Source: Holosporaceae bacterium
GTDB taxonomy: Bacteria > Pseudomonadota > Alphaproteobacteria > UBA3830
NCBI GenBank assembly: GCA_031258475.1
Contig: JAIRMS010000046.1
Coordinates: 1 to 34,180, forward strand
Direction: 5' to 3'
DNA length: 34,180 bases
The notes under the pieces were generated by a model. It was not told the DNA's origin. It did no database searches and saw nothing but the letters and a program-made list of their open reading frames with translations. Shown here one piece after another: positions 1 to 34,180 of the stretch; the first letter of the stretch is position 1, and each line of letters begins with the position of its first letter. The position numbers and the translations under genes were made by a program.

Positions 1-334
1 CTACTCCGTTCACATGCGCCCTCCCGTTAGCAAAAACATCGCCACTGTGCTTCACTCGATAATGCCTTCTGTATCCTTCGTTCACTAGACCATCATATGC
101 TTTCCATTCGTCGCTGTAAATCGTTGAGTCGTTCGGCGCTAACCTCTTGATTATCGGTACCAATTCCTCCGCTGAACAATTCCCAACTATCCGCGGATAT
201 ACTTTGTCCTTTCGCTTTTTCATGCCAAATACTTTCGTTTCCCCTGATGCTACCCGACCCCTCTTGCCTCGAACTCTTCTCGCTCCAAAGTAACTTTCAT
301 CAACTTCTCTCCATATATTCTCTCCAATACCACC
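1..334 (-). pseudogene. IS1595-family (ISXO2-like DDE) transposase remnant, 5'-truncated and running off the window edge
   Basis: The minus-strand frame is open from nt 379 down to nt 1, with a stop (cta on +) at 380-382 and no start codon, so it is absent from the ORF track. My translation is ...GGIGENIWREVDESYFGARRVRGKRGRVASGETKVFGMKKRKDKVYPRIVGNCSAEELVPIIKRLAPNDSTIYSDEWKAYDGLVNEGYRRHYRVKHSGDVFANGRAHVNGV. This follows the DDE_Tnp_IS1595 core pattern (EVDE.YFG..R.GKRGRG...VFG...IYSD.W..Y...H..V.H). The N-terminal Zn-ribbon part is missing. Confidence 0.75.
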
Positions 335-438
335 CTCGAAAAGTCTCACCCGTGGTGAACTAATACATGCATGGCTTAGCTATTGATATTTTTGCTCGCA
401 GTGGTTAGATTTGTTCTGTATTTTTCGAGTATTAACAT

Positions 439-849
439 ATGAGAAATGGTTTATTGATTTGCGGGTTGTGTTTTTTGGTGGCGTGTCAGTCGAGGTTAAA
501 CTCCAGGGGAAACGTGATCGTGGAGGAAAGTTTCAACAGCTTCGTCGTTGGAAAAACCACGATCAACGATGTTTTGGAAAAATGTGGCACTCCGTCGTTG
601 CACAGGGATAATTACTCCTGGATCTACGTTGGTTCGAAGGTCGAGGAAGATGTTTTCAACGAGGTGAAACCTACCTACAAATTCATCGTAAAAATGACTT
701 TTGATCACAATAACGTATTGAAATCTATCAATAAAATCGATTGCAGAGACCATACCGATCTTTCCATAGATGAAGAAATTACATCTTTGATAACCGATCA
801 TGAGGCGAATTTGAAAGTAAACGGCGCGCTTAGCAGGGCACACGATTAA
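439..849 (+). CDS. bamE: Outer-membrane lipoprotein, BamE (SmpA/OmlA)-like
   Basis: 136 aa. The signal peptide ends in the lipobox L-V-A-C (MRNGLLICGLCFLVAC). The following VVGKTTINDVLEKCGTPS...WIYVG matches the SmpA/OmlA-type pattern. Confidence 0.6.
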   Translation: MRNGLLICGLCFLVACQSRLNSRGNVIVEESFNSFVVGKTTINDVLEKCGTPSLHRDNYSWIYVGSKVEEDVFNEVKPTYKFIVKMTFDHNNVLKSINKIDCRDHTDLSIDEEITSLITDHEANLKVNGALSRAHD

Positions 850-853
850 CGAA

Positions 854-2299
854 ATGGAATTTTCCTTTTCGAGCAGAACAAATCGGCTAATTTTCGCGTA
901 CATATTTGCGTTTTCAGTCATCCCCATGGTTACGCGCAACATTATTCCAAATGATATGATCGAGAACTTGTACTGGGGAAAAGAACTTCAGCTGGGATAT
1001 GCAAAACATCCACCGCTATTCGCCTGGATTTCCTATTTTTTTTATAGAATTTTCTTCTCATGGCCGGAATCTCTGTATATTTTAACCCAATTAAATCTGT
1101 TGCTTGGGGTATATTTTATTTTCAAAATTTCACGGCTGGTTTTTGTTGATGAAACAAAGTCCTACGCGGCCGTATTGATTTTTTTGGCTTCTGGTTGTTC
1201 AGTATTTGGAAATGAAAAATTCAACGCAAACACAATTCTGATTTCACTGCTGCCAGCCGTGTTCTATTTTTTTATTCGTCTGCTGAAATTTAATAAAAAC
1301 GCGGATGCCATATTGCTTGGAATATTTTCCGCTCTGGCTTTCCTAGGAAAATATTTTGCGCTTTTATATATGGGATGCATGGCATTATTTTTGATCCTCT
1401 GCAAAGAGTGTTGGAGTCTGTTTCGCAAACCCCAGATTTATATCGCCGCCGCCGTTTTCCTGCTGTGCATTTCATGGCATTTGGCTTGGATATGCGAAAA
1501 TGACTTTATCACTCTGAAATATGCCCTTGATAAATCGGCCAACTGCGCGAAAAACCATTTTTCTGCTTTTAATTTTTTGATAATGCAATTTATATTCTTT
1601 TTCACTTCGTTTTGGGCTTTTGCCTATGCCCATCCGGAAAAGATGCGGTTTACACCGCGCCATGGATACTCGACGGAGGAGAATTTTATCATATTCATCA
1701 CAATTGCGCCCAATGTCCTTTTGTTTTTGGTTTCGGTGATTACAGGAATGAGAATCGGAAGCTTTTGGGGAACAAACATGCTTACGATGATCGGCGTTTA
1801 TCTGCTTATCATTAATGAAAAAATCGATCCGAATAGGTTGTTTGTTTTTGCGAGAAATATATCGGTCTTTTTCGCCGTAGTCCTGTTCATAAAATTGGGA
1901 ATTGCTCGTCGTTTGCTTGGCGAATACGATCCGACTAACATGCTTAATATTCGGGAAATTGCCCAGAGGATAGACGCGGATTGGACCCAAAAATTCGGCG
2001 ATCAGAAAATGAAAATTCTGAAGACGGATAAGGCCACGGCGGCGCTGCACACTCATCTCAAAGATTCTCCGTCAAGCTACGACGTGGCGCGCTGCGATTT
2101 ATTCAGAATCTGCGACTTGCATCCGCACAACAAAAATGTGGTCGTCACGTTTCTATGCGACAAGAACGACGGTGAAATCCACAATTTTCAAAATCTCCAT
2201 GGCGAAAATATTTTATTTGAGAATACGATTCATGTGATCAAAAACTTTTTTGTGTATTATGCTTTTGTAAATATAAGAAATAGTCATGAAAAAAATTAG
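854..2299 (+). CDS. Polytopic membrane glycosyltransferase, family 39/83 (ArnT/PMT-like, uses polyprenyl-phosphate sugars)
   Basis: 481 aa with many hydrophobic helices. The first periplasmic loop motif is NDMIENLYWGKELQLGYAKHPPLFAW (D-x-x-E ... HPPL), typical of ArnT/PMT_2-type enzymes. Confidence 0.7.
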   Translation: MEFSFSSRTNRLIFAYIFAFSVIPMVTRNIIPNDMIENLYWGKELQLGYAKHPPLFAWISYFFYRIFFSWPESLYILTQLNLLLGVYFIFKISRLVFVDETKSYAAVLIFLASGCSVFGNEKFNANTILISLLPAVFYFFIRLLKFNKNADAILLGIFSALAFLGKYFALLYMGCMALFLILCKECWSLFRKPQIYIAAAVFLLCISWHLAWICENDFITLKYALDKSANCAKNHFSAFNFLIMQFIFFFTSFWAFAYAHPEKMRFTPRHGYSTEENFIIFITIAPNVLLFLVSVITGMRIGSFWGTNMLTMIGVYLLIINEKIDPNRLFVFARNISVFFAVVLFIKLGIARRLLGEYDPTNMLNIREIAQRIDADWTQKFGDQKMKILKTDKATAALHTHLKDSPSSYDVARCDLFRICDLHPHNKNVVVTFLCDKNDGEIHNFQNLHGENILFENTIHVIKNFFVYYAFVNIRNSHEKN

Positions 2300-3206
2300 C
2301 GTTGTCGTTCCGTTTTATAATGAATCAGAATCCGTTGGAATATTTTTCAAAACAATTTTTCCTATTCTGAAGCGCACAAAATTAAAATTTGAGATATTGT
2401 GCGTAAACGACGGCAGCACAGATAATACTCTGGAATTGCTAATAGATTTGAAAAAAACCCACCCTGAAATAAAAATTTTGGATTTTTCAAGAAATTTTGG
2501 AAAAGACGCAGCCATCACAGCCGGACTGGATTTCTCCGAAGGAGATTGCGTTGTTCCCATTGACTGCGATCTGCAGGATCCTCTGGAACTGATAATCGAT
2601 ATGCTAAAGAAATGGAAAGAAGGATTCGACGTCGTCCTTGCAAAACGACTGGATCGTTCAGACGACACTCTGGTAAAACGCGTAACCGCGGAACTTTTTT
2701 ACAAGGCGCACAATCTGGTTTCGGATTTAAAACTTCCAGAAAATGTCGGAGATTTCAGATTGATGGACAGAAAAGTTATAGATTCCGTCAGGGCATTTCC
2801 CGAGCGCAAACGTTTCATGAAAGGGCTTTTCGCCTTTGCAGGGTTCAAGACTACGGTCATAGAATATAAGCGCCCGGAAAGAAACAGGGGCACGTCCAAA
2901 TGGTCATATTTAAAATTATGGAACTATGCCATCGATGGCATAACATCTTTTTCCACTTTTCCTCTAAAGATTTCCACATATCTGGGCTTGCTTGCGACGC
3001 TGCTATCTTTTACCCGCGGTGTTTGGATACTTTGCAAAACCATATTTCTCGGAGCAGACGTTCCAGGATACGCTTCACTGACCGTGGCAATACTATTTCT
3101 GGGTGGGATTCAACTGATGAGCCTTGGCATCATAGGGGAATACGTGGGACGTATCTACATAGAATCGAAACAACGTCCGCTCTACATAATAAGGGAAATA
3201 ATATAA
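2286..3206 (+). CDS. GT2 polyprenyl-phosphate glycosyltransferase (ArnC/GtrB-like)
   Basis: 306 aa. It carries VVVPFYNE, CVNDGSTDNT, SRNFGKDAAITAGL, PIDCDLQDP, GDFRLMDRKV and two C-terminal TM helices. It overlaps the upstream GT39 gene by 14 nt. Confidence 0.8.
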   Translation: MKKISVVVPFYNESESVGIFFKTIFPILKRTKLKFEILCVNDGSTDNTLELLIDLKKTHPEIKILDFSRNFGKDAAITAGLDFSEGDCVVPIDCDLQDPLELIIDMLKKWKEGFDVVLAKRLDRSDDTLVKRVTAELFYKAHNLVSDLKLPENVGDFRLMDRKVIDSVRAFPERKRFMKGLFAFAGFKTTVIEYKRPERNRGTSKWSYLKLWNYAIDGITSFSTFPLKISTYLGLLATLLSFTRGVWILCKTIFLGADVPGYASLTVAILFLGGIQLMSLGIIGEYVGRIYIESKQRPLYIIREII

Positions 3207-3260
3207 TTCAAAAAATCGTAATTTACTGTATGATCAGGGGGCATTTTAGAAAGGCGTTAC

Positions 3261-4949
3261 ATGGAAGAAGATAAGCGCAATACAATGATGTTTTTTGCGA
3301 TTTCTATGTTGATCATGGTTGGGTATCCATATTTTTTCAATAGTAATAGAATCGTGGAGCCGACAGCCATAGAAAGTGTCAAAGAAAAATCGGAAGTTTC
3401 GTCGATCTCCCCTCCACTATCGAAAGTCGAAGTTCCGGTTCAACAAATCAAAGCGGAGAATATTTTTATAGAATCCAAAAATCTTTCTGGAATCATTTCC
3501 AGCCGCGGAGTGAAAATCGATAATGTCCGTCTGAAGAAATACAAAAAAGATAAAAGCAATGAAGAAACAGTCCAGGTTTTGGGAGACAGTCGCATTTATT
3601 TTGCACAGACGAGCTGGGTGTCGGATGATTCGAATATCGTTCTTCCGGATGAAAATTCCTGCTGGAAAACAAATTCCACCTCTCTCTCGGAAAATTCTCC
3701 AGTAACTTTGACCTGGGATAACGGCAACGGATTGCTTTTAGAAAAACAAATTTCCGTTGACGAAGGCTTTGTTATTACCATCGTTGATAAAATAAAAAAC
3801 TATGGAGCCGGCAACGTTTCTTTGAGAGCCATGACGATTATCAGTCGTGAATTTGAATCCACCGACGATTCCATGAATTTTTATGAAGGTCCACTTGGAT
3901 ACATAAACGGAAAACTGGAAGAGATAAAATACGAAGATATACTTAAACAAAAGAAGGTTAATTATCAAACCCAGGGCGGATGGTTTGGCATAACAGATAA
4001 GTATTGGCTAACCGCATTTATTCCGAATCAAAAATTGCGCCATAATGTTTCGTATAAATGTGCGTCCACCGGCGGCAAAAATATTTACAGCGTCGAAAGC
4101 ATAACCGACGTTATTTCAATTGCTCCATCCGTTGATATTTCTAAAACACATAATTTATTCATTGGAGCTAAGGAAATAAATACTCTGGACATGTACGAGG
4201 AAAAACTAGGAGTAAAACACTTCGATTTGGCCATTGATTTTGGATGTTTATATTTTCTAACCAAGCCCCTTTTGTACGCTCTGGCCTACACAAATGATTT
4301 GGTTGGTAACATGGGACTGGGGATTTTATTGATTACGTTATTGATCAAATTACTGTTATTTCCGCTGGCGAATAAATCCTATCGATCCATGAATCGTATG
4401 AGCGCTCTTCAGCCAAAAATTCAGGAATTAAGAAAAAAGTACGAAGGAGATAACGTAAAACTTGGTCAAGCGGTTTCAGAAATATATAAGAAGGAGAAAA
4501 TCAATCCTGTCGGAGGGTGCCTGCCGATTTTGATTCAATCTCCAGTGTTGTTCGCCTTGTACAAGGTGCTGTACGTATCCATAGAAATGAGGCAGGCTCC
4601 TTTCATCTGGTGGATCAGTGACCTGTCCCAGGCCGATCCATTGTCGGTGTTTAATTTATTTGGCCTAATACCAATAAATCTTCCGGCGTTTTTGCAAATT
4701 GGAATTTGGCCACTACTGATGGGAATTACCATGCTGCTGCAGCAAAAAATGAGTCCTGCTCCGGCTGATCCGGCTCAGGAAAAAATGATGCTGGTTATGC
4801 CGATAATGTTTACTTTTATGTTTGCTCAGCTGCCGTCTGGATTGGTCATATATTGGACGTTCAGTAATATTTTGGGAATTATCCAGCAATACATAATCAA
4901 AAAACTCGATGAGAAACACAGGAAGAAAGTACAGGCGAAGAAATCGTGA
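3261..4949 (+). CDS. yidC: Membrane protein insertase YidC
   Basis: 562 aa with an N-terminal TM helix, a large periplasmic domain and a C-terminal 60 kDa-IMP core (GLGILLITLLIKLLLFPLANKSYRSMNRMSALQPKIQELRKKY...NPVGGCLPILIQSPVLFALY...YWTFSNILGIIQQ). Confidence 0.95.
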   Translation: MEEDKRNTMMFFAISMLIMVGYPYFFNSNRIVEPTAIESVKEKSEVSSISPPLSKVEVPVQQIKAENIFIESKNLSGIISSRGVKIDNVRLKKYKKDKSNEETVQVLGDSRIYFAQTSWVSDDSNIVLPDENSCWKTNSTSLSENSPVTLTWDNGNGLLLEKQISVDEGFVITIVDKIKNYGAGNVSLRAMTIISREFESTDDSMNFYEGPLGYINGKLEEIKYEDILKQKKVNYQTQGGWFGITDKYWLTAFIPNQKLRHNVSYKCASTGGKNIYSVESITDVISIAPSVDISKTHNLFIGAKEINTLDMYEEKLGVKHFDLAIDFGCLYFLTKPLLYALAYTNDLVGNMGLGILLITLLIKLLLFPLANKSYRSMNRMSALQPKIQELRKKYEGDNVKLGQAVSEIYKKEKINPVGGCLPILIQSPVLFALYKVLYVSIEMRQAPFIWWISDLSQADPLSVFNLFGLIPINLPAFLQIGIWPLLMGITMLLQQKMSPAPADPAQEKMMLVMPIMFTFMFAQLPSGLVIYWTFSNILGIIQQYIIKKLDEKHRKKVQAKKS

Positions 4950-5545
4950 CGACTCTGAGGGAACTATTTAGTTCGGAATGCAAATTTGTGGCCGGGGCAG
5001 CGTCTCCGGATCAAATTCCTCGCTATTTCCTCCAGGAAGTAGCTTTTATCGGAAGGTCGAACGTCGGAAAATCTTCCCTGATAAATGCTCTGACAAGACA
5101 AAAAGATTGCGCTCGCATTTCTAAAACCCCTGGCTGCACTCGGCAGATTAATTTTTTTACTCTGGCCAATAAAATTTCTCTGGTGGATCTTCCTGGATAC
5201 GGATACGCTACCACTTCCCGTGAAATGAGGCGATCCTGGGATCATTTGATCCTAAATTATCTGCTTGAAAGACCTAATCTGCGACGAGTTTTTCTGCTCA
5301 TAGATTCTCGCCACGGAATCAAAAAAAACGACGAAGAAATTATGGAAATTTTAGATAATTCAGCTGTAATGTATCAAGTGATCCTCACAAAAATAGATAA
5401 AATCAAGAACGAAGCTTCTATCGAAGATCTGATGAAATCGCAAATCGCAAATCATGCGGCGGCTCATCCGGTAATTATTTCAACAAGTTCAAAAAAAACG
5501 CTAGGAATACAAGAAATAAGAGAAGAAATCTGGAGATTCATCTAA
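4946..5545 (+). CDS. engB: Ribosome-biogenesis GTPase YihA/EngB
   Basis: 199 aa with G1 GRSNVGKSSLINAL, G3 DLPGYGY and G4 TKIDK. The GTG start overlaps the yidC stop (GTGA). yidC-engB is a conserved gene order. Confidence 0.9.
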   Translation: MTTLRELFSSECKFVAGAASPDQIPRYFLQEVAFIGRSNVGKSSLINALTRQKDCARISKTPGCTRQINFFTLANKISLVDLPGYGYATTSREMRRSWDHLILNYLLERPNLRRVFLLIDSRHGIKKNDEEIMEILDNSAVMYQVILTKIDKIKNEASIEDLMKSQIANHAAAHPVIISTSSKKTLGIQEIREEIWRFI

Positions 5546-5592
5546 AAAGACAGTTGCGCTACTCCGGTAAAAGATGTATAAGGTGATGGTCG

Positions 5593-5613
5593 AGAAAAGC
5601 AAGGTGCTTTTCT
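5593..5613 (+). promoter_or_regulatory. Hairpin in the rpsF 5' leader; candidate S6:S18 autoregulatory element or engB terminator
   Basis: AGAAAAGCA-agg-TGCTTTTCT forms a 9-bp stem with a 3-nt loop, 24 nt upstream of the rpsF ATG. Confidence 0.25.
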
Positions 5614-5636
5614 ATGAGTGGGGTGTTTGGAAAAAC

Positions 5637-6074
5637 ATGAGTTTTTATGAGAATATTTTTATAGGTCGCCAGGACCTATCCCAGCAGCAAATGGAAGCTT
5701 TGGGAGCGAATTTGTGCCTTTTTATTACTCAAAACGGCGGAGATGTGGTTCGTAGCGAGTATTGTGGTTTCAGAAATCTAGCCTATCCAATCAAAAAAAG
5801 CCGTAAAGGGCATTATTATATAATACAGCTAAAGGCAGACGGCCCGTTGATTAAAGAGCTGGAGCGCGTGATGAGGATCAACGAAGATATTATTCGTCAG
5901 CTTACCGTGAGAGTGGACGAGTTTGTTGATAGCGAAAATATAATTTCCCAGGCGAAAACGCTTGCGGATATCATGGCCAAAGACGCTGGATATCGTCATG
6001 CCAGTGATAAAACAGTGGTTACGGAAGAAGTTGCAGAAGAAGTAGAATCTGCGTCGACAGAAGTTCAGGAGTAG
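5637..6074 (+). CDS. rpsF: 30S ribosomal protein S6
   Basis: The internal ATG at 5637 gives [18 protein letters not shown]..., a canonical S6 N-terminus, with an acidic C-terminal tail. The ORF-track start at 5574 adds 21 non-homologous residues. Confidence 0.9.
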
Positions 6075-6081
6075 GTTTCCC

Positions 6082-6345
6082 ATGAGAAATGAAAAGAAAG
6101 ATGCAAGAGGTAGAGATAGATCTTCTCGAAAAAAGACCAGTTTTAAAAAGAAGGTTTGTCCATTCAAAAGTGGAGCTCTGAGAATTGATTATAAGGATCC
6201 TCGCACTTTGCAGAAGTTCACTACGGAGAGAGGGAAGATAATGCCTTGGAGAATATCCATGGTTTCTGCTAAAAAACAAAGAGCCCTTGCTCAGGCAATT
6301 AAGAGAGCTAGATATTTGGCATTATTGCCTTATGTTGCAGATTAG
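6082..6345 (+). CDS. rpsR: 30S ribosomal protein S18
   Basis: 87 aa with CPF...IDYKD...L.KF..ERGKI.P.RI....AK.QR.L..AIKRAR.LALLPY. Confidence 0.95.
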
Positions 6346-7240
6346 TTTAGATGAGGATTTTCGACGCGCCGCGTTTCTTGGAGTAAGCGGCGCTTTTTTT
6401 ATTTTCTGTGGCATGTTTTCGTCGTTTCACTCAATATCATTTCTTTCCGGAGTTCCGATATCCGTCGCCTATTTGGCCTACGGCGACAGAAGTGGTTTCA
6501 TTTCCCTGTTTATTGCAACAATTTTACTGTTTTTGGTATCTTCGCCTGAAAGTTCGTGCGATCTGTTTTTAAATATAATGGCTCCCGCGGCGTTGCTGGG
6601 ACATTTTTCCATAAAAAACATTGTGAAAAATCGGAAAACTTGGTGGTATCCGGAAACATTTTTGCTGCGGAATCTGGTTCTGTTGTTTGCGGCTTCCACG
6701 TTATTTTTATCCCTGACGATCTATTCCGAAGATGTTTTGTTGAAAGCAGCTCAGAATGTGAAAGATTCTCTACTTCAATCCAGCGGAGCAAACGCGGTTT
6801 TATTGCAGCAATATTTTATTTCATCCATGAGATATTCCGTTGGAATAGGCGCTTTGATCAAAATATTTATTGCCTTGTCGAATTTCAGTTTGGCTCACTG
6901 TATTACCAAAAAAATTAAAAAAAATATTCGTCCTGGATTCGATTTTAAAAAACTGACCTTCCACTACTTTTTCACAATTTTTCCATTGGTATCACTGACG
7001 CTGGCCAATATATTTACGAGCTTATCATTCGTTGGATCCGGATTGTTCGTGGTGGGATTATTCGCGCCTATGGCAGGTGGACTTTCGGTTGTACACAGAT
7101 TTTTTGAAAAAAACAGGAGCAGGCTGATTACTTTCTATCTCGCTCTGCTGCTGATAACATTACCCCTAATTGTTGGGGTAATTATTTTGGGAATCGTTGA
7201 TAGTTTTTTCCCACTTCATGGGAAAACAGAAGGATTATAG
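6332..7240 (+). CDS. Polytopic membrane protein, DUF2232-like (the gene usually found between rpsR and rplI in alphaproteobacteria)
   Basis: About 302 aa from the ATG at 6332 (the ORF track starts at 6287, inside rpsR). It has multiple TM helices. The family call rests on position after rpsR plus general composition only. Confidence 0.45.
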
Positions 7241-7242
7241 TA

Positions 7243-8553
7243 ATGGAATTTGTTAGTCCTCTGTGGTCGGTCCCTTTTTTGGGAATCATTCTCTCGATGT
7301 CGTTTTTGCCACTTCTGGGCCCAAAATTTTGGGAAAAATACTCATGCTATGTTCCTTTGTTTTGGTCGGCGGTATATTTACTTCCGGTTTCCTATTGTTT
7401 TGGCTTTTCGAAAATCGCTCCAGCCATTTTTGAGCCGATACTTGCCGACTATATTCCTTTTATAATTCTAATTGCCACTCTGTACGTTGTTTCCGGAGGA
7501 ATTTTTGTGGATTTTCCCAGGGGAAACGGACCTCTTTTCAACTCCCTGTTTTTATTTTTTGGAAGTATCGTGGCGGGATGGATAGGAACCACCGGAGCGG
7601 CAGCTCTGCTAATTCGTCCTTTTTTGCGTGCGAATTTGGGACGAAGACACACGACCCATCTGATGGTTTTTTTTATATTTCTAGTTGCCAATGTTGGAGG
7701 AGCGGCTACTCCGCTGGGTGATCCTCCGTTGTTTATAGGATTCCTTAAGGGAATAGATTTTTTTTGGTTTATAAAGCATTTGTATCCGTTCCTGTTCGGT
7801 ACGACCACTGTTCTTTGTCTGCTATTTTTCATAATAGATTTCATATTGTTTAGAATTGATCTAGGAATCTCCTATGACAAAGGCAATGAACCAGTTTTCA
7901 GGATCCAGGGTTCGTCGAATATTATTCTAATAATATTGATTTTGCTAAGCGTTATTTTTTGCAATTTCAAAGGCGGATTTATGCTATGCGGAGAGAATTT
8001 TTCATACTCTTCCATCCTAAGAAACTTTTTACTTTTGCTTATCTCATTGATTTCTCTAAAAATTACTCCGGACGAAATCCGCATAAAAAATAGTTTCTCG
8101 CTTGCTCCGATAAAAGAAATCGCCGAGCTATTCGCCGGAATTTTTATAACGGTCACTCCAATTATAAATATACTGCATCAAGGAATTAATGGGGAATTTA
8201 GAAATTTATTTCAGTGGATTGCTCCACAGGGGGAATTCATTGCCGACAGATGTTTCTGGGTCAGTGGAGCGCTATCTTCGATTCTAGATAACGCTCCCAC
8301 ATTCCTTATTTTCTTCCATCTAACGGCCGGCGATCCGCATGTTCTAATGACGTTAAAGTCGAATATTCTAACGGCCTTTTCCCTGTCGACGGTATTTATG
8401 GGAGCGCTGACGTACATTGGGAATGCTCCGAATTTAATAGTAAAGTCCGTATCAATCACCCATGGATTGAAAGTTCCATCATTCCTTGGATATATGATAT
8501 GGTCGTTCGCAATATTACTGCCGATTTTCGCGGCAATCTCATGTTTTCTATAG
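7243..8553 (+). CDS. ArsB/NhaD-superfamily ion transporter (annotated in relatives as a sodium:proton antiporter)
   Basis: 436 aa with about 11-12 TM helices. It has the N-terminal PFLGIILSMSFLPLLGPKFWEKY motif, GGAATPLGDPPLFIGF and a C-terminal ILDNAPTFLIF segment. Confidence 0.55.
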   Translation: MEFVSPLWSVPFLGIILSMSFLPLLGPKFWEKYSCYVPLFWSAVYLLPVSYCFGFSKIAPAIFEPILADYIPFIILIATLYVVSGGIFVDFPRGNGPLFNSLFLFFGSIVAGWIGTTGAAALLIRPFLRANLGRRHTTHLMVFFIFLVANVGGAATPLGDPPLFIGFLKGIDFFWFIKHLYPFLFGTTTVLCLLFFIIDFILFRIDLGISYDKGNEPVFRIQGSSNIILIILILLSVIFCNFKGGFMLCGENFSYSSILRNFLLLLISLISLKITPDEIRIKNSFSLAPIKEIAELFAGIFITVTPIINILHQGINGEFRNLFQWIAPQGEFIADRCFWVSGALSSILDNAPTFLIFFHLTAGDPHVLMTLKSNILTAFSLSTVFMGALTYIGNAPNLIVKSVSITHGLKVPSFLGYMIWSFAILLPIFAAISCFL

Positions 8554-8561
8554 AAAACGAA

Positions 8562-9422
8562 ATGTCGCAGCACATTCCTGTTTTATTAAGGGAAGTGATG
8601 ACCATGCTCGCTCCCAGAGATGGCGGAATCTACTTCGACGGAACTTTCGGCGGCGGCGGATATACAAAGGCAATTCTGGAAGCCGCAGATTGCAAAGTAA
8701 TCGCGGTCGATCGCGACATCCATGCCGCAACCATCGCCGACGAATTTAAAAATAGATATCCCTCCAGATTTGATTTCTTCCACGCAAAATTTGGCGATAT
8801 AAAAACAATTATAAAAACCAAATTGGACGGAATTGTTCTGGATCTGGGCGTTTCTAATTTTCAATTAACGGATCCCTCAAGAGGATTTTCCTTTAATCTT
8901 TCAGGTCCTTTGGATATGCGAATGGGGCTATGCGACGACAGCGCGCTGGACATTATTCGAAAATACTCGGAACAAAATTTGGCGAACATCATCTACGAAT
9001 TAGGAGAAGAGCACTTTTCTCGGAGAATCGCAAAAAGTATTAAACTGAATCTTTCCAAAATACACAGTACGGAAGATTTGGCCAACGTAATTCGTTCCTG
9101 TGTAAAAAGGAGAGGAAAAACCGATCCTGCAACCAAAACGTTCCAAGCTTTGAGAATTTTCGTAAACAAAGAACTGGAAGAATTAAAAAATGTCCTGCGT
9201 GATTCCGTCGATCTCTTAAATTCCAATGGAAAAATTATGGTCGTCAGTTTCCATTCGCTGGAAGATCGCATGGTGAAATTCTTTTTTAAAGAGCTTGCAT
9301 CGAGCGGAAAATTCAGCTTATTGACCAAAAAACCAATCGCCCCATCCGCAGAGGAAATTTCACGCAATCGCAAATCAAGATCGGCAAAACTTCGCGGAGT
9401 TTGTATGCAGGAAACGGCATGA
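8562..9422 (+). CDS. rsmH: 16S rRNA (cytosine1402-N4)-methyltransferase RsmH/MraW
   Basis: From the ATG at 8562: MSQHIPVLLREV, DGTFGGGGY, DLGVSNFQL, PLDMRM, FHSLEDRMVK, SRSAKLR. Confidence 0.9.
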   Translation: MSQHIPVLLREVMTMLAPRDGGIYFDGTFGGGGYTKAILEAADCKVIAVDRDIHAATIADEFKNRYPSRFDFFHAKFGDIKTIIKTKLDGIVLDLGVSNFQLTDPSRGFSFNLSGPLDMRMGLCDDSALDIIRKYSEQNLANIIYELGEEHFSRRIAKSIKLNLSKIHSTEDLANVIRSCVKRRGKTDPATKTFQALRIFVNKELEELKNVLRDSVDLLNSNGKIMVVSFHSLEDRMVKFFFKELASSGKFSLLTKKPIAPSAEEISRNRKSRSAKLRGVCMQETA

Positions 9423-9450
9423 CACAAAACGAAGAAGCCCAATTTACGAA

Positions 9451-10590
9451 CTACATGGCCAAAATAATGCCATTCTCCGACTGCCAGTGCAAAAAAACCT
9501 CGTCTTCCCATTGAATCGGACGTTCTGCCGCGCGGACTAGATTGGCTACCGTGGCGAAAATCACCGTTCCGGATCGAAGTTTTACGTGGTAAATGGAGAC
9601 GTCGCCGAGATATACGATGTCTTTCACAACGCCGCTGGTCCAGTTGTATTCGTCCTTTGGTTGAATATCGGTCAACATAACTTTTTCCGGACGAATAGCC
9701 ACGCTGATTTGCGCTCCCACCGGAACGGAGGCCGAGTGACTAACATAGAGATTTTTCTCCATTGCGGTGGACTTGACGATCACGTGATCCGATCTCTCCT
9801 CGACGATAATTCCATCGAACAGATTTACCAATCCGATAAAATTGGCAACGTACTTGGAGTTTGGGTATTCGTAGATCTCCGTTGGACCTCCGACCTGTAG
9901 AATTCGTCCCTCATTCATCAATCCAATGCGAGAAGACATGGTCATGGCCTCCTCCTGATCGTGCGAAACCATTATGAAGGTAACTCCGACCTTTTCCTGA
10001 ATGTTTACCAGCTCCAATTGGGTGCGTTCGCGCAATTTTTTATCGAGAGCCGCAAGAGGCTCGTCCAATAAGACTAGTTTTGGATGCTTAACCAGACTCC
10101 TGGCAAGCGCGACTCTCTGCATTTCTCCTCCGGAAAGCTGATTTGGCCTTCGTTGTTCATAGCCGCTCATTTGAACTAATTCGAGATATGCGTTCACTCT
10201 GTCTCTGATTTCATTCCTGGGTATTCCTTCCTGAATCAATCCAAAAGCAACGTTTTGCTCGACCGTCATATGAGGAAACAAAGCATAGGACTGAAACACC
10301 ATGCTAACGGGACGTTTATAGGCTGGGGTGTCGGTCATATCCATTCCATCGATGAATATCTTTCCAGAGGTTGGAGTTTCAAATCCAGCCAACATCCTAA
10401 GCAAAGTTGTTTTTCCGCAGCCTGATCTTCCCAGCAGAGAAAATAACTCGCCTCTATATATGGAAAGAGACACGTCGTTCACGGCGATTCTCCCCCCAAA
10501 CGTTTTGGTGATATTTTTTATCGAAACGTACGGCTGAGCCTTGGGATCTTGCCAGGGCTCAAGATTACTTAGATACTTAGACTGAGACAT
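9451..10590 (-). CDS. potA: ABC transporter ATP-binding protein, PotA/PotG (polyamine-type) subfamily
   Basis: 379 aa with Walker A GRSGCGKTT, Q-loop VFQSYALFPHMTV, signature LSGGEMQRVALARSL, Walker B LVLLDEPL and H-loop VSHDQEEA, plus a C-terminal TOBE-like domain. No permease or binding-protein gene is adjacent. Confidence 0.85.
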   Translation of the reverse strand: MSQSKYLSNLEPWQDPKAQPYVSIKNITKTFGGRIAVNDVSLSIYRGELFSLLGRSGCGKTTLLRMLAGFETPTSGKIFIDGMDMTDTPAYKRPVSMVFQSYALFPHMTVEQNVAFGLIQEGIPRNEIRDRVNAYLELVQMSGYEQRRPNQLSGGEMQRVALARSLVKHPKLVLLDEPLAALDKKLRERTQLELVNIQEKVGVTFIMVSHDQEEAMTMSSRIGLMNEGRILQVGGPTEIYEYPNSKYVANFIGLVNLFDGIIVEERSDHVIVKSTAMEKNLYVSHSASVPVGAQISVAIRPEKVMLTDIQPKDEYNWTSGVVKDIVYLGDVSIYHVKLRSGTVIFATVANLVRAAERPIQWEDEVFLHWQSENGIILAM

Positions 10591-10676
10591 GCCAAAAAAC
10601 CCGCTGCTACACTTTCGAGAGAATTTATAGCACGGCGCAACTACTCTTAAAAGTAACGGAACACTAAAATCACTCT

Positions 10677-12752
10677 CTAGTCTCGAACCTCAAAGGAGAT
10701 ATTTTCGACACCCCCTATTTTAAAAAATATTTTTAGGAATCTGCATTTTTCGGCAAACTTTTTAATTCTTGAAATATAAACGCTCGTTACGATGAGAGAA
10801 CGGTTTTGCGTGCCACTTCTTTCTATAACATCTACGCCGTTTATGCCCTGCCCTCTTAATTCATAGTCTGCGAACAGAAACACCCTGTCTTTTTCTTCGA
10901 GAGAATTAATGAAATCAACCGTCTCCTGTCCCTGAGTGAAACATGCTGCTTTAATATTTCCACCGAGGCTTGCGAATCGATCTTTCCAAATTTCATGAAT
11001 CGACGCATCGTCGTCCAATACAACTACGGTGTCGCCTTTATATAAAACCACTCTATCGCTGAACCAACTCGGAGCATCACATTTGGGAAACGTGAGCGTA
11101 ATTTCGGTGCCGACGTTTTCAGTGGACTTGACAGACATCTTACCATTCGTCGCCTGCAAAGTGTCCGTAATTTGCTGCATGCCAATGCCATGTCCGGCCT
11201 TTTTGCCCGTAACTGAAATACCGGATGTAATTTTATTGATAATATTTTGCGGCATACCTTTGCCATTGTCTTTTATGCATATCTCAATAAGCTGGTCTTT
11301 TATGATAAAATCTACGTCGATGAACCCTTTCCGATCACCAATAGCCTCCACTGCATTATCCAATAGATTAGAAATCATACGACAAAAACTGGAATAATTA
11401 CCTTTAATGAAAGTAAAATCCTGTGGCGGATTGCATTTGTAATTAAACGTTATATCCTTGCTCATATTCAGGCTCTTTTTGTTATTGACCATTTCCTGCA
11501 AGCCTAACCGAACACAAATATAATCCTCTTCTTTTACGGAGAAGTCCTCATTTTTATGATACTTTTCGAGTAGACTATTAAGACTATAATCTATGTTTGC
11601 TATTACGTTTCTAAACGCAATATGATCCTTTTCCGGGAGAATGCTGCAATTACGATTTAACAACATGGACAACGTGAGCAACGGCGAGCGAATATCATGC
11701 GCTATTTGTCCAGCCAGCCTTTGCATCTCTTTCTGCTTTGCTAACTGCTGGAGCTGTTTCACAGCCGTCAGATCAACGGCAAGCCCTATAACCCCCTCCA
11801 CATTGTCATTAATTATCAGTGGAGCCTTTATGCTATAATAGGTCTTGCCATTATAATGCTCTTCCTTGGAGATCTGCTTTTTCGTCCGTATAACTTCCGA
11901 AGTTGTGCTCCAAGACTGCTGGCTTAATTTTTTCGCGTTGACATCGCCAATTATACTGTCTAGAGCGTAGTTTTTGTATATATGATTGCCGAATTTATCG
12001 ATCACGAAGAAGTTAACTTTTTCGACTTTTTCCTTCATGAATGTGACCACTTCCCTGTCGATCATGTTACTGTGCAGCTCGCAATGCTTGGAATTTCGCT
12101 GCGCCCATCTGGACGTTTTATATGCAAGATGAAAAACCGGGCTATTGTAGCGCTTCATGGCGTTTTCCATACAACGAGCAAGGCTCATGGGATATACCAA
12201 ATTTGCACCGCGAAGAAACGCACATACATACGCACACTCCTCCAACATAAAATCAACACAATCCTCCAATCCTCGATTGCCCTTATAGGCTGCCACGGCC
12301 GAATCGGCATACACAAGATCTCTAAATTCTCTTATGATTCCGTTACCATCTTGATCTCCGCCGTAGTCCGCTAATATTTTCTTATGCCAATATTTGAATT
12401 CGTCAGTTTTAATACCATCAGCCCAGGATTTTACGGTCGTATCGACAGTCAAGTTATCGATATAGTCTTTATTATTTAAAAACCACATTGTGGGAACGTC
12501 AGATTCAGAATATTGAGCAAATTCCGGAATACAATGCCTATACAGATATGAAGTATCCGTAATAATTATTTTCTTTATCTTATTCTTGATTGATGTGCCA
12601 TTTATTGTATTTACGAGATCCTCAAATCCCTCCCCAGTTTGCGAAGCGCAGGCATACGATATAACAATATCCAAAACCACGCTATTATCAGCCGCGGATT
12701 CAAAAAAACTTTTTGCCTCGGCGGCCCATTTTACGTTTCTTTCCACAGTCAC
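10677..12752 (-). CDS. Soluble hybrid sensor histidine kinase: unassigned N-terminal domain, then PAS-like, HisKA, HATPase and receiver domains
   Basis: 691 aa. The GTG start at 12752 sits 6 nt after GGGAGG (+ strand 12759-12764). H-box QIAHDIRSPL (H352), N-box NLLDNAVEA, G1 DNGKGM, G2 GHGIGM. Receiver: VVVLDDD, FADYEL (D629), LIVTS. No TM segment. Residues 1-235 have no standard sensor motif. Confidence 0.85.
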   Translation of the reverse strand: MTVERNVKWAAEAKSFFESAADNSVVLDIVISYACASQTGEGFEDLVNTINGTSIKNKIKKIIITDTSYLYRHCIPEFAQYSESDVPTMWFLNNKDYIDNLTVDTTVKSWADGIKTDEFKYWHKKILADYGGDQDGNGIIREFRDLVYADSAVAAYKGNRGLEDCVDFMLEECAYVCAFLRGANLVYPMSLARCMENAMKRYNSPVFHLAYKTSRWAQRNSKHCELHSNMIDREVVTFMKEKVEKVNFFVIDKFGNHIYKNYALDSIIGDVNAKKLSQQSWSTTSEVIRTKKQISKEEHYNGKTYYSIKAPLIINDNVEGVIGLAVDLTAVKQLQQLAKQKEMQRLAGQIAHDIRSPLLTLSMLLNRNCSILPEKDHIAFRNVIANIDYSLNSLLEKYHKNEDFSVKEEDYICVRLGLQEMVNNKKSLNMSKDITFNYKCNPPQDFTFIKGNYSSFCRMISNLLDNAVEAIGDRKGFIDVDFIIKDQLIEICIKDNGKGMPQNIINKITSGISVTGKKAGHGIGMQQITDTLQATNGKMSVKSTENVGTEITLTFPKCDAPSWFSDRVVLYKGDTVVVLDDDASIHEIWKDRFASLGGNIKAACFTQGQETVDFINSLEEKDRVFLFADYELRGQGINGVDVIERSGTQNRSLIVTSVYISRIKKFAEKCRFLKIFFKIGGVENISFEVRD

Positions 12753-13284
12753 CAGAATCCTCCCTACCCAAAAATTTCCAACGATGCAACTGCAGAGCGA
12801 CAGAAAGCTCCGGCATCATTGCGAACAGAACAATCCACAAAAGCAGTGCATAACTGAACCACACACCCCTGAGGTGATTTTATACACAAACGCTCCCACT
12901 TATACAACTTACAACTGTACACAGCTTACATGATACAATCTTTAACTTGGCATGCGCAAGAATAATTTTTTTTTGTGAGATATCACAACTTGCGAGAAGC
13001 ATTTTATTCTAGGCGACGAGAGGAAAAAATACTCTCTCCAAATAAGGGAAACAGCGATTACATTGTAGCCTGAGGATTGTTGGTAGCGAAGATATTGAGG
13101 AAGATTTACGCTATAAGAATTCACGGACAGCGAGTAATTTGCGTCTTGGTTTGAAACTTGAAGGTGCAGTTTCTGGATATTTGGTCACGTATAGATTGAA
13201 AAATGGATCGGAAGGATTTAGCATCACTCGGGGACTGAAGGTGAATTTTATGTTTATAAAAAAATTAGTGTGGCAGGTAAAATC

Positions 13285-13830
13285 ATGACGTGGATGGGAA
13301 CGACCATTCTTTCGGTAAGAAAAGGCAATCAGGTGGTGGTCGCGGGAGATGGCCAGGTCACGATGGGCAACGCCGTCGTGAAAGCCAATGCGCGCAAGGT
13401 CAGATTTCTTTCGTCCGGAAATGTTCTTGTTGGATTTGCAGGTGCGACCGCCGACGCGTTTTCCCTATTCGAGAGATTGGAATCGAAACTGGATCAATAT
13501 CCCGGACAGCTGCAGAGGGCGTGCGTGGAGTTGGCAAAGGATTGGAGAACAGATAAATTTCTGAGAAAGTTAGAAGCCATGATGGCCGTCGTAGATAAGG
13601 GCGTTTCGCTAATTCTCACAGGAACCGGCGACGTTCTGGAGCCTCAAGATGGAATTATCGGCATAGGATCCGGGGGAAATTTCGCGTTGGCCGCCGCCAG
13701 AGCGCTTATGGATCAAGATCTGTCCGCGGAAGAAATTGCAAAAAAATCGATGAAAATTGCCGGGGACCTGTGTATATACACGAATCATTCGCTTGTTTTG
13801 GAAAAAATTGATATCAAGGAGCAATTATGA
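13285..13830 (+). CDS. hslV: ATP-dependent protease subunit HslV
   Basis: [26 protein letters not shown]...GSGG. This is a short propeptide before the catalytic Thr, as in alphaproteobacterial HslV. An alternative in-frame GTG lies at 13270 (ORF-track start). The ATG at 13285 has the better AGG spacer. Confidence 0.93.
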
Positions 13831-15128
13831 CGTCGTTAACGCCTGGTCAGATAGTGTCGGAGCTGGATAGGTTCATCGTGGGCCACATGGAGGCGAAAAA
13901 AGCCGTCGCAATTGCGCTGCGTAATCGCTGGAGAAGGCAACAGGTGCCTAGCCCGCTGAAGGAGGAGATTCTTCCCAAAAATATTCTCATGATGGGTCCT
14001 ACCGGAGTCGGAAAAACTGAAATCGCAAGAAGACTGGCGAAACTTGCCGACGCTCCTTTTATAAAAGTGGAGGCGACAAAATTCACCGAAGTGGGATACG
14101 TGGGCCGCGATGTCGAGCAAATTATTCGCGATTTGATGGAAATGGCGGTTTCGGAAACCAGGGAAAGACATCGCAATCTTTTCAGAGAAGAGGCCAAACG
14201 AAACGCCGAAGAAAAAATTATTAACGCCCTGGTCGGAGAAAATGCCGGCCAGGAAACCCGCGATAAATTTCAAAAAATGCTGGACGCCAAACAGCTGGAA
14301 GATAGAGAAGTAGAAATAAACGTGGCAGATTCTCCGGTTCAATCCTTTGAAATTCCCGGTGCTCCTGGCGCCCAAATCGGCATGCTCAATCTATCGGACA
14401 TGGTTAATAACGCTCTGGGAATCAATAGAAGCAAGATGCGCAAAGTTACCGTCAAAGAGGCGCGCGAACTAATCTCCGCCGAAGAAAGCGAGAAGCTTAT
14501 AGATCGCGACAAAGCTGTCCGTGAAGCCATATTTTCCGTGGAACAAAACGGTATCGTTTTTATCGACGAGATAGATAAAATTTGCGCTAGAAACGCCTCC
14601 GGAGCAGACGTAAGCCGGGAAGGAGTCCAGAGAGATCTTTTGCCGTTGATAGAGGGCTGTTCCGTTTCGACAAAATATGGAGCGATAAAAACGGACTATA
14701 TTCTTTTTATAGCTTCCGGAGCTTTTTATGCGTCGAAGCCGTCGGATCTATTGCCGGAGCTCCAGGGACGTCTGCCCATTCGCGTGGAACTGGCCAATCT
14801 AACGGAGGAAGATTTTTTCAAAATTCTGAACGAAACAGACAGCAGTCTAATCAAGCAGTACTGCGCTCTTCTAAAAATCGAAGGAGTCGCCATTGATTTT
14901 AGGGATGACGGAGTGAAAAAAATTGCTGAACTGGCGGCAATTGTAAATAAAAATGTGGAAAACATAGGCGCCCGCCGACTCCATACCATAATCGAAAAAC
15001 TTTTGGAAGAAATCAGCTTTTTGGCGGATCAAAAGTCCGGAGAAACCGTGCTGATCGATTCAAAATACGTGGAGGAAAAAGTTGGTCATCTCGCAACCCA
15101 CCGAGATCTTTCAAGATTCATTTTATGA
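13827..15128 (+). CDS. hslU: ATP-dependent protease ATPase subunit HslU
   Basis: 433 aa with [17 protein letters not shown], Walker [16 protein letters not shown], Walker B VFIDEIDK and [12 protein letters not shown]. The start overlaps the hslV stop (ATGA). Confidence 0.95.
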
Positions 15129-15330
15129 TCCGTCACTGGAGAGCGAACAATTTTGAGTAAACACAAAATCACTCAATAACGATGATTTCCTTGACATTCG
15201 CATTCCTCTATAACAATTGCACACTTATTATATCTTTATCGACAAATATCTTCAAGAACTTATCGCTATTTAATTGTGAGGAATGGTATAACAGCTTCGC
15301 AATTGCCTCGATTATCGAATGGTAATGGCG

Positions 15331-17037
15331 TTAAAAGCACGGAGAAACATCTTCCAATTGGAAATTTACGTATTCTTGATTGTTCCAAGACGAAATTGCC
15401 AGGGTTCCAAGCACGTTTATGAAACTCGTTTCATTAAACAGAATATCGCCCAGCGGCGTGTTTAAACTTCGGAATGAAATTCCCCGCAGAAATTTCTCTT
15501 CATCATTGGATATGGTAAAGGCGATATGATTTTCCCCAACTACTTTTGCAGAAACTATTTTTATGTTGGAAATAATGAATTTTGGGTACCGATTGCCCAT
15601 GCCGAAGGGCTCCAAAACCGATATCGATTTGACGAAATCGGCGGATACCAGACTTAAAGGAACTGCGCAATCGGCATACAACTCCGGAGGACCAGGTTTG
15701 TATTTTATTGCAGAAGGTAAAAAGTCCAGAAGATCGTTTATCCTCGACACGTCAATTGAAAATCCCCCGGCCATCGAATGACCGCCACCGGAAGTAATGA
15801 TCCCCTGATCGACGCACATTTTTATCACGGCGGAAATATCGATACCATCCACCGATCTGCAGGACGCCTTTCCTTTTTTTTGAGAATCGCAGGAAATTAC
15901 AATCGACGGTCTGTTATATTTTTCTCTGAGACGACCGGCGATAATTCCGGTAATGCCGACATGCCAATCGGGATTATAAACGCAGATGAAATTTTGATCC
16001 TCCAGCACGGAAGAAATTGCTTCCGTCATCATTTCCTGCTCCATCGCCTGGCGCTTTTTGTTGAGTTCGTCCAGCTGCAGGGCAGCTTTTCTCGCTTTTA
16101 TGGGATTTTGAGTGGTCAAAAGCTGAACGCTTAGATCGGCGGAAGCCATTCTTCCGGCGGCGTTTAATTTCGGCCCCAGGACAAACGATATCACCTCGGC
16201 GTTGACGTCAACGTTGCCTTTGGCGAGCGACAGCAGCGCGTCTATTCCAAAATTTTTACGTTGCCGAATGATTTTGATTCCGGCCGCCACGAAAGCTCGG
16301 TTTAACTCGATTAATTCGACCACGTCGCACACGGTGGCCAACGCGACTAAATCCAGATAGTCGGCAATATCCGGCTCTTCTTTCTCTGAGTAAAATCCAT
16401 CTTTTTTAAGCTGATCGTTGATTCCCATGACGCAGAGAAAAACCAATCCCGCGGCGCATAGGTACCTATATCCGCATTTTTCGTCTGGTCTGTGGGGATT
16501 CACTATTATCGCGTCATCAGGAATGGATGACATCCTGTGATGATCAAGAACCACCACCTCGATATTGTTGTCTTTTGCGTATTTCAATTCTTCCGAGGAA
16601 CTTGATCCGCAGTCCACGGCGATTATCAAACATTCCCTGTGCTTTTCTATGTTTGGGATATTCAGTCCATAGCCGTCGTCCATTCTGCTGGGAATGTAAT
16701 AGGCATAGTCGGCTCCGATGTGTTCGAGAAATTTAATAAAAATCGATACGGAGGCTACGCCGTCCACGTCGTAATCGCCCAAAATCGCTATCTTTTGCCC
16801 ATTTTTTATGGATTTAACTATGCGGTTCACGGCTCTCGTCATATCAATAAAGATAAGAGGATCCGGCATGGAGTTCTTTATCGAAACGTTCTTAAATGAC
16901 TCCAGATCAGTGATTCCCCTGTTACTGGCGAGGATTTCTACGATATCTTTCGATTCTGAAATTATCCCACCTTGGATATTCCATACTTTATTCGTCAGAG
17001 AAGTTATTTTGTGACTCAAGATAAACTCATATTTCAA
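15331..17037 (-). CDS. recJ: Single-stranded-DNA-specific exonuclease RecJ
   Basis: 568 aa with DHH motifs (ILGDYDVDGV, AVDCG, VVLDHH) and DHHA1 GGGHSMAGG. Confidence 0.9.
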   Translation of the reverse strand: MKYEFILSHKITSLTNKVWNIQGGIISESKDIVEILASNRGITDLESFKNVSIKNSMPDPLIFIDMTRAVNRIVKSIKNGQKIAILGDYDVDGVASVSIFIKFLEHIGADYAYYIPSRMDDGYGLNIPNIEKHRECLIIAVDCGSSSSEELKYAKDNNIEVVVLDHHRMSSIPDDAIIVNPHRPDEKCGYRYLCAAGLVFLCVMGINDQLKKDGFYSEKEEPDIADYLDLVALATVCDVVELIELNRAFVAAGIKIIRQRKNFGIDALLSLAKGNVDVNAEVISFVLGPKLNAAGRMASADLSVQLLTTQNPIKARKAALQLDELNKKRQAMEQEMMTEAISSVLEDQNFICVYNPDWHVGITGIIAGRLREKYNRPSIVISCDSQKKGKASCRSVDGIDISAVIKMCVDQGIITSGGGHSMAGGFSIDVSRINDLLDFLPSAIKYKPGPPELYADCAVPLSLVSADFVKSISVLEPFGMGNRYPKFIISNIKIVSAKVVGENHIAFTISNDEEKFLRGISFRSLNTPLGDILFNETSFINVLGTLAISSWNNQEYVNFQLEDVSPCF

Positions 17038-17995
17038 TGGCCAAGTTTTTTAAAAAATCAATTATTGGCGCTTCCCATACTATTTTTACCGGTACAATGG
17101 AAATTATACAACGATATTTTTCGGAAATACGCATAAAATCCTTTTCTGTGGTGACGAGCTGAGCTTTCCAGCGTTCTGCTTTGAAAATTAATTTTTCAAT
17201 ATCCGCATCTGAAAATGGATAATGATCGGGAAAGGCAATTTTTTCAACGATCGCAAAATCTGCCAGAGAATTAAAAAATTTGTTTGGATATCCAATGCCG
17301 CAGAAAGCAACGACTCTCCCTTTTATTTGGGAAAAGTCCGGCTGAAGTTTTCCGTAGAGCAACGGTATTCCTTCGTTTTCTAGACATTTTATTTGAGGAT
17401 GTTTGTTCAGAACGATTATTCCGTCGATATCCGACTTTATTTCTTTAAAATTCAAATAATTCGGGCCGAGAGGGAACATCTCACCGTTTCCAAAACGTTG
17501 TTCACCGTCTATCACAACCAATTTTATATTTGGTTTTAGAAATTTTTGGGTAATGCCATTGTCCAGAACCAGGAAATCGAAATCTTCGGTTTCCGCAAGT
17601 TTCGCGCTTTTCGATCTATCTTTTCCAACATAAACGGGCGCAACATTGGAGAGTAGCAGCGGCTCATCGCCAACGTCTTTGCAGGAATGGATTCCACTAT
17701 CTACGAGCAATGTTTTTTTGGACAATCTTCCGAATCCTCGACTTAGAACCGCCACTTTTTTGTTTTTCGACTTCAGCGCTTCGCAGATTGAATGCACAAC
17801 GATGGTTTTTCCAGATCCGCCCATGGTTATTCCACCGATCGCAATAACCTTTGCTTTTCGGGCCTCATAAGCGTAGCTTTTCCAATAATTTCTGGTTGCG
17901 ACGCGAGAATAAATATACGAAATCGGTCTGAGGACTATTTTTTGAAAAACGCTGGGTTTTCTGTACCAGAATTCCGGAGTTTTAAAAAAAATCAT
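17027..17995 (-). CDS. lpxK: Tetraacyldisaccharide 4'-kinase LpxK
   Basis: 322 aa with the P-loop IGGITMGGSGKT, then VLSRGFGR and GDEPLLL. It overlaps recJ by 11 nt. Confidence 0.85.
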   Translation of the reverse strand: MIFFKTPEFWYRKPSVFQKIVLRPISYIYSRVATRNYWKSYAYEARKAKVIAIGGITMGGSGKTIVVHSICEALKSKNKKVAVLSRGFGRLSKKTLLVDSGIHSCKDVGDEPLLLSNVAPVYVGKDRSKSAKLAETEDFDFLVLDNGITQKFLKPNIKLVVIDGEQRFGNGEMFPLGPNYLNFKEIKSDIDGIIVLNKHPQIKCLENEGIPLLYGKLQPDFSQIKGRVVAFCGIGYPNKFFNSLADFAIVEKIAFPDHYPFSDADIEKLIFKAERWKAQLVTTEKDFMRISEKYRCIISIVPVKIVWEAPIIDFLKNLAIEI

Positions 17996-19302
17996 CGTTT
18001 AATAGGATGCTCAAGTCTGGCAGGAAGCAATACTCGGAAAAAACACAGCGCCACAAAAGAAAAAAACATGCTGTAGGTGAAAGCGTAGCTACTGCCGAAG
18101 GCGTCCCAAATTTTTCCACCGATAAATGACGCCGACATGTATGCTATCCCCAGCATGAAAAAGTAAATGCCCATGGCGGTTGCCCTGAGATGAAAGTCCA
18201 CCCTTTCACTAATTAGCGATAGAAACAATCCCTGTACCGCCGTCGTCTGCGCTCCCCATAAAAATGCTCCGGCGCAAACGTTTATTATGGGATAAACAGT
18301 AACAAATTTTGCGGAAATAAAGAAAAGATTCGCCAATATCATAAGCATCATACACACGGAAATCAGTTTTCTCTTCCCGTATTTATCTGCCAGAATTCCG
18401 ATGGGGAAGCACATAAGTACCTGCCCACAGCTAACAAGAGAACTGGTAATTCCAGATATGGACGTTGCTATAAACTCACTGGCATATAAAGGAAATGTAT
18501 GCTCGCTGAAATGCCCCATTTCAGAAATTAATGCCAAAAGAATTATCTTCCAGAAAGTGGCATCGAAGGATTTCAGATATTTCTTCTTAAAAGGATTTTC
18601 CCTCTTTTCATTTTTCTGAGTATTCCCTTTTATCTCCTGGGAATTTTTCACCCTGAAAAGGCAGAATATTGCTATAATTACCGGGATCACCGAACACGCA
18701 AACACTATTCTGTAATTGTTAGCTGTGAGCAACATAATCTGTACAGCGACTAAAGTACCAAGGAGACTTCCAATTGTTTTCATGGATCTGCTGAAACCAA
18801 AAGATCTGGCACGGTAATCGCTAGGACTTAAATCTGCAATCAATGCATCACGCGGTGTAGCCTGAATTCCATTGCCGATGCGCTCTGACGATTGTACAAA
18901 AAACACCGCCCACCAGGAACTAACCATTGCAATAAATGATCTTGCAAAAAGGGTTATGAAACATCCCACATATAAAATTAGCTTTCGTTCTCTCAGAAAA
19001 TCGCTGATTGGTCCGGAAAAAATGCGCACAACAAAGGAGATGCACTCCACAACGCCATCAAGAAGCGTGATATCGGCCATGGATGCTCCCAGCTCATATT
19101 TTAGGAACAAACTCAGCTGACTGTAAATCATCGTCGTAGATATGCCGAGAAAAAGACCAAAAAAAGAAACCGCAAAAACTCCATCCGGAAGATTTTTAAG
19201 CGCAAAAAAAAAGCCATCTTTACAATGGCTGCAGTTGGAACTCTTTGTTTGTCTTTTTATATCGTCGACGGCTTCGTCGCGGGGTGATTTTTTCATTGCC
19301 AC
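17992..19302 (-). CDS. MFS transporter, substrate unknown
   Basis: 436 aa with about 12 TM helices in two halves split by a basic loop (KNSQEIKGNTQKNEKRENPFKKKY), plus an MFS-like D-x-x-x-R-K motif (SDFLRERKLI). There is a 4-nt overlap with lpxK. Confidence 0.7.
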   Translation of the reverse strand: MAMKKSPRDEAVDDIKRQTKSSNCSHCKDGFFFALKNLPDGVFAVSFFGLFLGISTTMIYSQLSLFLKYELGASMADITLLDGVVECISFVVRIFSGPISDFLRERKLILYVGCFITLFARSFIAMVSSWWAVFFVQSSERIGNGIQATPRDALIADLSPSDYRARSFGFSRSMKTIGSLLGTLVAVQIMLLTANNYRIVFACSVIPVIIAIFCLFRVKNSQEIKGNTQKNEKRENPFKKKYLKSFDATFWKIILLALISEMGHFSEHTFPLYASEFIATSISGITSSLVSCGQVLMCFPIGILADKYGKRKLISVCMMLMILANLFFISAKFVTVYPIINVCAGAFLWGAQTTAVQGLFLSLISERVDFHLRATAMGIYFFMLGIAYMSASFIGGKIWDAFGSSYAFTYSMFFSFVALCFFRVLLPARLEHPIKR

Positions 19303-19391
19303 TTCCTATCTTGTTTGGGCTTATACAGGAAATGGATGGAAAAGTCTAGCGAAAAGTAATCGATAAAAGAGCAAAATTACACATGGAATGA

Positions 19392-20408
<1,017 letters not shown>

Positions 20409-20592
20409 CTATAACTCAAATGCCACTGAACCATCATAGTTGGAATTGTGCGGTTAATATAGGATAAATGGGTTTGTCCTATAAAGATACCAGCTAATTT
20501 TTGCTGATAAGCAATAGAATGGATAATTTCAACATATCCATTGATTTTGAGTAGCATTTAGTTTTTCGATGCAATCTGGCGAGGTGATATAC

Positions 20593-20660
20593 ATGAATCA
20601 CGTTGGAAATGCGATTTTCATTTTTTGGATTGCTTCGTCGCCCTGCTCCTCGCAATGACG
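20593..20660. repeat. 68-bp dispersed repeat, copy 1 ('RHCEEQGDEAIQ' / 'WIASS...SSQ' type)
   Basis: 62 of 68 positions are identical, ungapped, to 34098-34165 by hand alignment. The minus frame reads RHCEEQGDEAIQKMKIAFPT*. Confidence 0.85.
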
Positions 20661-20693
20661 ATCGTGAGTGCCTCTAAAACAACACCATTTCGT

Positions 20694-20975
20694 CTAATCA
20701 TTTCCTCCACTATTCATATCAATTTCTGGTGGAATCATTACGTCGGTCGACCCAGAACCCACGAGCGACATGATTTCCGTGCGCGCCACGAGTAGGCGGT
20801 ATTCCGCTCGAGCTTCTAGTTTCTCGCATCTTTTCAAAAATTCCTCGTATTCACCGGCCGCGAACGTTATGTCTCTCGGATAGTCTATGTCATCCAAAAA
20901 CGCGACTAAGTCGTCGACTTTTTCTTTAATCCTTCCGCCGGCTTCACTGTTCGGATCTAACTCCAAACTTAACAT
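20694..20975 (-). CDS. Hypothetical small acidic protein (93 aa)
   Basis: An ATG-initiated ORF in an otherwise empty spacer, divergent from cpoB. I see no recognisable motif, signal peptide or TM segment. Coding status is unproven. Confidence 0.4.
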   Translation of the reverse strand: MLSLELDPNSEAGGRIKEKVDDLVAFLDDIDYPRDITFAAGEYEEFLKRCEKLEARAEYRLLVARTEIMSLVGSGSTDVMIPPEIDMNSGGND

Positions 20976-21018
20976 TCGGCAATTCTTTACATGTTTTGAT
21001 CAGCAATCCCAATGGCGA

Positions 21019-21047
21019 TTGAACTTCAGCAAAAGTAGGCATATAAT
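21019..21047 (+). promoter_or_regulatory. Sigma70-type promoter candidate for cpoB
   Basis: TTGAAC (21019-21024), a 17-nt spacer, then TATAAT (21042-21047), about 30 nt upstream of the ATG at 21077. Confidence 0.45.
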
Positions 21048-21076
21048 AACACTATCAGTCAATTATGGGTATTGTT

Positions 21077-21679
21077 ATGAAAAAAAAAGCGTGTTTGTTG
21101 TTGTTCGCCGTTATTGCCGGCGGGATAGAAGCGAAAAATAACGATTTCACGGAGCTGTCAGATTCTCTAAGGGAAGTCATTGGCAGGGTGGAAGAGTTGG
21201 AAAGAACCGTCGCAGAGATGCAGAAAAAAATCTCCTCTTTCGAAGATTCTGCGAATAAAAATCTCCAGGAAGCAGCCACTCAGAAGGACGCGGAAGCATT
21301 GGCTCGAAAAACTCCGGAGGAAATTCTAAAAACAGCCATCGATATGATCGAAGAAAATAACATGGAAGAGGCCCGCAGAATTCTAAATCTCTTTGTTGCA
21401 AAAAATCCGACAAGTATATACTGCGGTATGATGCAGTTTTATGTGGGAAATAGTTATTTCCTTGAGAAAGATTACAAAAACGCAGCCATAGAATATATGA
21501 AAGGATTCAAAGCAAATCCGTCCGGGTCAAAATCGGCGGAGACGTTGTACAAATTGGCGCTGTGTTTTAAGCAGTTGAATGAAAAAGAAAAGCTAAAATC
21601 GACCCTCGAAAAAATAGTGGACGATTATCCGGGAGAATTTTCGAAAAAAGCTTCTGCGGAACTTAAAAAAATAAGATAA
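21077..21679 (+). CDS. cpoB: Tol-Pal-associated periplasmic protein CpoB/YbgF
   Basis: Signal peptide MKKKACLLLFAVIAGGIEA, then a coiled coil (LREVIGRVEELERTVAEMQKKISSFED), then C-terminal TPR-like repeats ending in the ...VDDYPGEFSKKA pattern. An alternative ATG lies at 21065. Confidence 0.65.
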   Translation: MKKKACLLLFAVIAGGIEAKNNDFTELSDSLREVIGRVEELERTVAEMQKKISSFEDSANKNLQEAATQKDAEALARKTPEEILKTAIDMIEENNMEEARRILNLFVAKNPTSIYCGMMQFYVGNSYFLEKDYKNAAIEYMKGFKANPSGSKSAETLYKLALCFKQLNEKEKLKSTLEKIVDDYPGEFSKKASAELKKIR

Positions 21680-21825
21680 TAGACTTCTTTCGAAACGGAG
21701 ATATTTCGAGGAATTTTTAGGAGCATACGAAGCGCAGGACCGCAGTGTACGTGCGGTACATGAGGATCCGAGCATCGGAGCGACGTAGAAATTACCGAAA
21801 GAGCGAACGTTTCGAAAGAAGTCTA
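21680..21825. repeat. 146-bp palindromic MITE/RPE-like element, copy 1
   Basis: Perfect 18-bp terminal inverted repeats: TAGACTTCTTTCGAAACG (21680-21697) and CGTTTCGAAAGAAGTCTA (21808-21825). There is a central hairpin TGTAC-gtgcg-GTACA (21746-21760). It aligns ungapped to 26860-27005, with about 115 of 146 positions identical by hand count. Confidence 0.85.
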
Positions 21826-21880
21826 ATATTGAAAGTCCATCCATCTTCTATGATAATGAGGTGTTTTTTGCGGGGACGTC

Positions 21881-23722
21881 ATGAATATTTATAGGACTCA
21901 CAATTGCGGAGAGCTGAGGCGTTCGGATGTTGGTAAAACAGTGAAATTATCCGGGTGGGTTAATAAAAAACGAGATCATGGAAGTCTTCTGTTTGTTGAT
22001 TTGCGAGACCATTATGGAATTACGCAGTGCGTCGTGGATTCGTCTGGAGCGGCATTTCAGGAAGTTGAAAAGATTCGTCACGAATGTATAGTAACGATCG
22101 ATGGAGATGTTGTAGAACGCGCTCCGGACACCGTTAATCGCGATAATTCGACCGGAGAGATCGAAGTACAGATTAAGAAATTCACCGTGCTGTCCCATGT
22201 TGAGAATTTACCAATGGCGATTGGAAGTGTTTCTGATTTATCAGAAGAAACGCGACTCAAATATCGCTTTCTGGATCTGCGGAGAGAACAGATCCACAAA
22301 AACATTGTTTTGCGATCACAGATTATTTCTGCTATTCGCGAAAAAATGAAGAGATCTGGTTTTTTAGAAATAAATACGCCGATTTTGACTTCAAGCTCTC
22401 CGGAGGGGGCGCGCGACTTCCTTGTGCCGAGTCGATTACATCCTGGACAATTTTACGCGCTGCCCCAGGCTCCTCAGCAGTTCAAGCAGCTTTTGATGGT
22501 GGCAGGATTCGATAAATATTTTCAAATCGCCCCATGTTTTCGGGACGAAGACAGCCGAGCTGATCGATCTCCAGGGGAATTTTATCAACTGGATTTCGAG
22601 ATGTCTTTTGTTACTCAGGAAGACGTGTTCAACACAATAGAGCCGGTGATCTACGAAATTTTCAAAGAATTTTCAAATAAGACGGTTTCTCCATATCCTT
22701 TCAAAAGAATCCCCTACGACATCGCAATGCTGCGCTACGGTTGCGATAAGCCAGATCTTAGAAATCCTTTAATAATAAATGAGGCAAAGGATATTTTTGA
22801 AGAATCCACGTTTGTGGCTTTCGCCGAGGCAGTAAAAAACGGCGCTGTAGTCCGCGCCATTGGCGTGGTCGGAGCGGAAAAACAACCACGCAGCTTTTTT
22901 GATAAACTCAATGATTGGGCGAAGGAAAACGAATTGCCAGGGCTTGGATACATAATATTCAATGGCGACGAAGTAAAGGGGCCAATCTCGAAATTTTTGG
23001 ACGAGCATCGCTTATATGCGATAAGGGAGCGAATTTTGGCTTCGCGTCACGTCACTCTCGAGGAGATAGACCAATGGGGAGGTCGAGTTGGCATGGCTTA
23101 TAGTGGAGCCGTATTTTTCATCTGCGAACAGAAGAAAAAAGCGGAAAAGGTATCCGGACTGCTGCGGCAAAAGCTAGGAACTGACCTTGGATTATGCTCC
23201 GATGGGTTCGAATTCTGCTGGGTTACCGATTTCCCAATGTATGCGCTGGATGAACGTACGGAAAATGTGAAGATCGAGTTCTATCACAATCCTTTTTCAA
23301 TGCCGCAGGGAGGTATGGAAGCGCTGGAAAATATGGATCCGCTCGAGATAAAGGCGTATCAGTACGACATCGTTTGCAATGGAATAGAGTTATCCAGCGG
23401 TGCGATACGGAATCATCTGCCGGAGTTGATGATTAAAGCTTTTTCCATAGCGGGATATGACGAACAAACCGTAAAAGAACGATTTAAAGGCATGTTCGCC
23501 GCATTTCAGTACGGCGCGCCTCCCCATGGTGGATGTGCTCCGGGCATAGATCGCATGGTGATGCTAATCGCCGAAGAACCGAACATTCGAGAAGTTATTG
23601 CGTTTCCTTTAAATCAGCAGGGACAAGATCTGATGATGAACGCGCCATCGGACGTTAGTGATCGTCAATTAAAAGAACTGCATATAAAGCTTGATTTACC
23701 GAAAAAAATAACATTAGAATGA
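21881..23722 (+). CDS. aspS: Aspartate--tRNA ligase
   Basis: 613 aa with an N-terminal OB domain ([22 protein letters not shown]), class II motifs ([35 protein letters not shown]-type, [14 protein letters not shown]) and a GAD insertion. Confidence 0.95.
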
Positions 23723-25122
23723 CGCCGGAGTCCAAAATGAGGAAAGTTGTATTATTCGTAGCTGCGGTATTCTGTTTCGCCGGTTCGGATTGCGTTACCC
23801 TGAAGATTACCTGTCGATCCAAGGGAATGGAATTGGTCTTACTTAAAGAAGCGATCGACGAATGGATAAAAGAGACCGGCAACGAGCATAAGGTGGAAGT
23901 CGTTACCCTTCCACACGCCAGCAATGAATGCTTTGCACTCTATCAACAATGGTTTAGCGCAAAATCTTTTGATGTTGACGCTTTGCAGATGGATGTCGCT
24001 TGGATCGGTGGATTTTCGGAACATTTGACTGATCTAAGCGAATATTACGAACCAAACAAAATAGACGAAGAGGATTTTTTTGACGCAATCAAAAACGTTA
24101 TATACGTTGAAAAAAAAATGGTCGCGTTTCCGCTATACGCAGATTGCGGCATCATATATTATCGCACTGATTTACTGAGCAAATACGGGAAGCCTGTTCC
24201 GGCAACCTGGCAGGAGCTTTATGCAACGGCTGAATACATTCAAAACGAGGAACGCAAAAATCCAGAAAAGAAGAACAGATTCTATGGATTCGTCTTTCAA
24301 GCTAAAGCCTTTGAAGTTTTAACGTGTAATTTTATCGAGGCCATAGATTCGTTTGGCGGAGCGATTGTTACCAACGGAATAGCTACCATTAGCTCAAAAG
24401 AGGGAATCGACGCCACTCTATTTTTGATAGACTGCCTGAGAAATATTTCCCCAAGAAGCGTCCTAAACTATTCGGAAGAAGACGCCCGTGGAGTATTCCA
24501 ATCTGGAAACGCTGTATTTATGAGAAATTGGCCGTATGCATGGTCATTGCTGAATGATCCATCGACGGCTGTTGCCGGAAAAGTCGGAGTAATACCAATT
24601 CCACCAAGCGAAAATGGAGGAAAAGCGTCCGGAGTTCTTGGCGGGTGGTATATGACCGTTTCTAAGTATTCCAGGCATAAAAAATACGCAGTAGATTTGA
24701 TAAAATATTTAACAAGTAAAGCTCAGCAGCGTCGACGATCACAGCATTCCTATCTGCCAACATTCAAAAGTTTATACAAAGACGCCGAGGTCGTGAAGCG
24801 TAGCCCATTTTTCGCCTATCTGTATGATTCATTGCAAAAGGCAGTTGTAAGACCATCCACAGACTTCAGAAAAAATTATACCAGGGCTAGTAGCGAAATC
24901 TTCAATACGATAAACGACGTGCTCACAGATGGCACTGAGTCCAACATGACTGGAGCAGACGTGAAAAGACAACTGGATCGCTTAAATAGGAAGCTTAATT
25001 CCATCCTGAACAAAGCGAATAACGAAAACAAAGAAGGAGTTTGGCAGCAGATCAAATCCAAGGTAAGAAAATTTTTAGGTTTCGCGGATGATGAAGTTAA
25101 AGCCGACAAAACAAAAAATTAG
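23719..25122 (+). CDS. Carbohydrate ABC transporter substrate-binding protein (family 1 SBP)
   Basis: 467 aa with a signal peptide ([17 protein letters not shown]) and [20 protein letters not shown] and [11 protein letters not shown] segments typical of sugar SBPs. The Lys/Asn-rich ~45-aa C-terminal tail is unusual. An alternative ATG lies at 23737. Confidence 0.75.
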
Positions 25123-26014
25123 GAAAGCAGGTTACTCCAATTGGTTGTTTCTTGCACCCTGCTTGATAGTATTGGCGGTGTGTGCTGGGTGGCCGTTGCT
25201 GCGTACAATATTTTTCAGTTTTACCGATGCCGCGCTTGATAATCTGCAGGAAATAAATTTTGTTGGGATTGATAATTTCATTTCTCTGGCAAGAGATCAG
25301 GAATGGTGGAAGGCGGTTCTAAATACATTCATAATCGTTGTCGTTTCCGTGCCTCTCGAAACGTTTTTCGGAATGATAATTGCTCTCATTCTTCATAAAA
25401 ATTTCAAAGGGCGCGGATGGATGCGGGCAATTGTTCTTGTTCCATGGACAATTCCCACAATTGTCTCGGCTCGTATGTGGGCGTGGATGCTAAACGATGC
25501 ATATGGAATAGTTAACGAACTCCTGCTGAGATTTTCCATTATAGACGCTCCAATTCCGTGGATAGCGTCCAATACTTTGAGCATGATTTCCATAATTTTG
25601 GTCGATGTTTGGAAGACAACTCCGTACATGGCTCTCCTGCTGCTGGCGGGATTGCAATCGCTGCCGCAGGATTGTTTCGAAGCGGCCGAAGTGGACAGCG
25701 TTCCGTTCATGAAAGTGCTGGAAAAAATCATACTTCCTCTCATGAGACCGACTATAATTGTGGCAATGATCTTCAGAACGCTGGACGCTGTAAGAATTTT
25801 CGATCTGGTTTATGTGCTCAGTAGCGGAAGCAGCGCGAACGCTACGATGTCGGTTTACGCAAGAAAGCATCTGGTGGATTACGCCGACGTTGGATATGGA
25901 TCTGCGGCCGCCACAGTCTTACTTTTCTTTATCGTTTTTCTGGGACTTGTATATGCCCCACTTTATAAAAGAAAACTGCAGAGTTTAGATGAACATGGAA
26001 AACTTTATAAATAA
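25088..26014 (+). CDS. Sugar ABC transporter permease (MalF/ThuF-like)
   Basis: 308 aa with six TM helices and the EAA loop FEAAEVDSVPFMKVLEKIILPLMRP. Confidence 0.85.
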   Translation: MMKLKPTKQKIRKAGYSNWLFLAPCLIVLAVCAGWPLLRTIFFSFTDAALDNLQEINFVGIDNFISLARDQEWWKAVLNTFIIVVVSVPLETFFGMIIALILHKNFKGRGWMRAIVLVPWTIPTIVSARMWAWMLNDAYGIVNELLLRFSIIDAPIPWIASNTLSMISIILVDVWKTTPYMALLLLAGLQSLPQDCFEAAEVDSVPFMKVLEKIILPLMRPTIIVAMIFRTLDAVRIFDLVYVLSSGSSANATMSVYARKHLVDYADVGYGSAAATVLLFFIVFLGLVYAPLYKRKLQSLDEHGKLYK

Positions 26015-26843
26015 ATGGAAGAAATTTCTAAAGGGCGCAATCTTCTACGGAGCTTGCCTGGTAATAGCTGCCTGTTGTTTGTTTCCTTTTTATTGGGCCA
26101 TAGTTTCGTCGCTAAGAGGAAGCGCAGATTTATTTTCCACGGAAATTTTCCCTTCCCGCATCACTTTTGAAAACTACAGGTACATATTTAACGATATTAC
26201 TTTCGGGCGCTCTTTCTGGAATTCTGTCGTGATAGCTACTTTGACGGCATTGCTAACGCTGGCAATTTGTCTTCTGGCGGCGTATCCGCTGGCGCGAAGC
26301 AGGTTCAAAGGACGGAAACGCGTTCTAATGACGGCGCTGAGCGCCACTACTTTTCCGCATGTGGCTGTTTTGTCCGGAATGTTCGAGATGATTAGAGTTC
26401 TGGATATATACAATGAAAAATCTGCTCTTATTCTTGCGTATATGATTATTACTGTACCGTTTACTCTCTGGACCATGACGAATTTCATGAACAACATCCC
26501 AAAAGATATAGAAGAGGCGGCTGTGATGGACGGAGCCAATCGATACGTTATCCTAACGAAAATATTTCTTCCCATCCTCAGTCCGGCGATAGTTACGACC
26601 GGATTGTTGGCTTTTATCGCAGCCTGGAACGAATTTCTGTTCGCTTTGACTTTTACTCTAACCAATCAGGCCAGAACAGTTCCCGTTTCGTTGGCTTTAT
26701 TTAGCGGAGCTAGTCAACATGAACTACCCTATGGTTTAATTATGGCCGCCAGCGTAGTTGTCACATTTCCTTTGGTTCTATTGGTGGTCGTCTTTCAGCG
26801 CAGAATAATATCGGGATTAACAGCCGGATCTGTAAAGGGATAA
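25989..26843 (+). CDS. Sugar ABC transporter permease (MalG/ThuG-like)
   Basis: 284 aa with the EAA loop EEAAVMDGANRYVILTKIFLPILSP. It overlaps the upstream permease by 26 nt. Confidence 0.85.
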   Translation: MNMENFINKWKKFLKGAIFYGACLVIAACCLFPFYWAIVSSLRGSADLFSTEIFPSRITFENYRYIFNDITFGRSFWNSVVIATLTALLTLAICLLAAYPLARSRFKGRKRVLMTALSATTFPHVAVLSGMFEMIRVLDIYNEKSALILAYMIITVPFTLWTMTNFMNNIPKDIEEAAVMDGANRYVILTKIFLPILSPAIVTTGLLAFIAAWNEFLFALTFTLTNQARTVPVSLALFSGASQHELPYGLIMAASVVVTFPLVLLVVVFQRRIISGLTAGSVKG

Positions 26844-26859
26844 TACGAAGTAGACCTAA

Positions 26860-27005
26860 TAGACCTCTTTCGAAACCGAGTAATTTCGAGGAATTTTCAG
26901 GCGTTACCTGAGCGCAGAACCGCAGCGTACTTGAAGTACGTGAGGATTCGAGCACTGGAACAACGCAAAAATTACCGAAAGGACGATGGTTACGAAAGAG
27001 GTCTA
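26860..27005. repeat. 146-bp palindromic MITE/RPE-like element, copy 2
   Basis: Terminal repeats are TAGACCTCTTTCGAAACC (26860-26877) and GGTTACGAAAGAGGTCTA (26988-27005), with one mismatch. The central hairpin is CGTAC-ttgaa-GTACG (26926-26940). It has the same orientation as copy 1. A 9-nt partial duplicate, TAGACCTAA, lies at 26851-26859. Confidence 0.85.
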
Positions 27006-27938
27006 ATGAAAGACCTTGTGATAGGCCAGATAGTTGAGTTTTTTGACCTCTATATGAGTTCGACCAATGCCGTCCAGGATAACTCCGCATGTAAAACTCA
27101 AAAACGAGAACAACATTATCCCCATTGATAGAACAGCGGTCGGCAGTCTTGGCACCAGTCCGCTCTCTATGAATGTAATTATTATGGGATAGGATATTCC
27201 AACGGACATCAAAAATAATATCAGAGAAATTAGGCTGAAAAAGAACAATGGTTTTATCTCTTTTAGTAATCTAATGATACTGACGAGGATTTTGAATCCG
27301 TCTCCCAGTGTATTCAATTTACTGTGAGAATTTGTCGGTCTTTCGAGATATGTGGAATTAATTTCTGCATAGGGAATATCCAACGTTAGTGCATGAATTG
27401 ATAGCTCAGCTTCTATATCGAATCCGTTGGTCATAACCGGAAATGTTTTCACAAATCTTCTGGAAAAAACCCGGTATCCCGAAAAAATATCCTGAAATGC
27501 GCTATCGAATAATATTTTTAGGATGAAATTAAACATTTTGTTGCCAAATTTGTGTCCACTTCTGTAAGCCGTTTCAGATTTTTCCTGGCGAATGGCCACA
27601 ACCATATCCACTTTTTCTCGAATTAGAGCATTAATCATTTTTGGGGCATCCGCCGCCGTGTAGGTGGAATCGCCGTCCACCATTGCGTATACATCGGCCT
27701 CAATATCGTAAAACATTCTGCGGACAACGTTGCCTTTTCCCCTGATTTTCGCCGTCCTAACCGAGGCTCCGGCTTCTTTGGCAAGCTCGGCGGTGTTATC
27801 CTCAGAACGGTTGTCATAGACGTAGATATCAGCGGTTGGCAGATATTTTTTGAATGATGTTACAACTTCAGCAATGGTGTTCGCCTCGTTGTAGCAGGGA
27901 ATAAGCACGGCAATGTTTATAGATTCCAGCGTTTTCAT
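27003..27938 (-). CDS. GT2 glycosyltransferase with a C-terminal membrane anchor (DPM1/GtrB-like)
   Basis: 311 aa with AVLIPCYNEANTI, YDNRSEDNT, MVDGDSTY, SGYRVFSRRF and two C-terminal TM helices. Its TAG stop (27003-27005) is the terminal TAG of repeat copy 2. Confidence 0.75.
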   Translation of the reverse strand: MKTLESINIAVLIPCYNEANTIAEVVTSFKKYLPTADIYVYDNRSEDNTAELAKEAGASVRTAKIRGKGNVVRRMFYDIEADVYAMVDGDSTYTAADAPKMINALIREKVDMVVAIRQEKSETAYRSGHKFGNKMFNFILKILFDSAFQDIFSGYRVFSRRFVKTFPVMTNGFDIEAELSIHALTLDIPYAEINSTYLERPTNSHSKLNTLGDGFKILVSIIRLLKEIKPLFFFSLISLILFLMSVGISYPIIITFIESGLVPRLPTAVLSMGIMLFSFLSFTCGVILDGIGRTHIEVKKLNYLAYHKVFH

Positions 27939-28009
27939 AGATATATAGAAGCACGCAGCTGGTTAATAAACTGATAAAATCGATTTGTCACCGATTTGAA
28001 GCCATGGAT

Positions 28010-29371
28010 CTATTTGTTCGCCACCGCAACCCGACGAACAGGTGCAGTTTTTCTTCGTCTCGTCATACCCTGCAGAATTACCAGACTCGGAATGAATACA
28101 AAAGGAATAAACAAGAAGAAATTGGTCCACCCCAGTGCGTCGGCCATTGCTCCGGAAATCGTTCGGGATATGGTTCCTCCTAGCTCATAGAATGCCCATA
28201 GCAGTGCATACTGAGTTGAGGCGTAGTTTTTTTTATTGCAGAGACTATACAGAAAAGCAATAAACGCGGTTGCGATGGCGCCGCCGGTGATACTTTCAAC
28301 AAATACCGTTAGATATAATATCGTAACATCATGGCCCACGTAGGAAAGAATCGCGTAGGAAAAACATCCGATCGCGTGGATTATTCCAGCAAAATACATC
28401 GCTCTTTTTGTGCCGAGTCGTTTCACCAGATATCCTCCAACAACCCCTCCGATGAGAGCGGCGATGGTGCCGAATACCTGGACGACGTTCGCTATCTCAA
28501 GTTTGGAAAATCCCATATCTACGTAAAATGGTTTTGCCATTTTTTGTACCATTCTGTCTCCGGCTCTGTATAACATAATTAGGGCAATGGTCTGAGCACA
28601 GCCCTTATATTTTATGAACATTTTAAATGGACAAACGAGGCATTCGAAGATCGTAATCTTCATGGTACGAGTAAACTCAAACGATGATTTTTCTTTTCCT
28701 TCGTAGGATTTTATCATTTCTTCCGTATGTTTATCATTTCTTGCCCCTTGAATTTTCGGTTCGTCTGTGCAGAAAATGAAAATCATGCACAGAAAAATCG
28801 AAAACGCCATGACGGCATATGCGAAATTCCATCCAAAATAATAGGCAAGATAGAGTGTGATGCTCTTCGAGAAAAACATGCCGACTTTGTATCCAAATAC
28901 AAAAATTCCGGCGATGGGACCGAACATTTTTGTGCTTGCTTTATCCAGCTGATATGCGTAAAGAGATATGTCCTGGCAGCCGTCGGCAAAAGCCACTAGG
29001 GAAACATATAGCGCCAGACTAACCATGTTGGTCTGCGGATTGGAGGCGGCTATTCCGCTCAGTCCCGCAAACAGCAGCACCTGACTGGCTATGGCCCAGC
29101 CGCGTCGTCGACCGAAAATTTTTGATAGAATCGGAAAATCCATCTTTTCGATAAAGGGAGCCCAGAGAAATTTTAGCGCGAATGGCCATTGTAGAAGAGT
29201 AAAAAACCCGATTGCAGTGTTGGATACTCCGCACTCTTTCAGCCACAAATCCAAAACCGTCAATCGCAGTAAAAACGGGACTCCGCAGGTAAAACCAGCA
29301 CAAAATCTGACGCTAATTCCAGCACTAAGACAGGTTTTTATAAAATCATCGACGACGGACGTCAATTTCAT
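28010..29371 (-). CDS. ampG: AmpG-family muropeptide MFS permease
   Basis: 453 aa with GFTCGVPFLLRLTVLDLWLKECGVSNTAIGFFTLLQWPFALKFLWAPFIEK...FGRRRGW, which is the AmpG signature region. Confidence 0.8.
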   Translation of the reverse strand: MKLTSVVDDFIKTCLSAGISVRFCAGFTCGVPFLLRLTVLDLWLKECGVSNTAIGFFTLLQWPFALKFLWAPFIEKMDFPILSKIFGRRRGWAIASQVLLFAGLSGIAASNPQTNMVSLALYVSLVAFADGCQDISLYAYQLDKASTKMFGPIAGIFVFGYKVGMFFSKSITLYLAYYFGWNFAYAVMAFSIFLCMIFIFCTDEPKIQGARNDKHTEEMIKSYEGKEKSSFEFTRTMKITIFECLVCPFKMFIKYKGCAQTIALIMLYRAGDRMVQKMAKPFYVDMGFSKLEIANVVQVFGTIAALIGGVVGGYLVKRLGTKRAMYFAGIIHAIGCFSYAILSYVGHDVTILYLTVFVESITGGAIATAFIAFLYSLCNKKNYASTQYALLWAFYELGGTISRTISGAMADALGWTNFFLFIPFVFIPSLVILQGMTRRRKTAPVRRVAVANK

Positions 29372-31191
29372 CAGGTTAATCTACTCATTCTTTTACGAGT
29401 GATTGGATCCAAATATCTTTTCCTGAGTCTGATGGCCTTTGGAGTAACTTCAACCAGCTCGTCATCCTGAATATATGATAACGCCTGCTCCAATGAAATA
29501 GCTCGCGGCGGAGATAATTTAATATTATCGTCTTTTCCCGAGGCGCGCATGTTCGTCAGCTGCTTTGTTTTTGTGGGATTGACGTCCAATTCATTGTTTT
29601 TGTTATGTTCACCGATAATCATGCCTTCATAGACAGGATCTCCTGGATGAACAAACAAAGTGCCCCGTTCTTCGAGGAAAAAAAGCGCATAGGGAACGGC
29701 ATTTCCCGGAGAATTCGAGACCAAAACGCCTTTCGTTCTTCCTTCTATGGGGCCTTTATGGGGCTCGTATCCACTGAACGACCTGTTCATAATGCCAGTG
29801 CCGCGGGTATCTGTCAAAAATTCGCTGTGGTAGCCAATTAGTCCTCTGGTTGGAATTAAAAACTTCAGTCTCGTTTTTCCCACTCCCGAAGGACGCATAT
29901 CAACCATTGATCCCTTTCGCAGAGTGATTTTCTCAACAATAACTCCGGTGAATTCATCGTCCAAATCAATGTAAAGTTCCTCTATTGGCTCCAGCCTTTG
30001 CCCGGTCGCCTCATCGGTTTTATATAAAACATGGGGACGACTGATGGAAAGTTCGAATCCTTCCCTTCTCATGGTCTCTATTAGAACGCCCAGCTGAAGT
30101 TCTCCACGTCCTGCCACTTCAAAAGAATCCTGCTCGTCCGACCTTTTTACGGAAATTGAAATATTTCCCTCGGCTTCTTTCTGCAATCTATCCCAGATCA
30201 TGCGCGAAGTAAGCTTTTTCCCATCCTGCCCGTTCAGTGGAGAATCATTTATGGAAAATACCATGGAAAGCGTCGGCGGATCGATGGGAATCGCTTTTAT
30301 GGGCGTGAGAACCTCGGTGGAGGCAATGGTGTCGGCGACTGTGGCGATCTGAAGTCCGGCGATGGCTATTATGTCTCCGCATTCGGCATGCTCTATGGGA
30401 ATGCGCTTCAATCCCTCGAATGATAACAACTTTGTGAGCCGCGCCCTCTCGACGATACCGCCATTTTCGCGAATGGCATGCACAGAATTATTGATGGATG
30501 CAGCACCCTTTAGGATTTTCCCCGTCAGAACTCGACCAAGGTATTGATCATAATCTAGCATAGTGACCAACATCTGGAACGGAGCGCTTTCATCGATTTC
30601 CGGTGAATTTATATGGTTTATGATCATTTCAAACAGTGGAGCTAGATCTTTGCGTTCGTCATCCTGATTTTTTACCGCCCATCCGTTTCGTCCGGAGGCA
30701 TAGATAATGGGAAAATCCAGCTGCTCTTCGGAGGCTCCAAGAGCGACAAAAAGGTCGAATATCTCGTCCACGACTTCATTTACGCGAGCATCTGGCTTAT
30801 CTATCTTGTTTATCACAACGATCGGCCTCAATCCCAGCGCCAGAGCCTTGTTCAGCACGAATTTTGTCTGTGGCATTGGCCCCTCTGACGCGTCGACCAG
30901 AAGGAGAACCCCGTCCACCATGCTTAAAATGCGCTCAACTTCCCCGCCGAAATCGGCGTGCCCAGGGGTGTCTATTATGTTTAATTTCGTGTTATTCCAG
31001 ACGAAACTCGTGCATTTGGCCAGAATCGTGATGCCGCGCTCTCTTTCCAGATCATTGTAATCCATGGCGCAGGTTTCTATTTGCTGATTATCCCTGAATA
31101 ATCCGCTCTGCCTAAACATTGCATCCACAAGCGTGGTTTTGCCATGATCGACGTGGGCGATAATGGCCAGATTTCTGAGTTCCCGAGACAA
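29371..31191 (-). CDS. typA: Translational GTPase TypA/BipA
   Basis: 606 aa with [33 protein letters not shown] and NKIDK. Its stop overlaps the ampG start (TGATG). Confidence 0.95.
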
Positions 31192-31282
31192 CTGTTTTAC
31201 TCCGAGATTTGGTGATAGAGGTTACCTTATACCACAAAAATATTTATTTGTCAAGCCTTTTGTGTATGCCGGGGTCGACAAC

Positions 31283-31417
31283 CAAAGATATAGATGTAAA
31301 ATCTGTAATCGAGTACAAATAGGAAAAGACAATAGAAAGAAGTACGGCGAAGAAGAAGAAAGAAAAATGGCTCTAAAATTGTATTTGGAAGGCTATGGAT
31401 TCAGAATGATTGCGCGA
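31283..31417 (+). pseudogene. IS1-family-like transposase N-terminal fragment (second half of the Zn-ribbon plus the HTH)
   Basis: The translation QRYRCKICNRVQIGKDNRKKYGEEEERKMALKLYLEGYGFRMIAR follows the IS1-type pattern (RY.C..C.r.f.....Y.ee.k..alk.Y.eG.gfR.I.R). Similarity is lost on both sides, and the listed ORF 31163..31483 begins antisense inside typA. Confidence 0.55.
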
Positions 31418-31520
31418 CCTTGGCCGCGCAATATCGGTATGCCGCAAGTTTTTCAAACTATTTTAATTGGGGCTGTTTTGTGATACTCTTCGCTCCGCGT
31501 TTATAAAAAAAGGAAACGAT

Positions 31521-31760
31521 ATGAGTGAAAATGTAACTGATAAAGTTAAAGCAATTATTGCGGATAAGTTGGGTGTGGACGCCTCCAAGGTCGTTGATAG
31601 CGCCAGGTTTATTGATGATTTGGGTGCCGATAGCCTCGACACAGTCGAGCTTGTCATGGCACTGGAAGAAGAATTTGGCATTGAAATTTCAAATTCTGAA
31701 GGTCAGGATATTCAATCGGTGAAAGACGCTATATCATTTATACAAGATAAGTGCAAATAG
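31521..31760 (+). CDS. acpP: Acyl carrier protein
   Basis: The ATG at 31521 follows AGGAAA. The 79-aa product carries [24 protein letters not shown], the phosphopantetheine Ser motif. Confidence 0.95.
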
Positions 31761-31770
31761 GCATTGCAGC

Positions 31771-33039
31771 ATGAAAAGGGTGGCGGTTACAGGGCTCGGC
31801 ATGGTGTCTCCGCTGGCAATCGATGTGGAAGAATCCTGGCAATGTCTGCTGAATCGTGAGTCCGGTATCAAAAAAATAATTTCTTTCGACGTTGGCGATA
31901 TCGCTTCTCAAATAGCAGGGCAGGTTCCGTCTGAAACCGTTGAGCAAAGAGCGTCCGTTCTCTTCAATCCCCTAAACTATGTAAATTCCAAGGAATTGAA
32001 TAGAATAGATACTTTCATTTTATACGCCATTGCCGCAGCCACTGAAGCGGTCTACGACGCTGGAATCGTTGATCTGGGCGACGAAGACAAGGAAAGAGCA
32101 GGCGTTATTATAGGTTCTGGCATTGGCGGTTTACCGGTTATCCACGACACAGTCATTAGTTTAGATAAAATGGGCCCCAGGAGAGTTTCCCCATTTTTCA
32201 TTCCGTCATGTCTGATAAATCTGGCGTCTGGTCATGTATCAATAAAATTTGGGCTAAAAGGACCGAATCACTCCGTTGTCACCGCCTGCGCCAGCGGCAC
32301 CCATGCCATCGGCGATGCGGCTCGCATCATTCAGATGGGAGTTGCGGATATTATGGTATGCGGTGGAGCGGAAGCCGCTGTTTGTAGATTGGGAATGGCT
32401 GGATTTGCCGCTGCGCGAGCGCTATCCACCCGGAGAAACGATTCTCCGGAAGAAGCCTCGAGGCCGTGGGACAAATCCCGCGACGGTTTTATCATGGCGG
32501 AAGGTTCTGGCATTCTGGTTCTTGAAGAACTGGAACACGCAAAAAAACGTGGAGCCAAAATCTACGGTGAAGTTATTGGATACGGAATGTCCAGCGACGC
32601 CTATCATGTGACGGCTCCATGCGCAGATGGAGACGGGGCCTATAGGGCCATGAAAAACGCCCTGGATTCCGCCAAGATTTCACCAGATCAGTTGGACTAC
32701 ATAAATGCTCACGGCACGTCCACGCCACTGGGAGATGTGGTTGAGATCAAAGCTGTCGAGCGAATTTTGAATGGTATCGCAGGATTATCCATGTCCTCCA
32801 CAAAATCTTCCATTGGGCATTTGCTGGGAGCCGCCGGAGCCGTGGAAGCGATATTTTCGCTGCTATCCATAAGAGACCAGGTTGTTCCTCCGACGCTGAA
32901 CCTGCACGATCCGGAGGAGACTTTTATTGATCTGGTTCCTCTGCGTCCAAAAGAAAGGAAAGTAAATTTCGTAATGTCTAATTCGTTTGGATTTGGTGGA
33001 ACAAACGCAAGTTTAGTGTTTAAAAAATTTGAATGTTAG
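31771..33039 (+). CDS. fabF: 3-oxoacyl-ACP synthase II
   Basis: 422 aa with MKRVAVTGLGMVSPL, an active-site Cys in VVTACASGTHAIGDA, HGTSTPLGD, KSSIGHLLGAAG and NSFGFGGTNASLVF. Confidence 0.95.
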   Translation: MKRVAVTGLGMVSPLAIDVEESWQCLLNRESGIKKIISFDVGDIASQIAGQVPSETVEQRASVLFNPLNYVNSKELNRIDTFILYAIAAATEAVYDAGIVDLGDEDKERAGVIIGSGIGGLPVIHDTVISLDKMGPRRVSPFFIPSCLINLASGHVSIKFGLKGPNHSVVTACASGTHAIGDAARIIQMGVADIMVCGGAEAAVCRLGMAGFAAARALSTRRNDSPEEASRPWDKSRDGFIMAEGSGILVLEELEHAKKRGAKIYGEVIGYGMSSDAYHVTAPCADGDGAYRAMKNALDSAKISPDQLDYINAHGTSTPLGDVVEIKAVERILNGIAGLSMSSTKSSIGHLLGAAGAVEAIFSLLSIRDQVVPPTLNLHDPEETFIDLVPLRPKERKVNFVMSNSFGFGGTNASLVFKKFEC

Positions 33040-33049
33040 ATATTAAGAC

Positions 33050-34027
33050 GTGAATAATAATCGCAAGAATAAAACCACATCTTTTTTAATTGGTCTCTTT
33101 TTATTATTTTTTGCAATAATTTTGTTTTTTATTTTCTGTTTATGCAGGAAATCCTCCTATATTCCAGAGCGTAATTTTATCGTTGAACAGACAGACGACG
33201 ATAGTTTTTCCAGATTGTTGGTTGATAAAAAAATATCCAATAATTTTGCAATTGCCAAACTTACCATAAAAATCATGAGGTTATTCCGATATAGAACGAG
33301 ATTTGGCGAATATTCCCTTCCGGAACATGTTTCTCTATTAGAAGCCATAAAAATTATAGATTCCGGTAGTGTGGTAATACATAAAATCACAATTCCGGAG
33401 GGATTTTCTGTTCTGCAGGTCATGAGAAGATTAGAAAAAGATGAAAATTTACTCGGGGAAATAGAAAGCTTTCCTCCGGAAGGTTCTCTTATGCCGGATA
33501 CGTACTGTTTTAAATATCCCACCCAGAAGAAGGACATAATTCACATGGCCAAAAAGGCCATGAAAGACTTCATAAAATGTGAGTGGCCGAAAAGATCCCC
33601 GAAATGCTTTCTAAAGAATTCTGGCGAAGCTTTAATTCTGGCGTCGATTGTCGAAAAAGAAACCAACGTGGAAAAAGAGAAAATTGCCGGAGTTTATCTG
33701 CGAAGATTAAAAATAGATATGAAACTACAATCTTGCCCTACGGCCATATACGCCCACAAAAAAGGAGATAAACTTGGGCATCAGCTGAAATACAGCGAAT
33801 TAACGATTGCCGATCCACACAATACCTATGTTTATAAAGGTCTTCCACCAACGCCCATATCTAATCCGGGAAAAGACAGCATAATTGCGGTGCTTCATCC
33901 GGAAGAAACTGACGATCTATTTTTTGTGTGTGATAGAGACGGGAAACACGTATTTGCTAAAACCTACGACGAACACAAACGCAATATTGCAAAAGTTCGT
34001 CATCTGGATGTGTCGGAAGTTCGCTGA
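33050..34027 (+). CDS. mltG: Endolytic murein transglycosylase MltG (YceG-like)
   Basis: 325 aa with a GTG start, an N-terminal TM helix, ITIPEGFSVLQV, LEGSLMPDTY, ILASIVEKET, LQSCPT, NTYVYKGLPPTPISNPG and FFV. Confidence 0.85.
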   Translation: MNNNRKNKTTSFLIGLFLLFFAIILFFIFCLCRKSSYIPERNFIVEQTDDDSFSRLLVDKKISNNFAIAKLTIKIMRLFRYRTRFGEYSLPEHVSLLEAIKIIDSGSVVIHKITIPEGFSVLQVMRRLEKDENLLGEIESFPPEGSLMPDTYCFKYPTQKKDIIHMAKKAMKDFIKCEWPKRSPKCFLKNSGEALILASIVEKETNVEKEKIAGVYLRRLKIDMKLQSCPTAIYAHKKGDKLGHQLKYSELTIADPHNTYVYKGLPPTPISNPGKDSIIAVLHPEETDDLFFVCDRDGKHVFAKTYDEHKRNIAKVRHLDVSEVR

Positions 34028-34097
34028 TTTTTTTCATTTCTCTAAGGCGAGACTGGGCGCTTCTATAACAAAAGTCAACGTCGAACGTAATGTATAG

Positions 34098-34165
34098 ATG
34101 AATCACTTTAAAAATGCGATTTTCATTTTCTGGATTGCTTTGTCGCTCTGCTCCTCGCAATGACG
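34098..34165. repeat. 68-bp dispersed repeat, copy 2
   Basis: 62 of 68 positions are identical to 20593-20660. The minus frame reads RHCEEQSDKAIQKMKIAFLK*. It lies 71 nt downstream of the mltG stop, near the window edge. Confidence 0.85.
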
Positions 34166-34180
34166 GAATTGTATTGTCTT

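Follow-up and report, generated by a model that had tools for sequence, protein, structure and literature searches.

A cyclodipeptide synthase-like domain joined to a soluble PAS hybrid histidine kinase in a Holosporaceae bacterium and at related loci of gut symbionts

We describe a gene of a Holosporaceae bacterium, located in a stretch of 34,180 nucleotides (the window; GenBank contig JAIRMS010000046.1), whose product carries a homologue of the cyclodipeptide synthases (CDPS), of the XYP type, in front of a soluble PAS hybrid histidine kinase. Both within a gene and within an operon, a CDPS fold is here physically tied to a histidine kinase of the PAS type and to a receiver, and often to a small uniporter. 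The literature searched holds no description of a CDPS-PAS histidine kinase pairing, in agreement with the sequence-only reading of this DNA, which knew of no account of such an architecture, and none of a dedicated CDPS-based synthase-receptor pair. The same reading treated the gene as an isolated case, which has to be corrected, as it belongs to a sizeable family of fusions (67 loci) and to a wider operon of CDPS-like and kinase genes. Should the module turn out to act as a signalling circuit, it would form a new class of chemical communication in bacteria or of sensing of tRNA charge. The features discussed below are collected in Table 1.

Table 1. Positions in the window of the kinase gene, its domains and residues, and the adjoining upstream sequence
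Feature	Position	Strand	Basis
Whole gene: soluble CDPS-like / PAS / DHp / CA / receiver protein, 691 aa	10677..12752	-	ORF list; full-length AlphaFold model; relatives
Shine-Dalgarno GGGAGG	12759..12764	-	6 nt upstream of GTG; read from sequence
Spacer without genes, 517 bp, kinase start to divergent hslV	12753..13269	.	ORF list
CDPS-like domain (XYP type), residues 1-242	12027..12752	-	PDB profile, AlphaFold/Foldseek, hhalign
S32, acyl-accepting Ser (AlbC S37, Nbra S34)	12657..12659	-	alignment; codon check
Y71, at Nbra Q69 position; candidate relocated hydroxyl	12540..12542	-	alignment anchored on invariant R72-H73; covariation with F168
F168, replacing AlbC Y178 / Nbra Y172	12249..12251	-	alignment with Tyr of Y-x-x-E-E motif
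E172, catalytic Glu (AlbC E182)	12237..12239	-	aligned with second Glu of Y-x-x-E-E; Glu in 24/25 relatives
Y187-P188, AlbC Y202 and XYP-marking Pro	12189..12194	-	alignment; 25/25 relatives
PAS-like domain, residues 246-327	11772..12017	-	model secondary structure; Foldseek matches to PAS/LOV kinases
DHp / HisKA helices, residues 329-400, phospho-acceptor H352 (11697-11699)	11553..11768	-	model; conservation
Catalytic ATP-binding (CA) domain, residues 411-556	11085..11522	-	Pfam HATPase_c
Receiver, residues 575-690; D580-582, D629 (10866-10868), T656, K678	10683..11030	-	(beta-alpha)5 model; signature residues

The sequence-only reading had tentatively likened residues 1-235 to a CDPS by hand comparison, and had proposed profile searches against Pfam and the PDB, an AlphaFold model compared by Foldseek, and a search for orthologues; with the exception of Pfam, all of these bear the assignment out. 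In the PDB search with a family profile the top five matches are all CDPS, with E-values from 1.7e-7 to 6e-6 (5ocd at 1.7e-7, 5mlp at 3.4e-7, then 9i5m, 5mlq and 9iam), which confirmed a lead from a single-sequence phmmer search (5ocd, E 0.0052). The AlphaFold model of the domain (pLDDT 87.9) retrieves CDPS structures at Foldseek ranks 1-38, XYP members leading (best match 5ocd, E 2.6e-11, TM 0.62/0.71), and reaches tyrosyl-tRNA synthetases only after them, at E ~1e-2. Moreover, hhalign places the fused domain with the stand-alone CDPS relatives at 100% probability (E 6.4e-40).

Compared with the XYP enzymes from Fluoribacter dumoffii (5OCD), Rickettsiella grylli (5MLP), and Nocardia brasiliensis (5MLQ/9IAM), the domain agrees in fold (Foldseek E 1e-9 to 1e-11, TM 0.62-0.71), at an identity of only 14-18%, and in the order of motifs, namely Ser, L-x-R-H, W-x-x-x-N, x-x-x-E-E, and Y-P. 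It differs from them in lying below Pfam CDPS detection, and in having Phe at the Y178 site together with Tyr71. The XYP assignment, made earlier from the Tyr-Pro pair, holds: Y187-P188 aligns with AlbC 202-203 and is invariant in 25 relatives, the residue at AlbC position 40 is not Asn but Cys (C35, that is S32 + 3; Cys in 23 of 25 relatives), and the nearest structures are XYP enzymes. Like the domain described here, XYP synthases occur in intracellular bacteria (PMC2922099).

The Pfam CDPS model (PF16715) gave no match up to E 10, either with the whole protein or with residues 1-254, and NCBIfam gave no CDPS match to the same two queries. However, PF16715 also misses some clear XYP-like stand-alone relatives (no match for P0164 and P0167, 19.9 bits for P0177), and the missing match is a failure of sensitivity and no evidence against the domain; on Pfam alone the CDPS idea would have been wrongly dismissed. 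The model has low sensitivity for the XYP-like branch to which the fused family appears to belong. An entire branch of relatives of the CDPS goes unrecognised by it, its members being labelled 'hypothetical' or 'PAS domain' proteins.

The catalytic positions were numbered through their correspondence to AlbC S37, Y178, E182, and Y202 (PMC13062777), and the four motifs picked out by eye lie at the residues given for them, with S32, F168, E172, and Y187-P188 confirmed by codon translation. In the profile alignment the presumed Ser, Glu, and Tyr fall on CDPS catalytic positions, as had been anticipated, with S32 opposite the catalytic Ser of both Rgry-CDPS and Nbra-CDPS. At position 32, 24 of 25 relatives have Ser and the remaining one Cys, and the S37C variant of AlbC is active (PMC3105412). 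The cyclisation step itself depends on the tyrosine equivalent to Y187 (PMC5935735); the invariance of Y187 counts for retained catalysis, since mere binding would not require it. The positions that contact the acceptor stem in Nbra-CDPS are basic in the relatives as well (R5 and K8 as R/K in 24-25 of 25, K58 in all 25, R144 as R/K in all 25). Taken from the alignment, the conservation of S32, E172, Y187, and P188 suggests that catalysis is probably kept.

The replacement of Y178 by Phe, also seen in the sequence-only reading, is confirmed in 24 of 25 relatives, and in AlbC the Y178F change leaves a poorly active enzyme that forms less acyl-enzyme (PMC3105412). Tyr71 stands here at the place of Q69 of Nbra-CDPS, a residue that forms hydrogen bonds with the catalytic Tyr and with the aminoacyl amine (PMC13062777). 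By raw counts uncorrected for shared ancestry, Y71 and F168 occur together in 58 of 65 family members, and the distant relatives mostly combine a residue other than Tyr at 71 with Tyr168 (58), with Y71 and F168 in 6. It is possible that Y71 compensates for the Tyr missing at 168.

The loss of this essential Tyr, the missing Pfam match, and the many decaying copies in Endomicrobiellum would all suit a pseudo-enzyme, that is, a CDPS fold without catalysis, used as a ligand-binding or scaffold input, for example for cyclodipeptides made elsewhere in the gut. We consider this quite improbable. Intact copies keep the Ser, the Glu, and Tyr-Pro nearly without exception, the conservation of the domain equals that of the kinase core (mean pairwise identity of 46% vs 43%), and stand-alone relatives that do have Tyr168 occupy the same kind of operon.

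The remainder of the protein was earlier taken for a PAS/HisKA/HATPase/receiver hybrid kinase, and HATPase_c, the conservation of H352, the AlphaFold model, and Foldseek validate this description. The full-length model (pLDDT 85.4) gives the domain layout of Table 1, and with it PAS/LOV histidine kinases rank first in Foldseek. The PAS is the most conserved domain of the family (mean pairwise identity 51%). Pfam matches on the relatives in this region, to PAS_4 and dCache_1, are weak. H352, in AHDIRSPL, and D353 are present in all 25 full-length relatives; Pfam HisKA is weak on the window protein and reaches 29 bits in a relative (L039), and HATPase_c matches residues 455-557 at 4.8e-15. The receiver is modelled as a (beta-alpha)5 pattern with pLDDT 81-95, and its signature residues are kept in 18-22 of 19-22 relatives. 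Response_reg is weak on the window protein (E 0.13) and passes the Pfam cut-off in a collinear relative (L010_0, 36.5 bits). The profile of the receiver region matches PDB sequences weakly (3kcn at 0.005), and its top match, dispersin, is spurious. The protein thus has the H-box histidine, the GHKL domain, and the C-terminal receiver of a hybrid histidine kinase. The PAS-DHp-CA order and folds are those of other soluble PAS histidine kinases (YF1/FixL type, ThkA, and the cytoplasmic part of VicK/WalK; Foldseek E 1e-13 to 1e-21), none of which has an enzyme of CDPS or aaRS fold upstream of the PAS.

The open reading frame is intact, encodes all five domains, and begins with a GTG codon at position 12752. 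Two absences noted earlier were verified: the protein has no TM helix (the 19-residue Kyte-Doolittle mean peaks at 1.18), and the window ORFs of at least 150 aa include neither a response regulator nor an Hpt protein, so that the downstream Hpt and terminal response regulator expected of a hybrid kinase are not found in the window. Searches by tblastn across the window with receiver, response regulator, GerE, XRE, and PQ-loop queries returned no homologue. Many relatives have a PQ-loop gene where the window has the spacer between the kinase gene and hslV; in the window, tblastn with PQ-loop proteins finds neither an adjacent PQ-loop 3-TM gene nor a remnant of one upstream. A promoter and terminator scan around the kinase gene gave signal no better than in shuffled sequence, with no terminator between it and the downstream potG-like gene. 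The composition at the gene shows no anomaly, and the window contains no tRNA genes or Rfam families. The ABC ATPase located downstream in the window is not conserved as a neighbour among the relatives.

The search for orthologues showed that the architecture is kept across relatives. The fusion was found nearly exclusively in symbiont lineages (Endomicrobiellum and Holosporaceae) of termite and ruminant guts, with about 20 loci encoding collinear full-length relatives. A library-wide profile search gave 284 matches that form a continuum between the fused family and stand-alone proteins 220-380 aa long. These in part pass or come near the Pfam CDPS threshold (P0183, 37 bits), and P0085 on its own matches 5ocd at 2.7e-8. 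A word-index search with P0085 as the single query returned only P0085 itself. A profile built from the stand-alone proteins retrieves NCBI-named tRNA-dependent cyclodipeptide synthases with PF16715 at ~1e-30.

A histidine kinase is encoded near all eight stand-alone loci examined, directly downstream at seven and two genes upstream at one, and at most of the loci it carries the same PAS subtype. Since a PAS histidine kinase accompanies the stand-alone relatives at each of the eight loci, the gene in the window is the fused form of an operon. Genes for a PQ-loop transporter and for a response regulator are also frequent neighbours of the stand-alone genes. At 13 fused and 4 stand-alone loci a gene of the PQ-loop family (PF04193, 32.5 bits) is adjacent, and clustering of neighbour genes at 68 loci left it as the sole conserved partner. 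The conserved module is a PQ-loop 3-TM transporter, a CDPS-like protein, a PAS histidine kinase, as well as a response regulator. The control CDPS genes of Photorhabdus and Pelomonas lie in oxygenase/MFS/AraC clusters where a kinase is absent. From the conserved fusion, the kinase adjacency of the stand-alone genes, the PQ-loop adjacency, and the kinase-free controls we infer a functional link between CDPS and kinase.

Cyclodipeptides have often been proposed as bacterial signals, and the mechanism that we tentatively prefer, as possible rather than probable, is a cyclodipeptide synthase-receptor circuit of the autoinducer type. The CDPS domain would take two aminoacyl-tRNAs and, through an aminoacyl-Ser32 intermediate, release a cyclodipeptide, which would equilibrate across the membrane, via the PQ-loop/SemiSWEET-like uniporter where one is present. 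The cytoplasmic PAS would read the cyclodipeptide level and set the autophosphorylation of H352, with the phosphate passing to D629 and then to a further partner. In the endosymbionts of gut protists the circuit would be compressed into one protein. Several points count against this circuit. The Y178F variant of AlbC being poorly active, its synthase would depend on a rescue by Y71 that is suggested by alignment and covariation, and neither a PQ-loop gene nor a response regulator or Hpt was found in the window. Moreover, a synthase joined covalently to the receptor of its own signal would be prone to activate itself, a situation avoided in classic quorum sensing.

The pairs CqsA-CqsS, LqsA-LqsS, and LuxM-LuxN are known cases of neighbouring genes for an autoinducer synthase and a sensor kinase. 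Their receptors CqsS, LqsS, and LuxN are membrane proteins that sense the signal outside, whereas the window kinase is soluble and its PAS is cytoplasmic, and in none of the three is the synthase fused to the receptor. The synthases CqsA (mentioned in PMC13220807), LqsA, and LuxM are PLP or acyl-transfer enzymes and not tRNA-dependent.

An alternative, which we regard as unlikely, is a sensor kinase for aminoacyl-tRNA with the logic of GCN2, in which the supply of amino acids is reported by the binding of a particular charged tRNA or by S32 being aminoacylated slowly, the PAS linker relays to the kinase, and the PQ-loop partner carries an amino acid and not a cyclodipeptide. GCN2, a eukaryotic kinase of eIF2-alpha, is switched on when its HisRS-like domain binds uncharged tRNA, and it resembles the window protein in the fusion of an aminoacyl-tRNA-synthetase-derived domain to a protein kinase. 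It differs in that its domain is class II synthetase-like, its ligand uncharged tRNA, and its kinase of the Ser/Thr type, as opposed to a class I-like CDPS fold with catalytic residues kept and a histidine kinase. Such a sensor would agree with the location of the CDPS-like domain N-terminal to the kinase, the usual place of a sensor, with the conserved basic positions at the acceptor-stem contacts, and with hosts of the family that appear to be endosymbionts dependent on host amino acids. Phe at the Y178 site, which slows acylation and turnover in AlbC (PMC3105412), would suit a sensor that holds a state. Sensing alone, however, would need neither Tyr187 of the cyclisation step nor Pro188, both invariant, and the covariation of Y71 and F168 looks like a repair of catalysis and not its loss. 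In addition, the unfused CDPS-like protein is a separate polypeptide, so that contact between proteins would be required.

A covalent variant, which we hold to be unlikely, would have a specific charged tRNA aminoacylate Ser32, the occupancy of the acyl-enzyme setting the kinase. The natural Tyr-to-Phe change would slow the acyl-enzyme state further, and the PAS linker would read the occupancy. If true, this would provide endosymbionts with a two-component system that reads tRNA charging, a GCN2 counterpart in bacteria acting via an enzyme intermediate.

The preferred circuit makes the cyclodipeptide the input of the kinase. In the opposite arrangement, rather unlikely in our opinion, the PAS kinase senses another cue, for example redox or some metabolite, and directly governs the synthase within the same protein, the cyclodipeptide being the output, acting for instance on the protist host or on competitors. 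CDPS genes of several unrelated intracellular bacteria have been proposed to serve in host-cell manipulation (PMC2922099), the isolated CDPS domains of multi-domain proteins are active (CDPS 71-P450, PMC5816076), and the PQ-loop partner would then act as an exporter. At the same time, domains controlled by two-component systems normally follow the receiver, but here the CDPS precedes the sensor PAS. Furthermore, the response regulators of the stand-alone operons carry other output domains, which argues for targets of the phosphorelay beyond the synthase. The CDPS known so far either stand alone or have tailoring domains attached, in contrast to the PAS, histidine kinase, and receiver found here. 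Fusions such as CDPS-P450 ('CDPS 71', PMC5816076), CDPS-methyltransferase, and CDPS-ABC transporter (PMC5767969) have the CDPS at the N-terminus, as here, with tailoring or export partners and NYH-type synthases in actinobacteria, whereas the present family has a signalling kinase as the partner of an XYP-type CDPS.

The module is notably enriched in the reduced genomes of termite and ruminant gut symbionts, where it has also multiplied, although regulatory genes are usually lost from such genomes, and we know of no purpose found so far for the CDPS genes of intracellular bacteria. Several copies of the fusion per genome are frequent, and in Endomicrobiellum many of them are decaying. The idea that paralogues differ in the substrate pocket was considered and dropped, as the positions aligned to the substrate contacts of Nbra-CDPS vary little among them and only conservatively; thus the multiple copies are not obviously multiple signal channels.

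The N-terminal domain of the window kinase, judged from sequence profiles and a predicted structure, is a homologue of the cyclodipeptide synthases (CDPS), the family whose motif order the sequence-only reading had recognized in it. Pfam gave no CDPS match for this domain, and no Pfam domain over the homologous region in any of 40 homologues of residues 1-254, all from Endomicrobium or termite-gut Alphaproteobacteria. A single-sequence phmmer search of PDB sequences had a CDPS as its top match (5ocd, E = 0.0052), and the profile built from the homologues of residues 1-254 had five CDPS (5ocd, 1.7e-7; 5mlp, 3.4e-7; 9i5m, 5mlq and 9iam) as its only notable matches in the PDB. In a Foldseek search of the PDB, the AlphaFold model of the domain (pLDDT 87.9, pTM 0.81) retrieved CDPS at all of ranks 1-38, headed by three enzymes of the XYP (Tyr-Pro) subfamily (E 2.6e-11 to 1e-8, TM 0.62-0.71); tyrosyl-tRNA synthetases came after the CDPS, at about 1e-2. 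Among 1.84 billion representative proteins, a CDPS-domain-only profile found 284 matches, which grade without a gap from the fused family (E <1e-30) into 220-380-aa stand-alone proteins (1e-28 to 1e-8). Stand-alone protein P0085 by itself matches 5ocd (2.7e-8), P0183 passes the Pfam CDPS threshold (37 bits), and a stand-alone-protein profile matches proteins named 'tRNA-dependent cyclodipeptide synthase' by NCBI at about 1e-30; the fused-family and stand-alone profiles align with 100% probability (hhalign, E 6.4e-40). XYP enzymes are the closest known relatives of the window domain, which has the fold, homology, Ser, Glu and Tyr-Pro of the superfamily, and lacks both Tyr at the Y178 position and a score above the Pfam threshold.

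The remainder of the protein is a hybrid histidine kinase (HK), in agreement with the initial reading of its motifs. The ORF is intact, with a GTG start 6 nt past a GGGAGG Shine-Dalgarno sequence and the GC content of the flanking DNA (~0.41). Pfam detects HATPase_c at residues 455-557 (4.8e-15) and, weakly, HisKA at 343-366, and many sensor kinases are partial NCBIfam matches. The full-length AlphaFold model, from 27 relatives (pLDDT 85.4), resolves five domains, and PAS/LOV histidine kinases, among them YF1 (4gcz), WalK, VicK (4i5s) and ThkA, rank first for it in Foldseek. The receiver is weak by Pfam (E 0.13); its signature (D580-582, D629, T656, K678) is kept across relatives, and one collinear relative passes the Response_reg cut-off. 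The protein has no membrane-spanning hydrophobic stretch, as had been noted.

Features of the window, the window protein and related loci. Residues are aligned to AlbC by HMM alignment, conservation is counted in 25 full-length relatives, domain limits are from the full-length AlphaFold model, and P numbers denote stand-alone CDPS-like proteins.
Feature	Position	Assignment or gene order	Conservation or size
Window gene	10677-12752 (-)	CDPS-like/hybrid HK	691 aa
Gene-free spacer	12753-13269	between kinase start and divergent hslV	517 bp
ORF overlap	8499-8553	RsmH ORF as listed and end of preceding CitMHS_2 transporter ORF	55 nt
N-terminal alpha/beta domain	residues 1-242		
PAS domain	residues 246-327		
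Two DHp helices	residues 329-400		
CA domain	residues 411-556		
(beta-alpha)5 domain	residues 575-690		
S32		catalytic Ser (AlbC S37)	Ser 24, Cys 1
C35		'X' position (AlbC position 40)	
R72			25/25
H73			24/25
W90			25/25
N94			25/25
F168		AlbC Y178	24/25
E171			25/25
E172		AlbC E182	24/25
Y187		AlbC Y202	25/25
P188		XYP proline	25/25
Fused, no receiver			~591 aa
Fused, one receiver		as in window	~691-717 aa
Fused, two receivers		CDPS-PAS-HK-REC-REC	~803-827 aa
P0102	L069	PQ-loop (opposite strand); CDPS-like, then PAS-HK; flanked by two further PAS-HKs	
P0085		CDPS-like, then HK, then RR	
P0142	L070/L071	PQ-loop, then tandem CDPS-like, then PAS-HK, then RR-like protein	
P0110	L072	PQ-loop, then CDPS-like, then PAS-HK, then RR	
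P0087	L073	PAS-HK two genes upstream of CDPS-like	
P0093	L075/L076	CDPS-like, then ORF with PAS subtype of window protein	
P0164	L077	CDPS-like, then PAS-HK, then PQ-loop, then receiver	
P0135	L078	CDPS-like, then HK	
P0142 gene	L070:4001-5584	two tandem CDPS-like domains	527 aa
Two shared genes	L070:6714-8368; L072:2698-4342	RR and opposite-strand gene	330-336 aa; 215-219 aa
Tandem fused genes	L010:1085-5799	alphaproteobacterium	
Prevotellaceae ORF	L047:6001-6630	CDPS-like, no kinase part	214 aa

The window residues were tied to AlbC through these alignments and the numbering of PMC13062777, in which S34, Y172, E176 and Y194 of the Nocardia brasiliensis enzyme (Nbra) correspond to S37, Y178, E182 and Y202 of AlbC. 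The landmarks picked out by eye, including Phe for Y178, fall where they had been placed. The catalytic set is retained, with F168 as its sole departure. The AlbC Y178F variant has been described as 'poorly active', with less acyl-enzyme formed (PMC3105412), and the domain might be read as a pseudo-enzyme that serves as an input domain. Y71 and F168 occur together in 58 of 65 fused-family members, and among distant relatives 58 have a non-Tyr residue at 71 with Tyr at 168, 6 have Y71 with F168, 4 non-Tyr with F168, and 8 both tyrosines, all raw counts uncorrected for shared ancestry. Position 71, anchored by the invariant R-H right after it, aligns with Nbra Q69, a residue that forms hydrogen bonds to both the catalytic Tyr and the aminoacyl amine (PMC13062777). 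This pattern suggests that the hydroxyl was relocated and function not lost. The CDPS domain is also as conserved as the kinase core (mean pairwise identity 46%, with 43% for DHp and 43% for CA), and we regard a pseudo-enzyme as very unlikely.

Operon linkage is seen at the stand-alone relatives, where a histidine kinase lies beside or close to the CDPS-like gene in 8/8 distinct loci. Most of these kinases share the window protein's PAS subtype, with identities of 28-40% (E 1e-11 to 1e-17); a PQ-loop gene is also present at four of the eight, and a response regulator (RR) at several. Two annotated CDPS genes used as controls, from Photorhabdus and Pelomonas, have no kinase, their clusters being 2OG-oxygenase / CDPS / MFS / AraC. 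Because the stand-alone CDPS-like genes, unlike the controls, lie beside or close to histidine kinases that mostly have this PAS subtype, the window gene is a Rosetta-stone fusion, one that joins the CDPS-like and PAS-kinase genes of a conserved module. An early CDPS survey held stand-alone proteins only (PMC2922099), and the full-text literature searched, with non-exhaustive coverage, contained no description of a CDPS paired with a histidine kinase, RR or PQ-loop protein; the parts are known, their coupling undescribed. The tandem-domain protein P0142 belongs to a PQ-loop/HK/RR operon on a 632-kb metagenomic contig. This operon and that of P0110 share two further genes, for an RR with no Pfam family over its C-terminal ~200 aa and for a protein that looks like an XRE-type HTH regulator. 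Some stand-alone proteins (P0086, 382 aa; P0119, 536 aa) end in long low-complexity tails rich in Ser, Pro and Gln.

The fusion itself is conserved. When the proposed search for orthologues was run on a single genome per species, it yielded 67 loci, ~20 of them collinear with the whole window protein, and three architectures. Alphaproteobacterial MAGs, Holosporaceae among them, carry these loci in termite gut as well as in rumen, red deer and yak samples; the other hosts are the termite-flagellate endosymbionts Candidatus Endomicrobiellum and Endomicrobium, and one Prevotellaceae MAG. At 62% identity, RUG14145 has the closest relative, followed by a red-deer MAG at 60%. The second receiver-like domain, ~110 aa at the C terminus after the first, is found at L004, L010, L011, L027, L035 and L044. 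Several small genomes, several Endomicrobiellum MAGs among them, carry 3-5 copies of the fused gene; one such MAG accounts for five loci (L006, L013, L020, L036, L043), and an alphaproteobacterium has a tandem pair. Many copies show contig-end cuts, stop codons or frameshifts, and multiple and broken copies together suggest expansion followed by decay. The Prevotellaceae ORF, from termite gut (44% identity), may have arisen by truncation or by transfer, or may reflect a binning error.

The sole recurrent neighbour of the fused gene, at 13 loci directly upstream on the same strand, encodes a ~90-aa PQ-loop (SemiSWEET-like) protein with three transmembrane helices (PF04193, 32.5 bits). From the sequences and models, we tentatively prefer a circuit in which synthase and receptor are one protein. 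The CDPS domain would convert two aminoacyl-tRNAs to a cyclodipeptide via acyl-Ser32; the product would equilibrate across the membrane, via the PQ-loop uniporter where present; the cytoplasmic PAS domain would sense its level and set H352 autophosphorylation; and phosphate would pass from H352 to D629 and a further partner. The invariant cyclisation Tyr, the soluble kinase and a PQ-loop partner from a facilitative, bidirectional family, not a pump, fit this model; regulated biosynthesis of a host-directed molecule is, to our mind, quite unlikely. A GCN2-like sensor of aminoacyl-tRNA, for which the N-terminal placement of the CDPS domain and Phe at 168 speak, we hold to be unlikely. Against the circuit count the risk of self-activation when a synthase is fused to its own receptor, and a window that has no PQ-loop gene, unlike the 13 related loci, and no RR or Hpt protein. 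The lack of such a partner, remarked on at the outset, was confirmed among ORFs of at least 150 aa, the others being all housekeeping or transport genes (YidC, S6, RsmH, PotG-like ATPase, HslVU, RecJ, LpxK, Obg, AspRS, BipA and FabF among them), and by tblastn with receiver, RR, GerE and XRE queries, which found nothing further in the window. The module offers a candidate that can be tested, either for a signalling system dedicated to cyclodipeptides or for a sensor of tRNA charge, in endosymbionts.

The spacer upstream of the kinase is unusually long and occupies the place of the PQ-loop gene in relatives, of which no remnant is detectable there. Elsewhere in the window, the true RsmH start probably lies downstream of the listed ORF start, which overlaps the preceding gene, because the NCBIfam match begins only at residue 21.
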